Below are positions 1 through 64,000 of a stretch of DNA of 64,000 nt, one piece after another. The notes under the pieces are model-generated. The model was not told the origin of the DNA, did not search any database, and worked only from the letters and a program-made list of their open reading frames with translations. The translations under genes were made by a program, and so were the position numbers. Source of the DNA: Candidatus Kaiserbacteria bacterium (GTDB lineage: Bacteria > Patescibacteriota > Minisyncoccia > Phycocordibacterales > UBA2100); the NCBI GenBank assembly GCA_016186695.1, contig JACPLC010000001.1, forward strand, positions 174,706 through 238,705, given 5' to 3'. Numbering within the stretch: the first letter of the stretch is position 1; each line of letters begins with the position of its first letter.

Positions 1-20
1 GAGTCGCGTTCCTTGCGGGG

Positions 21-635
21 GTGTACGCACGTGTCGCTGCGCTCGGGCTCGCACTGCTTTGGCTTGCGAGCATACCCCTCGCCGGAGTGATCGCGATACT
101 CGAAGACGTTTGGGTGCTTTCGACCGCACTCTTCGTGCTCATCATGGGGAGCGATTACTTCAGCCTTGTGCCGTGGCGGGCGTTCGCGCACCTGACGCGC
201 CGTTACCACGAATATGCCTTGCCGCTCTTGAGACTCGGCACGGGTGCAACGCTCCTCGTGCTCGGCTTTTCGGAAAAGATCCTTCGTCCCGAGCTCGGCA
301 TCAACTTTCTTGCACAACATGATTGGAATTTCATGCAGCTTCTCGGGTTCGAATGGTATTCCGACTACCTCTTCGTGCTCTCTGCGGGCGCGGTCGAATC
401 TCTGCTCGGCCTCATATTCATTCTCGGCGTTGTCACGCGCTTGAATGCACTCGTCCTCGCAATCTTTTTCACTATCCCAATGTTCATCTTAGGACCGATA
501 GAGCTCGCGGGGCATCTGCCGCATTTCGCGGCCGTAGTTCTACTCCTTCTCTTTGGCGGGGGAAATAGGCTGAAGATCAGTCAAAAGCTACGCGCTCATC
601 GTAGACGGACAGCATTATCCGCGGGTGCTGGCTGA
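21..635 (+). CDS. DoxX-family-like polytopic membrane protein; may be 5'-truncated by the window edge
   Basis: 204-aa ORF with four or five hydrophobic helices (LALLWLASIPLAGVIAIL, GATLLVLGF, LLGLIFILGVV, ALVLAIFFTIPMFILG). The topology resembles DoxX/ DoxD small membrane proteins. No catalytic motif recognised. Confidence 0.45.
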   Translation: MYARVAALGLALLWLASIPLAGVIAILEDVWVLSTALFVLIMGSDYFSLVPWRAFAHLTRRYHEYALPLLRLGTGATLLVLGFSEKILRPELGINFLAQHDWNFMQLLGFEWYSDYLFVLSAGAVESLLGLIFILGVVTRLNALVLAIFFTIPMFILGPIELAGHLPHFAAVVLLLLFGGGNRLKISQKLRAHRRRTALSAGAG

Positions 636-675
636 GCAAGGTGCCGCACGACGCAACCGAAGCTATAATTGGCCC

Positions 676-3600
676 ATGGCACGGCGCGCGTACGCGGCAG
701 CTTTCGCTGTCGTCGTATTTGCAGGATTTGTGGCGTGGACATATGAGTGGTCGGCTGCAGCAGTGCCGACCGCCCAAACAGCCTCAGCTGCAAGACCGGC
801 AGCAGAAGGCGAAGCGACGAACACCTACTGTCGGAAGGCTGCGAAGATAGTGGCACCAAGTGAACTCACTGCGCTGAAATGCTCTGCTTCGCTCGGCAAC
901 TCCTCTCATGTTCGGGCAGTACGCGGGGACTGTACGCTGAACGGAACGTGCAAGGCCGTGGAGTATCAAGGTCAAGACGACGAATGGGTGAAGATCGGAG
1001 ACGCAGATACTTCAAAGTTTTCATCGGAGAGTAGTATACCGACGGCTGTGGGGGAGTACGCGAGGTCGCAGAAAACACTTGATGCGCTCTATGGAAGGGC
1101 GGATGCGCTTCAGCAGGAGCAGGCCAATATTGCTCCGATCGGCGACGTGCTTTCGCCCGAGAAGCAAGCAGAACTCATTTCCCTTGAGCGCGCGATACAA
1201 AACGAGGAGTCTGTATTCTCCAAAATCGCGATGTTTGCGAGCGGGGAGGAGCAGACTCGTGACGTCGGTGCTACTGAGAGCGGAGGGGCATTCTCCGGTG
1301 CGTCTCCTGCAGGCCCGGTTGCTCTGAATCCGGACACTGCCGGGTCACCGACGAATCTAGGAGACAGAAGTGGTTCTCCTCGGAGTGCGGAATCCAGCTT
1401 CGGCGATGGTATAGCAGTTCCATATTTCAATGAAACGAAGCACTTGATGCAAGAAACCGGATTCGGACAGAATCCGGATGGAGCGCCCAGTGACGTCCGC
1501 GCCGTCCAACAAACGTTGCCGGAGCTTTCGCGGGCCGCTGAAGATCAGACGGGAGTGCGCGCATACTACCTTCCGACGGAGTTTACACTGCGTGATCCGG
1601 AGCGGCCCCTTACGTCTTCTGTCGATGCTAACCCAGATTCCCGGCAACTCGTTACGGTATTCGGCACGAAGGAGGAAGCAGATCGTGCTGTGGCAGCCTA
1701 CGTTGCTGCACAAACCTACCTTGCCCGAAATGAAGCGAGCGTAGCACAACGCGAGGCAGCGGTTTCAGAAGCATTCTCGGAGGATGCCAATAAGCCAGCG
1801 TTCTATGTTCCGCGTGGCGGACCTGAGCCACTATCGCATTTACGCGAGCAAAATGAGCAGATACGAGCAGCCTCTGAGGCATTTCTTGTGGGCGATCCAG
1901 CGTTCATGCAACGACTCTCAAAAATCGATGGGAGTCAACGTGAACTGCAGGGACCGGGCATTCTCTCAACGCTTCAACAGACGCTCCATGAGTATGGACA
2001 GACATCGGGCGATTGGGCCGGGGCTTGGAATTCTCTTAAAGAGGGAGACATTATCGGCGGGGTAACCAAGCATTGGTCAAACGTTTTGCAAGCGGTGCCC
2101 CGTACCATGGCAGCGAATCTCGATCGTGCGCTCGGCAATGATGCCGAGACCTCCTATCTTGGGGTGTTCTGCCAGTCGTGTGAGGCAGATATTGTGCGAT
2201 CGGCTCGCATCCAAGCTGGCATGGATATTGCGATGACGGGACTTCTGGGCAGAGAAGCACCTACGCTTCTCGCACGAGCGGGACAGGAGGTCTGGTCTTT
2301 GGCGCGGCCTCTCGGAGAGGATGCCGCGGTCCTATTTCGCAATGAGGGTTTTGCGTCACTCCTTGAGGGAACAGGTATAGAGGTACGGTCAGCAGGCTTG
2401 CTCGAATCTCCTCTCTCAAGCGGCAATGTACTCGATCTCGCCTATAACGCGCGAACAGGAGCATTCGAAATTTCAAACGTTGCCGAGAGAGCCGTAGTTC
2501 CCAGCAATGAGGGATTTCTCGCAGGTACGGAAATTCCTCTTGCGCCAGCAGTAGATTCAATCGGTTTAGAGACTCTTGTACCTCGCGTCGGGGTCGATGC
2601 ATTGGCAAGCGAATCCGGACTGTCTGCTCGCTTCGGCGGCCCAAGAGAACTTGGCATGACCTATGAAGGGAGAGGCACTGGTCTTGTACCAAGCACAGCA
2701 GTCGGGCTTGAACTGCCGCCCGGAACAGCAGCGCGCTTCGAGAGCTCGCATCCGATCCTCACGGGTCCCTCTGTTCCTGGGCTCGATCGTGCCGTTTTTT
2801 CTGAGCCACTTGCGGATAAACCGCCGCTTTCCTCCGATAATATCGCGATTGAAAAGGAATCAACATTGCCAACAAGCGCGACGTCATACACAGACGAACG
2901 ACTGGCTACCCTATATCGTCTACCAGAAAACGTTAATCTGGCGGCTGTCAGAGACATTCTTCCTTCTCCACCCGACCCTTTTCCTGTGAGTTTGCCTGAG
3001 ACAGACGATATATTGTTTCGGGTACCTGCTCGCAGTCTGACTGATGGGCAGATTGATGAAATTGTCGGTCGGACGACCTCTGCACTGAATGACTATTGGG
3101 CGCAGGAATTTACCGAGCGAGGGGAAGTGTACAATCCAGCAAACGTCGTGACGTACGGAGGCAAGTCACCAATCAGTGACCCTTCCGTCCCTATCCCACC
3201 TCCGGAAGAATATGGTCCCTATGGCGATCCAAGAACCGGAATTACGTACATCGATAGGCAAGCTATTAGAGATCTCAATTCGTTGTGGGTTCATTCTCGG
3301 GGTGAGCAAGTGCAAATGGTCGTGGCTCACGAAATAGCTCACGACGTCGCAAGACAGTTGGGAATCTACAACAACTTCGACACGGCCGCCAACTCCTCGC
3401 TTATGGAGCAGCAGGCACAATATCTTGCTGGAGCGAGCCTTCGAGAGGCTGGTTTGTTGCGTGAGGGCTATCCGGAACAGTTCTATTACTCTTCAGCAGC
3501 GTATGGACAGGATTTCAAACAATTAACAGAATTAAGCGCTAGCCTCAATGAGAGCTATTATACGTATCCGACAGGTAAGGAAATGGCTCAATCAATTTAT

Positions 3601-3861
3601 GCGGGCATGGCCGAAGCCAACGTCGATAAAGGATTCTCGATGCTCGGTGGAGAATCTCGTGTCCGCGCCCCAGATATATTAAGTGTTTCTGAGCCATCTC
3701 CTCCCTCATCTTGGTACGACACGGCGAGGACTACTGCAACGAACTTCATAGATGCCACGCAAACGAACATTGCACGCGGACTTGAGGCAGTGTATGAACG
3801 GCTTGGTATACCCAGCTCTGCATTACCCACATGGGCGTCCAAACGTTTGCTAAGGCGCTAG
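676..3861 (+). CDS. Large N-terminally membrane-anchored extracytoplasmic protein with a C-terminal HExxH (zincin-like) motif
   Basis: The ORF track gives 625..3861. Start moved to internal Met (MARRAYAAAFAVVVFAGFVAWTYEW), which gives a single TM/signal anchor. About 1000 aa are predicted outside, with low-complexity Ala/Ser/Pro regions. Near the C-terminus is VVAHEIAHDVARQLGIYNNFDTAAN, a HExxH followed by a downstream D/E typical of zincin folds. No named family recognised. Confidence 0.6.
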   Translation: MARRAYAAAFAVVVFAGFVAWTYEWSAAAVPTAQTASAARPAAEGEATNTYCRKAAKIVAPSELTALKCSASLGNSSHVRAVRGDCTLNGTCKAVEYQGQDDEWVKIGDADTSKFSSESSIPTAVGEYARSQKTLDALYGRADALQQEQANIAPIGDVLSPEKQAELISLERAIQNEESVFSKIAMFASGEEQTRDVGATESGGAFSGASPAGPVALNPDTAGSPTNLGDRSGSPRSAESSFGDGIAVPYFNETKHLMQETGFGQNPDGAPSDVRAVQQTLPELSRAAEDQTGVRAYYLPTEFTLRDPERPLTSSVDANPDSRQLVTVFGTKEEADRAVAAYVAAQTYLARNEASVAQREAAVSEAFSEDANKPAFYVPRGGPEPLSHLREQNEQIRAASEAFLVGDPAFMQRLSKIDGSQRELQGPGILSTLQQTLHEYGQTSGDWAGAWNSLKEGDIIGGVTKHWSNVLQAVPRTMAANLDRALGNDAETSYLGVFCQSCEADIVRSARIQAGMDIAMTGLLGREAPTLLARAGQEVWSLARPLGEDAAVLFRNEGFASLLEGTGIEVRSAGLLESPLSSGNVLDLAYNARTGAFEISNVAERAVVPSNEGFLAGTEIPLAPAVDSIGLETLVPRVGVDALASESGLSARFGGPRELGMTYEGRGTGLVPSTAVGLELPPGTAARFESSHPILTGPSVPGLDRAVFSEPLADKPPLSSDNIAIEKESTLPTSATSYTDERLATLYRLPENVNLAAVRDILPSPPDPFPVSLPETDDILFRVPARSLTDGQIDEIVGRTTSALNDYWAQEFTERGEVYNPANVVTYGGKSPISDPSVPIPPPEEYGPYGDPRTGITYIDRQAIRDLNSLWVHSRGEQVQMVVAHEIAHDVARQLGIYNNFDTAANSSLMEQQAQYLAGASLREAGLLREGYPEQFYYSSAAYGQDFKQLTELSASLNESYYTYPTGKEMAQSIYAGMAEANVDKGFSMLGGESRVRAPDILSVSEPSPPSSWYDTARTTATNFIDATQTNIARGLEAVYERLGIPSSALPTWASKRLLRR

Positions 3862-3906
3862 AAGTCGAACGCACTGTTCGTTTCTCTCTTTTGATACTAT
3901 AGGTCG

Positions 3907-4548
3907 ATGAAAGGCCGTAAGTATGTGCTTTTTGATTTCGATGGTGTCATTGCGGATTCGTATGCTGTCGCATGGTCGACAGCCAAAAAGCTATGCGCGC
4001 GCCTTACAGACGGTGAATATCGCTCACTTTTTGAAGGCAATGTGTATGAGACGCACGACGCGCTCCTCTCGGAGCCGCATGGGCCGGAATGTAGTCACGA
4101 TCTCGATTGGTTTAGCATCTTCACGCCAGCATTTGAAGAACAGGCGACATTGTTTGCGGGCATGCGCGAGGTTATTGAAAATCTTTCGCATACGTATGTG
4201 CTCGTTATCGTCTCCTCTACGCTCACGAGTCCGATTCAAGGATTTCTCGAGAAGCACCACATCGGCCGCTACTTTTCGGAGGTGATGGGAGCCGACGTGC
4301 ACACAGGGAAGCGCGAGAAAATCCACATGATCTTCGAAAAGTACGACATAACCGCTCCTCTGTGTGTCTTTATTACCGACACCTTGGGCGACATGCACGA
4401 GGCAAAGGCCGCGGGCGTCGGCGCGATAGGCGTCTCGTGGGGCTTCCACCCGCGCGAGACACTGCAAAAAGGAGAACCCTTCCGCATTGTCGACCGTCCC
4501 AAAGAAATTCCCGCAGCCGTCTCGGATTATTTTACCCGCTCGAACTAG
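3907..4548 (+). CDS. HAD-superfamily hydrolase (phosphoglycolate/ sugar-phosphatase-like, subfamily IA)
   Basis: N-terminal motif I VLFDFDGVIADS (DxDGx nucleophile). Motif II S/T is present in VIVSSTL. The C-terminal FITDTLGDMHEAKAAG matches motif IV (DxxxD). 213 aa, typical size. Confidence 0.75.
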   Translation: MKGRKYVLFDFDGVIADSYAVAWSTAKKLCARLTDGEYRSLFEGNVYETHDALLSEPHGPECSHDLDWFSIFTPAFEEQATLFAGMREVIENLSHTYVLVIVSSTLTSPIQGFLEKHHIGRYFSEVMGADVHTGKREKIHMIFEKYDITAPLCVFITDTLGDMHEAKAAGVGAIGVSWGFHPRETLQKGEPFRIVDRPKEIPAAVSDYFTRSN

Positions 4549-4557
4549 AGGGTAATA

Positions 4558-6057
4558 TTGAAACGCTATGTACGTCTTATGAGTATGAAACTTGCACGCG
4601 CTTTTGTCGTTGGTGTTTTTTTGCTTGTGCCATTTGCGGCAGAGGCAGCGATGCAGAAATCATTCGAAGTTTCGGGGTGGATTCCGTACTGGCGGGTGGC
4701 GACCGGCACTGCCGATGTGCTCCCGAATATTTCCACGCTCACGGAAGTGAACCCGTTCGTGTATACGCTCGTCGAGGATGGCGCACTTATCGATAACGGT
4801 CTCATCGACCAAGAGCCGTGGCTCTCGCTTCGGAGAGATGCGAGTAGTAAAAATATCCGCTTTATTCCGACGGTCATGACCGGCAACAGTGAACTCGTTC
4901 ACGCGCTTTTGAGCAATACGCAATCGCGCATCGCGCTTGAGGATACACTCGCAAACCTTGTGAAAGAGAGCGGGTTCGATGGCATCGATATCGACTTTGA
5001 GGGGAAAAAAGCGGAGACGAGAGACTACTACTCTACGTTTCTGAAAGGGCTCAAGATGCGCCTCAAGGATAAGTGGCTCATGTGCACCATCGAATCGCGA
5101 ACACCCATCGCCGACCGCTACTTCGGCACAACGCCGCCGCCGGACGCGACGACCTATGCAAACGACCTCAAGGCAATCGGGAAATACTGCGATCGCGTGC
5201 GCATCATGGCCTACGACCAGCAGGGTATCGACCTCAAACTCGCCGACGAGGCGGCAAAAGCCGGTCTTCTTTACGCGCCTGTCGCGGATCCGCGCTGGGT
5301 CGAAAAAGCCATACTTTTAGCCGCAAAAGACATTCCGAAGAATAAGCTCATGATCGGCGTTCCCACCTACGGCTATGAGTACGACGTCACTGCGTACGCC
5401 AACAATGAGTACGTGTACGACATCCTCTGGTCGTTCAATCCCGGTTACGCGATGCCTATCGCCGCATCTGCCGGCATCACGCCACAACGAGGGTATTGGG
5501 GAGAGATATTCTTCACCTATACGGGAGCGGGTACCTCCTCGCCGCCGCTCACAGACACGAACAACTCCGCACTCGTTGCTGCGACGAGCGCCTCGACGAT
5601 CGCGAGCACGACCAACTCAAACCTCACGTTCCGTATGATGGTCTGGCCCGACGCGGAATCCGTGCGGCAGAAAGTTGAGCTTGCGAAGCGTCTCGGCGTG
5701 CGCGGTATTTCCATCTTCAAACTCGACGGAGGACAGGATCCCGCAATTTGGAATGTGCTCGCGACGAGTGCGAAAGCGCCCGCGCGCGCTGCGCTCGCGC
5801 GGGCGCTCAAGCTCGGCTCTGTGGGCGAAGACGTGCGCACACTCCAGATGATACTGAATGCCGATGCGGCGACACAGATAGCAGCAAGCGGCACGGGTTC
5901 ACTGGGGAGTGAAACTACCCGCTTCGGCGCTCTCACCAAGCGCTCAGTACAAAAATTCCAGGAGAAGTACGGACTTTCGAAGCGCGGGGCTGCTGCCTAT
6001 GGATTCGTCGGCCCTAAAACTCGCGCGAAGCTGAACGAACTCCTGCAGACGCTCTAA
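4558..6057 (+). CDS. Secreted glycoside hydrolase family 18 (chitinase/ peptidoglycan-hydrolase-like) fused to a C-terminal peptidoglycan-binding (PG_binding_1-like) domain
   Basis: Signal peptide [30 protein letters not shown]. The GH18 catalytic signature DxxDxDxE is present as [11 protein letters not shown]. The C-terminal about 90 aa ([18 protein letters not shown]...[16 protein letters not shown]) is the same module found at the C-termini of the 2353-aa protein and of the 22685..23761 ORF. Confidence 0.75.
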
Positions 6058-6200
6058 AACCACATTTAGGCTATACACAGGTTTGCACCTTGCCGGCAAA
6101 TAGTGCACTAGCCCCGTGCCTATAATGGACGTATTAGGCGCTCGTTGTCGCGTGCGTCGCATTAATCGGGGTAGTTTTTATACATTTCATTAACAATCAT

Positions 6201-9200
6201 ATGGATATTTCACTCGTGCGCCATCAGGCGAAAGTTTTCGCATTTGTATTGTTTACTGCTCTCATCCTGCTCGTCGTACTCTTGACGTCCATTGCGCGCG
6301 GTGCCGTGGGCACGCTCACGACAAGCGATCTCACGAGCACAGGCCAAACCATCAAGGCCTCGTCAGCGGCGACCGCCGTCATCGGCATCAACGTCGTCGT
6401 TTCGGCGAGCGAAACGATGGCCTCGACTTCGCTCATGATCGCAGGCACGGGTGGCTTTGTCGCCGCGGATGATCTCGCAGCGCTCGGCACCGCAACTTCC
6501 TCGGGCATCGCTATCTATCGCGACGACGCGGTCTCAGGAACAAACGGCAGCTTCGATTCCACAGATGACGTCATACCTCTCGCATCCGCACCTACATTTT
6601 CCGGTGCGACGACGACATTGACGTTTGCAGGCGTCGAGGCCTTGCCCGCGAACAACACGGGCGACAACGAGGGAAGCGACTACTTCATCGTCGTCCAAAC
6701 CTCCGCAGCGGCGACAAACGCCCGCTTGTTCACCGTCTCGCTCTACCCCGGCGAGGTCGGCTTCAACGTCGTGCGACAGAGCACACCCACCGCGCTCACA
6801 ACGAAGTCGGTCACGATCGACACCGTCGCACCCACCGTGAACACAAACACGACGGGCCCTGCGAGCGGCTCCACGAACGTGCCCGTTTCGACCTTCATTC
6901 ACATGGGTTTTAGCGAAAATCTTGACCAATCTACGCTGAATTCGAACAACATCATCTTTACCCAAAACGGCTCCGCGGTGGGTGCCGGCATCCGGCCGTT
7001 CCCTGATGGCTTCGACATCGTGGTCTCCAACCCGCCTACCTACACGGCGAGCACGAAGTTTGCGAAAGTGACGACCGTCTCGACGGGCTTCTACAATGTC
7101 TCGGGCACAAATGCCATCACGCCGCAGGGCGCCTACACCGCACCTCTCTACGGTGACATCGTCTATACGCAGTTCGGCACGTTCCCGCCGGAAGTCGGCG
7201 TTATCACCAACAGCGTTCTTACCTCGGGCACCTTCGCCATCAATGGAAACGCCCTGTTTAGCCCATCGCAGGTGACGAAGTTCGCGTCTCCCGCGTTTGC
7301 GACAACGACGGGTACGGGAAGTCCCGTCGGTATCGGGGATCTCGTTGTCACCAATACAAGTGCGAACCCCGCCGACGTCCGCTACGGCTGGCACATTGTC
7401 ACCACGGGAGCAAGCATCAACGGCTCGGGCCTGCGGCTCGATGGCGCGAGCGGTCAGCCCACCTATCCTGCCTCGACGACGCTCTCGAAGATCCTGCCTG
7501 CCGCGACCTCCACCATGGATGCTTCAGGCCGGCTGAACGCGACAACGACCTTTTCTGCCGGTGACCTCGTCTTTGCGAGAGTCGACAGAAACGGTGATCA
7601 CAACGATACGTACTCTTGGCACCTCGTCACGACGGGGGAGACCATTAATGGTCTCTTGGGATCCGGCGCAACACCGGGTACGACCTCGGCACTGCGACTC
7701 GACAGCGGTAACGGCGCGCCGCACTTCGCCCCCTCGTCTGCATTTGCAAAGATCACCACCTCCGCGACCGGTGCTATCGACTCGGGCGCGCAGAATGCGA
7801 CCGTCTTTTCTCTCGGGGACATGCTCTTTGCGAGGACGACCGCCGGCGCCTCGAATCTCGATGCGTACAACTTCCATCTCGTCTCGGGAGGCGCGACCGG
7901 TGCGACCTCGACCGCGCTCCGGCTCGACAACGCCTCCTCGAACCTCGCGACCTCAACGACATACGTCGTGACCGCCAAACCCGGCGTCACGGATAGCGCG
8001 GGGAACGCGCTTGCTGCCTCCTCGACGCTCTCCTTCACGACCGGCGGTACGGGTGGAACCAACATCTCGCCGCCCTATGTGCAAAGCAGCCAGCCGCAAG
8101 GAGGGAGCCAGAGTCACCCCATCAACGGTCCTATCAAGCTCACGTTCTCCGTAGCCATGAAGAGCGACGGCGGCGCAAACGCCGTCACGAACACCGCGGT
8201 CGTCAAACTCTCGACTGACGTGAATGGCCAGCCCGGCGTGGCGGTCACCTCGACCAACACGTACGATTCCACCACGAACACGGTCACGGTCACGCCGAGC
8301 GCGAACCTCACGGCATCCACCAACTATGTCGTGCTGGTCATGACGACGGCGCAAAGTACCAACAACATCGGCCTGCCGAATGAATACCGACTCTACTTCC
8401 GAACCTCGAGCGGCGCTGATTCTACGGCGCCGACGGTGCTGGGCGTGAATCCGACCAACAATTCGACGAATATCTCGCTCGGTCCGGTATTTACTGCCGG
8501 CTTCTCCGAAGACATGGACCCTTCGACGGTAACGAACTCGACCCTGAAGCTCGCGACACAGATCGGGGGCACTGCCGTTTCCGGCAATGTCACCTACAAC
8601 CAGCAGAGCCGCTCCGCGTCGTTTGCGCCCTCGACCGCACTTTCCGCAAGCACGGGATACAAATTCACGGTCGGCGCAGGCTTGACAGGCCCAGCGGACC
8701 TCTCGGGTAATCGCCTCGCCGCCACTTCGACGACATTCGCAACAACGACCGCGACGGCCGACACATCGGCGCCATCGGTGCAGTTCGCAAGTGCAGACAA
8801 CTTCGGTATCGCTATCACGTTCTCCGAGACAATGAAGACGGGTGGCGGACCGAACGCGGCCGACAACGTCGCCAACTACACACTCGAGAGCCCTCTTGGC
8901 ACCTCGATCGGTTTAGGTGGCAAAACGGTGACATACGACGGCATGACAAAGACCGCCCGCATCTCCGGGCTTTCACTCTCGAACGGCAGCCAGTTCAAGG
9001 CGACGGTTGCTACCCCCGTACAGGACTTGGCAGGGAACGGCATCTCGACATCGGGGACGCCCGCGGGCAACATCGCGGTCGGCACGGTGCAAAATTCTTC
9101 GCAAACAGGCGGCCAGCTCGGCCCCGGCACGGGCACTATCGATCAAAGCGTGCAGGGCATGAATCCGACACAGCTCATGCCGATGGTCCGCATGGCAGGC

Positions 9201-12200
9201 GCCATATCCGACTATCGGGTTAACTTCCTTGCAGGGACTTCTATCCCCTCGGGCGGGCAGATCATTGTCACCTTCCCTTCAGGCTTCGACGTGTCGCGTG
9301 CTTCTACCACACCCGCAGCCTCGTCGCTCTGCAACAACGACATCAATGGCACACAGTTCAGCGGGCCCGCGAGCTTGCCTGTGATCGCATCGGCATCTGC
9401 GAATTCTGATGCCGGCACGGTCACCATCACGACTGCGGGCGACGCGACCGGCGCGAACACATTCATCTGTCTCGAGCTTACCGGTATCATCAACTCGACC
9501 GTGCCCTCGAGCTCCGGCTATACCGGCGACATCAAGACGCGCGACACGGCCGCGAACAATCGCGCTATTCTCGAGACGAAGACCACCTCGCCGTTCTTCC
9601 TCGGAGCGGCGGGCACTCGCACGCTCACGGTCAACGTCTTCAATGATGGAAATGCGAACAGCACCAACAACGCAAACGAAGGCATCGCCGCAGTGAAAGT
9701 CTTCCTCTTCTCGCCCGCGACTGGTGGCAACTCAACGACCACCAACGCCTCCGGTGTCGCCTCCTTCACCTCCCTTGCCGACGGTGACTACATGGTCGGT
9801 ATCGATCCGGGCACGCTTGCCTCGGCGTCTTCGACGGTTGTATACAACTCGTCTCCCCAGCCCATAACCATCTCTGCGACGAACCTCACGAAGAACATCA
9901 TCGTCTCCGGAGGGGGCAGTACCATCGCGCTTTCGGGTACAGTGACCGGCCCTAACGGCACCGATGTCGACATATTCGCTTCTTCGGGGCAGGGCTTCAC
10001 GAAGGTCGTGAAAACGATGACAGGAAGCGCCGTTTCCTACTCGCTCCGCATCTCGCCGAGCACGATATATAGCGTCGGCGTCGGCCCGGGGATGCCCGAT
10101 TCATTCTTCATTCCGGGAGGTCCACCGCCAAAGCCCCCGACCTTCACCTTCATGCCGCCGCCGAACGTGACGGTCATCGCAACGACGACGAACGTCACCG
10201 GAGTGAACTTCACGCTCTCCTCCGCGGATAAAACCATCACGGGCACCGTCGTCGATTCTGCAGGTAGCGCGGTATCGAATGCGGGAGTCTTCGCACGGCC
10301 AATCTCCAACACCACGTCTGGGGGTGGTCCCACCTCCGATCTCGGCTTCGGAAGCGGCGGCCAGACAGACACCTCTGGCGCCTTCTCCATCAATGTGGTC
10401 GCGGGCACGTACCTCGTCGGCGTCTTCAAGCCAGGCATGCCGAGCGTTCCCGACCAGCAGATAACCGTCCCCTCGAGCGGCGCGAACACGCCGAGCTCGC
10501 TTGCGTTCAAACTTGGCACCGCCTCGACGCTCACCATTTCCGGTACCGTGAAGGACGATAACGGCAACGCGATTCCGTACGCCGGCGTCGGCGGACGCAA
10601 GGTCGTCTCTACTGCCGACACGACGCCGATAGGCGGCGGTCAGGGTAACTTCGTGGGCGGCCCGACGGACGCCAACGGCGCATACACGCTCTATGTCACC
10701 AACGGCGTATGGCAGATCGAGGCGTACGCTCCCGGCTTCGGCAAGCTCGGCTCAAAAACGGTCACCGTCTCCGGTTCCTCCCTATCAGGGCAGGACTTCT
10801 CCGCGCAGACACTCTCCCTCGGCACTGTTACGGGAACGACGACCAAGGCGGCAGTCGCAGTGCAGGGCGTCATGGTACATGCCGAAGGAGCAAACGGCCG
10901 CAACTTTGGTGTTTCTGATGCAGACGGCGTGTACTCACTGAAGCTGCCTGCCGGAAGTTACACGCTCACCTGCTTCTTCCCGGGGATCGGCGATTCAACA
11001 CCGATCGACGTCACTTCTACCGCAGATACGACGAGCTACAGCAACAACTGCGCACTCGCTGCGCCGATCACCGTGACCGTCAACCTCACCGACGGCACGA
11101 ATCCGATCACGAACGCATACGTTGACGCGCGTACCTCTACGGGGCGCGGCAACGGCACGAGCGAGAGCACGAGTTCGGGTGCGAACGCCACCTACACCCT
11201 CACGCTCTCGCCCGGCACTTACACCGTTCGCGCGGGACACCCGGCCTTCGGCCCCATCGGTTCGACGGGAAGCGTTTCCTCCACACAGACCATTACCTAC
11301 ACCGCGCCCACGCTCTACAGCGTGACCGGCACGGTGAACTCCTCGGGCGTCGGCACGAACAATGCGTTTGTCTCTCTTACCGGAAGACCCACTGGGCAGA
11401 CGAACACCATCATGGTCGGCGCACAGACAAATGACAGTGGCGCCTACACGATTAGCGCGCCAAAAGGCTCGTACCAGCTCCGCGCCGATAAACCGGGCTA
11501 CATCCTTTCCGAGCCGGTCTCCGTCACTGTCGCGGGCAACACGACGGCTACGGAAGTCTCGCTCCGCGCGGCTTCGCGCACGATTTCCGGCACCGTCTCT
11601 CTCTCAAGCTCCGGCGTCTCGGGCGCGTTCGTGGATGCGACCGACGGCTCGGGAGGATTCGCAGTTGCACAAACCGACTCCGCCGGCGCCTACTCCTTGA
11701 GCGTGACACCCGCAAGCTGGGTCGTGACGGCGCGCTCTATCGGCTACCATGCCTCGACGACCGTTGATGTGACGAGTGCCTCCGCAAGCGGCCAGAACAT
11801 TACGCTCGCGGCGATCTCCGGATTCACACTTACTGCCGAGCGGCAGGAGACCATAACGCCGACGGCCGGCGGATTCGTCACCAACTCCGACATCGGTTCA
11901 AACTTCAAACTGACGATTCCTGCAAACGCGCTTGGCACCGGTTCGAATGCCGGTACCGTGAAGACGCAGGCGAACACCGCAGTGCCGGGTATCGCGAACG
12001 GCACCGTACTCTCGAAGAATGCGGTAACGATCTCAGCGGTTGACTCCTCGGGGCAGCCCGTCAAGAGCCTCAATGACGCGGTGACGGTCGTCGTGCCGTA
12101 TACCGAGGCAAGCGTTCCAAGCGGAACATCGGAGGCCGATCTGCAGCTCGGTGTATGGAACGACGCGACGCAGGCCTACGACATGCTCCCCACAACAGTC

Positions 12201-13262
12201 GACGTGACGAACAATACGCTCACGGCGAACGTGTCGCACTTCTCGGACTTTGCGCCGATTTCACCCGCGCAATCCTCTGGCTCTGCGGCGAGCACCGGAA
12301 GTACCGGGAGCTCCGGAAGCAGTGGAGGAGGCGGTGGCGGTGGAGGAGGGAGTGGCGGCAGCATCGTGAATCCTCCTGCAAAGACGATAGCGAAGGCCCA
12401 GATCATCTATCCCGACGGCACCGTGACGTACGTCGACCAAAACCTCGGTGTTGCGACGGGGGCGGCAGCTGCAGGAGCGGCACGAGGGAGTGCAGCGGGT
12501 GGAGCACGCTTCAGTGTCCTTCTCCGACAAGGCTCCAAGCATGCTGATGTGGCGCGACTCCAGAAAGCGCTCGGCGTTGATCCAACAGGGTACTTCGGGC
12601 CACTCACGCGTGCTGCAGTGGAGGCGTTCCAAGTAAAGCATGTAATAGCGAAGCGGGGCGACCCCGGATTCGGAACCCTTGGTCCGAAGACGCGTGCGAA
12701 GTTGAACGAACTCTTCGGCGAAGGTACTGGTGTTGCCGCGCCACAAGCCTCTGCGCAAGGTCAGGCACAAAGCGGACAGGCTGCAGTGACTTCTGGAACA
12801 CTCACGCGTGCCGTCAAGGTCGGCTCGTCTGGAGACGACGTGAAGCTTCTCCAGGTCGTACTCAACACGGACGCCGATACACGCATTGCCCTCTCCGGTG
12901 CTGGTTCTCCCGGAAACGAAACGACGCTCTTCGGGCGTCTCACTCTTGTCGCGATTCAGCGCTTCCAAGTGAAGCATGGCATCGTAAAGCCCGGCGGGGA
13001 GGGCTATGGAAACGTCGGTCCAAAGACGCGCGCGAAGCTAAACGAGATTCTCGCGGCGTGGCTTGCAGCAACTACCCCCGCGCCGGCTCCTACACCAGAA
13101 CCAACTCCGGCGCCGACACCCTCACCTGTCGCGACCTCAACGGATGCGACTGCAACGACGACCGCGAGTGTTTCTGCCGATGCAACGGCGACAACTACCT
13201 CGTCGACAACCAGCACAACAACGGTGACTGTAAGTGTTAGCGCGACTACCACTTCTTACTAA
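6201..13262 (+). CDS. Giant (2353 aa) cell-surface protein: N-terminal signal anchor, many Ig-like/ beta-sandwich (Big / carboxypeptidase-regulatory-like) repeats, Gly/Ser linker, three PG-binding modules, Thr/Pro-rich C-terminal tail
   Basis: Single uninterrupted 7 kb ORF. N-terminal TM is FAFVLFTALILLVVLLTSIA. The sequence is dominated by T/S/G/V/A-rich beta-strand repeats with recurring VTxxxVAPTV, TYTxTxSxxGY and GxYxVxxxxPGF segments of the kind seen in bacterial Ig-like and CarboxypepD_reg domains. A poly-Gly/Ser linker lies at about 12280..12360. There are three copies of the [10 protein letters not shown](L/I) PG-binding module, and the tail reads TPAPAPTPEPTPAPTPSP. Confidence 0.8.
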   Translation: MDISLVRHQAKVFAFVLFTALILLVVLLTSIARGAVGTLTTSDLTSTGQTIKASSAATAVIGINVVVSASETMASTSLMIAGTGGFVAADDLAALGTATSSGIAIYRDDAVSGTNGSFDSTDDVIPLASAPTFSGATTTLTFAGVEALPANNTGDNEGSDYFIVVQTSAAATNARLFTVSLYPGEVGFNVVRQSTPTALTTKSVTIDTVAPTVNTNTTGPASGSTNVPVSTFIHMGFSENLDQSTLNSNNIIFTQNGSAVGAGIRPFPDGFDIVVSNPPTYTASTKFAKVTTVSTGFYNVSGTNAITPQGAYTAPLYGDIVYTQFGTFPPEVGVITNSVLTSGTFAINGNALFSPSQVTKFASPAFATTTGTGSPVGIGDLVVTNTSANPADVRYGWHIVTTGASINGSGLRLDGASGQPTYPASTTLSKILPAATSTMDASGRLNATTTFSAGDLVFARVDRNGDHNDTYSWHLVTTGETINGLLGSGATPGTTSALRLDSGNGAPHFAPSSAFAKITTSATGAIDSGAQNATVFSLGDMLFARTTAGASNLDAYNFHLVSGGATGATSTALRLDNASSNLATSTTYVVTAKPGVTDSAGNALAASSTLSFTTGGTGGTNISPPYVQSSQPQGGSQSHPINGPIKLTFSVAMKSDGGANAVTNTAVVKLSTDVNGQPGVAVTSTNTYDSTTNTVTVTPSANLTASTNYVVLVMTTAQSTNNIGLPNEYRLYFRTSSGADSTAPTVLGVNPTNNSTNISLGPVFTAGFSEDMDPSTVTNSTLKLATQIGGTAVSGNVTYNQQSRSASFAPSTALSASTGYKFTVGAGLTGPADLSGNRLAATSTTFATTTATADTSAPSVQFASADNFGIAITFSETMKTGGGPNAADNVANYTLESPLGTSIGLGGKTVTYDGMTKTARISGLSLSNGSQFKATVATPVQDLAGNGISTSGTPAGNIAVGTVQNSSQTGGQLGPGTGTIDQSVQGMNPTQLMPMVRMAGAISDYRVNFLAGTSIPSGGQIIVTFPSGFDVSRASTTPAASSLCNNDINGTQFSGPASLPVIASASANSDAGTVTITTAGDATGANTFICLELTGIINSTVPSSSGYTGDIKTRDTAANNRAILETKTTSPFFLGAAGTRTLTVNVFNDGNANSTNNANEGIAAVKVFLFSPATGGNSTTTNASGVASFTSLADGDYMVGIDPGTLASASSTVVYNSSPQPITISATNLTKNIIVSGGGSTIALSGTVTGPNGTDVDIFASSGQGFTKVVKTMTGSAVSYSLRISPSTIYSVGVGPGMPDSFFIPGGPPPKPPTFTFMPPPNVTVIATTTNVTGVNFTLSSADKTITGTVVDSAGSAVSNAGVFARPISNTTSGGGPTSDLGFGSGGQTDTSGAFSINVVAGTYLVGVFKPGMPSVPDQQITVPSSGANTPSSLAFKLGTASTLTISGTVKDDNGNAIPYAGVGGRKVVSTADTTPIGGGQGNFVGGPTDANGAYTLYVTNGVWQIEAYAPGFGKLGSKTVTVSGSSLSGQDFSAQTLSLGTVTGTTTKAAVAVQGVMVHAEGANGRNFGVSDADGVYSLKLPAGSYTLTCFFPGIGDSTPIDVTSTADTTSYSNNCALAAPITVTVNLTDGTNPITNAYVDARTSTGRGNGTSESTSSGANATYTLTLSPGTYTVRAGHPAFGPIGSTGSVSSTQTITYTAPTLYSVTGTVNSSGVGTNNAFVSLTGRPTGQTNTIMVGAQTNDSGAYTISAPKGSYQLRADKPGYILSEPVSVTVAGNTTATEVSLRAASRTISGTVSLSSSGVSGAFVDATDGSGGFAVAQTDSAGAYSLSVTPASWVVTARSIGYHASTTVDVTSASASGQNITLAAISGFTLTAERQETITPTAGGFVTNSDIGSNFKLTIPANALGTGSNAGTVKTQANTAVPGIANGTVLSKNAVTISAVDSSGQPVKSLNDAVTVVVPYTEASVPSGTSEADLQLGVWNDATQAYDMLPTTVDVTNNTLTANVSHFSDFAPISPAQSSGSAASTGSTGSSGSSGGGGGGGGGSGGSIVNPPAKTIAKAQIIYPDGTVTYVDQNLGVATGAAAAGAARGSAAGGARFSVLLRQGSKHADVARLQKALGVDPTGYFGPLTRAAVEAFQVKHVIAKRGDPGFGTLGPKTRAKLNELFGEGTGVAAPQASAQGQAQSGQAAVTSGTLTRAVKVGSSGDDVKLLQVVLNTDADTRIALSGAGSPGNETTLFGRLTLVAIQRFQVKHGIVKPGGEGYGNVGPKTRAKLNEILAAWLAATTPAPAPTPEPTPAPTPSPVATSTDATATTTASVSADATATTTSSTTSTTTVTVSVSATTTSY

Positions 13263-13325
13263 TACGTAGCAGGTAAAAAGCCGCGCTCCGCATTCCTGCG
13301 GAGCGCAGCATGCTACACTTTTGCG

Positions 13326-13814
13326 ATGACAAAACGCTCAATGCCGCAGACAGAAGAAGAGTGGAACCCCGAAGCAGAGCAGAGCTCGCTACGGGGCAGG
13401 GAAGATGCTCACGGTGAGGAGTATTGGAGACAGAAGCTGACTCCGGAACAATTTCGTGTCATGCGTGAGAAGGGGACCGAGCCGGCGTTTACGGGGCAGT
13501 ATGTGCACGAGAAGGCAGACGGCACCTACGAGTGCCGCGCATGTGGGAATCCGTTGTTCGATTCGACTGCGAAATTCGATTCCGGCACGGGCTGGCCATC
13601 GTTCGACTCCGCACTTCCGGGAGCAGTTGAATATCACAAGGAATTGTCACACGGAATGCCTGCCCTCCGTAGCCTTGGCGAAGGAGGGGAGCGCACCGAA
13701 ATCACGTGCGCCCGCTGTGGTTCGCATCTCGGCCACGTCTTTGACGACGGCCCGACAAAAACGGGGAAACGGTACTGTATAAATTCTGTGTGCCTCGACC
13801 TCGAAGAGAAGTAG
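13326..13814 (+). CDS. msrB: Peptide-methionine (R)-S-oxide reductase MsrB
   Basis: Two CxxC zinc knuckles (YECRACGNP ... CARCGSHLGHVF) and the catalytic RYCINS motif. 162 aa. Confidence 0.85.
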   Translation: MTKRSMPQTEEEWNPEAEQSSLRGREDAHGEEYWRQKLTPEQFRVMREKGTEPAFTGQYVHEKADGTYECRACGNPLFDSTAKFDSGTGWPSFDSALPGAVEYHKELSHGMPALRSLGEGGERTEITCARCGSHLGHVFDDGPTKTGKRYCINSVCLDLEEK

Positions 13815-13860
13815 ATCCTTCCTCAATACTTCATACTCTATACTTCATACTTTCTATCGT

Positions 13861-14046
13861 ATGGCCAGATACGGTACATATGCAGGGCAAAAGGTTCGTC
13901 GCGCGATGCGCGAGATGAAGCAGGGCAAGCTCCGCTCCGGCAGGAGCGGGAAGCGCGTGACCTCGCGCAAACAGGCGATCGCAATCGGGCTTTCGGAAGC
14001 GCGACGCGCAGGTGGCAAGGTGCCGCGTGCTCCGCGAAGCCGCTAG
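13861..14046 (+). CDS. Small basic conserved protein (resembles the about 60-aa DUF6496-type proteins)
   Basis: 61 aa, MARYGTYAGQKVRRAMREMKQGKLRSGRSGKRVTSRKQAIAIGLSEARRAGGKVP. The KxGxLxSG..G.KVTSRKQAIAIGLSEAR pattern matches a widespread small-protein family that I recall as DUF6496. This identification is from memory only. Confidence 0.45.
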   Translation: MARYGTYAGQKVRRAMREMKQGKLRSGRSGKRVTSRKQAIAIGLSEARRAGGKVPRAPRSR

Positions 14047-15968
14047 AACTGAAAGAATCCCGCGAGTAGATAGAAGACAGATGCGACGAACCGTGCGGCG
14101 GCACTTGCGTGCGGCGCATCACTCGGTGGCGGTGGAGGCGGTTGTTGGGATGTCCCTCCATCAGGCGGAGGTTGCATCATCCCTCCATCGGGTGGTGGCA
14201 TCATGCCGCCACCGTCAGGGGGTGGAACAAAGCCTCCACCTTCGGGCGGATGATATTCTCCGGGCGGGAGCATGCCGCCTTCAGGCGGCCGAAATTCTCC
14301 GGGCGGAGGCATAAATTGCTGTGACTGCTGTTGATACTGTTGTTCGTACTGTCGCTGGTACTCCTGTTTGTACTGCTCTTGATATTGCTGCTGATACTGT
14401 TGTTGAAATTCTGCGGGCTGCCCTTCGGGTGAATGGCGGAAGCTTTCGGGCGGCATCATTCCTTCGGGCTGGTATTGTTTCCCTTCGCCCGGCGGAGGTC
14501 CCCTGAAGTCCATCGGTTGCCGATTTTCCTGCATGAATTTCTGTCGCTCCTCCTCGCTCATGTTCTTAATCTTTTCCGCATCCGGTCCTCCCATGCCAGG
14601 CTCTCCACGAAATCCGTGCTGCTGAAATTTTTCGCGGCACGCTTCCGGGTTTTGCTTGCACTCTTCCATGAGTCCGGGCGGGATCTGAAAACCGCGCTGT
14701 TCCATCGCACGCTCCTGGCCCGTCGCGTGATCCGGCCCCTGGCCTTCCGGACCTCCACCAAATCCGCGCTCTTTCGCGAATGCCTGGCACTCCTCTCGGT
14801 GCGCAGGGTCATCGCAAAACGTGCGGCACTCTTCTCCCTTGCATCCGCCCGGGCCCGTCATGTTTCCCATTTCTTTCATCCGCGATGCATCTTCCTCGCT
14901 CATGAGACCGTTTTCGATTGCGAATTGCATGCAGGCTTCCTGATGCGCCTGATCGTCGCAGTAGCGGCGACACGCTTCTCCGCGGCATCCTCCCGGACCC
15001 GGCTTGTTGCCGATTTTTCGCGCCTGCGCTGCCTCCTCTTTCGACATCATCCCGTTTTCTTCCGCAAACGCGATGCACGCGTCCATGTGCTCCGGATCTT
15101 CGCAGTAGGTCTCACACGCTCTTCCGATGCACCCTCCGGGCCCCGCCTTTCCTGCAAATTTCTTCGCCCGTTCCAATTCTTCGGGCGACATGAGGCCGTT
15201 CTCTTCCGCAAACTGCAGACATTCGTTCATGTGCGCAGGATCGTCGCAATACGTCTTGCATGCCTCGCGCCGACATCCGCCCGGTCCCGGCTTGTCGCCC
15301 ATTTTCTTTGCCATCGTCGCCTCCTCCGCGCTCATGAATCCGTTCTCTACCGCGAAGTTCACGCATTCATCCATGTGCGCAGGATCGTCGCAATACGTCT
15401 TGCATGCCTCGCGCCGACATCCGCCCGGTCCCGGCTTGTCGCCCATTTTCTTTGCCATCTCCAGCTCTTCTTTCGGTATCAAATTGTGCTTTTCGGCAAA
15501 CGCGATGCACTCCTCGAAGTGCCCGTCGGCGTCGCAATAGGCGCGGCACTCCTTCTCGCTCTTGCAGCCGCCGGGACCGCCCTTCGTGCGAACTTCTTTG
15601 GCGATCGCCACCTCCTCGGGAGGAATGAGCCCGTTTTTCTCGGCGAAGGCCAGACATTCGTCAATATGTGCATCGTCATCGCAATACGCTTTGCACTGCA
15701 GCCCCACGCAGCCGCCGGGCCCTTTCGCGCTCCCGATCTTACGGGCGATTGCCGTCTCTTCCTCGCTCATCAAGCCGTTTTCTTCGGCAAAATCAATGCA
15801 TTGTTCGTGGTTTGCAGGATCTTCGCAGTACGTGTGACATGCCTCTTTCGATTCACATCCGCCCAATTCCGGGATAGGGAACGTAATGGTATCTTCTTGC
15901 GCAAATGCAACACCGGCTGCAAACAATATTCCCGCTGCAGCCGTTGCTATCAGTGTTTTTGTATTCAT
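14043..15968 (-). CDS. Secreted tandem-repeat protein: eight about 48-aa four-cysteine repeats (GPGGC-x4-C-x3-CDDxAHxxEC-x-FAxENGLMSxEE), then a Gln/Tyr-rich and Pro-rich tail ending in a C-terminal hydrophobic segment
   Basis: The ORF track gives 14043..15989 with a GTG start. Internal ATG at 15968 chosen because it gives a clean signal peptide MNTKTLIATAAAGILFAAGVAFA|QED. The repeats are very regular. Repeats 3 and 4 are identical over 33 aa, which corresponds to an exact about 140-bp DNA duplication (15241..15318 equals 15381..15458 on the + strand). The tail carries QQQYQQQYQEQYKQEYQRQYEQQYQQQ, then MPPPGEF/PPEGG repeats, then FVASVFYLLAGFFQF. No known family recognised. Confidence 0.8.
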   Translation of the reverse strand: MNTKTLIATAAAGILFAAGVAFAQEDTITFPIPELGGCESKEACHTYCEDPANHEQCIDFAEENGLMSEEETAIARKIGSAKGPGGCVGLQCKAYCDDDAHIDECLAFAEKNGLIPPEEVAIAKEVRTKGGPGGCKSEKECRAYCDADGHFEECIAFAEKHNLIPKEELEMAKKMGDKPGPGGCRREACKTYCDDPAHMDECVNFAVENGFMSAEEATMAKKMGDKPGPGGCRREACKTYCDDPAHMNECLQFAEENGLMSPEELERAKKFAGKAGPGGCIGRACETYCEDPEHMDACIAFAEENGMMSKEEAAQARKIGNKPGPGGCRGEACRRYCDDQAHQEACMQFAIENGLMSEEDASRMKEMGNMTGPGGCKGEECRTFCDDPAHREECQAFAKERGFGGGPEGQGPDHATGQERAMEQRGFQIPPGLMEECKQNPEACREKFQQHGFRGEPGMGGPDAEKIKNMSEEERQKFMQENRQPMDFRGPPPGEGKQYQPEGMMPPESFRHSPEGQPAEFQQQYQQQYQEQYKQEYQRQYEQQYQQQSQQFMPPPGEFRPPEGGMLPPGEYHPPEGGGFVPPPDGGGMMPPPDGGMMQPPPDGGTSQQPPPPPPSDAPHASAAARFVASVFYLLAGFFQF

Positions 15969-16009
15969 GTATTTGTATGTACTACGCACTACTCACTACT
16001 AACTACATA

Positions 16010-16237
16010 CTACTCAAACGGATTCGTCTTCACGCCTCCGTACGGATTCGTCTTCACGTCTTCGAGCGGATTCGTCGTCATGTCCTCGAAGGGGTTCACG
16101 GCCTGCTCCTCGGAGGCTTGTTGCGCCGTGAGCGCAGCGGCCGATTTCTCCCAGCCAATGTCGTAGCCGAAGTAAAAGCCTGCGGCGGCTCCGAGGGCAA
16201 GTCCAGCGACGATCCCGATAATGAGCTGTTGGTTCAT
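16010..16237 (-). CDS. Small single-TM protein with C-terminal NPxE/TNP(F/L/Y) mini-repeats, immediately upstream of and co-oriented with the Cys-repeat protein
   Basis: The ORF track gives 16010..16288. Start moved to Met18 (MNQQLIIGIVAGLALGAAAGFYFGY), giving a 75-aa protein of one TM helix plus NPFEDMTTNPLEDVKTNPYGGVKTNPFE. There is a 40-bp gap to the downstream gene on the same strand, which suggests a two-gene operon. Confidence 0.5.
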   Translation of the reverse strand: MNQQLIIGIVAGLALGAAAGFYFGYDIGWEKSAAALTAQQASEEQAVNPFEDMTTNPLEDVKTNPYGGVKTNPFE

Positions 16238-16374
16238 AGTGTGGTGGGTAAATAGTATTGACCTCATTATAGGCACGTTTCGGGGCAATCGGCCGCCCCG
16301 TGTTGATAACCCTCGCTATTTTCATCCACATTTTTTCCACCTTTTTTCCCCAGTTCTTGCCTACTATGCGCGGT

Positions 16375-16401
16375 TTGACACAGTTCAGCGCTTGCTAAAA
16401 T
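16375..16401 (+). promoter_or_regulatory. Sigma70-like promoter (TTGACA - 15 nt - TAAAAT)
   Basis: Exact TTGACA at 16375..16380 and TAAAAT at 16396..16401. It sits in a 640-bp ORF-free region and is followed by hairpins and a short terminator. Confidence 0.4.
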
Positions 16402-16407
16402 CCTCGG

Positions 16408-16500
16408 CGGTGTGGCGATCTCACGATTGCCACACCTTTCTCTCTGCGGGGAGGCCGCACTCGAAGTGGCTGATACGCAGAGGCCCCAGCGGGGTTTTGG
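16408..16500 (+). ncRNA. Candidate small RNA or leader, about 90 nt (two hairpins plus a GC-stem/T-run terminator)
   Basis: Downstream of the promoter is a hairpin GGTGTGGC-gatctcacgatt-GCCACACC. A second stem CTCTGCG...CGCAGAG follows, then GGCCCCAGCGGGGTTTT. No ORF with plausible composition covers it. Family unknown. Confidence 0.3.
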
Positions 16501-16925
16501 GAGTCTTTGAAAGCGGGTAGTTCCGCGGTCACAGGTTCCGAAGATTCTATCGCCTAGTGGCAAGGGGAGTGGCGATTCTCTCGTGAAGACAAGTCTGCGT
16601 GAGAAAGAAACTCCTTCGAGCTTCAAACCGGTGGGGTTATGTACGCTCTTATCGCAGGTGGGAATATGAGGACGTAAAAGGGTTTGGTAGCCCTCCTTGC
16701 AGGTCCGGGCGCTTGTCCGCTCGAAAACTGCGAAGGCGACTCAACGACTAGGAAGAAAGGAGTGTAACGGCGAAAGGTGCCCGCCAAGGCACCTTTTCGT
16801 TATGCATACAAGTATAGCAGCGCGTGCTTGCACCGAGCGAGCGAAGCGAGTCGAGGTGTGGACAAGTGTTTTTCTTTGTTTTCTAACCCAAGCGAGGGGG
16901 AAGTTGTATGCAATGATGGATACAT

Positions 16926-17534
16926 ATGGCGAAATACTTCATCGGTGCGATCGTTATTCTTATCATCGCAATTACCGGCTATTACGCGTGGCAAAATTTC
17001 GGTGCCGCACCCGCTCCCTCTCCTACGCCGGAAGCGCCGATCATGAGCACGTATGCGACCTCTACCTTCTCGATCGCATATCCTTCGACCTACGCTCTCG
17101 ACGACACCTACGCGTACGATCAGTTTGAGGGCAAACCGATTGCAGGAGTGAAGTTCAGCGTACCCATCGCCATGATCGAGGGTACGAATCTTTCAAGCGA
17201 CAGTGGTATATCAGTAGAGTGGCTTCCGCGCGCGAAGAAGTGCACGGGCGACATTTACATTCCCGCCAATGTGAAAGCGTTAGAACTTACCGTCGGCTCG
17301 ACGACGTACTCCGTCGCGACAACAACCGGTGCCGCCGCAGGGAATATCTACGAGGAGCAGGTCTTTGCGGTGAAAGGCAGCTCGCCCTGCACTGCCGTGC
17401 GCTATCTTCTGCACTCGGGGAACATCGGCAACTACCCGCAGGAAGGCGAAGAGGGCGCCGTACGCGAGTTTGACCGCGCGGCACTCTTGCGTGAATTCGA
17501 CTCCATCCGCGATGCACTGGTGTTGATTCCCTAA
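16926..17534 (+). CDS. Hypothetical membrane-anchored or secreted protein
   Basis: N-terminal TM MAKYFIGAIVILIIAITGYYAW, then a 180-aa soluble domain. No motif recognised. Confidence 0.55.
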   Translation: MAKYFIGAIVILIIAITGYYAWQNFGAAPAPSPTPEAPIMSTYATSTFSIAYPSTYALDDTYAYDQFEGKPIAGVKFSVPIAMIEGTNLSSDSGISVEWLPRAKKCTGDIYIPANVKALELTVGSTTYSVATTTGAAAGNIYEEQVFAVKGSSPCTAVRYLLHSGNIGNYPQEGEEGAVREFDRAALLREFDSIRDALVLIP

Positions 17535-17536
17535 GA

Positions 17537-18427
17537 ATGCGCGGCCTTCAATTCTCTACCTCCTCGGCCGCGCTCGTCTTTGCTATCGCACTCGCGTCAC
17601 TCTTTTGGATTGCGCTTTCGGTGAGCGCGATGGAGTCCGACGTTCCGATACCTGTTGAGATCGAAGAGGTGGCCGTGCCCAACACTGCGCACTTTCCGCC
17701 GGCGCAGGATCTGCATGAGTACATCGAGGTGATGGAAGGGTGCAATTACGCCTACGCGGGGGAGTGCGTGCGCTCGTATGCGGGGCCGGGGAGAGAATAC
17801 GCAACGGTCAACCGTCTGCGAAAAGGAATCGTGCTGAAGGTCGGGGGCTCGGTCTTGAACGACCTGCGTGTGTGGTACCGAATTATTTTTGACGAGCCTC
17901 TGCGCTATCCAGAACGAGTTGCGCGGGCGCAGTACGTTGCCGCCGAAGACGTGCGGCACTTTTACAGCAACGGCGTACAGACGCGCGGCTCGCAGGGGAG
18001 TGCCACCCATTCGACTCAGCTCAGGGTCGAGGCATCGACAAGCTCAGCCTCGACGAAGCACATACTCGTCGATCGCTCGGAGCAAATGCTCTATGCCTAC
18101 GAGGGCGAGACGCTCTTTATGCAAGTTTCCATCTCCACGGGTATTCAACTCACTCCGACGCCCCGCGGCGTCTTCACCATTTATAAAAGGACACCCACCC
18201 GCTACATGCAGGGTCCCCTGCCGGACATCAGCGAAAAATATTACGACTTGCCGGGCGTGCCATGGAATCTCTACTTCACCAACGAAGGCGGCGTTATTCA
18301 CGGCGCGTATTGGCACAAAAGTTTTGGCACAAGGTGGTCGAACGGCTGCGTGAACCTCCCGCTTGCCGAGGCGCGCACGCTCTACGAATGGGCCGAAGTC
18401 GGCACCAAAGTCCTCGTCCGCGACTGA
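17537..18427 (+). CDS. L,D-transpeptidase (YkuD/ ErfK family)
   Basis: N-terminal signal anchor. The C-terminal catalytic domain contains the His...Ser-x-Gly-Cys signature (HGAYWHKSFGTRWSNGCVNLP). Confidence 0.8.
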   Translation: MRGLQFSTSSAALVFAIALASLFWIALSVSAMESDVPIPVEIEEVAVPNTAHFPPAQDLHEYIEVMEGCNYAYAGECVRSYAGPGREYATVNRLRKGIVLKVGGSVLNDLRVWYRIIFDEPLRYPERVARAQYVAAEDVRHFYSNGVQTRGSQGSATHSTQLRVEASTSSASTKHILVDRSEQMLYAYEGETLFMQVSISTGIQLTPTPRGVFTIYKRTPTRYMQGPLPDISEKYYDLPGVPWNLYFTNEGGVIHGAYWHKSFGTRWSNGCVNLPLAEARTLYEWAEVGTKVLVRD

Positions 18428-18431
18428 ACCA

Positions 18432-18457
18432 CCGATTCCCCAAACCCAAGATTTGTG
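18432..18457. repeat. Direct repeat copy 1 (ccgattccccaaacccaagatttgtg), second copy at 18994..19019
   Basis: Read directly from the sequence: an identical 26-mer. The match extends to about 30 bp with one mismatch. The two copies bracket the tspO gene. Confidence 0.85.
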
Positions 18458-18464
18458 AGATGAT

Positions 18465-18881
18465 TTGCGGACGATGGGTATGTATGCGTGGTATGCGACG
18501 CTCATAAAGCCTTCGTGGGCGCCGCCTGCGTGGCTTTTCTCGCCGGTGTGGACGGTCCTCTACGCCATCATCGCAGTCACCTTCGGCTATGTATTCTACA
18601 AAGCATTCACGAAGCAGCTACCATGGATGGTCGCGCTGCCATTCGCACTCAATCTCATTTTCAACTTTGCTTTCACGCCGCTCCAATTCGGTTTCCAAAA
18701 CAATCTTCTTGCCGCGGCCGACGTCCTGCTCGTTCTCGCGACGCTCGTCTGGGCGTTTACCCTGCGAAGCGCGTTGCGCGAAGCAGGGCTCGGCTGGGTA
18801 CTGTATGCCAACATTCCGTATCTCCTCTGGGTCTCCTTTGCCACGGTACTCCAACTCACCGTCACCTATCTGAATCTCTAG
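18465..18881 (+). CDS. tspO: TspO/MBR family tryptophan-rich sensory protein
   Basis: WYATLIKPSWAPPAWLFSPVWTVLYAIIAVTFGYV matches the TspO signature (PxWxPPxWxFxPVWxxLY). About five TM helices, 138 aa. Confidence 0.8.
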   Translation: MRTMGMYAWYATLIKPSWAPPAWLFSPVWTVLYAIIAVTFGYVFYKAFTKQLPWMVALPFALNLIFNFAFTPLQFGFQNNLLAAADVLLVLATLVWAFTLRSALREAGLGWVLYANIPYLLWVSFATVLQLTVTYLNL

Positions 18882-18993
18882 TGTGATGTTCAAACATTTT
18901 GCAAAATGTTGAAATGAAAGATGGGGTGCAGGTGGGGTGCATGGTGGAGGCGCGGGCGTGGGGCGGGGAGGGGTGAGTGGGGATAGCAAGAGC

Positions 18994-19019
18994 CCGATTC
19001 CCCAAACCCAAGATTTGTG
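18994..19019. repeat. Direct repeat copy 2 (ccgattccccaaacccaagatttgtg)
   Basis: Identical to 18432..18457. It lies just upstream of the probable real start (19048) of the methyltransferase gene, at the left edge of the low-GC RM island. Confidence 0.85.
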
Positions 19020-19047
19020 GGATTGGGCATATGATAAAATCGAGTTA

Positions 19048-19887
19048 ATGCCGATACTCACCCAACCACAGAAAGGCAACAAGATCCTCTCGTCTGTTCC
19101 AATAAAGCCATATTTCAAACAAGATAACTTTGTGCTTTATCACGGCGATTCAATTTCGTTGCTCAGTTCGTTGCCGGAAAACTCAATTGACATGATTTTT
19201 GCAGATCCCCCATACAATCTTTCCAACGGAGGGTTCAGTGTTCACGCGGGGCGACGTGTCAGCGTGAATAAAGGAAACTGGGACAAAAGCAATGGATTTA
19301 AAGACGATTACGAGTTTCATTATCGTTGGTTAGAAGCGTGCAGACGCATACTAAAACCACACGGAACCCTCTGGGTGAGCGGCACATATCATTCCATCTA
19401 TCAGTGTGGACACGCCTTGCAGTCACTCGGCTATCACATCCTCAATGACATTTCGTGGTTTAAGCCAAACGCTTCTCCAAATCTCAGCTGCAGATTTTTT
19501 ACTGCAAGCCACGAGACGCTCATTTGGGCCCGAAAAGAAAAGAAAGCAAAACACCATTTTGATTACGATTTAATGAAAGAGGGAGATTGGAGGAGAGATT
19601 TTCTAAAGAAGCCGGGATTACAGATGCGTTCGGTATGGTCAATCGGCACACCTAGACCGGAAGAAAAGAAATACGGGAAACATCCGACTCAAAAACCGCT
19701 GGAGTTATTAAGACGAATTGTACTTGCAAGCACAAAGGTGGACGATATAGTCTTGGATCCATTCACGGGTAGCTCTACAACAGGATTGGCAGCTTCAATG
19801 AATAAGCGAAAATTCATAGGAGTTGATCTTGAAAAAAGCTATCTGGAACTTTCTGTAAAAAGATTTAATGACACGAACAAAACCTGA
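19048..19887 (+). CDS. Type II DNA methyltransferase, beta-class N6-adenine/N4-cytosine (DPPY) methylase
   Basis: Motif IV DMIFADPPYNL precedes motif I VLDPFTGSSTTGLAA (FxGxG), which is the beta-class order. HPTQKPLELLRRIV is typical of N-4/N-6 MTases. The ORF track starts at 18937; internal Met 19048 preferred because upstream is Gly/Arg-rich and overlaps the repeat. The gene is about 42% GC against about 60% for the flanks. Confidence 0.8.
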   Translation: MPILTQPQKGNKILSSVPIKPYFKQDNFVLYHGDSISLLSSLPENSIDMIFADPPYNLSNGGFSVHAGRRVSVNKGNWDKSNGFKDDYEFHYRWLEACRRILKPHGTLWVSGTYHSIYQCGHALQSLGYHILNDISWFKPNASPNLSCRFFTASHETLIWARKEKKAKHHFDYDLMKEGDWRRDFLKKPGLQMRSVWSIGTPRPEEKKYGKHPTQKPLELLRRIVLASTKVDDIVLDPFTGSSTTGLAASMNKRKFIGVDLEKSYLELSVKRFNDTNKT

Positions 19888-19899
19888 CATTCTTTTCGC

Positions 19900-20544
19900 A
19901 TGCAAATAATTACGCGCCCGGTGGCTGTTGAAAATTTGCGCAAGTATATCGGCCAAAATCTGAGAACTTTAGCTGCGGGATTCGGTATCACGACCTACGA
20001 AACTGGCAAACAAAATAAAGGCTGGAAAGGGTTGGTTCTCGAGCGATTAGCGGGGTTGAGCACAAACGTTACCAAAGCTCCGAATGGTCTGACTTTCGAA
20101 CTTAAGTCGGTGGCTTTTCGATTTGTTGGGAAAGATCTTGTTCCTAAGGAGACGATGGCAATAACGATGATTAATCCGGAGGAATTGAAAGCCCACTCAT
20201 TCTTTGAAAGCCATGTTTGGGCAAAACTCAAAGTGGTTGTATTTTGCGCTGTTGAGTGGAGTGGACAAAATGCTCAAAGTGCCAAACTTTTACATGTCGC
20301 TAGTTTAGATTTTGCGGAGGACGACGCACTTATACAGGAAATAAAGGCTGACTACGACCTCATTCGAAATAAGCTCATCAAGCAAGGGTTCAAGGCATTG
20401 ACTGGTAGAGATGGGAAGTGGATTCAGGCACGAACGAAAGGAGTCGGGGGAATAAATCCTCGAACTGGCGCTCGTCGACCGATTACCCGCGCATTTTATG
20501 CTCGAACAAGTTTAGTAAAGAAGATTTTTGAGATAGCGAGTTAG
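19900..20544 (+). CDS. Restriction endonuclease of the MutH/Sau3AI family (GATC-type specificity likely)
   Basis: A MutH-like pattern runs along the length. NKGWKGLVLERLAGL aligns with MutH DKGWIGVLLEIWLG. TFELKS aligns with ELKT. GKWIQARTKGVGG aligns with GEYLQIRPKAANA. RAFYARTSLVKKIF aligns with RGFYLKKNFTSALL. It lies 12 bp downstream of the MTase and has the same low GC. Confidence 0.7.
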   Translation: MQIITRPVAVENLRKYIGQNLRTLAAGFGITTYETGKQNKGWKGLVLERLAGLSTNVTKAPNGLTFELKSVAFRFVGKDLVPKETMAITMINPEELKAHSFFESHVWAKLKVVVFCAVEWSGQNAQSAKLLHVASLDFAEDDALIQEIKADYDLIRNKLIKQGFKALTGRDGKWIQARTKGVGGINPRTGARRPITRAFYARTSLVKKIFEIAS

Positions 20545-20564
20545 GTTATGATAGGCTTGGGAGG

Positions 20565-21434
20565 ATGAATAAACTCGTTGTTGTTGTGGTGGTGCTCGTC
20601 GCACTCGTCGGCGGATTTTTTTTGTTCAGTTCTTCCGTCTCCCAAGAAAAACAAGGTTCAGACGATAAAGATGCCGAGTCTTTGACAGACGGAGCATCCG
20701 CAGTCTCGCCTCCACCCACGAGCGCTTCCGTACAGAAAGACCAAATCCTTCCGCCTCCTCCATCCCCAAAGCCGGCAGTGCAGCAACAGCACTTCACTCC
20801 GCAACCTCCGAGCCCTCAAACAAATTCCGATGAACCGCCTTTGAAATTGAAAGGTATCGGCGTCAATTTTGAGGATTTTACATTCACGAAAGAGAAGCTT
20901 CAATTTGGCCGGCTTTTTATGGGCTTTGGTTTTGTTATTCCCGGAAGCAGCTCAAGCTCGGGCCAAGATAAATCGAATCCCCAGCCGACCTATGTACTGC
21001 CCCTAGGGACGCCCGTGCGCTCAATCGTAGATGGGGTAGTGGCGGCTATTCCGACGCTCTGGAGCGGAGATGTATCCATTCAGGTCACTGCAAACGGGAA
21101 AATGGAAAAATGGGTCTATGAGACGGAGCATCTTATTAATCCGAAGGTTGCGGTGGGCGACAAGGTCGTCGCCGGTCAGATAATCGGGGAGGTGGGTTCT
21201 TTCGGCAACGGGGATCCTCCCGGATACGGAGCCGTGGAGATCGGATTAGTGAAAGGAGGTCAAACCCCACAGCATGTGTGCCCGTTTGCATATCTTGATG
21301 ATTCGATTCGAGAGGCAACGTTTGCAAAGATGAGAGACCTTTTCCAATCATGGGAAGAGTATGTGGGAGACCAAACGCTGTATTCCGATACGCAAATTCC
21401 CGGGTGCGTCACACTCAATCCGATCGAAGGATGA
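20565..21434 (+). CDS. Secreted protein with a Pro-rich linker and a degenerate (probably non-catalytic) LytM/ M23-like domain
   Basis: N-terminal anchor MNKLVVVVVVLVALVGGFFLF. PPPPSPKPAVQQQHFTPQPPSPQ linker. The C-terminal topology DGVVAAI...YETEHL...VAVGDKVVAGQIIGEVGSFG follows the M23 beta-barrel, but the HxxxD and HxH zinc ligands are not evident. Confidence 0.45.
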   Translation: MNKLVVVVVVLVALVGGFFLFSSSVSQEKQGSDDKDAESLTDGASAVSPPPTSASVQKDQILPPPPSPKPAVQQQHFTPQPPSPQTNSDEPPLKLKGIGVNFEDFTFTKEKLQFGRLFMGFGFVIPGSSSSSGQDKSNPQPTYVLPLGTPVRSIVDGVVAAIPTLWSGDVSIQVTANGKMEKWVYETEHLINPKVAVGDKVVAGQIIGEVGSFGNGDPPGYGAVEIGLVKGGQTPQHVCPFAYLDDSIREATFAKMRDLFQSWEEYVGDQTLYSDTQIPGCVTLNPIEG

Positions 21435-21487
21435 GTGTGGCAGCTCTGGAGGAGAGTTGTTTGATGCGTTTGTGTTAGCATCACCGC

Positions 21488-22465
21488 ATGTTAGTGGACG
21501 AGGTAACGATGACGCTACGCGCGGGGCGCGGCGGGCGCGGCGCAGTCGCGTTCAATAAGGTAAAGCTGATGCAGGGACCCACCGGTGGCGACGGCGGTCG
21601 GGGCGGCTCTATCTATTTCGAAGGTATCCCGGACATCAATGCGTTGAAGCCGTTTGCGAGTCGCAAGGAGATACAAGGGAAAGACGGCGGCAACGGCCGC
21701 GGGCAATTTATCGACGGCCCCGATGCGCCAGACACGGTGCTCAAGGTGCCCACCGGCACGAGCATTGTCAATACAGAGAGCGGCTATACGCGTGAGCTCA
21801 CGCGCGCGGGCGAGCGGATTCTTGCGGCAGGCGGGGGAGAGGGCGGGCGCGGTAATTTTAAATTCCGCTCGAGCACTAACACCTCGCCGAAAGAATTTGA
21901 AGAGGGGACGGAGGGCGACGTGGCGACCTACCGACTCGAACTGCGTCTTATTGCCGACGTAGGATTAGTGGGGCTCCCGAATGCGGGCAAATCGAGCCTC
22001 GTGAACGAGCTCACGGCCGCTGCGGCCAAGGTGGGTGATTATCCCTTCACGACACTGGAGCCGAATCTCGGTGCGTATTATGGCCTCATCATTGCCGACA
22101 TTCCGGGGCTCATCGAAGGAGCCTCGGAGGGGAAGGGGCTTGGCGTCAAATTCTTGAAACACATCGAGCGCACGAAGACACTTTTCCATCTGGTCTCGGC
22201 AGACTCTGTCGACGTCGTGCGCGACTACCAGATAATTCGTGACGAACTACAGAAGTACAATCCGAAATTACTGGAAAAAAGCGAGCACGTCTTTCTCTCC
22301 AAGTGCGATACCGTTTCTCCCGAGGAGGTAAAAGCAAAGCTCGCAGCGCTTAAGAAAAAAAAGATCACCGCGCTACCGATATCAGTCCTCGACGAAAGCT
22401 CGCTTAAGGAAGTGAAGAAGATACTCAATGAGATCAAAGATGTTCAGGGGATTGAAACAGGCTGA
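21488..22465 (+). CDS. obg: GTPase Obg/CgtA
   Basis: Gly-rich Obg fold at the N-terminus (RAGRGGRGAVAFNK...GGDGGRGGSIYFEG). G1 motif GLVGLPNAGKSSL. G3 is DIPGLIEGA. 325 aa. Confidence 0.85.
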   Translation: MLVDEVTMTLRAGRGGRGAVAFNKVKLMQGPTGGDGGRGGSIYFEGIPDINALKPFASRKEIQGKDGGNGRGQFIDGPDAPDTVLKVPTGTSIVNTESGYTRELTRAGERILAAGGGEGGRGNFKFRSSTNTSPKEFEEGTEGDVATYRLELRLIADVGLVGLPNAGKSSLVNELTAAAAKVGDYPFTTLEPNLGAYYGLIIADIPGLIEGASEGKGLGVKFLKHIERTKTLFHLVSADSVDVVRDYQIIRDELQKYNPKLLEKSEHVFLSKCDTVSPEEVKAKLAALKKKKITALPISVLDESSLKEVKKILNEIKDVQGIETG

Positions 22466-22684
22466 CTGTTGCACGGGAGTTGTTTGATACCGAGACAGTT
22501 CTTGCAGAATGAATGCTCGATCGTCCCTCAAGAAACGCGCCTCGTGTAATCCGCTTTCTGGGGAAAAGAGGCGGCTTGGCCCCGTTTAGCTGGTAATATT
22601 TCTTATGTACGGCCGTCTTCACACTCCGTACACCCGCCAAAAGGCGGTTTACATTAGCCATTAACAATTAATACACAGAGCTAT

Positions 22685-23761
22685 ATGCAGAGATTATCCA
22701 TAGCCGCGGGCACGATCATCGTGAGCGCGGTACTTTTGTTTGGAGGCGCATTCGCCTATGCCGAATCGAACGATTCGAGGGGCAACAGCGATGCCGCCAA
22801 GAAGAACGTTGAAATTCTTCAGGAGCAGATAAAGAAGCTCAATGAGCAGATAAAGGAGCTCATGAAGAAACAGCAGGAGGCAGTGAAGGATTTCCGCAAG
22901 TCTCTCGTCGACGATGACGATGATGATGGCGATGACGACTCGCGTACGGGCACGAGCACGCGTGCCGCAGTGAAGGAGTTTCGCTCCGACCTTGAGGCAA
23001 CAAGGAGCGAACTCAAGTTCCTCCGGTCGCTCCGGCGCGGTATGTCGGGAGACGACGTGCGCGACCTGCAGGAACTTCTCTCGCAGGACTCGGACATATT
23101 TCCCTCCGGCCTTATCACCGGATTCTTCGGTGCGCTCACCGAACAGGCGGTGAAGAGGTTCCAGGAAAAGCACGGCATCGAAAGGTTGGGCATCTTCGGC
23201 CCGAAGACGCAGGCGAAGATCCTCGCGCTCTTCGTCGGCCGTGAACTGCCACCGGGCATCATCAAGCGACTCGGCCTCGGAACGAGTACGACGACCCCCG
23301 GCGCGGGCGTCGTGACGATCTGCCACAAACCTGCCGGCGCCTCGCCGCAGACTATCGTGATAGCGGTGCCTGCGCTCGGCGCGCACCTAGCGCATGGCGA
23401 TACGGCAGGCATCTGCCCCGGAGCGGCAACGACGACACCTCCGACATCACCACCACCCCCGCCGGCAGACACGACCGCGCCGGTCATCTCCGGCCAAGCG
23501 GTTTCCGGCATCTCGTCGACGACCGCAATGCTCTCGTGGAGCACAAACGAGACAGCAACGGGCAAGGTCTACTACTCGACGAGTGTGCCGGTCAACCTCG
23601 CGACGGCGCTCACGGTGAGTTCGGCCTCGGCAACCACGAGCCACGCCCTCACGCTCACGGGCCTTACCGCGAGCACGACCTACAGCTACGCGCTGGAAGC
23701 GAAGGACGCCGCGGGCAATACCGCGACGACATCGGCGCAAAGCTTCGTGACGATAAATTAG
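22685..23761 (+). CDS. Secreted protein: coiled-coil, acidic stretch, PG-binding module, Pro-rich linker and a C-terminal Ig/Fn3-like beta domain
   Basis: Signal peptide MQRLSIAAGTIIVSAVLLFGGAFAYA. Coiled-coil is KKNVEILQEQIKKLNEQIKELMKKQQE. Acidic stretch is DDDDDGDDD. PG-binding-like segment is MSGDDVRDLQELL...FGPKTQAKILALF. TTPPTSPPPPP linker. The C-terminal region is T/S/A-rich (ISSTTAMLSWSTNETATGKVYYS). Confidence 0.6.
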   Translation: MQRLSIAAGTIIVSAVLLFGGAFAYAESNDSRGNSDAAKKNVEILQEQIKKLNEQIKELMKKQQEAVKDFRKSLVDDDDDDGDDDSRTGTSTRAAVKEFRSDLEATRSELKFLRSLRRGMSGDDVRDLQELLSQDSDIFPSGLITGFFGALTEQAVKRFQEKHGIERLGIFGPKTQAKILALFVGRELPPGIIKRLGLGTSTTTPGAGVVTICHKPAGASPQTIVIAVPALGAHLAHGDTAGICPGAATTTPPTSPPPPPADTTAPVISGQAVSGISSTTAMLSWSTNETATGKVYYSTSVPVNLATALTVSSASATTSHALTLTGLTASTTYSYALEAKDAAGNTATTSAQSFVTIN

Positions 23762-23778
23762 CGGGATTGTGCAGATGA

Positions 23779-23816
23779 TGCAGCCGCCGGCCTTTAGCCG
23801 GCGGCTGCATTTTTTC
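23779..23816 (+). terminator. Rho-independent terminator
   Basis: GCAGCCGCCGGC-ctttag-CCGGCGGCTGC followed by TTTTTT, immediately after the 22685..23761 stop. Confidence 0.75.
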
Positions 23817-23817
23817 A

Positions 23818-24315
23818 GTGTATGATTTCCTGATGCAGGCGACATATTTTCGTAATTTTGTTTTTGGTGTCGAAGATAGTCTCGTCTCGACGGTGGGGCT
23901 CCTCTCGGGAGTTGCGATTGCAGGCGTTGCGCGGGAGACGATACTGCTCACCGGCATAGTTCTCATTTTCGTGGAGGCGTTCTCGATGGCTGCGGGGAGT
24001 TTTCTTTCGGAAACTTCGGCGGAGGAATATACGACTAAGCGCGAGGCCGTGGCATCGGACTCGTTCTTCGCGGGCACAGTCATGTTTGCCTCGTACTTCG
24101 TTGCGGGTTTCGTCCCGCTTTTTCCGTATGTAGTTGTTGCAGGCACCAATGCCCTCCCCCTCTCCATCGCCTCATCAGTGCTCGCACTTTTCATACTCGG
24201 GCTTGTAAGCGGCACGCTTTCGAAGACGTCTCTCCTCAGAAGTGCACTGCGCATGACGATCGTAGGCGGCATCGCGATAGCGGTTGGCGTCACCGTCGGC
24301 TCTCTCCTCGGTTAA
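23818..24315 (+). CDS. VIT1/CCC1-family (iron/manganese transporter-like) membrane protein, short form
   Basis: FGVEDSLVSTVGLLSGVAIAGV matches the VIT family FGxxDGLVSxxxLxxGVAGA motif. Three or four TM helices, 165 aa. Confidence 0.6.
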   Translation: MYDFLMQATYFRNFVFGVEDSLVSTVGLLSGVAIAGVARETILLTGIVLIFVEAFSMAAGSFLSETSAEEYTTKREAVASDSFFAGTVMFASYFVAGFVPLFPYVVVAGTNALPLSIASSVLALFILGLVSGTLSKTSLLRSALRMTIVGGIAIAVGVTVGSLLG

Positions 24316-24377
24316 TGTCCCAATTTGTATAAGTGGATAACCGCTTGTTAGGTTTCGAGAGTCGGTACAATAAGGGC

Positions 24378-24548
24378 ATGGCAAAGAATGCGAAAAAAGG
24401 GCGCGGCCGAAGGGGCGAGGTAAACAAACGCTCGCAGGTTCTCTCGCCGCGCAACAAGCGCTGGACCAAGGTCAATAATAAAACCGGCCGATTCATGGAT
24501 CAGATGAAGCGAATGGGCCGGGCTTTCAAAGGCGTGCGGATGAAGTAG
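24378..24548 (+). CDS. Small very basic protein (56 aa), hypothetical
   Basis: The ORF track starts at 24333; internal ATG at 24378 (MAKNAKKGRGRRGEVNKRSQVLSPRNKRWTKVNNKTGRFMDQMKRMGRAFKGVRMK) preferred. About 40% K/R, like a ribosomal or nucleic-acid-binding protein, but no family recognised. Confidence 0.35.
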   Translation: MAKNAKKGRGRRGEVNKRSQVLSPRNKRWTKVNNKTGRFMDQMKRMGRAFKGVRMK

Positions 24549-24611
24549 CGCACCTAAGCGGCGTTTTGCCCGCACTTGCTCTGTGCCGGAGTTTGGCATA
24601 GAAAGTATGGG

Positions 24612-25214
24612 ATGAAAGGGTACAGCCTCACGTTTTTTGTCGCGATCGGCATGGTTCTCGGGATCGTTGTGTTCGTTTCGACGATGACGGGCGCGCTCTG
24701 GTATACGCCGGATTCTGAGGTTCCCGCGCCTGCTCTCGAAGGACTCGCGGAGCAGACTGCCTCTGCTGAAGACTATCCTGTCCGTCTCAAGATACCGGCG
24801 ATCGCGGTCGACGCGACAGTTCAGTATGTGGGAGTGAATGCGAAGGGCAACATGGCAGCACCCTCAAACTTTACCGACGTGGGATGGTACAAGTACGGCA
24901 CCGTGCCCGGTTTTGTGGGGAGCGCCGTGGTGACAGGGCACGTCGACAACGCACTCGCCCTGCCGGGAGTTTTTAAAAATCTCCACGCCTTGAAGGTCGG
25001 CGACGAGATTTATATGGAGAGTAAAGACGGCAGTGAGCTGCGTTTCAGGGTTGCTGAAATTCAAACATATCCCTACACACACGTTCCGCTGAAAACTCTT
25101 TTCTCGCGGCGTGATCTCCCGCGCCTCAACCTCATTACCTGCAAAGGCGCGTGGCTTCAAAGCGAGCGGAGCTACGACGAGCGCCTCGTCGTCTACGCGG
25201 AGCTTGTTTCGTAG
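24612..25214 (+). CDS. Sortase-family transpeptidase
   Basis: N-terminal TM MKGYSLTFFVAIGMVLGIVVFV. Active-site motifs: VVTGHVD (His) and LNLITCKG (TLxTC Cys). The ORF track starts at 24576; Met 24612 is a plausible start. Confidence 0.7.
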   Translation: MKGYSLTFFVAIGMVLGIVVFVSTMTGALWYTPDSEVPAPALEGLAEQTASAEDYPVRLKIPAIAVDATVQYVGVNAKGNMAAPSNFTDVGWYKYGTVPGFVGSAVVTGHVDNALALPGVFKNLHALKVGDEIYMESKDGSELRFRVAEIQTYPYTHVPLKTLFSRRDLPRLNLITCKGAWLQSERSYDERLVVYAELVS

Positions 25215-25245
25215 TAGTCGCGCTATACTTTCGAGGACTCTCGAT

Positions 25246-26274
25246 ATGAGTTTCTACCGAGCGTTTGTTCGTCCGACAATAGATCTGTTTTCAGGTTTCG
25301 ATCGGGAACGCGCGCACTACATTGCGCTGTATGCGCTTCGCTCGTACGGCACTCTTTTTCGATTTGGCGGTGTTCGCAACGAGGTGAGAGCGTTTGGCGT
25401 TACGTTCCCGAATCCGGTCGGTGTTGCCGCCGGCTTTGATAAGCACGCGATCGCACTTGCCGGCTTGGAGGCGCTCGGGTTTGGCTTTGTCGAAGTGGGC
25501 ACGGTCGTACCGCTGCCGCAGGAGGGGAATCCGCGCCCGCGTCTTTTCCGACTTACCGAGGATCGGGCAATCATCAATCGCATGGGATTCAACAGCGAAG
25601 GAGCAGCGGCGCTCGCGAAGCGTCTTTCTGCCCATCGGGTACATCGTATCCCGATCGGCGTGAACATCGGGAAAAACAAGGACACGCCACTCGCGCAGGC
25701 AGCCGATGATTACGAGAAATGTATTGAGAGACTCTACCCACACGCCGATTATTTCACCGTCAACGTGAGCTCGCCGAATACGAAAGACCTTAGACAGCTT
25801 CAGGAGAAACAACAACTCGAAACACTACTTGCGCGCGTCCAAAGGAAAATACATGAATGTGCGCAAGGCGCAAAAATAAAGCCGATGCTCCTCAAGATCG
25901 CGCCGGATCTCTCGCAGAGCGAACAGGACGACATCCTCTCGGTCGCGGCATCCCGCGTGCAGGGACTCGTGATCTGCAATACGACGGTTGCGCGGCCGCC
26001 ATCTCTCCGCTCTCGGCATCGGGCGGAAACCGGAGGCTTGAGCGGGAAGCCTCTGCAAGCGCGCGCTCTTGAGCTCGTGCGGTACGTGCACACGCGGTTG
26101 CCCACCATGCCCATCATCGGAGTCGGAGGCATTCTTTCGCCTGACGATGCGCTGCGCATGTTCGATGCCGGCGCGTCGCTCGTTCAGCTCTACACCGGTC
26201 TTATTTTTGAGGGTCCGTTCCTTCCGTATCGCATCAATCGCGCACTCGCGGCGCGCGCGAGCCGCTCGAATTGA
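25246..26274 (+). CDS. pyrD: Dihydroorotate dehydrogenase (quinone), class 2
   Basis: FPNPVGVAAGFDKHA, GFGFVEVGTVVP, GVNIGKNK and the class 2 catalytic-Ser motif VNVSSPNT. The ORF track starts at 25111, overlapping the sortase; internal Met 25246 (MSFYRAF...) gives a canonical length. Confidence 0.8.
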   Translation: MSFYRAFVRPTIDLFSGFDRERAHYIALYALRSYGTLFRFGGVRNEVRAFGVTFPNPVGVAAGFDKHAIALAGLEALGFGFVEVGTVVPLPQEGNPRPRLFRLTEDRAIINRMGFNSEGAAALAKRLSAHRVHRIPIGVNIGKNKDTPLAQAADDYEKCIERLYPHADYFTVNVSSPNTKDLRQLQEKQQLETLLARVQRKIHECAQGAKIKPMLLKIAPDLSQSEQDDILSVAASRVQGLVICNTTVARPPSLRSRHRAETGGLSGKPLQARALELVRYVHTRLPTMPIIGVGGILSPDDALRMFDAGASLVQLYTGLIFEGPFLPYRINRALAARASRSN

Positions 26275-26286
26275 TATACTGCCGGA

Positions 26287-27357
26287 ATGCTCCATGCGCC
26301 GTTCTACGATCCAAGCAAAACGTACTACGAGAATTGGGAAGAGGGGCCGTTCGGTGATTTTCGAGACGGCGTGAAGGTGCCTCAAAGTGCGCCGCGGTTT
26401 GATTTCCTCGGTCAAAAGATTTCGTATCCGATCGGAATTCCGGCGGGACCGCTTTTGAACAGCCGATTCGTCAAGGCGGCCTTCGACAAAGGTTTCGATG
26501 TCGTCGTTTACAAAACGGTGCGGACGCGTGAATATCGCGCGCATCCGTGGCCAAATATCTTGGGCGTACAGCTCGAAGGAGATCTCACGATCGAGCGCGC
26601 GAAAGAGCCCGTCGTCGTAAAGAACGAATATAAAGAGCCGCTTTCCATCACGAATTCGTTCGGTGTGCCATCGTATCCGCCCGAGGTGTGGAAGGACGAT
26701 CTTACAGAAGCGATCAGCTATGCAAAAGACGGGCAGCTCGTCATCGGAAGCTTCGAAGGGACATCGTGGGAGGGCACATCTGCAGACGGGTACATCGACG
26801 ATTGGGCAGAGGTTGCAGAGATGGTCGTTGCCCGCGGCGCGAAGGTCATTGAGGGAGATTTTTCTTGTCCAAATGAGGGCGGCGCAGGATTGCTTTGCTT
26901 CGACGTGCCGAAAATGAAATTGATAGCTGCGCGCATCAGAGAGCGGATCGGTAGCGTGCCGCTCCTCGCGAAGCTTGCATACTTCGAAGATTCCGCGCTT
27001 CGCGAGCTCGTACAGGAATTGGGCGATCTTGTCGACGGCTACTGTGCGATAAACACTATCTCCGCAGTTGTTGTGAATCCGGATGGAACACAGGCATTGC
27101 CGGGGCAAATGCGAAAGAGGAGCGGCATCTGCGGAACGGCGATCAAGTGGGGCGGCCTCGACATGGTTCGAAGGCTACGCTCGCTCCGCGAGGAGCTTGG
27201 TATGAACTATGCAATCGTAGGCGTCGGCGGTGTCATGGCCCCGAAGGATTTCAAAGAATACCGCGATTCTGGCGCCGATGTCGTTATGAGCGCGACCGGC
27301 GCAATGTGGAACCCCTACCTCGCAAAGGAGATCAAGGAAGCGTATCCAGACGCATAG
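26287..27357 (+). CDS. Class-1-type dihydroorotate/ dihydropyrimidine dehydrogenase-family TIM-barrel flavoenzyme (paralog of pyrD)
   Basis: IGIPAGPLLNS, GFDVVVYKTVRT and the catalytic-Cys motif GDFSCPNEGG (class 1 N-x-SCPN). 356 aa, 12 bp downstream of pyrD. Confidence 0.6.
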   Translation: MLHAPFYDPSKTYYENWEEGPFGDFRDGVKVPQSAPRFDFLGQKISYPIGIPAGPLLNSRFVKAAFDKGFDVVVYKTVRTREYRAHPWPNILGVQLEGDLTIERAKEPVVVKNEYKEPLSITNSFGVPSYPPEVWKDDLTEAISYAKDGQLVIGSFEGTSWEGTSADGYIDDWAEVAEMVVARGAKVIEGDFSCPNEGGAGLLCFDVPKMKLIAARIRERIGSVPLLAKLAYFEDSALRELVQELGDLVDGYCAINTISAVVVNPDGTQALPGQMRKRSGICGTAIKWGGLDMVRRLRSLREELGMNYAIVGVGGVMAPKDFKEYRDSGADVVMSATGAMWNPYLAKEIKEAYPDA

Positions 27358-27412
27358 TCTCTGATCCGGTATCTGAAGTTTTTGCAACAAATGTGCTACA
27401 TTGTGCCTCTAA

Positions 27413-29245
27413 TTGGCTATGTGCGGAATATTTGCATACACGGGGAAGGGGACGAAAGATGCGGGAAAGGTGCTTTTGCATGGCTTGACCGCTCTTGAGT
27501 ATCGCGGCTACGACTCTGCGGGAATTTATACGCCTGAAAGCGGAAGTATAAAAACGCCGGGAGCGGTTGCCGAGCTCAAGAAAAAAGTCCCGAAAAAGTT
27601 CAATGGAAAAAGCGGCATCGCGCACCTTCGATGGGCGACGCATGGCGAGCCGACGAAAATAAATGCGCATCCGCATTCCGATTGTCAGGGCGAGCTCTGG
27701 ATCGTACACAATGGCATCATCGAAAATTTCAAGGAGCTGAAGGAAAAGCTTGTGAAAGCGGGGCATACATTCGTATCGGAGTCCGACACGGAAGTCTTCG
27801 CGCATCTTGTCGAGGAACATATGAAGAAAACAAAAGACTTCGAAAAAGCTGCCATTGCCGCGCTCAAAGAGATCCGCGGCACATACGGCATGGCGATTCA
27901 GTACAAGGGTGAGCCTGAGAAACTGATTGCGGCGCGCATGGGCTCCCCGATAGTGCTCGGCGTGGGCAAGCATGAGCATTTCATCGCCTCGGATGCTTCA
28001 CCGATCCTTCCCCATACGAAAAAGGTTGTATTTCTTGAAGACGGAGAGATCGCCGTCATTACACCCGAGACACACACGGTCTACAAACTCGAAGGAAGCC
28101 GTGTCACACGCGCTCCGGAGGAAATTGAGTGGAGTGCGGAAGAGGCACAGAAAGGCGGACACGAGCACTTCATGCTGAAGGAAATCATGGAGGGTGCCGA
28201 AGTAATCGAGAACACATTGCGCGGCCGCCTGATTCCGGAAAAAGGGCTCGCGAAGCTCGGAGGCTTGGAGGGTGTCACGAAGAAATTGGCGAAAATAGAT
28301 CGCATCATCATCGTAGCCTGTGGCACCGCCTACTATGCCGGCTTGGTGGGCGAGTACATGCTCGAGGAACACGCGGGGATCCCTGTTGAGGTTGAGCTTG
28401 GGAGTGAATTCCGCTACCGGAAACCTGTTATCAATGAGAAGACGATCGTGCTTGCGATTTCGCAATCCGGAGAAACACTGGACACACTTGAGGCGATACG
28501 AGAGGGGAAGCGACGTGGGGCGCTCACACTCGGTATCGTGAACACCGTGGGCTCCACTATCGCGCGCGAAACAGACGCCGGCGTCTACAACCACGCCGGT
28601 CCCGAAATCGGGGTTGCTTCCACCAAGGCGTTCGTTTCCCAGCTCGTCGCGCTTGCGCTTCTCACCATCTTTTTGGGAAGACAGCGGGGTATGTCTCTCG
28701 TGGAGGGAAAGAAAATCGCAAAGGAGCTGAAAGCGCTTCCTGCAAAGGTCCAGAAGATATTTGAAGAGAAAGGGGCGATCGAGAAACTGGCTCGCAAATA
28801 TTCGGGAGCGAGAGATTTTCTCTTTATCGGACGCAAGTATAGTTATCCGGTTGCTTTTGAAGGCGCGTTGAAGTTGAAAGAAATCTCATACATTCATGCG
28901 GAAGGATGCGGGGCGGGGGAAATGAAGCACGGTCCTTTGGCGATGATAGACGAAAAATTCCCTACAGTGGCGCTCGCACCCTCGGATTCTGTGTACGAGA
29001 AAGTATTCTCTGCGATCCAGCAGATAAAGGCGCGCAGGGGTCCGGTGATCGCGCTCGCAACGGAGGGAAACAGGGAAGTTGAAAAGATAGCCGACGACGT
29101 CCTGTATATTCCTGAAACACTCGAGATGCTCACGCCAATCCTTTCCGTGATCCCACTCCAGCTCTTCGCCTACTACTTCGCGCGCAACAAAGGCTACAAC
29201 GTCGACCGCCCTAGAAATCTTGCTAAATCAGTAACGGTTGAGTAA
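27413..29245 (+). CDS. glmS: Glutamine--fructose-6-phosphate aminotransferase (isomerising)
   Basis: N-terminal MCGIFAY (Cys2 nucleophile). Ntn glutaminase domain followed by two SIS domains. 610 aa, canonical. Confidence 0.9.
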   Translation: MAMCGIFAYTGKGTKDAGKVLLHGLTALEYRGYDSAGIYTPESGSIKTPGAVAELKKKVPKKFNGKSGIAHLRWATHGEPTKINAHPHSDCQGELWIVHNGIIENFKELKEKLVKAGHTFVSESDTEVFAHLVEEHMKKTKDFEKAAIAALKEIRGTYGMAIQYKGEPEKLIAARMGSPIVLGVGKHEHFIASDASPILPHTKKVVFLEDGEIAVITPETHTVYKLEGSRVTRAPEEIEWSAEEAQKGGHEHFMLKEIMEGAEVIENTLRGRLIPEKGLAKLGGLEGVTKKLAKIDRIIIVACGTAYYAGLVGEYMLEEHAGIPVEVELGSEFRYRKPVINEKTIVLAISQSGETLDTLEAIREGKRRGALTLGIVNTVGSTIARETDAGVYNHAGPEIGVASTKAFVSQLVALALLTIFLGRQRGMSLVEGKKIAKELKALPAKVQKIFEEKGAIEKLARKYSGARDFLFIGRKYSYPVAFEGALKLKEISYIHAEGCGAGEMKHGPLAMIDEKFPTVALAPSDSVYEKVFSAIQQIKARRGPVIALATEGNREVEKIADDVLYIPETLEMLTPILSVIPLQLFAYYFARNKGYNVDRPRNLAKSVTVE

Positions 29246-29299
29246 CAACGTGCTCCGCCAGCTGGCGGACTCGCGAAACCGGTAGCTGTCGAATAGTGT

Positions 29300-30364
29300 C
29301 TAGATTTTGATGATTTCCTCCCACGGGCGTCCCGCGACACCGAAGTGCCCGTAGGTGGCGGTCTCACGATAGATAGGGCGGCGCAGGTCGAGCCGCTCAA
29401 TGATGGCCTGCGGCCTGAAATCGAAATTCTTGGTCACGATTTTGGTAAGATTCTTTCCTTTTTCGTCGAACGCTTCGATCATCACGGGCTCGGCGCGACC
29501 GATCGCGTAGGCGACCGATACGAGCGCTTTTTTGGCGTAGCCGTTGGCCACCAAATTCTTTGCGACGAATCGGCACATATATGCCGCAGAACGGTCCACT
29601 TTCATCGGCTCCTTGCCCGAAAAACAACCACCCCCGTGTGGCATAAGCCCTCCGTACGTGTCGACTTGTATCTTCCGCCCGGTAAGTCCCGCATCGGCCT
29701 CGAAGCCGCCCTGCACAAACCTTCCCGTCGGATTTACGAGGATCTCGATGTTTTTTGTCGAGCCGAGCACGGGCGTGAAAAGATGCTTAATGAGTTTCTC
29801 GCGGATTTCTTCCTGCGAGACTTTTTTGTCGTGCTGTGTCGAGCACAGCGCGGTAATTACCTTGCCGTCGGCTATCGTGACCTGGGTCTTACCGTCAGGT
29901 CGTAGCCATTTCAGTGTCCCGTCTCGTCGCAATTTCTCGAGCCTGCGTGCGAGCGCATGCGCGAGGACGACGCCGAGCGGGAGCATCTCTTTTGTTTCGT
30001 CGGTCGCATAACCATACATGATGCCCTGATCGCCGGCGCCTCCCGTATCCACTCCCATGGCGATGTCGGGCGACTGTTGCGCCACCGTCTCGATAATCTT
30101 CAGTTTCTCCTTGTAGCCGATGTCTTTGTACACTTGTGCCGCGATTTTTTTGAAATTTACCTTCGCTTTCGTCTTCACTTCGCCGCCGATCATGAGCGTT
30201 CCGTGGCTTCCGAATACCTCAACACCTGCGCGACTGAAGGGGTCTTGCTTGAGCATCGCATCAAGAATAGCGTCCGATATCTGGTCGCAGGTCTTGTCGG
30301 GATGTCCGCACGTGACGCTTTCTACTGTGTACCTATTCAATAAATGGAACATGTATAAAACCAA
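29300..30364 (-). CDS. metK: S-adenosylmethionine synthetase
   Basis: GHPDKTCDQISDAILDA, GAGDQGIMYGYATDET, GGGCFSGKEPMKVDRSAAYMCR. The true start may be Met5 (30352). Confidence 0.9.
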   Translation of the reverse strand: MVLYMFHLLNRYTVESVTCGHPDKTCDQISDAILDAMLKQDPFSRAGVEVFGSHGTLMIGGEVKTKAKVNFKKIAAQVYKDIGYKEKLKIIETVAQQSPDIAMGVDTGGAGDQGIMYGYATDETKEMLPLGVVLAHALARRLEKLRRDGTLKWLRPDGKTQVTIADGKVITALCSTQHDKKVSQEEIREKLIKHLFTPVLGSTKNIEILVNPTGRFVQGGFEADAGLTGRKIQVDTYGGLMPHGGGCFSGKEPMKVDRSAAYMCRFVAKNLVANGYAKKALVSVAYAIGRAEPVMIEAFDEKGKNLTKIVTKNFDFRPQAIIERLDLRRPIYRETATYGHFGVAGRPWEEIIKI

Positions 30365-30588
30365 ATATCTCCCCTACGGGAGATTATTAGTAAGTGGTAT
30401 CTTGCCCGTTGGGCCGGATGGAGCACATTACTCTTCTCGAGCACGCTGCTGGTGGGTCGTCGAGCCGGAACTCTACCCACACTCTTGATACGATATTCAG
30501 TTGTGCGTTCAGTATATGGTCTCCTTCAAATTACGCAAGAACGCTTCGTTGCCAACGTCTGCTGGGCAATATACAGTAGTCGGATTGC

Positions 30589-31536
30589 ATGAAGAAGATT
30601 GTCACGATAGGAGGAGGCACGGGCAGTTACGTCGTCTTGCGCGGACTTAAGGAGTATCCGTTCTCCATCACCGCGGTCATCTCGATGTTCGATTCCGGCG
30701 GCTCGTCCGGCGTCTTGCGTGATGAATTTGGCATTTTGCCTCCGGGCGATATCAGGCGTGCGCTCGTCGCGCTCTCGGAGGGCACACGGGCGGAGATTCT
30801 CCGTGAGCTTTTCAATTTTCGCTTCGAGAACGGCGGAACGCTAAAGGGGCACAGTTTCGGCAACCTCTTTCTTGCGGCACTCTCTTCTATCTACGGCAGT
30901 GACATAGAGGCAATCAGAAAGGCGTCGGAACTTCTCGATATAAAGGGGAAAGTCTTGCCGGTCTCGCTCGACAATTCCAATCTTCATGCGATTCTCGAGG
31001 ACGGGAGTGAGATCGTCGGCGAGACGAACATCGACGTTCCCAAACACGACGGGAGCCAAAAGATAAAGAAAGTGTTTCTCGATCCTCCCGCGCGACTTTT
31101 TGAGGAGACTGCCGAAGCGATCATGGAAGCCGACACGATCGTCATAGGCCCCGGGGATCCGTATACCTCTGTCATTCCCAACCTGCTCGTGGGTGGCATG
31201 AAAGAGGCAATAGTAAAAAGTAAGGCAAAAAAAGTATTTGTATGCAACCTGCTTTCGAAGTGGGGAGAAACCCACGATAACGTTGCTTCCGACATCGCGC
31301 AGTCGGTGCTTTCATATAGCGGTCTTCCGAAATTCGACTATGCCATCTGCAACACCGCTGCTATGGAGCCGAAGCTTGTTGCCGCATATGAAAAGGAGAA
31401 GAAGTATCCTATCCATTGCGACGACAAACTCTCCGAGTACACGACGAAGGTCATCACGGGCGACTTTTTCTCCGAAGCCGACATAGCGCGCCACGATTCC
31501 GCAAAAATTGCAAAAACCATATCGGAGTTACAATAG
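30589..31536 (+). CDS. YvcK/ CofD-like (UPF0052, gluconeogenesis-factor family) protein
   Basis: MKKIVTIGGGTGSYVVLRGL...ITAVISMFDSGGSSGVLRDEFGILPPGDIR is the family signature. Confidence 0.8.
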   Translation: MKKIVTIGGGTGSYVVLRGLKEYPFSITAVISMFDSGGSSGVLRDEFGILPPGDIRRALVALSEGTRAEILRELFNFRFENGGTLKGHSFGNLFLAALSSIYGSDIEAIRKASELLDIKGKVLPVSLDNSNLHAILEDGSEIVGETNIDVPKHDGSQKIKKVFLDPPARLFEETAEAIMEADTIVIGPGDPYTSVIPNLLVGGMKEAIVKSKAKKVFVCNLLSKWGETHDNVASDIAQSVLSYSGLPKFDYAICNTAAMEPKLVAAYEKEKKYPIHCDDKLSEYTTKVITGDFFSEADIARHDSAKIAKTISELQ

Positions 31537-31540
31537 CAGT

Positions 31541-31993
31541 ATGCAAATCAAACTCGTGATAGCAATTGTCGTCCTTTTCATCGTCGTCGTACTCGGTGCT
31601 GTGCTCATCGCGACACCAACTCCCGCGCTTTCTCCCACGCTGACTCCTAGCGGCAGCGATGCAGAACCCTTTGTTTCCGAGAACGTGATTGTGACGGAAC
31701 CGCTCCCAGGTGGTTCGGTGCACAAAACCTTTACCGTACGAGGAGAGGCGCGCGGTACATGGTACTTCGAGGCATCGTTCCCGATCAAAATCCAAGATCC
31801 GAGCAACAACCAAGTGGGCCTCGGAATCGCACAGGCTGAGAGTGATTGGATGACGACGGAGTTCGTTCCGTTCCGCGCCGCCGTCACCGTTGAGAACTAT
31901 TCGGGTCCTGCGACGCTCGTTCTTGTCAAAGACAATCCGTCCGGTCTTCCGGAGAATGACGATGCCGTGGAATTTCCTATCGTGATACAGTAG
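31541..31993 (+). CDS. Small secreted protein with an Ig-like (Gmad2-type) beta domain
   Basis: The ORF track starts at 31508, inside the previous gene. Met 31541 (MQIKLVIAIVVLFIVVVLGAVLIA) gives a signal anchor. The C-terminal 100 aa has the VTEPLPG...VRGEARGTWYFEASFPI pattern seen in Gmad2/GerMN Ig-like domains. This identification is from memory only. Confidence 0.45.
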   Translation: MQIKLVIAIVVLFIVVVLGAVLIATPTPALSPTLTPSGSDAEPFVSENVIVTEPLPGGSVHKTFTVRGEARGTWYFEASFPIKIQDPSNNQVGLGIAQAESDWMTTEFVPFRAAVTVENYSGPATLVLVKDNPSGLPENDDAVEFPIVIQ

Positions 31994-31997
31994 AAAG

Positions 31998-32321
31998 ATG
32001 GAGAAAAATTCTGGCGAGGAATCTGTTCAAGATCAGATTTTTCGGCGCGAATTGGGTGATTTTGTTCACCTCTGTAATGAATACTGGGGAAAAAAGTTTG
32101 CAGTACTTCAAGCAAATCGCGATAAGGGGACTGAGGGTGACGAAGTATCGGCGGCTCGGGCGAAGCGCTTCGATAGAGAATATGCTGAATTCAAAGCAGA
32201 TCACATCGCCCTGCTGGGATTATTCAATAGATCAAGTTTCCGACGATTGACTGCCGATACAAAAGAAGAATATGAACGCCTAAAGCGGGGGTTGGAAAAT
32301 TTCATGCAAGGGCACCCATGA
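31998..32321 (+). CDS. Hypothetical protein
   Basis: 107-aa ORF with coding-like composition. It ends 1 bp before the nth start. No motif recognised. Confidence 0.4.
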   Translation: MEKNSGEESVQDQIFRRELGDFVHLCNEYWGKKFAVLQANRDKGTEGDEVSAARAKRFDREYAEFKADHIALLGLFNRSSFRRLTADTKEEYERLKRGLENFMQGHP

Positions 32322-32322
32322 T

Positions 32323-32988
32323 ATGTTAACCAGTTCGAAACTATTGCAGCGCCAAGCGCGTGCGCGAAGAATCCTCGCCTACCTCAAAAAGACATACCCA
32401 AAACCAAAGAGTGAGTTGAAGTACAAAACACCATTTCAGTTTGTCGTGTCGGTGGTTCTTTCAGCGCAATGCACCGATAAGGTCGTAAATCGTGTTACAG
32501 AGCCGCTCTACAAGAAGTACAAGACTGCACACGACTTTGCGAAGGCTAAACCGCACGTCTTTGAGAAAGAGATCTCGTCCGTCCCATTTTTCAGGAACAA
32601 AGCTAAAGCGATACGTTCGGCAGCGAAGGACATTGTGAAAGATTTCGGCGGGCGCATTCCCCGCACTGCTGGGGAACTGCAGGCATTGCACGGCGTGGGA
32701 TACAAAACGGCGCACGTCATCCTCGGCGAACTTTTTGGTATTTGGGAAGGCATTCCTACGGACACCCATGTAAAACGCTTCGCACGCCGCTTCGATCTAT
32801 CCACTCACACCGACCTCAAAAAGATTTCACACGATCTCGAAGCACTCGTTTCAAAAAAGGACTGGAAGTATGTCAATAATGGCCTCGTGCTCTATGGCCG
32901 CTACGTCTGTTCTGCGCGAAAGCACGATTGTTCAAAGCATCCCTTAACTAAACTCTGGCCGCCGGCTGCCATTCGTTGGCCGAAGTGA
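32323..32988 (+). CDS. nth: Endonuclease III (HhH-GPD DNA glycosylase/AP lyase)
   Basis: FQFVVSVVLSAQCTD, HhH LHGVGYKTAHVILGELFG, catalytic D in IPTDTHV. C-terminal Cys cluster CSARKHDCSKHP. Confidence 0.8.
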   Translation: MLTSSKLLQRQARARRILAYLKKTYPKPKSELKYKTPFQFVVSVVLSAQCTDKVVNRVTEPLYKKYKTAHDFAKAKPHVFEKEISSVPFFRNKAKAIRSAAKDIVKDFGGRIPRTAGELQALHGVGYKTAHVILGELFGIWEGIPTDTHVKRFARRFDLSTHTDLKKISHDLEALVSKKDWKYVNNGLVLYGRYVCSARKHDCSKHPLTKLWPPAAIRWPK

Positions 32989-33114
32989 ATCTTTTCTAGT
33001 TTCAGCGAGTCGGGTATATGCAGCTTTGGAGTCTTCGCGCAGGCCGACGGGCCGAGCGGGAGTGATTTTTCAGCAGAAAAATACGCGACTCCAAACTGCA
33101 TATGCCCGCGAGCG

Positions 33115-35487
33115 TCAATATCCTTTGTTTTTGATGAGTGTTTCGAGCAATTCGCGAGGATATATCGGCGAATTTTCTGAGAGGGCTTGATGGTAGAGCA
33201 CGGTCGAAGGCGTGAGACCGGGGAGGGTATTCACTTCAATAATGAGGAGTTCGCCGGTGCGGATGTGCGCGAAGGCATCGATACGCGAATATCCCTCTAT
33301 GCCGATCTCTTTGGCGAATGTTTCGACGCGCCGACGTATTTTTTCAACGATGGCCGGCTTCATAACCGAGGGTGGTGGAGGGGTCAGATTTATGCCGGTC
33401 CCGCCCTGAAACTTCTCCTCTACCGAGAGCACCTCGCCTTCGGCGATGGTTATTGAAGGGTTGAGCGCATGGATGCGGCGATCCTGTTCAATGACGCCAA
33501 TGGTTATCTCAACGAAACCCGTCTTCTTTGTGTGTTTAAGCGCGTTATTCCGCACGCGGAGGATGTCCGTTTCCACAAACGCTTCAAACAGCAAAAACTC
33601 CGGCGGCTCGGGCGGCATCTCGATGATCCCGGCCTGACCTTTAAACGTGAGCGGCGCTGCGTGCGGTGCTTTTTCACGAAGAAGTGTCAGGTATGCGCGG
33701 AGATCACTGGCCGAATACAAGTGGACGACGCCGGTGGAGCATCCGTCGCTCCGTGGCTTCACGACGAGCGAGCGCGCGGCGAGTGATTTTTTCGTCCCAT
33801 TCCAGAACTTTCCGAGACCGGTGTCGTTCATCTGAAGAAGGGTTTTTGTGGCGGCGATCGTTCCTACGGTCGCTGATACTCCCTCGATATTCGCGCGCCG
33901 GATGTGCTCGGCGGTTGCCCATTTGTCCATGCAGAGTTTCGAGGTGCGCGCTTCCGGTCCGTTGAAGCGTATGTGCCTCTGCGCAAGCTTCATCTGGAGC
34001 GTGCCATCCTCGCCTTTGCCTCCGTGAAGCGCATTGAAAAGAAATGCGCGCTCATTCAATAGCTCATCGAGCGACATCTTCTGCGGCTCAAAGAATTCGC
34101 GCGGATCTTTTTTTGCCGAGAAACCGAGATGCAGTCGCGCGCGCTCTTCGTAGAGCGCAAGTCGTTCTTTTGCCGCTTCGTAGTTCCTGCAATTTTCGGC
34201 AATCTCTTCGACCGTATGGTTCAGCGTAAGATGGTAGGGAAGTTTCCACACGGTCTCCCCGTCGGTGTCCAAAAGAAACGGGCGAGGTTCGTATAGCTTT
34301 GAGTTGCGCAGTTTGAGCCACACATTAGTGCCGCTCATTAAGGAGACCTGCCGCTCGGAAGTTCCGCCGCCGAAGAGGACCGAGACAGGTTTTCGCTTGA
34401 TGTGTTCGGCCGCAGAGTCGTTTGTCGGAAGACTTAACGAATAGCGCCTGCGGGCGCTTTCGAGAATGTAGCGTAGAGCATCGTGGTGGGTGAGACCTAC
34501 CCGAGCGCTCTGCTGGAAAAGAAAGCTGTTTTGCTCCATGCCCGAGACGATGTTGAAGTCGGAAAACCATATGTCGCCCGAGGGCAGGATCCATCCATCG
34601 AATCGCGCGAAGTCGCGCATGCCGAACAGCGCAAAGAGCTGTTCGGCATGCGCCTGAATGCGCTCGATCGAAAAATCGTCAAAGCGAGGTGGGCTGTGAT
34701 AGGTAACGTGGCGCGTCGGCAGATATTTCTTTCTGAAATCGAATATCTGGTGCTCGGTGTAGTCAGTCTCGATCTCCGTCGGCGGGAGTGCAACGGGGAT
34801 GCCGAATCGATTTTGCAGGATGATAACCGTAAATTCGCGTCCTTCGGCGAATTGCTCGATGACCACGCGCGTGTCCATTCGCTTTGAAAATATAAGGTCG
34901 GCTTTTTCTATTGCTTCTTCGGGTGTGGAAACGGAAAAAACGCCGATGGAAGAGCCGCCGCTGGCGGGTTTCACGATGGCGCGTTTGATACTGTACTTTT
35001 TGAAGAAATCGCGTGCGATCGCGAGGTGGTCCTTCGCATAAATTTTCAAAAGCGCCGATGGCATTGTAAAGAAGCCTTTTTCCTGTATGAATTGATTGCT
35101 TATGAACTTGTCGAACGCCTCTCTGCAGCTTTTTGAGCCGGAGCCAACAAAGGGGATATCGTACTTTTCAAGGAACTGCTGAATTTTGCCATCTTCGCCG
35201 TATGGCCCATGCATGACAGGAAACACAATGTCGGTCTTTTTCAGCGCACGAACGAACTGTTTTGTCGTGAGCGGAGCCGAGGCGTTCTTCAACTTGAAAT
35301 CAAAGTCAGAGGGCGTGTTGCTGTAAAGTTGCCCCGTGGAAATGTGATAGGCGTTTTTCTTTTGGTCGAGATAGAACGGCACGATTTCGATTCCGTCAGA
35401 ACTCAAATGGTCGAGGACTGAACGCGCGGAATTGAGGGATATACCCCGTTCAAGGGAAGGGCCGCCGCATATGAGTCCGATTTTCAT
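33115..35487 (-). CDS. Tandem fusion of two D-alanine--D-alanine-ligase-like ATP-grasp enzymes (790 aa)
   Basis: The first half starts MKIGLICGGPSLERGISLNSARSV and ends ...DFNIVSGME (Ddl EINTxPG). The second half starts KPVSVLFGGGTSERQVSLMSGT and ends ...LIIEVNTLPGLTPSTVLYHQAL. Both halves carry the Ddl N-terminal GG-S-E and C-terminal (E/D)xN(T/I)xPG motifs. Confidence 0.75.
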   Translation of the reverse strand: MKIGLICGGPSLERGISLNSARSVLDHLSSDGIEIVPFYLDQKKNAYHISTGQLYSNTPSDFDFKLKNASAPLTTKQFVRALKKTDIVFPVMHGPYGEDGKIQQFLEKYDIPFVGSGSKSCREAFDKFISNQFIQEKGFFTMPSALLKIYAKDHLAIARDFFKKYSIKRAIVKPASGGSSIGVFSVSTPEEAIEKADLIFSKRMDTRVVIEQFAEGREFTVIILQNRFGIPVALPPTEIETDYTEHQIFDFRKKYLPTRHVTYHSPPRFDDFSIERIQAHAEQLFALFGMRDFARFDGWILPSGDIWFSDFNIVSGMEQNSFLFQQSARVGLTHHDALRYILESARRRYSLSLPTNDSAAEHIKRKPVSVLFGGGTSERQVSLMSGTNVWLKLRNSKLYEPRPFLLDTDGETVWKLPYHLTLNHTVEEIAENCRNYEAAKERLALYEERARLHLGFSAKKDPREFFEPQKMSLDELLNERAFLFNALHGGKGEDGTLQMKLAQRHIRFNGPEARTSKLCMDKWATAEHIRRANIEGVSATVGTIAATKTLLQMNDTGLGKFWNGTKKSLAARSLVVKPRSDGCSTGVVHLYSASDLRAYLTLLREKAPHAAPLTFKGQAGIIEMPPEPPEFLLFEAFVETDILRVRNNALKHTKKTGFVEITIGVIEQDRRIHALNPSITIAEGEVLSVEEKFQGGTGINLTPPPPSVMKPAIVEKIRRRVETFAKEIGIEGYSRIDAFAHIRTGELLIIEVNTLPGLTPSTVLYHQALSENSPIYPRELLETLIKNKGY

Positions 35488-35525
35488 GTTTTTTGCAATA
35501 GTTATATGGTGTAATAGTCTTTATT

Positions 35526-36353
35526 TTGAGCCATGAAATTGCATCCAGCCTCCGTACACAGATCAAAGATAACACCTCTTGCACGAAAGGTATAGTACGT
35601 ATCCCCAGTGGCAGCCGCTCTGGTAGGATAAGGAGCGTGGCAAACAGGAAGCGAGTTTACCCTGAGCGAAGTCGAAGGGTAGCGGTATTTGATGTCGACG
35701 GTACAATGTTTCGCTCGAGCCTTTTGATACAGCTCGTCGGAAGGTTGATCGAGGATGGCGTGTTTCCGAAGGAGGCACGAAGTGTCTACGAGAGAGACTA
35801 CGAAAAGTGGCTCAATCGCGAGGGGGACTATCAGGAATACATCAACGCCGTTGTTCAGGCATTCAATAAATATCTCAAAGGTGTGCACTACGGTGCGCTT
35901 GCGGATGCCGCAGAAGAGATCGTCGAGGAACAGTGGAAACGAGTCTACCGCTACACGCGCGATCTCATTAAAGATCTAAAGAAGCGCGACTACTATCTTC
36001 TCGCCGTCTCGCATTCTCCAAAAACGGTGCTCGACAAATTTTGTCCGCGTATGGGTTTCGACAAAGCGTATGGCATCGTCTATGAGATAGGCCCGCAGGA
36101 ACTCTTTACAGGCAAAATGCTGGAAGAGCATCTCATTCTCAACAAGGCCGCGATCTTGAAACGCGCTGTCGATAAAGAAAATCTCACGCTCGAACATTCA
36201 ATCGGTGTCGGCGATACCGAAACCGACATCTCGTTTTTGGAAATGGTTGCCGAACCGATTTGTTTTAATCCCAACATGAAACTCTACACGTACGCGAAGC
36301 GGATGAAGTGGAAAGTGGTGGTCGAGCGGAAGGATGTAATATACGAGATATGA
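35526..36353 (+). CDS. HAD-superfamily hydrolase, subfamily IB-like
   Basis: Motif I VAVFDVDGTMF. The C-terminal GVGDTETDISFLEM matches motif IV. The annotated N-terminal 45 aa look non-native, so the true start is probably an internal or GTG codon just upstream of VAVFDVDG. Confidence 0.6.
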   Translation: MSHEIASSLRTQIKDNTSCTKGIVRIPSGSRSGRIRSVANRKRVYPERSRRVAVFDVDGTMFRSSLLIQLVGRLIEDGVFPKEARSVYERDYEKWLNREGDYQEYINAVVQAFNKYLKGVHYGALADAAEEIVEEQWKRVYRYTRDLIKDLKKRDYYLLAVSHSPKTVLDKFCPRMGFDKAYGIVYEIGPQELFTGKMLEEHLILNKAAILKRAVDKENLTLEHSIGVGDTETDISFLEMVAEPICFNPNMKLYTYAKRMKWKVVVERKDVIYEI

Positions 36354-37405
36354 AATTCGAGCAAACGCCGCGGCGAGAAGCACCGAAAGGCGGCAGAGAG
36401 GGGTTTGACGCGGACACGGAAAACAAGCGCGTCGCGTTCTTAGAAGATGCCGCGAAAAAATATTTAGAAGAAGATGTTGTTACTGTCGAATGGGTGGAAA
36501 ATATATTGGAGAAGGTCGATTTCAAGGAGGTGCGAAATATCTTCGCAGAGCATGCCCGCCACGCTGGTGTACCTGATGAAAAACTTAACTTTGTATGGCC
36601 GGATAGATTTTTTGTCCTGTCTGACGAACATGCCTCATCTACATTTCTATACGATCCGTTCGCAAACGCTGTGGTAATAAGTGGTAGCTTATTCAGATCT
36701 CAACTTGAGTCCAAGCAAGATGACGAGAACATCGCGCAGTACTTTCTCTTCGGTTTGTTTCATGAACTGGCACACATCACTGCGGAAAATCGGTTGCAGA
36801 TCACCGACGAAAAGCAAGGAGAACATTCAAAAATGCTGAACTACGCCGACGTGGGGATTATCTGTCGGTCCGGATTTAATAAGATTAATGTCTCTGATCG
36901 AGCAGCTTCCTTCGTAATGTTTGAAGAGGCAATTACGCAGGCAGTGGCAACAGAAGTTGGGAGGGAATATCTGAGGCGTCGTCCGCTAGATGTATTCGAC
37001 AATCGAATTTCCAGCACAAAATACGACGAATTCTGCAAAAGCGGGGTCGAGCGAAAAATGCCGCGAGTACTTGCCGGCCAAATGAGACATTTCCGTGCCG
37101 CACAGGGTTTTTTTGAACGGTTATCTGAACACGTAGCGAAAGAGTGCGGAGTCCCTAAGGATATCGCGAACCGTGCGTTTATAGCAGCGCATTATTCGGG
37201 ATCCGACCTTACTCCCGAACTGCGCGAACTCATTGACGGTATTGTCGGGCAAGGATTTATCGAACGTCTGGCTGGCGCGCAGACAAAGTCGGATTTTGAA
37301 CACATAGCGCGGACATATAAGTTCGCCCCCATCAGCGATTCCATGAGTAAGAAGGTCCTCAGATTCTTTGGATTTGCGCTCGAAAGCAATGAAAAAAACA
37401 GATGA
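36350..37405 (+). CDS. Hypothetical zincin-like protein (HELAH motif)
   Basis: The ORF track starts at 36308. ATG 36350 overlaps the upstream stop (ATGA), which suggests translational coupling with the HAD gene. It contains LFGLFHELAHITAENR (HExxH). No named family recognised. Confidence 0.5.
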   Translation: MKFEQTPRREAPKGGREGFDADTENKRVAFLEDAAKKYLEEDVVTVEWVENILEKVDFKEVRNIFAEHARHAGVPDEKLNFVWPDRFFVLSDEHASSTFLYDPFANAVVISGSLFRSQLESKQDDENIAQYFLFGLFHELAHITAENRLQITDEKQGEHSKMLNYADVGIICRSGFNKINVSDRAASFVMFEEAITQAVATEVGREYLRRRPLDVFDNRISSTKYDEFCKSGVERKMPRVLAGQMRHFRAAQGFFERLSEHVAKECGVPKDIANRAFIAAHYSGSDLTPELRELIDGIVGQGFIERLAGAQTKSDFEHIARTYKFAPISDSMSKKVLRFFGFALESNEKNR

Positions 37406-38225
37406 TCGATCAAATATACGGACGTTTCGCACTTCCGTTTTAAAGCATTGGCGCGAATACGGGCGGCACGATTTGCCGTGGCGGCAGACGAATGATCCGT
37501 ACAAAATTCTTGTTTCGGAAGTGATGCTTCAGCAGACGCAGGTGCATCGCGTCGTTCCGAAGTACAAGGAATTTTTGAAAACGTTCCCGACGGTCCGTCA
37601 TTTGGCAAGGTCTCACCTTGCCGATGTTTTGAGGGCTTGGAGCGGACTCGGGTACAACAGGCGGGCAAAATTCCTTCGTGATGCTGCGGTGCAGATCGTC
37701 GAAAAACTCGGCGGCAAGATCCCGCGTGACTACGAAACACTTCGTGCACTCCCGGGCATTGGCGATTACACAGCGAGAGCTATCCGTGTCTTTGTTTTCA
37801 ACGAGCCCGACATCCTCATCGAAACCAATATCCGCACAGCTTTCATTCATCATTTCTATTCTAGTATTTTGCAAAATACTGCAATAGCGGATGCCGATAT
37901 TTTTGCTTTGGCGAGTCAGACGGGGGAGGGGCAGGATCCGAGAGAATGGCACTGGGCGCTCATGGATTATGGAGCGTATCTCAAGCGCTCCGGTGTGCGC
38001 ACCAATCACCGAAGCGCACATTATGCGAAGCAATCGAAATTCGAGGGAAGTTTACGGCAGGTGCGGGGACAGGTTCTCCGCAATCTAATGAAAGGGGCGA
38101 AGGGGAAGAAAGGGGAGAAATGGGTAGAAGCGCTCGCTTCGCTCGTGCAAGATGGACTCGTCGTTGAGCAAAAAGGGTCCACCCGAGGCGGATCGGCCTT
38201 GGGCCGAAAGTGGCGCATTGCATAA
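37389..38225 (+). CDS. A/G-specific adenine glycosylase-like HhH-GPD protein (MutY N-terminal domain only, no Fe-S cysteine cluster)
   Basis: WREYGRHDLPWRQTNDPYKILVSEVMLQQTQVHRVVPKYKEFLKTFPTVRHLA is a close match to the MutY N-terminus. HhH is LPGIGDYTARAI. The C-terminal 80 aa lack the CX6CX2CX5C cluster and there is no NUDIX domain. Confidence 0.65.
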   Translation: MKKTDDRSNIRTFRTSVLKHWREYGRHDLPWRQTNDPYKILVSEVMLQQTQVHRVVPKYKEFLKTFPTVRHLARSHLADVLRAWSGLGYNRRAKFLRDAAVQIVEKLGGKIPRDYETLRALPGIGDYTARAIRVFVFNEPDILIETNIRTAFIHHFYSSILQNTAIADADIFALASQTGEGQDPREWHWALMDYGAYLKRSGVRTNHRSAHYAKQSKFEGSLRQVRGQVLRNLMKGAKGKKGEKWVEALASLVQDGLVVEQKGSTRGGSALGRKWRIA

Positions 38226-38278
38226 AAGACAAGGCGGCAAGGTTGTTGCCACCTTGTTGTTTCCGCCCCGTTGGATTA

Positions 38279-38557
38279 TCAGCCTTGCTGACAGAACCAT
38301 TGTGGTACGGCTTGGAGCGCGTCGACGACGTTTCGTACGTTACCATAACAGATCACTGTCGGTAACATAGCGAAGGCCGCAAATAAGACAACCGCTGTGA
38401 CGAGACCGATAATAAAGCCGAAACTCGACGGCTTTGGAATGAGCCAACAAAGAGTGAAGGCAAAGATCGCAGCAAGCATGACGTTTCCTTTCCCCTCTGC
38501 TTGAGGGCTGGTAGCAAGCTGTACCGCGAGTAAATAACGTCTGTGACCCAAAGTCAA
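38279..38557 (-). CDS. Small two- or three-TM membrane protein, hypothetical
   Basis: 92 aa, hydrophobic helices (MLAAIFAFTLCWLI, GLVTAVVLFAAFAML). Sits immediately downstream of RNase J on the same strand. Confidence 0.3.
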   Translation of the reverse strand: MTLGHRRYLLAVQLATSPQAEGKGNVMLAAIFAFTLCWLIPKPSSFGFIIGLVTAVVLFAAFAMLPTVICYGNVRNVVDALQAVPQWFCQQG

Positions 38558-40419
38558 ACACTGACAATAACCGGAATTACTATCGGTCTTTTCATTGTGC
38601 GCTGGAGAAGGAAGCGGGAGACGGATTCCGCGAGGTCGTCGCGGGCGGCGTCGAGGTCGGCCGAGCGGGGGTTGCGCAGCGATGTCTCAACCGATTTGCG
38701 GATGATGAGGCGCGTCTGATCCATCAGCTCTTTGTTGTCTCGCAGATACACGAATCCGCGCGAGATGATGTCGGGCGATTTGTGCAACCGGCCGGTGCGC
38801 CTGTCGATAGTCGCGACGACGACACAAAAGCCTTCCTGTCCGAGCGCTTTCCTGTCGCGCATGAGCACGTCCGAAAGTTCGGTCACCGTGTGACCTTCGA
38901 CGACGCGCATCTCCGAAGGAGCTTTCATCGGTAGCTTCACGATCTTTTCTCCTTTTTGTATCTCGATGACAGAGCCGTTGTCGGGGATAGCGATGTTTTT
39001 CGCATTCACTCCTTGCTCTATCGCAAGGTCGGCATGTACGCGAAGCATGTAATGGTAGCCGTGAACGGGGATGAAGAATTTCGGTTTGACCTGCCGGTGG
39101 ATCCACGCGGCTTCCTCGCGGTTGCCGTGGCCGGAAGCGTGCACATCGGAAGCGTGATAGGTGATGATGTGCGCGCCCTGCCGCGAGAGATTGTCTTTCA
39201 GTTTTTGCACGGCGCGTTCGTTCCCCGGGATGACGGATGAGGAAAGGACAACGGTGTCGGTCGGCGTGAGCCGGATGTATTTGTGCGTTTTGTTGCCGAT
39301 GCGGGCGAGCGAGGCGAATTCGTCACCCTGCGCGCCTGTCGCGAGGATAATTATCTTTTCGGGGGGAAAATGTCCGAGGTCCTCGACGTTGATGACGGTC
39401 TCGTCTTTGTACTTGATGAGTCCGATCTCCCGTGCGATCTCGATGTTCGTGCGCATGCTTCTTCCGTCGATGACGACTTTCTTGCCGTACTCTTCGGCGA
39501 AATGCATGACGCGGATGAGGCGCTCGAGGTGTGAGGCGAACATCGCGACGATGAGGCGCCCAGAACTCCCGCGGATTATCCCATCGAGCGTGCGATATAC
39601 GATTGATTCCGGTATAGAGAAACCGGGCTGCCAGACATTCGTGGAGTCCATAAGGAGAAGGAGGACATTCCGCTTCTTGAAGATGGAAAATTCCTGATGT
39701 TCCTCCTCCGTCGGCTCGCCGTTCTCGTGATCGAGCTTGATGTCGCCGGTAAAGACGACGTCTCCCCACGGCGTCTCCAGTATGATGCCCATCGAATCCG
39801 GAACGGTGTGGGTCACAGAAAAGAACCGGACCGTCGCTTGCCCTAGCTTTATGGTTTCGTCGGCCTCGACTTCGCGGATATTGACCTGCGTCGACTGCGC
39901 AAATTCCTCTTGTCGCTTGCGGATCATCTTGCCGGTGAGGCGGCGTGTGTAGATCGTCGGGTTTCCGATGCGGTCGATGATGTAGGGAATGCCGCCGATA
40001 TGGTCGAGGTGGCCGTGCGAGATGAGGAGGCCGCGGATCTTGTCGCGCCGCTCTTCGAGGTAGCTCGTATTAGGGAGGATGTAATCGACGCCCGGCGTTT
40101 CCTCCTCGCGGAACTGGAAGCCGCAGTCGAGGATGAAGATGTCCCCGCCATACTCCACAGCCGTCATGTTGCGGCCGATCTCCTCGACTCCTCCGAGCGG
40201 GATGATGCGGACGGTGTCTGTTCCCGGCTCCGGTATCATGCTGCGGGCCTCGCGCGGGGCGCTCGAGCGGTGTTCGACGCGGACGCGTCCGCCGCGCCCG
40301 CCACGCGGGCGCGGCGGATACGCGCGACCGCGACCACCTCGCCCGGAGCGTCCACGTGTTGGCATGGGCTCGCGGCGGAGATGCGGCTGTGACTGGGGGT
40401 TGTTATCTGATGGATGCAT
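38554..40419 (-). CDS. rnj: Ribonuclease J with an N-terminal Arg/Gly-rich extension
   Basis: Metallo-beta-lactamase motif ISHGHLDHIGGIPYI, beta-CASP and C-terminal domains. Total length fits RNase J. The N-terminus reads PTRGRSGRGGRGRAYPPRPRGGRGGRVRV. The ORF track starts at 40497; Met 40419 used so it does not overlap the upstream gene. Confidence 0.8.
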   Translation of the reverse strand: MHPSDNNPQSQPHLRREPMPTRGRSGRGGRGRAYPPRPRGGRGGRVRVEHRSSAPREARSMIPEPGTDTVRIIPLGGVEEIGRNMTAVEYGGDIFILDCGFQFREEETPGVDYILPNTSYLEERRDKIRGLLISHGHLDHIGGIPYIIDRIGNPTIYTRRLTGKMIRKRQEEFAQSTQVNIREVEADETIKLGQATVRFFSVTHTVPDSMGIILETPWGDVVFTGDIKLDHENGEPTEEEHQEFSIFKKRNVLLLLMDSTNVWQPGFSIPESIVYRTLDGIIRGSSGRLIVAMFASHLERLIRVMHFAEEYGKKVVIDGRSMRTNIEIAREIGLIKYKDETVINVEDLGHFPPEKIIILATGAQGDEFASLARIGNKTHKYIRLTPTDTVVLSSSVIPGNERAVQKLKDNLSRQGAHIITYHASDVHASGHGNREEAAWIHRQVKPKFFIPVHGYHYMLRVHADLAIEQGVNAKNIAIPDNGSVIEIQKGEKIVKLPMKAPSEMRVVEGHTVTELSDVLMRDRKALGQEGFCVVVATIDRRTGRLHKSPDIISRGFVYLRDNKELMDQTRLIIRKSVETSLRNPRSADLDAARDDLAESVSRFLLQRTMKRPIVIPVIVSV

Positions 40420-40439
40420 ATAGTATTGAGTACTTGTTT

Positions 40440-42251
40440 TTATTCTGAAGTGCGGCTTGTAAAGAAGTTCCAGACGCGTTCGGTGTCCGTGTACCACTCG
40501 TGTACGTTGAGATACCGCTCTGATGGAGTTGTGAGAGCGCCGAGTTCGACGCCACCGAGAAGCGCGGGAACGACATAAATAAATTCGGGCGCATAGAGAA
40601 ACACAGCGGGCGTATCGTTTGCGACAAGCTCTTGCAACTGCCCGTAGAGTTTCTCGCGCTCTCGCATGCTCGTCGTTTCGCGCGCGCGCGTCAAGAGCGT
40701 GTCGGCACGGCTATTCGCGTAGAGAGCGAGATTCAATCCGGGGTCGTTGCGCTGCGAGGAGTGCCAGAAGGCGAAGAGGTCGAGCGATCGCCCCACAACT
40801 TCTCCAAAAAGTACCGCCTCATAGTTTCGCGGTCGAAGCACCACCGAGTTTAGTTCCGAAAGTGAGTAGACTTGCACGTTTACTTTGATGCCGGCTGCCT
40901 CCCACATGCTCGCGAGCATCTCTGCTGTTGCCGAAAGCTCCGGTTCGTCTGCCGTCGCGAGCGTGAATTCGAGGATAGTTTTTTTCTTCATCCAAACGCC
41001 TGCTGTCTCATCGAATGTCCAGCCTCCCCGCGAAAGAATATTTCGCGCAGCTTCCGCGATTCCTTCCGATCTCGCGTCTTCTGCCTTGCCGTCAGCAAAT
41101 GGGGCGGGCGTCGCAGGAGAAACGGTACCGAGTATTCCCGGCGGAATAGGTCCGTCGAGTGGAACGCCGTATCCTTTCAAAACCTCGTCAATAAGGCGTT
41201 CCTTGTCGACAGCAGCATCCAAGGCGGAGCGGACGGCAGGCTCCGCTAGCACCGTATTCTTGCTTTGGTTCAGGAAGACGCCAAATGTGCGCGGAAGTGC
41301 AGCGCGCGCCATAGAGGCACCATTTGTTTTGAGAGTTTCTACTGCGGAAGGCGAGACGCTTGCAATACTGTCGATCCGTCCGGCGTTAAATGCCGCGATG
41401 AGGTCATCTTCATTTGAAAAGAAAAGAAAGGTGATTGTGTTGAGGTACGGTCGCCCAAGCGCAAAGTTGTCAAATGAGGATAATTCGTAGCGCGTTGCCG
41501 AACCGGTCGAGCTCGTTTTGAGATCGTCGACGCGGTATGGTCCGCTTCCGATGGGTTTTGTGTTTAACGTATGGAACGGAAACTCTTCCGCGGACACATC
41601 ACTCCACCGCGCTTTCGGCAAGATCCCGAGTGTTGCGTTTTCAAGGAAGGGAGCGTACGCGTGGGGCAGTGTGAATAAAACGGTCACCGGATTTGGCGCC
41701 GAGACCGAGACGCCCTCCCAGTCGGCGCGTCGCGCGCTCTTGATGTCAGGGTTTTGTGCCTGCTGTATCGTGAAGAGCACATCGGCCGAAGTGAGCGATG
41801 AACCGTCGTGGAATGTCAGTCCATCGCGTAGCGTGAAAGTGTAGACGGTACCATCCTCCGAAATGTCGTAGTGATCGGCAAGATCGGGAATAAGATTCCC
41901 CTCCGGAGTTGCGCGCATGAGACCGGAATAAACCAAAGCGGTAAGGTCTTTGTCCGGCCCGGAAAGCGAAAGCAAAGGATTCACGAATCGCGCGGGGCCG
42001 ATGACACCTTCGGTGAGCGTTCCTCCATGCGAAGGAACTTGCACCGAAACTGCGCCGGTCAAACCCACGATGATGGTAAGCACACTTATGACGAGTAGTC
42101 CCGCGAGTATTGAGACGAGAAGATGTTCGCCAGGCGAAAGTGCGCGGCGCACATGCTCGTATCGCGAAAGATGTGGCACATGGCGGTGCTTGAATAACTT
42201 GGTTTTAAGGTTCTCGGTATCTCTCCGAGAGGAGTCGAAATCGGAAATCAT
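40440..42251 (-). CDS. ABC transporter substrate-binding protein, family 5 (peptide/ nickel), membrane-anchored
   Basis: 603 aa, N-terminal TM LLVSILAGLLVISVLTIIVGL. Length and composition fit SBP_bac_5 (…GPYRV..., …LNLALYANS…). Confidence 0.7.
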   Translation of the reverse strand: MISDFDSSRRDTENLKTKLFKHRHVPHLSRYEHVRRALSPGEHLLVSILAGLLVISVLTIIVGLTGAVSVQVPSHGGTLTEGVIGPARFVNPLLSLSGPDKDLTALVYSGLMRATPEGNLIPDLADHYDISEDGTVYTFTLRDGLTFHDGSSLTSADVLFTIQQAQNPDIKSARRADWEGVSVSAPNPVTVLFTLPHAYAPFLENATLGILPKARWSDVSAEEFPFHTLNTKPIGSGPYRVDDLKTSSTGSATRYELSSFDNFALGRPYLNTITFLFFSNEDDLIAAFNAGRIDSIASVSPSAVETLKTNGASMARAALPRTFGVFLNQSKNTVLAEPAVRSALDAAVDKERLIDEVLKGYGVPLDGPIPPGILGTVSPATPAPFADGKAEDARSEGIAEAARNILSRGGWTFDETAGVWMKKKTILEFTLATADEPELSATAEMLASMWEAAGIKVNVQVYSLSELNSVVLRPRNYEAVLFGEVVGRSLDLFAFWHSSQRNDPGLNLALYANSRADTLLTRARETTSMREREKLYGQLQELVANDTPAVFLYAPEFIYVVPALLGGVELGALTTPSERYLNVHEWYTDTERVWNFFTSRTSE

Positions 42252-42293
42252 GGCGCGTTACACGCGCAGCGCAAACCCAGAAGGTGCGCAACG

Positions 42294-42536
42294 TTAGCTT
42301 ATTAGTAAATTGAGTACTGCCGACAAAACGAAGAGTATCGCAAGGCCAATCGTAGCATAGAAGAGGGTCTTTTCCAAACCACGGCGGGTGTGGAAACCGG
42401 AGCTGAAATTGTCGGCTCCGAAGGCGCCGCCTAGGGATGCTCCCGTGCGCTGCAGGACGACCGCGCCGATTAATAGAATCGAAAGCACGATTTGCACGTA
42501 CGGCAACACCGAAAGGAGAAAACCCATCCACGCCAT
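42294..42536 (-). CDS. secG: Preprotein translocase subunit SecG
   Basis: Two TM helices flanking LQRTGASLGGAFGADNFSSGFHTRRGLEKTL, the SecG Gly-rich loop. Start moved to Met10. Confidence 0.65.
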   Translation of the reverse strand: MAWMGFLLSVLPYVQIVLSILLIGAVVLQRTGASLGGAFGADNFSSGFHTRRGLEKTLFYATIGLAILFVLSAVLNLLIS

Positions 42537-42628
42537 CCTATCATAGGTCCTTACAATAAGCAACCTTGACCTGAACGTATGTCTTCACGTATATTGTCGT
42601 CACCAGTTAGCAACTTTCACGTCACGAT

Positions 42629-42949
42629 ATGAAAAAAGAGTCCAAAAAAACAAACACCCGTGTTACACCAATCGGCGACCGAGTTTTGGTAAAGCCGTTT
42701 GAAGCGGACGATGAGAAGTCTCCTGCAGGTATCATTATTCCCGACACGGCGCAGAAGGAAAAGCCGGAGCGGGGGAAGGTGGTCGCGGTAGGGGAGGGAA
42801 AGCGGGGCGACGACAACGAACTCATTCCCGTATCGGTGAAGGTTGGCGATACCGTTATCTTTTCGAAGTACGGCTACGATGAGGTAAAGATTGGCGATGA
42901 GGACTACTACATTATCTCGGAGTCCAACATTCTCGCCATCATTAAATGA
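42629..42949 (+). CDS. groES: Co-chaperonin GroES
   Basis: TPIGDRVLVKPFEADDEKSPAGIIIPDTAQKEKPERGKVVAVGEG, the mobile loop, and the cpn10 fold. Confidence 0.9.
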   Translation: MKKESKKTNTRVTPIGDRVLVKPFEADDEKSPAGIIIPDTAQKEKPERGKVVAVGEGKRGDDNELIPVSVKVGDTVIFSKYGYDEVKIGDEDYYIISESNILAIIK

Positions 42950-42990
42950 ATCTTCTAACCACTATCCACTAAACACTACTCACTTCTCTT

Positions 42991-44646
42991 ATGGCCGGAA
43001 AAAAAGTCATATTCGATCAGGAAGTTCGCACTTCCCTCAAGCGCGGCGTCGATATCGTCGCGGGTGCGGTGAAAGTCACGCTCGGTCCCAAGGGCCGCAA
43101 TGTCGCCCTGGGGAAATCATGGGGCGGTCCTACCATCACCAACGACGGCGTTTCTATCGCCAAGGAAATATCGCTTGAAGACAAATTCGAGGACATGGGC
43201 GCGAGCATTGTAAAAGAGGTGGCGACGAAAACGAATGACAAGGCCGGCGATGGCACCACGACCGCGGTTGTGCTTACGCAAGCGATCGTGCACGAGGGCC
43301 TGAAGCGCACGGCACTTGGTGCAAACGCGATGCTCGTGCGCCGCGGCATCGAGGCGGCGGCAAAAGACGCTGTTGAAGAACTTAAGAAAATGGCAAAGCC
43401 TATCAAGGGCAAGAGCGACATACGGCAGGTTGCCATGATCGCAGCAGAATCCGAAGAGCTTGGCAAAACCATTGCGGAGGTTGTCGAGAAGGTCGGCAAG
43501 GACGGTGTTGTCACCGTAGAGGAAGGCCAGACCACCGCCATCGACTACGAATATGTGGAAGGCATGGAGTTCGACAAGGGCTACGTTTCCGCATACATGA
43601 TAACGAATCCGGAGCGCATGGAGGCTGCGATCAAGGATGCGCCGATACTCATCACTGACAAGAAGATCTCCGGTATCAAAGAGATACTTCCGCTGTTGGA
43701 AAAAATTGCACAATCGGGCGACAGAGATCTCGTCATCATCGCCGACGACGTCGAGGGCGAAGCGCTCGCGACCTTCATCGTCAACAAACTGAAAGGCGCC
43801 TTCAACGTTCTTGCGGTGAAAGCGCCGGGTTATGGCGATCGTAAGAAAGAAATGCTGCAGGATGTCGCGATCACCGTCGGCGGGGAGGTCGTCTCCGAAG
43901 ATCTCGGAACAAAGCTTGAGAATGCCGAGCTCTCCACGCTCGGGCATGCGAATCGCGTCGTTGCCACCAAGGACTCGACGGTCATCGTTGGTGGGAAGGG
44001 GAAGAAAGCCGACATCGAAGCACGCGTCATGTCTTTGCGAAAGCAGCTTGAAAACACCGACTCGAAATTCGATCGCGAGAAATTGGAAGAGCGAATCGCA
44101 AAACTTTCCGGCGGTGTGGCGGTCATCCGCGTCGGTGCTCCGACGGAAACAGAAATGAAATATCTCAAAGACAAGATAGAAGACGCGGTGAACGCGACGA
44201 AGGCAGCGATTGCCGAGGGCATCGTTCCCGGCGGAGGAGCAGCGCTTGCGAAAGTCGCCGAGAAACTTTCAAAAAAGATAAATCCCAAGGAGCACGACGA
44301 ATACACGATTGGCTACCGGATCCTTCTCACCGCGCTTTCCGCTCCGCTCTTGCAGATCGCGGAAAACGCCGGTCGGCAGGATTCCGCGGTCGTTTTGCAG
44401 GAAGTCGTGAAGAAAGGAGGCAGCTTCGGCTTCAATGCGCTCGCCGAATCCGATGAGGAGTCAATCGTCGATATGTACGAAGCGGGCATTATCGATCCGG
44501 TGAAAGTGGCGAGAAGTGGTGTCGAAAACGCCGCCTCCGCCGCTGCCGTACTTCTCACCACAGAAGCAGCCGTCGCCGAAATCCCCGAGAAAAAGAGTAT
44601 GCCCGCAGGAGGCGGAATGCCGGGAGGAATGGGTGACATGGAGTAA
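42991..44646 (+). CDS. groEL: Chaperonin GroEL
   Basis: 551 aa with canonical cpn60 motifs (GPKGRNV, DGTTTA, AVKAPGYGDRKK). C-terminal GGM-type tail (GGGMPGGMGDME). Confidence 0.95.
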   Translation: MAGKKVIFDQEVRTSLKRGVDIVAGAVKVTLGPKGRNVALGKSWGGPTITNDGVSIAKEISLEDKFEDMGASIVKEVATKTNDKAGDGTTTAVVLTQAIVHEGLKRTALGANAMLVRRGIEAAAKDAVEELKKMAKPIKGKSDIRQVAMIAAESEELGKTIAEVVEKVGKDGVVTVEEGQTTAIDYEYVEGMEFDKGYVSAYMITNPERMEAAIKDAPILITDKKISGIKEILPLLEKIAQSGDRDLVIIADDVEGEALATFIVNKLKGAFNVLAVKAPGYGDRKKEMLQDVAITVGGEVVSEDLGTKLENAELSTLGHANRVVATKDSTVIVGGKGKKADIEARVMSLRKQLENTDSKFDREKLEERIAKLSGGVAVIRVGAPTETEMKYLKDKIEDAVNATKAAIAEGIVPGGGAALAKVAEKLSKKINPKEHDEYTIGYRILLTALSAPLLQIAENAGRQDSAVVLQEVVKKGGSFGFNALAESDEESIVDMYEAGIIDPVKVARSGVENAASAAAVLLTTEAAVAEIPEKKSMPAGGGMPGGMGDME

Positions 44647-44685
44647 GGCGCGCGACGCGGCCTTACGTAGTGCGACTAGGCGATT

Positions 44686-44955
44686 TCACCTGTATGCACT
44701 GCCGCGAAAATCGATGACATCAACGAAGATCGTGCGAGCCTGTGTGTCTATGGAAAAAATTATACGCACCTTGCGGATTCGAATACGGTAGAATCCTTCC
44801 CAGGCACCTGTCAGCCGCTTGATGTTTACCGCAACGTTTTCACCCGATAGTTTTCGAACGGCTTTTCTCACAGACCCGAGCACATAATCGTCTTGTAAAT
44901 GATGATTGGCGAGAAATTTGCTCGCCCTTCTTGAAAGTGATATCTGCCAATCCAC
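44686..44955 (-). CDS. Type II toxin-antitoxin system toxin, RelE/ParE family
   Basis: 89 aa with KFLANHHL...LTGAWEGFYRIRIRKVRIIFSID...IFVDVIDFRG, which is the RelE/ParE fold pattern. About 48% GC, lower than the flanks. Confidence 0.6.
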   Translation of the reverse strand: MDWQISLSRRASKFLANHHLQDDYVLGSVRKAVRKLSGENVAVNIKRLTGAWEGFYRIRIRKVRIIFSIDTQARTIFVDVIDFRGSAYR

Positions 44956-44958
44956 GGT

Positions 44959-45153
44959 CTAGAATCGAGTGCGGATCGATCGCTCGGCGCGGTGTGAGGG
45001 CTTCTTATAGAGTTTTTCGATTTCCCGTTGCTCCTTTTTTGACACGAGCGGCAGGAGCATGCCTCGAATCCGAGCCATCTCTGCCTCGAGCGCTTCGTGC
45101 ACGCTTTTATGTGCCAGCCGTCGTATTTCGTTTTTCAGTGTCGTAGTAGTCAT
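44959..45153 (-). CDS. Putative cognate antitoxin
   Basis: 64-aa ORF immediately upstream of the toxin on the same strand, with a 3-bp gap. Helical, charged. Canonical antitoxin-toxin order. Confidence 0.45.
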   Translation of the reverse strand: MTTTTLKNEIRRLAHKSVHEALEAEMARIRGMLLPLVSKKEQREIEKLYKKPSHRAERSIRTRF

Positions 45154-45330
45154 AATAGTTGCAGTATAGCGTATTTAGATTGTTGTGTCATCTGAATTTC
45201 TCTAAACTGAAATACTCGTTCTCTTTGGAAAACATACATAATCTGTATCTCGCCATGGCATCTCGGCCGAGTCATGGCGACATGGGGCCCCCCTGCCTAC
45301 TGGCAGGCAGGCGTTAAAGATGCGCGATGC

Positions 45331-45348
45331 GCTATCTCATGGGGTTAT
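45331..45348. repeat. Direct repeat copy A (gctatctcatggggttat); copy B at 50318..50335
   Basis: 17 or 18 of 18 bp identical to gctatctcatgg-gttat at 50318..50335. Both are preceded by gcg(n)g. The two copies bracket the 1572-aa ORF. Confidence 0.8.
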
Positions 45349-45549
45349 CCCCTCGGAGTTTAGCCAAAATGTGTCGAAGTCACGCTACTATATTGACGTA
45401 TGCCCGGTAGTGTAATGTGCCTTAGGCTTATACAAACCACGAAAACAAACCACGAACGTATCCAAAGTGCAATAAGTGAGACTTGGTCGCTCACGCCGCG
45501 GCAGCCATGCATGCAGGCCTGCCGCAAAGGCACATTCTACTAACCGGGT

Positions 45550-48500
45550 ATGCCCTCCTCTCGTGTTGCGGCAGGAGTTTTCCTGTTAGCTCCTCTTTTT
45601 TTGGCAGCGGTGCTCGTGCCGCTCCTTGCAGATGCTGCAGGCGATGTGTGTGATACGGCAAGCGAAGCGGCAAAGGGGAAGGTGACTAACGACTGCATCG
45701 CATGCATTACGGTCGTCGAGAACGGCCAACAAGTAAAGAAAGAAGTCGGTGCGATATGCAAAGTAACAGGCGGCGGTGATAAAACTGCCGCGAATTGTGT
45801 GCCCGGCACCAGCCCCACAAATCCTCCTCCCGGTACATGCAAGACGAAATATTGCGTCGGCACAAAATGTTTCGACGCAAATCTGACGACAAAGCCGACG
45901 GAAGGAAGCTGGATTCCGCAGAACACCTCGGACCTCTCGAAGCTCCACAACGACCTTTCGTGGGGAGGCGTGTCGGTGTCGCCGATTTCCTCTGATCAGA
46001 GTCCCATACCGGACAAGTCTTTCTTCGATTCCGCTCAATATTCTGGGTCGGATTTCCAAGGAGCAGACCCATTCAGTCAACCAGACGCGACATCGAAGTA
46101 TTTGCAAGATCTACAAGATCAAGTGGATCGGGCGCAGGCGAACACGCCGAATCCTTCACTCAATCAACCCGCGGAGCCGACAAATTATATTCAGGAAGCT
46201 CTCAGGCGACTGGGTGTCTCGTTTCCGGGCTTGGATGAGCAAGCTGCACAGCTCGAAGCGGTGAGCGATAAGAGTCAGCTGGAGCAGATGGCCAAGCAGC
46301 AGCCGGTTCCTACGCAGAGTACAGGCTTCACTGCATCGGAGATTGACACCAAGCCTCCTGCCGAGCCGGCATGGTTTGATTCTGCCCGCAGATGGATTGC
46401 TCAGCAATTGGGAATCGGGGCTGAGGCTGCAGTACCTAGATTGGTGCCAGACGGGAAAGGGGGTTACCGTCTAGCCCCCGGAACTAACTTTTCAGAAGCG
46501 GATAAAAATCCTCCCCGCTCTAGTGCGAATCAAATCCAAGGATTGGACGGCCCCGCCGTTTACAAGTCTACACATTATAAGAACCCCTCGGGTCTCACTG
46601 GTTCGGGAGCGAAATTTGATGATATTACAATAGCTTGCAATGCGTGTCCCATGGGAACGTCGGGCCAACTTGATTTTCTTGATAAAAGTGGAAATGTCGT
46701 CTACAGCAAACAAATGGTTGTGAAAGAGTGGGGTGACCTTCAGCCAGGAGTCGGAATTGATATTAATACACAAACTGTCCGCGATGCTCAAGCGAAAACG
46801 GGCATTCCTTTTTTGCAGGAAGGTGTCACAGGAACTACACACAGCGGAGGAGTGCGGTTCACACCCGAGGCCGTTTTTCAAGGACGAATTCCCGGTGATG
46901 GGTGGTATGCGGATCGTGCAGCCGTTCAAGTTGCAGAGCAGTACGCGAATGCGCGGAATGCGGGCTATTCTCCCGCTGAAGCCATATCGCAATTGACCAG
47001 TGGACAGGTCACCTACAAGTCGGCGTATGTTTTTGGCAGTGAAGTCCCTTCGCCATTTACGCTCGCGTCTGCAGCACCGGCGCCAAGCGACAGCTATGCG
47101 CCATCGTGGATCGCTTCGACGCCTGGCTTTATTGCTGCGAACACGGCCGGCTCACCAGATGTATCTCCGTTCTCTGCAACGTATGACATCACATCGTACG
47201 GTCCAGCCGCACCGCCTGCCAGCGAAAGTTATCTGCCATCGTGGATAGCGTCGATACCGGGGTTTGATAGCGGCGTCCCTTCTTACGTCACTCCTTTTTC
47301 GCCTAGTGCAGACATCGCCGAGTACGAACTATCGCCCGAATATTTCGGTCCGAGTGGAGCAGAAAACATTAGCGTAGTGTTGCCTGATCAATTTCCTGAC
47401 AGTTTGATGCACGGCGACACTGCTGAAGCGATGCGTCTGATCGAGGAAGGAGCTTTAGGAAAGTTGCCCGAGCCACAGATTGTTGCTCAATTGTCGGGTG
47501 GAACCACGCGGGGCATCGGCCTTTTGAGGTCAGATGCTTCAGGACTTCCTGCGAATTTCGATTCGTCCGCCTTTGATTCCGGAGTTTCTCTTACCCAGGA
47601 GGAAGTTCAGACGGCACTGGACACAGCTGAAGCCACGCGGCTTGCCGAGAGCGACGCGCTCGCTTCAGGGTTTCCAGGTCTTACTCCCCTTACTCCGCAG
47701 GAGATTTCGGATGCTTACGAACGGTATGGCAAAGAACAGGCGCGACTTGCTCTCGAAGGCTACAAGGCTCAAGACCTAGCACTCGATACTGGAAGCGGGA
47801 TAAGCTATCCGATAGATTGGGACAAACTCGCGTTCACCGACAGTGGATTCGACAAGCCGCAGGATTTTGCAGGCATAACGGCAGATGAATCCCAGCGTAC
47901 GACCCGCGATCTCGCAAATTTCACTATTGATGAGTCACAACGAACAGCTCCGTCAACACCATATGATGTCGCCGGAGTGAATGCCGATGAGTTTCAACGA
48001 ACGTCGCAGGATCTCGCGGCTATCACAGAAGACGAGTCTCAGCGAACAGCGCGGCAGGAACCAGACCTGCGAGGGATTACGGAGGATGAATCTCAACGAA
48101 CTGCTCCCCAAGAATCAAAGGTTGCCGATTTAACTAAGTGCGCAAGCGAGTCGTGTGTCGGGGGAGAGATAATAGGAGACGAAAGAAGTGTTCCTCTGAC
48201 AGATGAGCAGTTAGCCGCGAAGGTCGCGGCAGAGGAGGAACGAATTTTTAATGAAGAGCAAGCGCGACTCGCGCAGATCGTCGAGAAGGCACAAAAGGCA
48301 GGGGACGACGTTAAGGCGGCGGCGGAGAAAGTAAAAGCTGCAGGCAAAGATTTTCTTGCCGGAGGAAGCCCCCAAGGTTTAATTGATGCTGGAAATGAGC
48401 TTAAAGCGAAAGTGGCAGAATATGAGAAGGCGTACAAGGAACTGAAATCCTCGGGAGTACTCTCAAGCAGCGAACTAAAAAAAATTGATGCTGATCGAGC

Positions 48501-50268
48501 GTTAGTTCAGAACGACCTCAATGAAATCTCTACGTGGAAAGGGCGTCTTGAAACGGCTGTCAACGTAGCGAGTAAAGTATCAATTGCGGGGGACAGATTC
48601 GGCTCGACATTTGGAAATCCCGAGTTGGGTCGCCAAGCCTACGAGCAGGCGGTGGAGACTGTCAGACAAAACCTCAGGAAACCCGAAAATCAGGCGCAGA
48701 TCAATTCTGCAACTGAAAGAATCATGGGACCCGTAGGTCGATTGGCGGCGATTCCTTCGTACGAACCTAAGTCCTACGTCCCTCCGCCCTCGTCGGAACT
48801 TCAATTGGCTGCAAACCCCGGTGGCCCGACATTCGTGTTTACGGATCCGTACGAATCGACTTCCGACAGTCCACCACTCGACTTTTCTTCCGGAGCGGTT
48901 GCCCAAGAGACGCCTATTCCGCCGCTAAGTCTTGATTATGACGATTACGGATTGGCCGAAATCCGACAATACCAGGCCGAGCAAGCGGCATCCCAGTACG
49001 ATTCCTATGGCGACGAGGCAATTCGACAGTACTACGCCGAACAAATCAGAGAAAATCAGGAGGCCTACGTAGCATTCAGCAAAGTAGAGTTTCCCAAGAC
49101 TTGGCCGTATCCGATAAGCGAGATGCCCGACTACTTTGCGGAAAGTGGCCGCCCCACACCAGCGTTGTCCTTGCTCGACCAGTATGCAGAGGGTGGCGCG
49201 CCGGACTTGGCGCAGATCGCGCGCGACGCAGGGCTGGCACAGGAAGACTTGAGAGACTCAAGCTCTGGCCTGCTTTACCCTCCGGCTGAGAGTTCGGAAG
49301 AAAGAAAATGGCCGGTTCTCGTGTACACCGATCCAGACGCTGAATATAACGTAGCCGCGCAGAAAGCTGGGGAAGAACGTGCGATAGCTCTGGCGGACGC
49401 AGAAGAGAAATCCGCGTTCGATAGGTGGTACGAGAACCTTGTCTTGGATGGCAAATATGATCCGAGTCCATACGAAGTGCCGGCGGGAGCAGTCTCGCTT
49501 CCGGAGGAGATTTGGGATCGAGTAGCCCTCAATCGACCTTCGTCAGATCATGAGTCGGATGAACCATATCGACCCTCTTCCGAACCTGGGCGGGATGCGC
49601 CGAGCCCAGAATTTCTTAGGCAACAGGAACAAATTGCACTCGGCCTCAACCCATCTGAAGGATTCCAAAGGGGAGGTCTCGAGCCTGGCATTACTCCTAC
49701 CAAAGTTGTGCCTGAATTAGTATCGCGGCAAGTTCCAGAAAACATAGAATCGACGCAAGCCGATGGAACGCCAAAATCCCCTCTGTCGTTGGCTGCAGCG
49801 CAACCCTCGACAGCACCAACCAGATCTGCCGACGCGAAGCCTGTGGAGGCGCGCGCTCCGCTGCCGATCGAGGTCCCTACCGTTGGCGATGCGAAGACTC
49901 CATATGACTTGTGGGGGAAAGATCTGCCCTCCAAGGAAATTAGAAGCAAGTTGTACAACCAGCTTGCGGAGGAGGGATTTGTCAACGTCGAGCGCTACAC
50001 AGGAACGGGCGACCAGAACCGCGCTTTAATAGACGGCCTGAAAGAAAGACAGCAAGCGACTGCCGTTCCGAATCCCTATGCGCGCGCTCAGAAAGTCTAT
50101 TCGGAAGGAGATTCGATCGTTGACTTCTTGAGCGCAGGCAACATGAAGAGTGATTTTGGGAGCCGAAGATCGTTGTTCGACAGCGTGGTTGGCTACGGTA
50201 CGTATACCGGCACGGCGTCACAAAACCAAGCGCTTCTTGAACTCTTACGCAAGAGAGGAGATCAGTAA
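45550..50268 (+). CDS. Giant (1572 aa) secreted protein, hypothetical: N-terminal Cys-rich module, internal (D/E)ESQRT x5 repeats, coiled-coil segment, C-terminal tandem YTGTxxQNxAL motifs
   Basis: Signal peptide MPSSRVAAGVFLLAPLFLAAVLVPLLADA. Ten Cys in the first 90 mature residues. SYxPSWIASxPGF appears twice. ADESQRT, IDESQRT, ADEFQRT, EDESQRT and EDESQRT lie at about 47880..48110. The coiled-coil AAKVAAEEERIFNEEQARLAQIVEKAQKAG lies at about 48230..48330. The C-terminus carries YTGTGDQNRALIDGLKERQ and YTGTASQNQALLELLRKRG. GC is about 46-53% against about 60% for core genes. Confidence 0.75.
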   Translation: MPSSRVAAGVFLLAPLFLAAVLVPLLADAAGDVCDTASEAAKGKVTNDCIACITVVENGQQVKKEVGAICKVTGGGDKTAANCVPGTSPTNPPPGTCKTKYCVGTKCFDANLTTKPTEGSWIPQNTSDLSKLHNDLSWGGVSVSPISSDQSPIPDKSFFDSAQYSGSDFQGADPFSQPDATSKYLQDLQDQVDRAQANTPNPSLNQPAEPTNYIQEALRRLGVSFPGLDEQAAQLEAVSDKSQLEQMAKQQPVPTQSTGFTASEIDTKPPAEPAWFDSARRWIAQQLGIGAEAAVPRLVPDGKGGYRLAPGTNFSEADKNPPRSSANQIQGLDGPAVYKSTHYKNPSGLTGSGAKFDDITIACNACPMGTSGQLDFLDKSGNVVYSKQMVVKEWGDLQPGVGIDINTQTVRDAQAKTGIPFLQEGVTGTTHSGGVRFTPEAVFQGRIPGDGWYADRAAVQVAEQYANARNAGYSPAEAISQLTSGQVTYKSAYVFGSEVPSPFTLASAAPAPSDSYAPSWIASTPGFIAANTAGSPDVSPFSATYDITSYGPAAPPASESYLPSWIASIPGFDSGVPSYVTPFSPSADIAEYELSPEYFGPSGAENISVVLPDQFPDSLMHGDTAEAMRLIEEGALGKLPEPQIVAQLSGGTTRGIGLLRSDASGLPANFDSSAFDSGVSLTQEEVQTALDTAEATRLAESDALASGFPGLTPLTPQEISDAYERYGKEQARLALEGYKAQDLALDTGSGISYPIDWDKLAFTDSGFDKPQDFAGITADESQRTTRDLANFTIDESQRTAPSTPYDVAGVNADEFQRTSQDLAAITEDESQRTARQEPDLRGITEDESQRTAPQESKVADLTKCASESCVGGEIIGDERSVPLTDEQLAAKVAAEEERIFNEEQARLAQIVEKAQKAGDDVKAAAEKVKAAGKDFLAGGSPQGLIDAGNELKAKVAEYEKAYKELKSSGVLSSSELKKIDADRALVQNDLNEISTWKGRLETAVNVASKVSIAGDRFGSTFGNPELGRQAYEQAVETVRQNLRKPENQAQINSATERIMGPVGRLAAIPSYEPKSYVPPPSSELQLAANPGGPTFVFTDPYESTSDSPPLDFSSGAVAQETPIPPLSLDYDDYGLAEIRQYQAEQAASQYDSYGDEAIRQYYAEQIRENQEAYVAFSKVEFPKTWPYPISEMPDYFAESGRPTPALSLLDQYAEGGAPDLAQIARDAGLAQEDLRDSSSGLLYPPAESSEERKWPVLVYTDPDAEYNVAAQKAGEERAIALADAEEKSAFDRWYENLVLDGKYDPSPYEVPAGAVSLPEEIWDRVALNRPSSDHESDEPYRPSSEPGRDAPSPEFLRQQEQIALGLNPSEGFQRGGLEPGITPTKVVPELVSRQVPENIESTQADGTPKSPLSLAAAQPSTAPTRSADAKPVEARAPLPIEVPTVGDAKTPYDLWGKDLPSKEIRSKLYNQLAEEGFVNVERYTGTGDQNRALIDGLKERQQATAVPNPYARAQKVYSEGDSIVDFLSAGNMKSDFGSRRSLFDSVVGYGTYTGTASQNQALLELLRKRGDQ

Positions 50269-50317
50269 AATCGCTGCGAGTGGGCCGAGGGGTGCTATAC
50301 CCCGTGAGGTGACGCGG

Positions 50318-50335
50318 GCTATCTCATGGGTTATA
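50318..50335. repeat. Direct repeat copy B (gctatctcatgggttata)
   Basis: See 45331..45348. It lies 11 bp upstream of the lemA start codon. Confidence 0.8.
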
Positions 50336-50345
50336 CTGGCTGTCT

Positions 50346-50909
50346 ATGACGACGACAGGGTGGATTATTTTTGGGATCGTGGCGGTGGGTGTGCTCTGGG
50401 TCATCTGGGCATACAATCGTTTCGTACAGCTTACCAATCGCTCGGAGGAGGCATGGTCTGACATCGACGTGCAGCTGAAGCGCCGCTACGACCTCATTCC
50501 AAATATCGTCGAGACGGTGAAAGGCTACATGCAGCACGAGGCGGGAACGCTCCAGAAGGTGACTGATGCCCGCACAAAGGCAATGGGTGCGCAGAGTGTC
50601 GGCGAGCACGCAGCCGCCGAGAACATGCTCACGGGTGCGCTGAAGACCCTGTTTGCGGTCGCAGAAAATTATCCCAACCTGAAGGCGAACGAGAACTTCG
50701 TAGAGCTCCAGCGAGAGCTTTCGGATACCGAGAACAAAATTCAGGCGGCACGTCGCTTCTACAACAGCGTCGTGATTGATCTGCAAAACGCACTCGAACA
50801 ATTTCCCACGAATCTCATCGGCAATACGTTTGGCTTCAAGACGCGCGAATTCTTCCAGCTCGAGGCAGGGGAGGAGGCTGCGCGCCAGCCGGTCAAGGTT
50901 AGTTTCTAG
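50346..50909 (+). CDS. lemA: LemA family membrane protein
   Basis: N-terminal TM GWIIFGIVAVGVLWVIWAYNRF, then the LemA helical signature (WSDIDVQLKRRYDLIPNIVETVKGYMQHE). Confidence 0.8.
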   Translation: MTTTGWIIFGIVAVGVLWVIWAYNRFVQLTNRSEEAWSDIDVQLKRRYDLIPNIVETVKGYMQHEAGTLQKVTDARTKAMGAQSVGEHAAAENMLTGALKTLFAVAENYPNLKANENFVELQRELSDTENKIQAARRFYNSVVIDLQNALEQFPTNLIGNTFGFKTREFFQLEAGEEAARQPVKVSF

Positions 50910-51501
50910 TAAGTCTCTTCGGGAGCGGGGGTGGATCAGCGTAGAACGTGTGTTTGCCAACCTCGCCCACGCGGACCAATGAGCGGAACATTGCTTTCGT
51001 CTTTTCACTCATGTGCGGATGAGGAGTCATCGCAAACTCATCCCAATCGGTGCGCTTATAGTAGTACGTACGTATCGGGATGCCAGTCAGCTTCGAAAAT
51101 TCTTGCACTACGTACGCAGGATCTTTTCCCTTAATGCGGCGGGCAAATATTGCCTTGAGTTCCGCGAGATCGTGCAACTCTTTTTGTGTGAGCGGAGGTG
51201 GCTCCTTAGTCCAAGAGAACTGATTCTTTGCAAACACCACTGCCGGAATTGTTGAACCGAATCGCTTCGAGAGAAGGCGCGCGAGCGTTACTTGGGCAAC
51301 CGCGAGCTGCCCTTTGGGCGATTCGCTGCGAGCCTCATAAAAAACATTCTCAGCGAGTACGTCGGTATCGAGAAAGGAGAGGTTTTCAGATTGCGCCTGC
51401 GGGGCCGATAGCGATCTGATGCTGATAGATTGTGCCGCTCCCTCACTTGGGGCGGCGCTCAGCGCTGCCGCTGTAAGCGCGATGCGCGCTCCTTTTTTCA
51501 T
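50899..51501 (-). CDS. SleB-family cell-wall hydrolase (Hydrolase_2 domain), secreted
   Basis: The ORF track gives a 400-aa ORF, 50899..52101, whose first 200 aa run antisense to htpX. Start reassigned to Met201 at 51501 (MKKGARIALTAAALSAAPSEGAAQS, a signal peptide). The domain reads ENVFYEARSESPKGQLAVAQVTLARL...GSTIPAVVFAKNQFSWT, the SleB/CwlJ pattern. Confidence 0.65.
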   Translation of the reverse strand: MKKGARIALTAAALSAAPSEGAAQSISIRSLSAPQAQSENLSFLDTDVLAENVFYEARSESPKGQLAVAQVTLARLLSKRFGSTIPAVVFAKNQFSWTKEPPPLTQKELHDLAELKAIFARRIKGKDPAYVVQEFSKLTGIPIRTYYYKRTDWDEFAMTPHPHMSEKTKAMFRSLVRVGEVGKHTFYADPPPLPKRLTRN

Positions 51502-51630
51502 GTCTTCTGCTGTCGGCGGTTTTCCGGATGAGGTCTCGTCAGTGACGAATGCCTTGGCAAGGTCTTTGAGATTCTTCGGACGCTCCGGCTCCATTCTCAT
51601 TTCCACTCGTCCAGTATACCGCGTTGCTTC

Positions 51631-52563
51631 ATGCTGGATTCCGATACTCCTTTCCAGTATCATTGCTTGCCTATGGCTTCTCTCTACACGGAACAAGGAA
51701 AAAACATCCGCCGCACGTGGCTTTTGATGACAGTTTTTCTCGTCATGATCATTGCGATCGGCTACTTCATCGGCTGGTATCTGAATGACCCCTCGATTCT
51801 CTACATCGCTATCGTCTTCTCGCTCTTTATGAATGTCACCGCCTACTGGTTCTCCGACAAGGTAGCGCTTGCCGCGACGGGCGCGAAGGAAGCCGACGAG
51901 CGGCAATATCGCGAGCTGCATCGCGTTCTCGAAAACCTTGCGATTACCGCGGGCCTCCCGAAGCCGCGACTCTACGTGATAGACGATCCTGCACCAAATG
52001 CATTTGCTGCCGGAAGAAATCCGAAGCACGCGGTTGTTGCGGTGACCACCGGCCTTCTTTCGCAGCTCGAACGTTCGGAATTGGAAGGGGTCATCGCGCA
52101 TGAACTCTCACACGTCGGGAATCGCGACATCTTGGTAATGACGGTCGCGGTTGTGCTTGCGGGATTCATCGCGATCATCGCTGACATCTTTCTGCGGGTG
52201 AGCTTCTTCGGGGGCAATAATCGCGAGGGGAGAAATCCGATTCTTGCAATAGCGGGAATTGTTGCCATCATTCTTGCGCCGTTTGCTGCACAGCTCATCC
52301 AGCTTGCAGTCTCACGCAAACGTGAGTTTTTGGCGGATGCTTCCGGCGCGCTCCTCACACGCTATCCCGACGCACTCGCTTCTGCGCTTCAGAAGATAAG
52401 TTCGTACCAAGCGCCGATGCGCCGTGCGAACCATGCGACCGCGCACCTCTTCATCTCAAACCCCTTTGGTGCACACGAAGCAGGAAAATTCATCGCAAGA
52501 ATTTTCTCGACTCACCCGCCGGTAGAGGAACGCATCGCCGCGCTCACGCAGATGCGAGTCTAG
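51631..52563 (+). CDS. htpX: Zinc metalloprotease HtpX (peptidase M48)
   Basis: Four TM helices. VIAHELSHVGNRD (HExxH) with a downstream E. C-terminal FSTHPPVEERIAAL is typical of HtpX. The true start may be Met 51673. Confidence 0.8.
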   Translation: MLDSDTPFQYHCLPMASLYTEQGKNIRRTWLLMTVFLVMIIAIGYFIGWYLNDPSILYIAIVFSLFMNVTAYWFSDKVALAATGAKEADERQYRELHRVLENLAITAGLPKPRLYVIDDPAPNAFAAGRNPKHAVVAVTTGLLSQLERSELEGVIAHELSHVGNRDILVMTVAVVLAGFIAIIADIFLRVSFFGGNNREGRNPILAIAGIVAIILAPFAAQLIQLAVSRKREFLADASGALLTRYPDALASALQKISSYQAPMRRANHATAHLFISNPFGAHEAGKFIARIFSTHPPVEERIAALTQMRV

Positions 52564-52599
52564 TTTTTTTGGAACCGATGTCTATGCGATATGTTCAAT

Positions 52600-52617
52600 A
52601 TGGCGATATATCGCCAT
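52600..52617. promoter_or_regulatory. Perfect 18-bp palindrome ATGGCGATATATCGCCAT (candidate operator), just downstream of the yerC-like stop
   Basis: Read directly; it is its own reverse complement. A near-identical copy is at 53041..53058. Confidence 0.5.
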
Positions 52618-52623
52618 GTCGAG

Positions 52624-53070
52624 TTAGCTAGGCTTCCGCCCTGTGCGCAACATATCGAGTCGTTTCTGATGTCTCGGGCCAGCTCTCGATGGAAGTCCTG
52701 CGGAGAGGAAGAGTTCAAGATAGTCCAGAAGAGAAAGATTCCTATTAAAGATACGGCAAAGAGGATCAAAGTGACCCGCGAGGAGTCTTCTATGAAGTCT
52801 TCGTACTGTTGACCGACTCACGTTTAGTGTTTGCTCGATGCGGTAGTACGACTCGTCCTTGTCCAGCATCAAGATAACTGCTAGCCGCTTTGCGAGCATG
52901 ATGCGCTCGGTTGACGTCAGGATTGAATATATTCGAGCCTTTCCACGAGTGGCGCTTGTGGAGAAGAGTGATCGCATGAAAGCTTCGACTATTTTTCGCT
53001 CAACACTCTGCGGAATCTTATATTTGGAAACATGGGTCATATGACGATATATCGCCATAGTACCATACAT
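52624..53070 (-). CDS. TrpR-like DNA-binding protein, YerC/YecD family
   Basis: ERIMLAKRLAVILMLDKDESYYRIEQTLNVSRSTVRRL matches the Trp-repressor-like HTH of YerC/YecD proteins. 148 aa. The N-terminus MYGTMAIYRHM is encoded by the palindrome. Confidence 0.55.
   Translation of the reverse strand: MYGTMAIYRHMTHVSKYKIPQSVERKIVEAFMRSLFSTSATRGKARIYSILTSTERIMLAKRLAVILMLDKDESYYRIEQTLNVSRSTVRRLHRRLLAGHFDPLCRIFNRNLSLLDYLELFLSAGLPSRAGPRHQKRLDMLRTGRKPS
53041..53058. promoter_or_regulatory. Near-perfect 18-bp palindrome ATGACGATATATCGCCAT (candidate operator) overlapping the yerC-like start codon
   Basis: 17 of 18 identical to 52600..52617. It overlaps the start region of the regulator gene on the minus strand. 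Confidence 0.5.
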
Positions 53071-53112
53071 TCATTGAGCAAAGGGGTGAATCTCTATATA
53101 CTCTTTATGTAC

Positions 53113-53197
53113 GGAGGGTTCGCATAGTGGTCTAGTGCGCCGCTTTGGAGAAGCGGTGTGCCGCAAGGCACCGAGAGTTCGAATCTCTCACCCTCCG
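53113..53197 (+). tRNA. tRNA-Ser (anticodon GGA), long variable arm
   Basis: GGAGGGT acceptor stem pairs with ACCCTCC, followed by discriminator G. D-loop AGTGGTCTAGT. Anticodon stem-loop CCGCT-TTGGAGA-AGCGG gives anticodon GGA. A 16-nt variable arm (TGTGCCGCAAGGCACC) and T-arm GAGAGTTCGAATCTCTC. No encoded CCA. The ORF track reports spurious ORFs 53135..53491 and 53145..53474 over it. Confidence 0.8.
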
Positions 53198-53204
53198 CCC
53201 CGAT

Positions 53205-53474
53205 ATGGAAGAACAGATTCAAAATCTAGAAAAAGAAATTGCTGCGCTCAAGGAGCGCAATCGGCGCGTGGAGGGAGACAAGGCGTGGGAGACGAGCTAC
53301 TTCAGGGTGAGCGTGGTAGCTATCATTGTCTACATCGTTGTTGCAATTTTCCTGTATGTCATTGGTGTGCAAAACTTTCTCCTTGCCGCACTCGTGCCAC
53401 CGGTCGGTTATTTTCTCTCAACGCGTTCGCTGCCGGCGATCAAGCGCTGGTGGATAAAAACTTTTTTGCAGTAG
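53205..53474 (+). CDS. Small membrane protein (coiled-coil N-terminus plus two TM helices), hypothetical
   Basis: In-frame internal Met of ORF 53145..53474, chosen to lie just past the tRNA. MEEQIQNLEKEIAALKERNRRVEGDKAW then VSVVAIIVYIVVAIFLYVIGV and LLAALVPPVGYFL. Confidence 0.4.
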   Translation: MEEQIQNLEKEIAALKERNRRVEGDKAWETSYFRVSVVAIIVYIVVAIFLYVIGVQNFLLAALVPPVGYFLSTRSLPAIKRWWIKTFLQ

Positions 53475-53483
53475 TTTCCGTCA

Positions 53484-54461
53484 TCAGTTGACGCCCATTT
53501 TTCTCTTTTTGAGGACAAAGACAATGCTGTCATCGACGGTTCCGAGCGGAAGATCAGTCTTCCATTTGAGGGGTTCTTTCGCGCCGGCTGGCGTATAGGT
53601 AATCGTTCCAGTCTCGTCGTTCATCGTTCCGCCGTTTTCCGTTGCTTCTTTGAGAAGCGCTTTATAATTGTCGAGCACCTGCTGCGTTTTTTCGCCCGTC
53701 GGTTTGTTTGCCGCATTGAGCGCATCGATTGCCTCCCGATAGGTAACCATCGTGCCGCCAGGAGGTAGCTTCTCCGAGGCGGCTTTGAACTCCGCATCCG
53801 TCTTTACTGCGTGTTCCCAGTAATCCTCACGCCGGCTTTTTTCGACCTGCGCTGCGGGCGCGCCTTTCTGGAGCGTGCCTATCGCTCTGAAATCGCCCGA
53901 ATTTTCAAGGATCTCTTTGGCCATCGGGCCCCGGCAAAGCAGAAGGCCCCCCGCTGCGATGTTTCTGCAGAATTTCCATGTTGCTTCCGCACTCTCGTCG
54001 TAGAAAGCGAACATGACGTCTACACGATCGTCCATGAGGTGCGTCTCCGGATCACACTTCTTGGTCGGCACGCCGAGTTTCTCCATTGCGTCGGCTTCCG
54101 CTTGTGTCTCGACGAGTCCGAAGATATCCGCGTTCTTGAAGACGAACTGCGCCTCCACGTGTCGCCCCGGATTCACCACAGCCATCCTTGGTTGCTCCCC
54201 GAATTGCGCGAGCTCGCGCTTGTATTGGACACGAAAATCGTCGAGCAGTTTTACATTGCTCTTGAATATATTGAGATGCGGACCGCTGCCGAGTTTGCGA
54301 ACTGTATCGGGAATAGTTCCAAACTGTTTTTCGAATTCCTGTGTATCTTTATCTAAGTTGTCATTTACGGCATCACGCTCGAATTTCTTGTTGTCGTTCG
54401 CGATTTTGAACTGCGGCTCCGATGCAATGTGAATTTTTTGTTTCCGAAGCGGATCTGCCAT
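53484..54461 (-). CDS. Hypothetical soluble protein (325 aa), no recognised family
   Basis: Long ORF with coding-like composition. Start moved to MADPLRKQK (54461); the track starts at 54497. Lys/Glu-rich, no TM, no motif recognised. Confidence 0.5.
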   Translation of the reverse strand: MADPLRKQKIHIASEPQFKIANDNKKFERDAVNDNLDKDTQEFEKQFGTIPDTVRKLGSGPHLNIFKSNVKLLDDFRVQYKRELAQFGEQPRMAVVNPGRHVEAQFVFKNADIFGLVETQAEADAMEKLGVPTKKCDPETHLMDDRVDVMFAFYDESAEATWKFCRNIAAGGLLLCRGPMAKEILENSGDFRAIGTLQKGAPAAQVEKSRREDYWEHAVKTDAEFKAASEKLPPGGTMVTYREAIDALNAANKPTGEKTQQVLDNYKALLKEATENGGTMNDETGTITYTPAGAKEPLKWKTDLPLGTVDDSIVFVLKKRKMGVN

Positions 54462-54540
54462 GCATAAATTATAGCAGAGAGAAATTTGCATGTGCACAAG
54501 GCCCGCTGGACGGGTCTAATCACTCAGATACCATGTATAC

Positions 54541-54945
54541 ATGATCGAAGTCGAATTCCTGCCCATTTTTTTCGCGGGCGTTGTTTCAGTTGTCATCGGA
54601 TTCATTTGGTATCATCCGAAAGTATTCGGTTCCGCGTGGGTACGACTCACGAATCTTTCACCGGAGGCGGTTGAGAAAGGAAAGAAGCGGATGCCACTGA
54701 TGGCATTCATCGGATTGTTCGCGAGCATGTTTGTGGCGTACGTGATGAATTACTTCGGCATCGCATGGGGTGTTTATGATGTGATAGGTGCGATCGAGCT
54801 CGGCTTTTGGTGTTGGATCGGATTTGTCGCGCCAACGATGCTCGGAATAGTTCTCTGGGAGCAGAAAGCATTCAAGCTCTACCTCATCAATTCGCTCTAT
54901 TGGCTGGTCTCATTCGTCATAATGGCGATCATCCTCGTATTTTGA
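54541..54945 (+). CDS. DUF1761-family membrane protein
   Basis: Four TM helices. The N-terminal LPIFFAGVVSVVIGFIWYHPKVFGSAW matches the DUF1761 signature. Confidence 0.6.
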   Translation: MIEVEFLPIFFAGVVSVVIGFIWYHPKVFGSAWVRLTNLSPEAVEKGKKRMPLMAFIGLFASMFVAYVMNYFGIAWGVYDVIGAIELGFWCWIGFVAPTMLGIVLWEQKAFKLYLINSLYWLVSFVIMAIILVF

Positions 54946-54957
54946 TTTAATAGCGGG

Positions 54958-55437
54958 ATGAAACGAACCATAACGATCGCGCTCATCCTCGCCGCGTGCG
55001 CGTTCCTCATTTCGCTCATATACGTTGAGCTCCCATTCTCTTCTCCGAGCGGCGACTCCGTCGCGAACGAACAGCTGCTGTCAGCTTCATCGACCATCCA
55101 GATAAAGGATCGTACCATCAGGGTCGAGATCGCAGATACTTCCGGCGAGCGGGAGAGGGGACTAAGTGGGAAAGAGGGACTCGCGGAAGATGAAGGGATG
55201 CTTTTTGTTTTTGAAGAAGACGGTCGCCCCGCGTTTTGGATGAAGGACATGCTCTTTGCTATTGACATCCTATGGATTTCCTCCGATGGTGCAATAGTCC
55301 ATATCGAAGAAAATGTCGCGCCGGAAACATATCCGACTGCGTTTGCTCCGAGAAACGAGGCGAGATACGTAGTAGAGCTTCCCGCAGGGTACGTAGCAAA
55401 GTATACTGTGCGACCCGGCGACATTGTGCGACTCTAG
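54958..55437 (+). CDS. DUF192-domain protein (secreted)
   Basis: Signal anchor, then the DUF192 pattern: RVEIADTSGERERGLSGKEGLAEDEGMLFVFEE...FWMKDMLFAIDILWISSDGAIVHI. Confidence 0.7.
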   Translation: MKRTITIALILAACAFLISLIYVELPFSSPSGDSVANEQLLSASSTIQIKDRTIRVEIADTSGERERGLSGKEGLAEDEGMLFVFEEDGRPAFWMKDMLFAIDILWISSDGAIVHIEENVAPETYPTAFAPRNEARYVVELPAGYVAKYTVRPGDIVRL

Positions 55438-55521
55438 GATCCGGCAGGCAGGGTTTTCCACAGCTCGCTGAATAGAAATCTTTGAAAAGGCGGGGGTACA
55501 ATGGACGTCCGTTAAAAACTA

Positions 55522-57780
55522 ATGTCAATGCGCATGACAAAAACGATCAGAGAGCGAGTAGCGAGACCGGGAGCTCAAACAGCACGCGTGAGTATCGTTG
55601 GAGATAGTGCCGCCATGCGCGTATACAAAAAATACCTGCCTCAAATCCAGAAGCGCGATGGCAGGATCGTACCATTCGAGCTTTCAAAGATCGTGAGTGC
55701 CATCGAAAAAGCGATGAAAGCCTCGAACGAAGGCTCGGGAGATGAGGCGATGGTGTTTGCACACAAAGTTGCGAGCGAAATGATGCGCATTGCGAAGACC
55801 TACAAGAACTTTTTGCCCACTGTCGAAGGTTGTCAGGACGAAGTCGAGCGTCAGTTGATGCTGAGCGACTACGTTGCAACCTCGAAATCGTACATTTTGT
55901 ATCGTGCGGAGCGAAGCAAGATCCGCAAAGAGCAGGGCGAGGTACCCGAGCATGTACGAAAGCTTTCTGAGGAGAGCAAAAAGTATTTCAAAAACAATCC
56001 GCTCGGCGAATTTGTATATCTCCGCACCTACGCGCGCTGGATCGAGAGCGAGCAGCGTCGCGAGACGTGGATCGAGACCGTCGATCGCTATGTAAATTTC
56101 ATGCGTGAAAATCTCGGCGACAAACTTAACGTACGGGAGTACGGGCAGGTGCGCGAAGCGATCCTCAAGCAGGAGGTGATGCCCTCGATGCGCGCGATGC
56201 AGTTTTCGGGAGATCCCGCGCGCAAGTGCAACACGTGTTTCTACAACTGCTCGTTCATCGCACCGCGCAAGCTCGAAGATTTTGCGGAGATCATGTACCT
56301 CTCGATGCAAGGGTGCGGTGTCGGCTACGCTGTCGAAAGTTACAACATCCAGCAGCTCCCGCAGATAGAAAAACAGACCGGAGAAAAATTGCCGATGCAT
56401 GTCGTCGCAGACACGAAAGAAGGTTGGTGCGATGCCTTGACTCTCGGTCTCAAGAACTGGTACAGCGGTAAGGACATCGAATTTGATTTTTCGCTCATTC
56501 GTCCCGCAGGCGCGCGCTTGAAGACAATGGGAGGGAAAGCATCGGGGCCGGAGCCGCTCCGCTCGCTGCTTTCGTTTGCACGCGAGCGGATATTGAAGCG
56601 ACAGGGAAGACGCCTCCGCAACATCGATGCGCACGATATCATCTGCAAGGTAGGTGAGTGCGTGGTTGCGGGTGGCGTGCGCCGCACCGCAATGATTAGT
56701 CTCTCGGACTTGGACGATGTCGAGATCCGCGATGCCAAAAAAGGCCAGTTTTTCCTCACCGATCCGTACCGAAGCGTTGCCAATAACTCCGCAGTCTATG
56801 AGACAAAGCCCACGAATGCCGAATTGATGGACGAGTGGGTCGCACTTATGAAGAGCGGTACCGGAGAGCGTGGTATTTTCAACCGCGGAAGCCTTCCCTC
56901 TACGCTACCGAAGCGTCGTCTCGAATATCTTCGCAAAAAGTACGGTAAGAAGAACGGATTCATCGGCCAGCTTGGCACGAATCCCTGCGCGGAGATCATT
57001 CTGCAGTCACACGAGTTTTGCAACCTATCGGAAGTTATCGCGCGGCCGCACGACACTGAAGCGACGCTTTTGAGAAAGACGAAGCTCGCGACACTTCTCG
57101 GTACCTATCAATCAACACTTACCAACTTCCGCTATATTTCGGAAGACTGGAAGAAGAATTGCGAAGCAGAACGGCTTCTCGGTGTTTCCATCACCGGCCA
57201 GTGGGACTCGGGGGCTGTGAGAAATCCTGCCACCTTGCGGAAGATGCGGCAGACCTCGATCAAAACGAACCAGACGTATGCGAAGCGCTTCGGCATTAAT
57301 CCTTCGCACTCGATCACCTGCGTGAAGCCTTCGGGAACCGTCTCGCAGACATTTGATTGCGCTTCGGGCATTCATCCGCGTCACTCGCAATACTATATCC
57401 GCCGCATCAGAATTTCCGCGACCGACTCACTCTACAAGATGATGCGTGATCAGGGCGTGCCGCATCACCCGGAAGTGGGGCAGGTAGCGGGCGAAGCGAA
57501 CACGTACGTCTTGGAATTTCCGGTGAAAGCACCGACAGGCTCTGTGTTTAAAGATGATCTCTCCGCGATCGAACAGCTTGAATATTGGAAAACAGTGAAG
57601 CTGAATTTCACGGAGCACAACCCTTCGGCAACGATTTCTGTAGGTGATGAGGAGTGGGTGCAGGTTGTCGCGTGGCTGTATGAAAACTGGGAGATCATCG
57701 GAGGGCTTTCGTTCCTCCCGAGAACAAACCACGTGTATCGTCTCTCGCCTTATGAAGCGATAGACAAAAAAAACGTATGA
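55522..57780 (+). CDS. nrdJ: Adenosylcobalamin-dependent (class II) ribonucleotide reductase with N-terminal ATP-cone; reading frame appears to continue in +1 to 57901
   Basis: ATP-cone is KRDGRIVPFELSKIVSAIEKAM. The RNR 10-stranded barrel includes NPCAEIILQSHEFCNLSEV (thiyl-radical Cys loop). The called stop at 57778 follows an A8 run (57756..57763). The +1 frame, 57782..57901, encodes QRVARFPQIDFSKLIIYERTDETEQAKELACAGGTCEIV, which looks like the C-terminal redox-active Cys-x-x-Cys tail of class II RNRs. Confidence 0.8.
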   Translation: MSMRMTKTIRERVARPGAQTARVSIVGDSAAMRVYKKYLPQIQKRDGRIVPFELSKIVSAIEKAMKASNEGSGDEAMVFAHKVASEMMRIAKTYKNFLPTVEGCQDEVERQLMLSDYVATSKSYILYRAERSKIRKEQGEVPEHVRKLSEESKKYFKNNPLGEFVYLRTYARWIESEQRRETWIETVDRYVNFMRENLGDKLNVREYGQVREAILKQEVMPSMRAMQFSGDPARKCNTCFYNCSFIAPRKLEDFAEIMYLSMQGCGVGYAVESYNIQQLPQIEKQTGEKLPMHVVADTKEGWCDALTLGLKNWYSGKDIEFDFSLIRPAGARLKTMGGKASGPEPLRSLLSFARERILKRQGRRLRNIDAHDIICKVGECVVAGGVRRTAMISLSDLDDVEIRDAKKGQFFLTDPYRSVANNSAVYETKPTNAELMDEWVALMKSGTGERGIFNRGSLPSTLPKRRLEYLRKKYGKKNGFIGQLGTNPCAEIILQSHEFCNLSEVIARPHDTEATLLRKTKLATLLGTYQSTLTNFRYISEDWKKNCEAERLLGVSITGQWDSGAVRNPATLRKMRQTSIKTNQTYAKRFGINPSHSITCVKPSGTVSQTFDCASGIHPRHSQYYIRRIRISATDSLYKMMRDQGVPHHPEVGQVAGEANTYVLEFPVKAPTGSVFKDDLSAIEQLEYWKTVKLNFTEHNPSATISVGDEEWVQVVAWLYENWEIIGGLSFLPRTNHVYRLSPYEAIDKKNV

Positions 57781-57940
57781 GCAACGGGTCGCGCGTTTCC
57801 CCCAGATCGATTTCTCGAAACTCATCATCTACGAGCGCACCGACGAGACGGAGCAGGCGAAAGAGTTGGCCTGCGCGGGCGGGACGTGCGAAATAGTCTA
57901 GAACAGTAAGTAGAAAGTAGTTAGTAGTCAGTAGAAAAAG

Positions 57941-57980
57941 AAAGCGCCCGACGAACCGAAGCTCGCCGGGAGCTTTCTTG
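57941..57980. terminator. Imperfect GC-rich hairpin between convergent genes (candidate bidirectional terminator)
   Basis: AAAGCGCCCGACGA-accgaagc-TCGCCGGGAGCTTT, with 12 of 14 stem pairs. It lies between the nrdJ end and the minus-strand ORF 57997..58329. Confidence 0.35.
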
Positions 57981-57996
57981 ATTCGTCGGGTTGTTC

Positions 57997-58329
57997 CTAC
58001 CGTTTGTTGACCCTCACCTTCAAGTGTCTGGTCTCGGTGTTCCAATCCGTAATCGTGAATTTACGCCGAGCTTCCTCAGGGCTGTTGATAATCATAAACA
58101 CGCCGGTCGATGCCACCGCAGCTTGGGCAATCAGTCCAAAAAGCGGTTCATCGGCGGGATCGAATGTCAGAGTTCCGCCTTCCTCGATCTCAATCGTGAT
58201 CTTCTTCTGGGGCTCTGGGATTAATCCGCCGACATCAATGCCGAACGGGTTTGCTTTTTTGGGCCACCACATTGCGCTTCCCTTTCTTCTTCGATGAACG
58301 CCGTCGGAACTATACGTTCTATAGACCAC
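57997..58329 (-). CDS. Hypothetical small protein (110 aa)
   Basis: The ORF fills the 450-bp gap between nrdJ and rnpB. Globular-looking composition (…GIDVGGLIPEPQKKITIEIEEGGTLTFDPADEP…). No family recognised. Confidence 0.3.
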   Translation of the reverse strand: MVYRTYSSDGVHRRRKGSAMWWPKKANPFGIDVGGLIPEPQKKITIEIEEGGTLTFDPADEPLFGLIAQAAVASTGVFMIINSPEEARRKFTITDWNTETRHLKVRVNKR

Positions 58330-58352
58330 TTGTCAATTGGAGTGTATATTAC

Positions 58353-58692
58353 ACGTCTGCGTTAGGCAGTCGCTGTGTGCCGCAAGGCGCATAGAGGAAA
58401 GTCCGGACACAGGCTCCTCAAAGGAGCAGCAGGGTAGCGGGTAACGCCCGTCCGCCGCGAGGCGAGAGATGCGAACAGTGACGCCAAGGCTGAAAGGCCA
58501 AGGGCTCCTCCGGGAGTAATCACATCGAAAGGTGTGGGTGCAACGGCAAAACTCTTACTTCTGTGCAAGGCCGTGTCCAGCCGCAATTTTCAATTGAAAT
58601 TGCTGCTGGAAGAGCCGCTTGACCCTGAGAGTAATCGAAGGGCTAGATAGATGATTGTCCTCGACAGAATCCGGCTTAATTACGCAGACAAA
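58353..58692 (+). ncRNA. rnpB: RNase P RNA (bacterial type A)
   Basis: The universally conserved P4 strands are present: GAGGAAAGTCCGGACAC at about 58394..58410 and ACAGAATCCGGCTTA at about 58665..58679. P1 pairing joins ACGTCTGCGT (58353..58362) with ACGCAGAC (58682..58689). A GNRA-rich core (GGTAACGCCC, GCGAGAGATG) lies between. A terminator hairpin follows. Confidence 0.8.
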
Positions 58693-58716
58693 ATCCCCCG
58701 CAAGGGGGATTTTGTA
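58691..58716 (+). terminator. Rho-independent terminator after rnpB
   Basis: AAAATCCCCCGCAAGGGGGATTTTG: a CCCCC-gcaa-GGGGG stem with a T-run. Confidence 0.7.
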
Positions 58717-58717
58717 T

Positions 58718-61012
58718 ATGCTATACTCTTTCTCGATGCAGTATTTTGCCCGCGCAGAATCAGTGGTTCGGTGGTCAGTCTTTCTTCTCTTCCTGCTCGC
58801 TCCATTTTTCTTCATCCCCGTTCCGTGGGTGAGCGTCGTGCAGGCAAAAATGCTTTTGTCGGTCGTTGTTATCACCGTCTGTTTTCTTGCATGGATCGCG
58901 ATGTCTCTCAAAGATTCTGAGATCCGGATCCCGCGAAGCTGGCTCCTCATCGCAGCGCTTTCTATTCCGCTTGCGTATCTCATCTCCGCACTTGTGTCAG
59001 GGCCTTCGTGGAGTTCGCTCATTGGTGAGGGTGGAGGGCAGGATACGGTCGTCGGGTTTGTCATTTGGTACGTGGCGCTCTTTCTTTCGGCAGTCATTCT
59101 CGGCGCACAGGCGAATAGACCGGCTCTTGCGGTTCGACTCCTCATGTTGAGCACCGCTGTCATCATCGTGGTTCAAGCAATGCGCCTTCTTCTTCCCGCG
59201 TTTACGTTTGGTGGGGTGCTATCTCTCCCCGCGACCTCTGTCGTGGGGAGTTGGCACGATCTCGGCATTTATCTTTCTCTCGCGCTTTTCCTTTCGCTTG
59301 CCCTCCTTTCCACCTCAGTATTCGAGGGCGCATGGCGCTACGTCGCACTTGCTGCTCTCGTTGGCGCCGCGGTACTCCTTGTCGTCGTCAACTATTCGGA
59401 TGTATGGCTTGCGCTCGCGGGAGTTAGTCTCTTGTACGCTCTTTTTCGCTTTCGTATGCCACCAGCCGGTGCGCGTTTCGGAGGATACAAACTTTCGCTC
59501 TTGTGGCTTCTCATCGCGCTTCTTGCGGGTGCGATGTATTTCGTAGGACCCGCGCTTCAGCGCGCGCTTCCAGCATCCCTCCAGATCACGCAAGTCGAAG
59601 TGCGGCCCTCTTGGAAAGGCACCTTCGCCATCGGTCGGGAAGTGTTTGCAGAACCGACGCAGATCCTATTTGGCTCGGGTCCCAACACCTTTCCGCGGGA
59701 GTGGGGCCGCTATAAGCCGCTTTCGGTCAACACCACGCAATTCTGGAATACCGATTTTTATTACGGGGTCGGATTTATTCCGACGTCGCTCGTGACGACC
59801 GGTATATTGGGCCTTATCGCATGGATCGCTATGTGCGGAGCTCTTCTCATACGTGTCGTTCGGCTGTTCCGCGAAAGCTCCAGCGCATCACTCCTGCGCG
59901 CCGCACTCGTCTTCTCGGCGGTATTCCTGACCGTCTACCATATTCTCTACGTTCCCGGTCCGGCGCTTTCTCTTCTCACATTCCTCCTCTTTGGTGCCGT
60001 CGTAGCCGAAGAGGTCCTCACCGGCTCGATCTCACGCTCCGTCATATCAGTCTCGTGGGATCTCTGGAAGGGGAGAGCGGCCGCGCTCGCGCTTTCTCTC
60101 GCCGGACTCGTTCTATTTTTTGGCGGTGTGCAGTCGACGCGCGCACTTGTCTCAGACGTGCTCGTGAATCGCGCGATCGTGCAATATCAATCCTCACAAG
60201 ACATCGGTAAAGCATCTCGATCAATCGCACTTTCAATTATCGTATTGCCCGGAAGTGATCGGGCGAACCGCGCCGGCGTCGAGCTCGGCATTTTGCAGCT
60301 TGCCGCTCTTGCGTCGAGCTCGGACGGCAGCTCCGGTGCACAGGCGGAGCTGCAGGGTACGTTGAATGCGACTATTCAGCACGGACTCGCAGCGGTCGCT
60401 ATAGATAGTCGTAACTATCAAAATTGGCTCACACTCGCGCGGCTCTACGGAGAACTCGCGGGTGCAGGGGTAACGGGCGCGGAAGAAGCAGCGCGCGAAG
60501 CGTACAAAGAGGCAGCGTCTGCGAGTCCCACTAATCCACTTTCGTACCTTGGTCTCGCACAGCTCGATATTGTGAAGGGAGACGATGCAAGCGCGCGCAA
60601 AAATCTCGAGACGGCAATCGGGATCAAGCCGGATCTTGCAGCTGCGCACTTCTTGCTCTCGCAGATTTTTGCGCGCGCAAATGCACTTCCCGATGCGAAA
60701 CAACACGCGGAGACAGTTGTACAGATCGCACCGCAGGATGCACTCGGCTGGTATAACCACGGCACTGTCATGTATGCGTTGCAGGACTATGAAAATGCCG
60801 TGCTCTCTTTTGAACACGCGGTCAGCATTGAGAGTAACTACGCGAATGCCCTCTTTCTTCTGGGACTCTCGTATTACCGGCTTGACCGAAGCGATGATGC
60901 ACTGAGGGTCCTACGGGCTGTCGCAGCCACGAACCCAGACGATGCTGCACTGCGCGACACAATAGAGGACATCGAGGCTGGCCGGGATCCATTCGCCCCC
61001 TCGGCGAGGTAG
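58718..61012 (+). CDS. Polytopic membrane protein with O-antigen-ligase/ Wzy-like core and C-terminal TPR repeats
   Basis: The ORF track starts at 58655, inside rnpB. Met 58718 (MLYSFSMQYF...) is used instead. There are about 10-12 TM helices with a large loop, as in the Wzy_C/O-antigen ligase family. The C-terminal 200 aa contain TPR repeats (…NYQNWLTLARLYGELAG…, …ALGWYNHGTVMYALQDYENAVLSFEHAVSIESNYANALFLLGLSYYRLDRSDDALRVL…). Confidence 0.6.
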   Translation: MLYSFSMQYFARAESVVRWSVFLLFLLAPFFFIPVPWVSVVQAKMLLSVVVITVCFLAWIAMSLKDSEIRIPRSWLLIAALSIPLAYLISALVSGPSWSSLIGEGGGQDTVVGFVIWYVALFLSAVILGAQANRPALAVRLLMLSTAVIIVVQAMRLLLPAFTFGGVLSLPATSVVGSWHDLGIYLSLALFLSLALLSTSVFEGAWRYVALAALVGAAVLLVVVNYSDVWLALAGVSLLYALFRFRMPPAGARFGGYKLSLLWLLIALLAGAMYFVGPALQRALPASLQITQVEVRPSWKGTFAIGREVFAEPTQILFGSGPNTFPREWGRYKPLSVNTTQFWNTDFYYGVGFIPTSLVTTGILGLIAWIAMCGALLIRVVRLFRESSSASLLRAALVFSAVFLTVYHILYVPGPALSLLTFLLFGAVVAEEVLTGSISRSVISVSWDLWKGRAAALALSLAGLVLFFGGVQSTRALVSDVLVNRAIVQYQSSQDIGKASRSIALSIIVLPGSDRANRAGVELGILQLAALASSSDGSSGAQAELQGTLNATIQHGLAAVAIDSRNYQNWLTLARLYGELAGAGVTGAEEAAREAYKEAASASPTNPLSYLGLAQLDIVKGDDASARKNLETAIGIKPDLAAAHFLLSQIFARANALPDAKQHAETVVQIAPQDALGWYNHGTVMYALQDYENAVLSFEHAVSIESNYANALFLLGLSYYRLDRSDDALRVLRAVAATNPDDAALRDTIEDIEAGRDPFAPSAR

Positions 61013-61015
61013 CGC

Positions 61016-62713
61016 ATGATGCGGGAAACCTTGAGATTTCTCGCCTCACCGGTGCGGGGTCTGCAGGCAGCGGTGTACGTATTAGCTGCCTCGGCACTTC
61101 TCTCCTCTCTTCTTGCGCTTGTTCGCGACCGCTTGTTTGCAGGGAGCTTTGGTGCCGGAGCGGAGCTCGACATCTATTACGCTGCATTCCGTATACCGGA
61201 TTTTCTTTTTGTGATGACCGGCGCACTCGTTTCCGTCTATATACTGATTCCCGAACTTTTGCGGCGCTCATCTGAAAAGCAAAAGGATTACATCGACACG
61301 GTGCTCTTGGGGTTCAGCGCTCTTGCGGTTGTTCTCTCTTCAATCGCGGCGCTCCTTGCGCCCTCGCTCTTAGTGATGCTCTTTCCGGATTTTGCCGCAC
61401 GCGGCTATCTACCGACCTTGACCGTGCTCACCCGCATCATGCTCTTACAACCGATCCTTTTGGGACTCTCCAACATTCTCGCGAGTATCACGCAGGCGCG
61501 TGGGCGCTACATCTTGTACGCGGCATCGCCGCTCCTTTACAACCTCGGCATTATCTTCGGACTTCTCGCGCTCTACCCATACTTCGGGATAGCTGGTCTC
61601 GCGTGGGGAGTGGTGCTCGGTGCCGCACTTCACCTCGGAGTACAGCTTCCCTCGATTGTAGGCGAGGGGTTTTTCCGCTCACTTCCTAGCTTTAGCGAGC
61701 GCTCTGCGCTATTGCAGACAGCAGCAATATCGATTCCGCGTGCGCTCACACTCTCGATGAACCAGATCACGTTTACCGGATTGACTGCTCTTGCTTCCGG
61801 ACTTTCCACAGGGTCGATCGCAGTATATATCTTCGGATTCAATCTCATGAGTGTTCCTCTTTCTGTCATCGGCGCTTCTTACTCTGTTGCTGCCTTTCCG
61901 ACGCTCGCCTCTGCGCTCGCGGAAGGCCGCGCGCGGGAATTCATCGAGTATGTATCGACCGCTGCCCGCTACATACTCTTCTGGTCGCTTCCCGTCATAG
62001 GGCTCATCATTGTGCTTCGCGCACATATTGTGCGTGTGATCCTCGGGAGCGGCTCCTTCGACTGGACCGATACACGTCTCACTGCTGCGGTCTTCGCACT
62101 TCTCTCCATATCGCTTGCAGCGCAAGCGCTTATGCTCCTCCTCGCACGCGCCTATTACGCCGCGGGCCGAACATTCGTACCTTTTTTTATCGCGGTAGCG
62201 TCGACGGCTCTCACGATGTACCTCGCAATCCTTTTCACGGGTCAGCTTGCAGAAACAAGTGTGCTTCGCTTTGTCGAGCGCGTGATGCGTCTCGAAGATG
62301 TTTCAGGAAGCGCGATCGTGGCTCTGCCGATCGCGTTTTCGCTAGTCTCCATCGGCGGAGTCGTCGCGCTTATCGTTCATTTCGAACAGCGTTTCGGCGG
62401 ATTCTTCTCCCTGATAAAAGTTTCTCTCATGCAGGCTGTGCTTGCCGGCATTGGCGCGGCACTTGCCGCCTATGCCACGCTTGTCGTTGTGGGACCTCTG
62501 ACACTTTCCTCAACGCTCGCGTCAGTTTTTATCCGGGGACTTGCTGGGGGGATTGCAGGGGTTTGTGCGGCCGTGCTCGTGTATGCCATCTTGAGGAATC
62601 GTGAGTATGAGGAAACAGTTTCCGCAATTCATGGGAAACTCTGGAAGTTGCCACTTCCAAAAGCCCAGCCCATCGCATCAGCTGAGGAGATTAGTGCTTC
62701 AAGTCCCCAATAG
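61016..62713 (+). CDS. murJ: Lipid II flippase MurJ (MviN)
   Basis: LVRDRLFAGSFGAGAELDIYYAAFRIPDFLFVM matches the MurJ N-terminal signature. 14 TM helices, 565 aa. Confidence 0.8.
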   Translation: MMRETLRFLASPVRGLQAAVYVLAASALLSSLLALVRDRLFAGSFGAGAELDIYYAAFRIPDFLFVMTGALVSVYILIPELLRRSSEKQKDYIDTVLLGFSALAVVLSSIAALLAPSLLVMLFPDFAARGYLPTLTVLTRIMLLQPILLGLSNILASITQARGRYILYAASPLLYNLGIIFGLLALYPYFGIAGLAWGVVLGAALHLGVQLPSIVGEGFFRSLPSFSERSALLQTAAISIPRALTLSMNQITFTGLTALASGLSTGSIAVYIFGFNLMSVPLSVIGASYSVAAFPTLASALAEGRAREFIEYVSTAARYILFWSLPVIGLIIVLRAHIVRVILGSGSFDWTDTRLTAAVFALLSISLAAQALMLLLARAYYAAGRTFVPFFIAVASTALTMYLAILFTGQLAETSVLRFVERVMRLEDVSGSAIVALPIAFSLVSIGGVVALIVHFEQRFGGFFSLIKVSLMQAVLAGIGAALAAYATLVVVGPLTLSSTLASVFIRGLAGGIAGVCAAVLVYAILRNREYEETVSAIHGKLWKLPLPKAQPIASAEEISASSPQ

Positions 62714-62875
62714 AGGAGGCGCTCGGGGGTATTGCATTGTTCGGGTCGCGTCGTCGCGTGCTCGCGCCGCGCTCCCGCTCGGCCTCATCGGCCTGCGCGA
62801 AGACCCTCACAACGCAATACCCCCTCGCTGGAAAAAAGCGGAACACCTCTTTATTTGCTAGGATAGTGAATCGAT

Positions 62876-64000
62876 ATGAACATCCGGAATTTTTCCATCA
62901 TTGCACATATTGATCATGGAAAGTCGACGCTTGCCGACCGGATGCTTGAGATGACAGGCACGATCGAGCCACGGCGCATGCAGGAACAGGTACTTGATAG
63001 GATGGAGTTGGAGCGCGAGCGGGGCATCACCATCAAAATGGCGCCCGTACGCATGGTATGGAAATACAAGAATCAAGAATCAAGAATCAAGAATCGTGAT
63101 TCGGCATTCGATATTCGTGATTCGTCGGATTCAGAATATATTCTGAATCTGATTGATACGCCGGGACATGTCGATTTTTCATATGAAGTTTCGCGGGCGC
63201 TCTCCGCCGTAGAAGGCGTCGTGCTTCTTGTGGATGCAACACAGGGTGTGGAGGCCCAGACGCTCTCAGTGCTTTCGGTAGCGCGTTCACTCAATCGTGT
63301 AATCGTACCGGTTGTTTCGAAAATCGATGCGCCGAACGCACGGGTAGGTGAGATCGTGAGCGAACTCTCGCTTCTTCTCGGGTGTCCGGAGGAGCATGTA
63401 TTAAAAGCTTCCGGAAAGACGGGAGAAGGCGTGCGCGATATCCTCGAAGCGATAGTCGTGCGGATCCCGGAGCCGCGATCGTCCGGACAAAAACCCCAAG
63501 CACTCGTATTCGACTTCGGCTATTCGGACCATCGGGGCGTCATTGTGTATGCACGCGTTTTCGGCGGGGCTCTGAAAAAGGGCGATACGCTCCGTCTTGT
63601 TGCGGCCGACGCATCATTTACTGCGCTTGAGGTCGGCATACTTACACCGGATGACGTGCCGTGTCCGGAACTTGCAGAAGGAGAGATCGGCTACATCGTG
63701 ACGGGTATCAAAAAACCCGGAGTCGCTTCTGTGGGCGACACCGTGACATCCGCGCGCGATAGCGCGCCGGCGCTTCCCGGCTACCGTGCACCGACTCCGG
63801 TCATCTGGGCATCGGTCTATCCGGAGTCGCAGGATGATTTGCCCGTTCTGCGGCAATCGCTCGAGCGTTTGCGTCTTTCCGATTCTTCGCTTTCGTACGA
63901 AGAGGAGAGTTCCGGCATCATGGGGAAGGGTTTCCGCTGCGGTTTCTTGGGAATGCTCCATCTCGAAATTGTTATCGAGCGGCTACGACGTGAATTCAAC
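62876..64000 (+). CDS. lepA: Elongation factor 4 (LepA), 3'-truncated by the window end; carries an 18-aa low-complexity insertion in the G domain
   Basis: MNIRNFSIIAHIDHGKSTLADR (G1), DTPGHVDFSYEVSR (G3), SKID (G4). It is not in the ORF track because no stop lies in the window. The insertion NQESRIKNRDSAFDIRDSSDSE is encoded by (caagaat)x4 plus gattcg repeats at 63067..63130. Confidence 0.9.
   Translation, partial: MNIRNFSIIAHIDHGKSTLADRMLEMTGTIEPRRMQEQVLDRMELERERGITIKMAPVRMVWKYKNQESRIKNRDSAFDIRDSSDSEYILNLIDTPGHVDFSYEVSRALSAVEGVVLLVDATQGVEAQTLSVLSVARSLNRVIVPVVSKIDAPNARVGEIVSELSLLLGCPEEHVLKASGKTGEGVRDILEAIVVRIPEPRSSGQKPQALVFDFGYSDHRGVIVYARVFGGALKKGDTLRLVAADASFTALEVGILTPDDVPCPELAEGEIGYIVTGIKKPGVASVGDTVTSARDSAPALPGYRAPTPVIWASVYPESQDDLPVLRQSLERLRLSDSSLSYEEESSGIMGKGFRCGFLGMLHLEIVIERLRREFN

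What the first reader, a model, noticed from the sequence alone, without database searches (positions are those of the whole stretch)
62876..63200. AT-rich microsatellite insertion inside the G-domain of lepA, kept in frame
Compared with canonical LepA, about 18 extra residues (NQESRIKNRDSAFDIRDSSDSE) sit between the switch regions. They are encoded by four perfect tandem caagaat heptamers (63067..63094), reiterated (g)attcg units, and a 14-bp palindrome CAGAATATATTCTG (about 63133..63146). Because 7 is not a multiple of 3, gain or loss of one heptamer would frameshift lepA. The tract is therefore a potential contingency (phase-variation) locus or a recent insertion scar in an otherwise highly conserved gene.
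Basis: seen in the sequence. Interest (0 to 1): 0.5.

Follow-up and report, generated by a model that had tools for sequence, protein, structure and literature searches.

The report
Translated hairpin insert in lepA hot spot
The heptamer repeat in this Kaiserbacteria lepA gene is real, but it is one arm of a translated hairpin-type insertion at a site that many related bacteria have filled with similar inserts, some carrying a whole in-frame nuclease gene, so it looks like selfish DNA rather than an on/off switch.

Summary
lepA (EF4) starts at 62876. A 72-nt AT-rich segment (63062-63133, net +19 aa) replaces the 5-residue turn of the beta2-beta3 hairpin between G2 and G3. It holds four perfect CAAGAAT units, four degenerate roughly complementary units, and a 22-nt perfect palindrome.

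The contingency-locus reading is not supported. The heptamer lattice is a class feature. Across 49 distinct inserted lepA alleles of Parcubacteria, all are in frame with no stop codons. Most have 7-nt periodicity, and perfect runs never exceed 4.6 units. Identical alleles keep their length across independent assemblies.

The same codon-level site is empty in the closest relatives and in 66 of 80 species sampled. Occupied alleles share an architecture of hairpins built from inverted copies of the flanking lepA codons plus central repeat arms.

In some species a complete in-frame GxxExxY (PDDEXK_3) nuclease sits between such arms. That domain is also embedded in frame in recG, gatB, rtcB, leuS, asnB and transketolase of CPR bacteria, and flank-inverted hairpins also occur at its recG and gatB junctions.

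I infer that the window's insert is an ORF-less relative or footprint of this apparently undescribed non-splicing, intein-like selfish element. The mechanism is unknown, and the link to the nuclease is inferred, not shown.

The parts
62876..64000 (+). 5' part of lepA (EF4), 375 codons; the ORF runs off the window end
   Evidence: TIGR01393 matches at E 1.8e-135. The fragment is 100% identical to the 611-aa protein P0001. An AF2 model matches EF4 structures with TMq 0.65-0.73.
63020..63061 (+). G2/switch I end (RGITIK) and beta2 strand codons (MAPVRMVW)
   Evidence: Translation, alignment to 5IMQ/4W2E, and DSSP strand 58-64 in the model.
63062..63133 (+). Variable segment K63-S86: 72 nt replacing a 15-nt turn (net +57 nt, +19 aa). 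It is AT-rich and translated.
   Evidence: The spacer is 39 aa versus 20 aa in the closest relatives P0004/P0005. GC is 0.38. The model shows low to moderate pLDDT with a short helix at 68-74.
63067..63095 (+). 5' arm: four perfect CAAGAAT heptamers (core GAATC at 63070, 63077, 63084, 63091)
   Evidence: TRF reports 4.1 copies at 100% matches. The sequence is unique in the window.
63098..63125 (+). 3' arm: four degenerate heptamers (GATTCGG, CATTCGA, TATTCGT, GATTCGT), in phase with the 5' arm and about 73% complementary to it
   Evidence: Inverted repeat I1, the second TRF array, and the fold of 4-bp helices separated by 3x3 loops. The DNA fold is weak at z = -1.7. This is the only 5-mer x3 plus reverse-complement x3 'foldback' in the window.
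63128..63149 (+). Hairpin C: a 22-nt perfect palindrome. The left half (D85-S86-E87 codons) is an inverted copy of the lepA beta3 codons (Y-I-L-N-L).
   Evidence: z = -3.8. The same junction hairpin occurs in relatives, with sequences that track the local beta3 codons.
63134..63169 (+). beta3 strand and G3/switch II motif (EYILNLIDTPGH)
   Evidence: Translation; these columns are invariant in alignment A1.

Best explanation
The segment 63062-63133 is an ORF-less hairpin ('foldback') insertion. It is translated as part of LepA. It sits at the tip of the beta2-beta3 hairpin of the G domain, a position that acts as an insertion hot spot across Kaiserbacteria and other Parcubacteria.

Shown:
- The site is empty (20-aa spacer) in the outgroups, in the closest relatives and in most species sampled.
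- When occupied, it holds in-frame inserts of +3 to +166 aa.
- These inserts share a grammar of three hairpins. Hairpin A pairs the beta2 codons with an inverted copy of themselves. Hairpin B is a central pair of complementary arms, usually about 4 heptamer units each. Hairpin C pairs an inverted copy of the beta3/G3 codons with those codons.
- The window has a degenerate B and a perfect C.
- In some species the arms enclose a complete GxxExxY PD-(D/E)XK nuclease read in frame with lepA.
- The same nuclease-plus-arms module is embedded in frame in other conserved CPR genes. At recG and gatB its junctions again carry flank-inverted hairpins.

Inferred:
- The window's insert is a non-autonomous or degenerate relative of this selfish element, or a footprint of its integration or repair process.
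- It persists because the loop tolerates extra residues, and it has no switching function.
- The nuclease-bearing forms probably spread by homing to conserved motifs. The hairpins made from both flanks point to a hairpin or fold-back step in integration.
For: Hot spot. The G2-G3 spacer is 57 nt in 66 of 80 species-level loci, longer in 13 and shorter in 1, and all 80 are in one frame. Spacers of 25-85 aa are scattered through the LepA tree. The closest relatives P0004 and P0005 are uninserted.

Architecture. RNAfold of all alleles shows the three-hairpin layout. Perfect stems at A and C are 7-16 bp in inserted alleles, against mostly 3-6 bp in uninserted ones. The stem sequences follow the local codons: GATTCAGAATA/TATTCTGAATC versus CAAGTTGAGGA/TCCTCAACTTG, and CGGATG/CATCCG versus CGAATG/CATTCG.

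Class-wide 7-nt lattice. Lag-7 identity is 0.49 in inserts against 0.21 in control lepA coding DNA, and 37 of 44 inserts have their best lag at 7 or 14. The window unit GAATCAA and the L003/L124/L052 unit GTATCAA differ at one base, each with four units, and the change is mirrored in the 3' arm (ATTC versus ATAC).

Translation. 49 of 49 distinct inserted alleles are in frame with no stops, using frame-agnostic detection. This set includes 40 loci retrieved by a DNA pattern only.

Not neutral junk. Insert cores are more alike between species than the flanking lepA DNA: 90% versus 69-76%, and 83% versus 59-61%.

Dispersed. A GTATCAA-unit foldback sharing a 14-mer with the L003 insert lies intergenic in L088. 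Other heptamer foldbacks lie intergenic in L031 and L118.

Nuclease forms. L074 and L077 carry full-length PF13366/TIGR04256 in frame. There are more lepA cases. L001 holds an internally deleted remnant of the ORF. The domain is embedded in RecG, GatB, RtcB, LeuRS, AsnB, transketolase, Wzy and GT1/GT4 proteins, all with the same arm-encoded flanking peptides. The named sources are Liptonbacteria and Paceibacterota. Flank-inverted hairpins occur at recG (both junctions) and gatB (5' junction).
Against: - No GxxExxY ORF and no second copy of the element exist in the 64-kb window.
- No heptamer-arm insert was seen with a nuclease between its arms. All nuclease-bearing alleles have ACGCAGA-type arms with a period of about 10-11 nt. 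The link therefore rests on the shared site and the shared flank-inverted hairpins.
- The window lacks hairpin A, and its hairpin B is weak (DNA z = -1.7).
- Its unit core GAATC is one substitution away from its own reverse complement GATTC. The 'two arms' can therefore equally be read as one degenerate 8-unit tandem array.
- Higher identity of insert cores may be inflated by low complexity.
- The LepA and nuclease trees are short-sequence NJ trees.
- No nuclease activity, target or mobility has been demonstrated.
- The literature search was limited to open-access text.
Confidence: 0.55

Rival explanations
1. The insert is a locally generated repair scar. Breaks or replication stalls at this site were repaired by fold-back (snap-back) synthesis that copied the flanks in inverted orientation. 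Polymerase slippage then added short tandem units. Only in-frame products in this permissive loop survive. The breaks may have been made by a trans-acting GxxExxY nuclease that recognises the conserved lepA sequence. Such scars could also act as cleavage-resistant alleles. Under this reading no mobile element ever sat in the window's lepA.
For: - Hairpins A and C are inverted copies of the species' own flank codons.
- Allele L100 has the C palindrome with no net insertion.
- Insert sequences are extremely diverse, and nested small hairpins occur.
- There is no other copy in the window.
- The window array can be read as one tandem array of a quasi-palindromic unit.
Against: - Independent scars would not be expected to share a lattice of about 4 x 7 nt per arm in 37 of 44 alleles.
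- Scars would not be expected to be more conserved between species than lepA itself.
- The same unit family occurs at an intergenic site in another genome.
Confidence: 0.25
2. The insert is selected for a function of its own. One possibility is a nucleic-acid hairpin in lepA mRNA or DNA, acting through ribosome pausing, RNase processing or protein binding to the heptamer units. The other is an adaptive surface loop that changes how LepA meets the CPR ribosome.
For: - Complementarity is kept through different sequences.
- Insert cores are more conserved than the flanks.
- The residue after VRM is hydrophobic in 22 of 30 inserted alleles against 8 of 119 uninserted ones (Fisher p = 2e-13, not corrected for phylogeny).
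- Period-7 arrays also sit directly upstream of several start codons in this genome.
Against: - The insert is absent from the closest relatives and from 66 of 80 species.
- Peptide sequence and length are not conserved.
- No Rfam family matches.
- The window's central hairpin is weak.
- The same site holds a 166-aa nuclease domain in other species, which fits tolerance rather than tuning.
Confidence: 0.1
3. The tract is a contingency (phase-variation) locus. Slippage of the CAAGAAT tract switches lepA on and off.
For: - The array is a perfect 4.1-unit tract of a unit that is not a multiple of 3, placed in the 5' part of the gene.
- Units are homogenised within each array but differ between species, which implies some slippage or conversion over evolutionary time.
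Against: - The tract is short. By my own knowledge, known switches usually carry many more units.
- 9 of 9 alleles with at least 2.9 perfect heptamers, and 49 of 49 inserted alleles overall, are in frame.
- Lengths are identical in independent assemblies that differ by SNPs.
- L003 and L124 keep 135 nt despite about 25-30% flank divergence.
- lepA is a housekeeping translation factor, not a surface or restriction-modification gene.
Confidence: 0.03

Closest known systems
Rickettsia palindromic elements (RPEs) and other intragenic MITEs
   Same: These are short palindromic DNA inserted in frame into conserved protein-coding genes. They are translated as extra surface peptides and tolerated by the host protein (review PMC10969869; the original report by Ogata et al. 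2000 is cited from my own knowledge).
   Different: RPEs are about 150-bp families present in many copies at many unrelated genes of one genome. Here there is one copy in 64 kb and one site reused across a whole clade. The arms are built of about 4 heptamer units, the junction hairpins are inverted copies of the host flanks, and sister alleles carry a nuclease ORF.
Inteins and homing-endonuclease genes (the homing cycle)
   Same: The nuclease-bearing sister alleles are in-frame insertions next to highly conserved motifs of housekeeping genes (G2/G3 of LepA, helicase motifs II/III of RecG). Their distribution is sporadic, and intact, degenerate and empty sites coexist.
   Different: There is no Hint/splicing domain. 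Pfam finds only PF13366 in the 166-aa inserts. The window's insert is 24 aa. The insert apparently stays in the mature protein. The nuclease is a PD-(D/E)XK (GxxExxY) enzyme, not LAGLIDADG or HNH.
ShiLan-type in-frame homing insertion in a phage methylase (PMC11855218)
   Same: It is a non-intein, non-intron insertion that keeps the host reading frame open, is predicted to loop out of the host protein, and behaves like a homing element.
   Different: In ShiLan the HNH nuclease is read in a different frame from the host gene. Here the nuclease is read in the host frame. The window itself has no nuclease. Repeat arms and flank-inverted hairpins are not described for ShiLan.
23S rRNA intervening sequences carrying small ORFs, and CPR rRNA insertions (PMC11270868)
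   Same: These are stem-forming arms around a small ORF, inserted into a conserved gene of the translation apparatus, with a sporadic distribution. CPR bacteria are known to be rich in such insertions.
   Different: Those sit in rRNA and are removed or tolerated at the RNA level. Their ORFs are four-helix-bundle or LAGLIDADG proteins (my own knowledge plus the abstract of PMC11270868). Here the host is a protein-coding gene and the insert must be translated.
Foldback transposons of eukaryotes; coding palindromes in Nematomorpha mitochondrial genes (PMC6649704)
   Same: Both have inverted arms made of short tandem sub-repeats, with or without a coding centre. In the Nematomorpha case the inverted repeats lie inside ORFs and both arms are translated.
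   Different: The hosts are unrelated and the scale differs (hundreds of bp there). No link to a PD-(D/E)XK nuclease or to a single reused site is known for them.
Simple-sequence contingency loci (Haemophilus, Neisseria)
   Same: Both involve a perfect tandem repeat of a unit that is not divisible by 3, placed in the 5' part of an ORF.
   Different: The tract here is short, no length polymorphism is seen in the class, all alleles are in frame, and the gene is a housekeeping gene.

Membership tests
LepA / EF4 (TIGR01393) | Translational GTPase G domain with G1-G3 motifs and an EF4-specific profile match | tested here: met
   TIGR01393 matches at E 1.8e-135 over residues 2-375. The score is below the cut-off only because the ORF is cut by the window end. 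AHIDHGKST, RGITIK and DTPGH are present.
LepA / EF4 (TIGR01393) | LepA-specific C-terminal domain (PF06421) | tested here: met
   This domain is not in the window. The identical full-length protein P0001 (611 aa) carries PF06421 and PF00679.
SSR contingency (phase-variation) locus | A long homogeneous repeat tract prone to slippage | tested here: inconclusive
   The tract has 4.1 perfect units. The class maximum is 4.6. The length threshold for switching is my own knowledge and was not tested here.
SSR contingency (phase-variation) locus | Length polymorphism between strains, including out-of-frame (OFF) alleles | tested here: not met
   For the class, 49 of 49 inserted alleles are in frame, and lengths are identical across independent assemblies. 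For this exact allele the test could not be run, because no second copy was found.
MITE / RPE-like intragenic palindromic element | Inverted-repeat (palindromic) structure | tested here: met
   The arms are 26 nt and 73% complementary, and there is a 22-nt perfect palindrome. The central hairpin is weak in this allele and clear in relatives.
MITE / RPE-like intragenic palindromic element | Multiple dispersed copies in the genome | tested here: not met
   It is the only foldback of this kind in the 64-kb window, and the unit is absent from 130 fetched loci. A sister family (GTATCAA units) does occur both in lepA and intergenically, in different genomes. The rest of the genome was not available.
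MITE / RPE-like intragenic palindromic element | In-frame, translated insertion tolerated by the host protein | tested here: met
   The reading frame is open through the insert. The rest of LepA is 83-87% identical to uninserted relatives. The loop sits at the tip of beta2-beta3 in the model. Translation itself is inferred from the frame statistics.
Intein | Hint/splicing domain with nucleophilic junction residues | tested here: not met
   The window insert is 24 aa and is followed by Glu. The 166-177-aa sister inserts match only PF13366.
GxxExxY / PDDEXK_3 nuclease element | PF13366 / TIGR04256 domain between the arms | tested here: not met
   The domain is absent from the window in all six frames. 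It is present in L074, L077 and other lepA alleles at the same site.
GxxExxY / PDDEXK_3 nuclease element | Junction hairpins made of inverted copies of the host flanks | tested here: met
   Window hairpin C lies at 63128-63149. The same feature occurs in nuclease-bearing lepA, recG and gatB alleles. Hairpin A is absent in the window.
Homing element | The nuclease cleaves the empty site and the element is copied into it | not testable with these tools
   Only indirect signs are available: a sporadic distribution, intact, degenerate and empty alleles, partial clustering of nuclease domains by host gene, and a flank residue associated with insert presence.

The most novel reading that the evidence does not exclude
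The window's insert is a non-autonomous member or footprint of a previously undescribed class of in-frame, non-splicing selfish elements of CPR bacteria. These elements consist of repeat-built inverted arms, with or without a GxxExxY PD-(D/E)XK nuclease that is translated as an internal domain of the host protein. They home to conserved motifs of housekeeping genes (lepA, recG, gatB, rtcB, leuS, asnB, tkt and others). Their integration leaves inverted copies of both target flanks, which implies a hairpin or fold-back based integration chemistry not known for inteins, introns or classical transposons.
Probability: 0.4. Interest if true: 0.85.

Novelty: new variant of a known kind. Interest (0 to 1): 0.65.

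Why it matters
If this reading holds, four things follow.

- A 'microsatellite' in a core translation factor becomes the visible tip of a widespread parasitic system of the Candidate Phyla Radiation. That system behaves like inteins (conserved-motif targets, in-frame, sporadic) but does not splice out. Host proteins such as LepA, RecG, GatB or LeuRS then carry a whole nuclease, or its hairpin remnant, as a permanent surface domain.
- It gives the uncharacterised GxxExxY/PDDEXK_3 family, listed as function 'Unknown' in PMC3424549, a testable role.
- It offers a new integration signature: inverted copies of both flanks.
- It explains mis-annotations, because chimeric housekeeping proteins are named 'GxxExxY protein' in public records.

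It also warns against reading short out-of-phase repeats in MAGs as phase-variation switches.

Tried and rejected
1. Population test of the array. A scan of JGI metagenomes for the window allele with 2-6 heptamers found nothing. The contig of the exact protein could not be retrieved. Length heterogeneity of this allele therefore remains untested.
2. Other period-7 arrays in the window (13826, 15981, 42955, 57908) were checked as possible sister in-frame inserts. They are intergenic, mostly directly upstream of start codons, and have no complementary arm. They were rejected as copies.
3. A search for further copies of the heptamer 14-mer, of GAATCAAGAATC in 130 loci, and of a GxxExxY ORF in the window found none.
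4. Rfam gave no family for the insert. The only hit is a far sub-threshold match of lepA coding sequence to AsrC.
5. An intein or intron reading was rejected. The insert is always in frame, has no stops and has no Hint domain.
6. A formal covariation count on hairpins A and C was not run. The loop centre shifts by 1 nt between alleles, so a single alignment register would misstate the pairs. Direct stem measurements were used instead.
7. The GC-rich hairpin upstream of lepA was checked as a repeated element and is single copy.
8. Literature searches for GxxExxY, PDDEXK_3, Parcubacteria lepA insertions and in-frame endonuclease insertions in Patescibacteria found no description of this system.
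9. An assembly artefact was rejected. The same architecture appears in dozens of independent assemblies.

Full report
**1. What is in the sequence**

The region holds the start of lepA (elongation factor 4). The ATG is at 62876 and the ORF runs to the window end. It matches TIGR01393 at E 1.8e-135. It is identical to a 611-aa 'elongation factor 4 [Candidatus Kaiserbacteria bacterium]' on record. murJ lies upstream.

TRF reports CAAGAAT x4.1 with 100% matches at 63067-63095. A second period-7 array follows at 63094-63125, with 76% matches.

Read on one lattice, there are eight in-phase heptamers from 63070. The first four have the core GAATC and the next four have NATTC. The two halves are 73% complementary.

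The segment ends in a 22-nt perfect palindrome, GATTCAGAATATATTCTGAATC, at 63128-63149. Its right half is the lepA codons for Y-I-L-N-L.

GC falls to 0.38 here, against 0.55-0.62 around it. The heptamer 14-mer is unique in the window.

Against Thermus EF4 there is an 18-residue gap exactly between beta2 and beta3. An AlphaFold model places K63-S86 at the tip of the beta2 (58-64) / beta3 (86-92) hairpin, with low to moderate confidence. The model matches solved EF4 structures.

**2. The site is a hot spot**

Among the 120 closest LepA proteins, the spacer between GITIK and DTPGH is 20 aa in most. In about 45 it is 22-85 aa.

In 80 species-level genomes the spacer is 57 nt in 66, longer in 13 (63-555 nt) and shorter in one. 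All 80 are in one frame.

The window's nearest relatives (P0004, P0005, 83-85% identical) are uninserted. Inserted alleles are scattered over an NJ tree of LepA.

A DNA-only scan of metagenomes for the junction palindrome returned 40 loci. Every one is lepA of diverse Parcubacteria, with an in-frame insert or an in-frame replacement of the turn.

With frame-agnostic detection, 49 of 49 distinct inserted alleles are in frame and free of stop codons. This shows the inserts are translated.

**3. Shared architecture**

Folding every allele shows three hairpins.
- Hairpin A pairs the beta2 codons (A-P-V-R-M) with an inverted copy of themselves at the start of the insert. This is why many inserts begin with 'HP', 'HS' or 'HPNRR'.
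- Hairpin B is a central pair of complementary arms.
- Hairpin C pairs an inverted copy of the beta3/G3 codons with those codons.

Perfect stems at A and C are 7-16 bp in inserted alleles, against mostly 3-6 bp in uninserted ones. The stems differ in sequence in step with the local codons. What is conserved is therefore nucleotide complementarity, not the peptide.

The window lacks A. Its B is weak (DNA z = -1.7) and its C is strong (z = -3.8).

**4. The heptamer lattice is a class feature**

Over 44 distinct inserts, identity at lag 7 is 0.49, against 0.21 in control lepA DNA. In 37 of them the best lag is 7 or 14.

The units differ between lineages: GAATCAA here, and GTATCAA, CGAAATC, CAAGCTC, CAAAATC, AATGCCA and GAGATTA elsewhere. 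There are about four units per arm, and the 3' arm follows the change.

Perfect runs never exceed 4.6 units.

Alleles found in independent assemblies that differ by SNPs have identical inserts.

L003 and L124 have lepA flanks only 69-76% identical. They keep a 135-nt insert whose 93-nt core is 90% identical. These facts argue against a hypermutable switch and against neutral junk.

**5. Nuclease-bearing sister alleles**

In L074 and L077 the same site holds 531 and 555 nt, with no stop codon. Each contains a complete PF13366/TIGR04256 (GxxExxY, PD-(D/E)XK) domain with its motifs intact. The domain is flanked by arms made of repeated ACGCAGA / TCTGCGT and by hairpins A and C.
- L001 holds an internally deleted remnant of the ORF.
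- L078, L088 and P0061 hold the arms only.
- Further lepA::GxxExxY proteins exist in metagenomes.

A full HMMER scan with a free-standing relative (P0125) found 11,280 family members. Many of the best hits are embedded inside long proteins.

Pfam identifies the hosts as LepA, RecG (six cases, between helicase motifs II and III), GatB, RtcB, LeuRS, asparagine synthase, transketolase, Wzy and glycosyltransferases. All of them carry the same arm-encoded flanking peptides. The named sources are Liptonbacteria and Paceibacterota.

The recG allele has flank-inverted hairpins at both junctions. The gatB allele has one at the 5' junction.

Free-standing copies sit in conserved spacers such as nusG-rplK, and they too are flanked by inverted arrays of a short motif.

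Nuclease domains partly cluster by host gene.

**6. Interpretation**

Shown:
- an insertion hot spot;
- a shared hairpin grammar;
- translation of the inserts;
- a nuclease-bearing form at the same site and in other conserved genes.

Inferred:
- The window's 72-nt segment is an ORF-less relative or footprint of this selfish system.
- It is tolerated in a permissive loop. By my own knowledge, the same turn also varies in length among EF-G proteins.

The link rests on the shared site and on hairpin C. No heptamer-arm insert was seen with a nuclease, and the window has neither a nuclease gene nor a second copy.

Heptamer foldbacks do occur at intergenic sites in other genomes. One of them belongs to the L003 unit family. 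This favours a dispersed element over a purely local scar.

The main rival is that the inserts are fold-back repair scars, possibly made after cleavage by such a nuclease. I could not exclude this.

**7. Known comparators and novelty**

The nearest known kinds are listed here.
- In-frame palindromic MITEs such as Rickettsia RPEs (PMC10969869).
- Inteins and homing endonucleases.
- The ShiLan in-frame homing insertion (PMC11855218).
- rRNA intervening sequences, including those of CPR bacteria (PMC11270868).
- Coding palindromes in Nematomorpha mitochondria (PMC6649704).

None of these combines a single reused site, heptamer-built arms, flank-inverted junction hairpins and an in-frame PD-(D/E)XK nuclease.

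PDDEXK_3 is listed with unknown function (PMC3424549). Searches found no description of this system. That is absence of evidence within an open-access library only.

**8. Verdict**

- 'Insertion kept in frame' is supported.
- 'Contingency locus' is not supported.

The feature itself is a new variant of the in-frame palindromic insert. The system it points to may be new.

Noticed in passing
window 62725-62824: A long GC-rich hairpin (16-23-nt terminal inverted repeat, GGGGGTATTGCATTGT...ACAACGCAATACCCCC) fills the murJ-lepA spacer. The DNA fold gives z = -5.8. It is single copy in the window and in 130 loci. In other genomes the same spacer holds heptamer foldbacks (L088, L031) or a free-standing GxxExxY gene (L122).
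   Followed up: partly
window 13826-13852, 42955-42984, 15981-16016 (minus strand), 57908-57937: Four further period-7 arrays of about 4-5 units (ATACTTC, CTAACCA, GAGTAGT, AAGTAGA) are present. Three lie directly upstream of start codons, including groEL at 42991, with no obvious Shine-Dalgarno run. One lies between a stop codon and a terminator. Heptamer periodicity seems to be a genome-wide habit of unknown meaning.
   Followed up: partly
window 34615-34653, 40288-40318, 5775-5807, 60591-60678: Perfect 12-16-bp hairpins or inverted repeats lie inside ORFs: the Ddl-Ddl fusion, RNase J, a GH18 protein and a TPR/O-antigen-ligase-like protein. The window has six perfect hairpins of at least 10 bp, against about one expected from shuffles.
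   Followed up: partly
relatives: P0143-P0184; loci L131 (recG), L132 (gatB), L133 (rtcB): A complete GxxExxY/PDDEXK_3 nuclease domain is embedded in frame in many CPR housekeeping proteins (RecG, GatB, RtcB, LeuRS, AsnB, transketolase, Wzy, glycosyltransferases). Several public records name these chimeras simply 'GxxExxY protein'.
   Followed up: partly
L122 1301-1795: A free-standing, more distant GxxExxY gene sits between murJ and lepA. It is flanked by direct repeats of about 40 nt (GCAAATGATACGAATACT...), not inverted ones. It is in the same locus as a heptamer-type lepA insert.
   Followed up: no
window 33115-35487 (minus strand): A 790-aa ORF has two successive D-Ala-D-Ala ligase modules, apparently a tandem Ddl fusion.
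   Followed up: no
window 15189-15539: A 144-nt tandem repeat (1.9-2.4 copies, 79-92% matches) lies inside long overlapping ORFs on both strands.
   Followed up: no
window 52595-52622 and 53035-53064: Two similar AT-centred palindromes (…GGCGATATATATCGCC…-like) lie 440 nt apart. They may be paired operator sites.
   Followed up: no
window 63070-63149: The insert is unusually rich in GANTC (GAATC/GATTC, nine sites in about 80 nt). This is the recognition sequence of CcrM/HinfI-type methyltransferases. Relatives with other unit sequences lack this, so it is probably coincidental.
   Followed up: no
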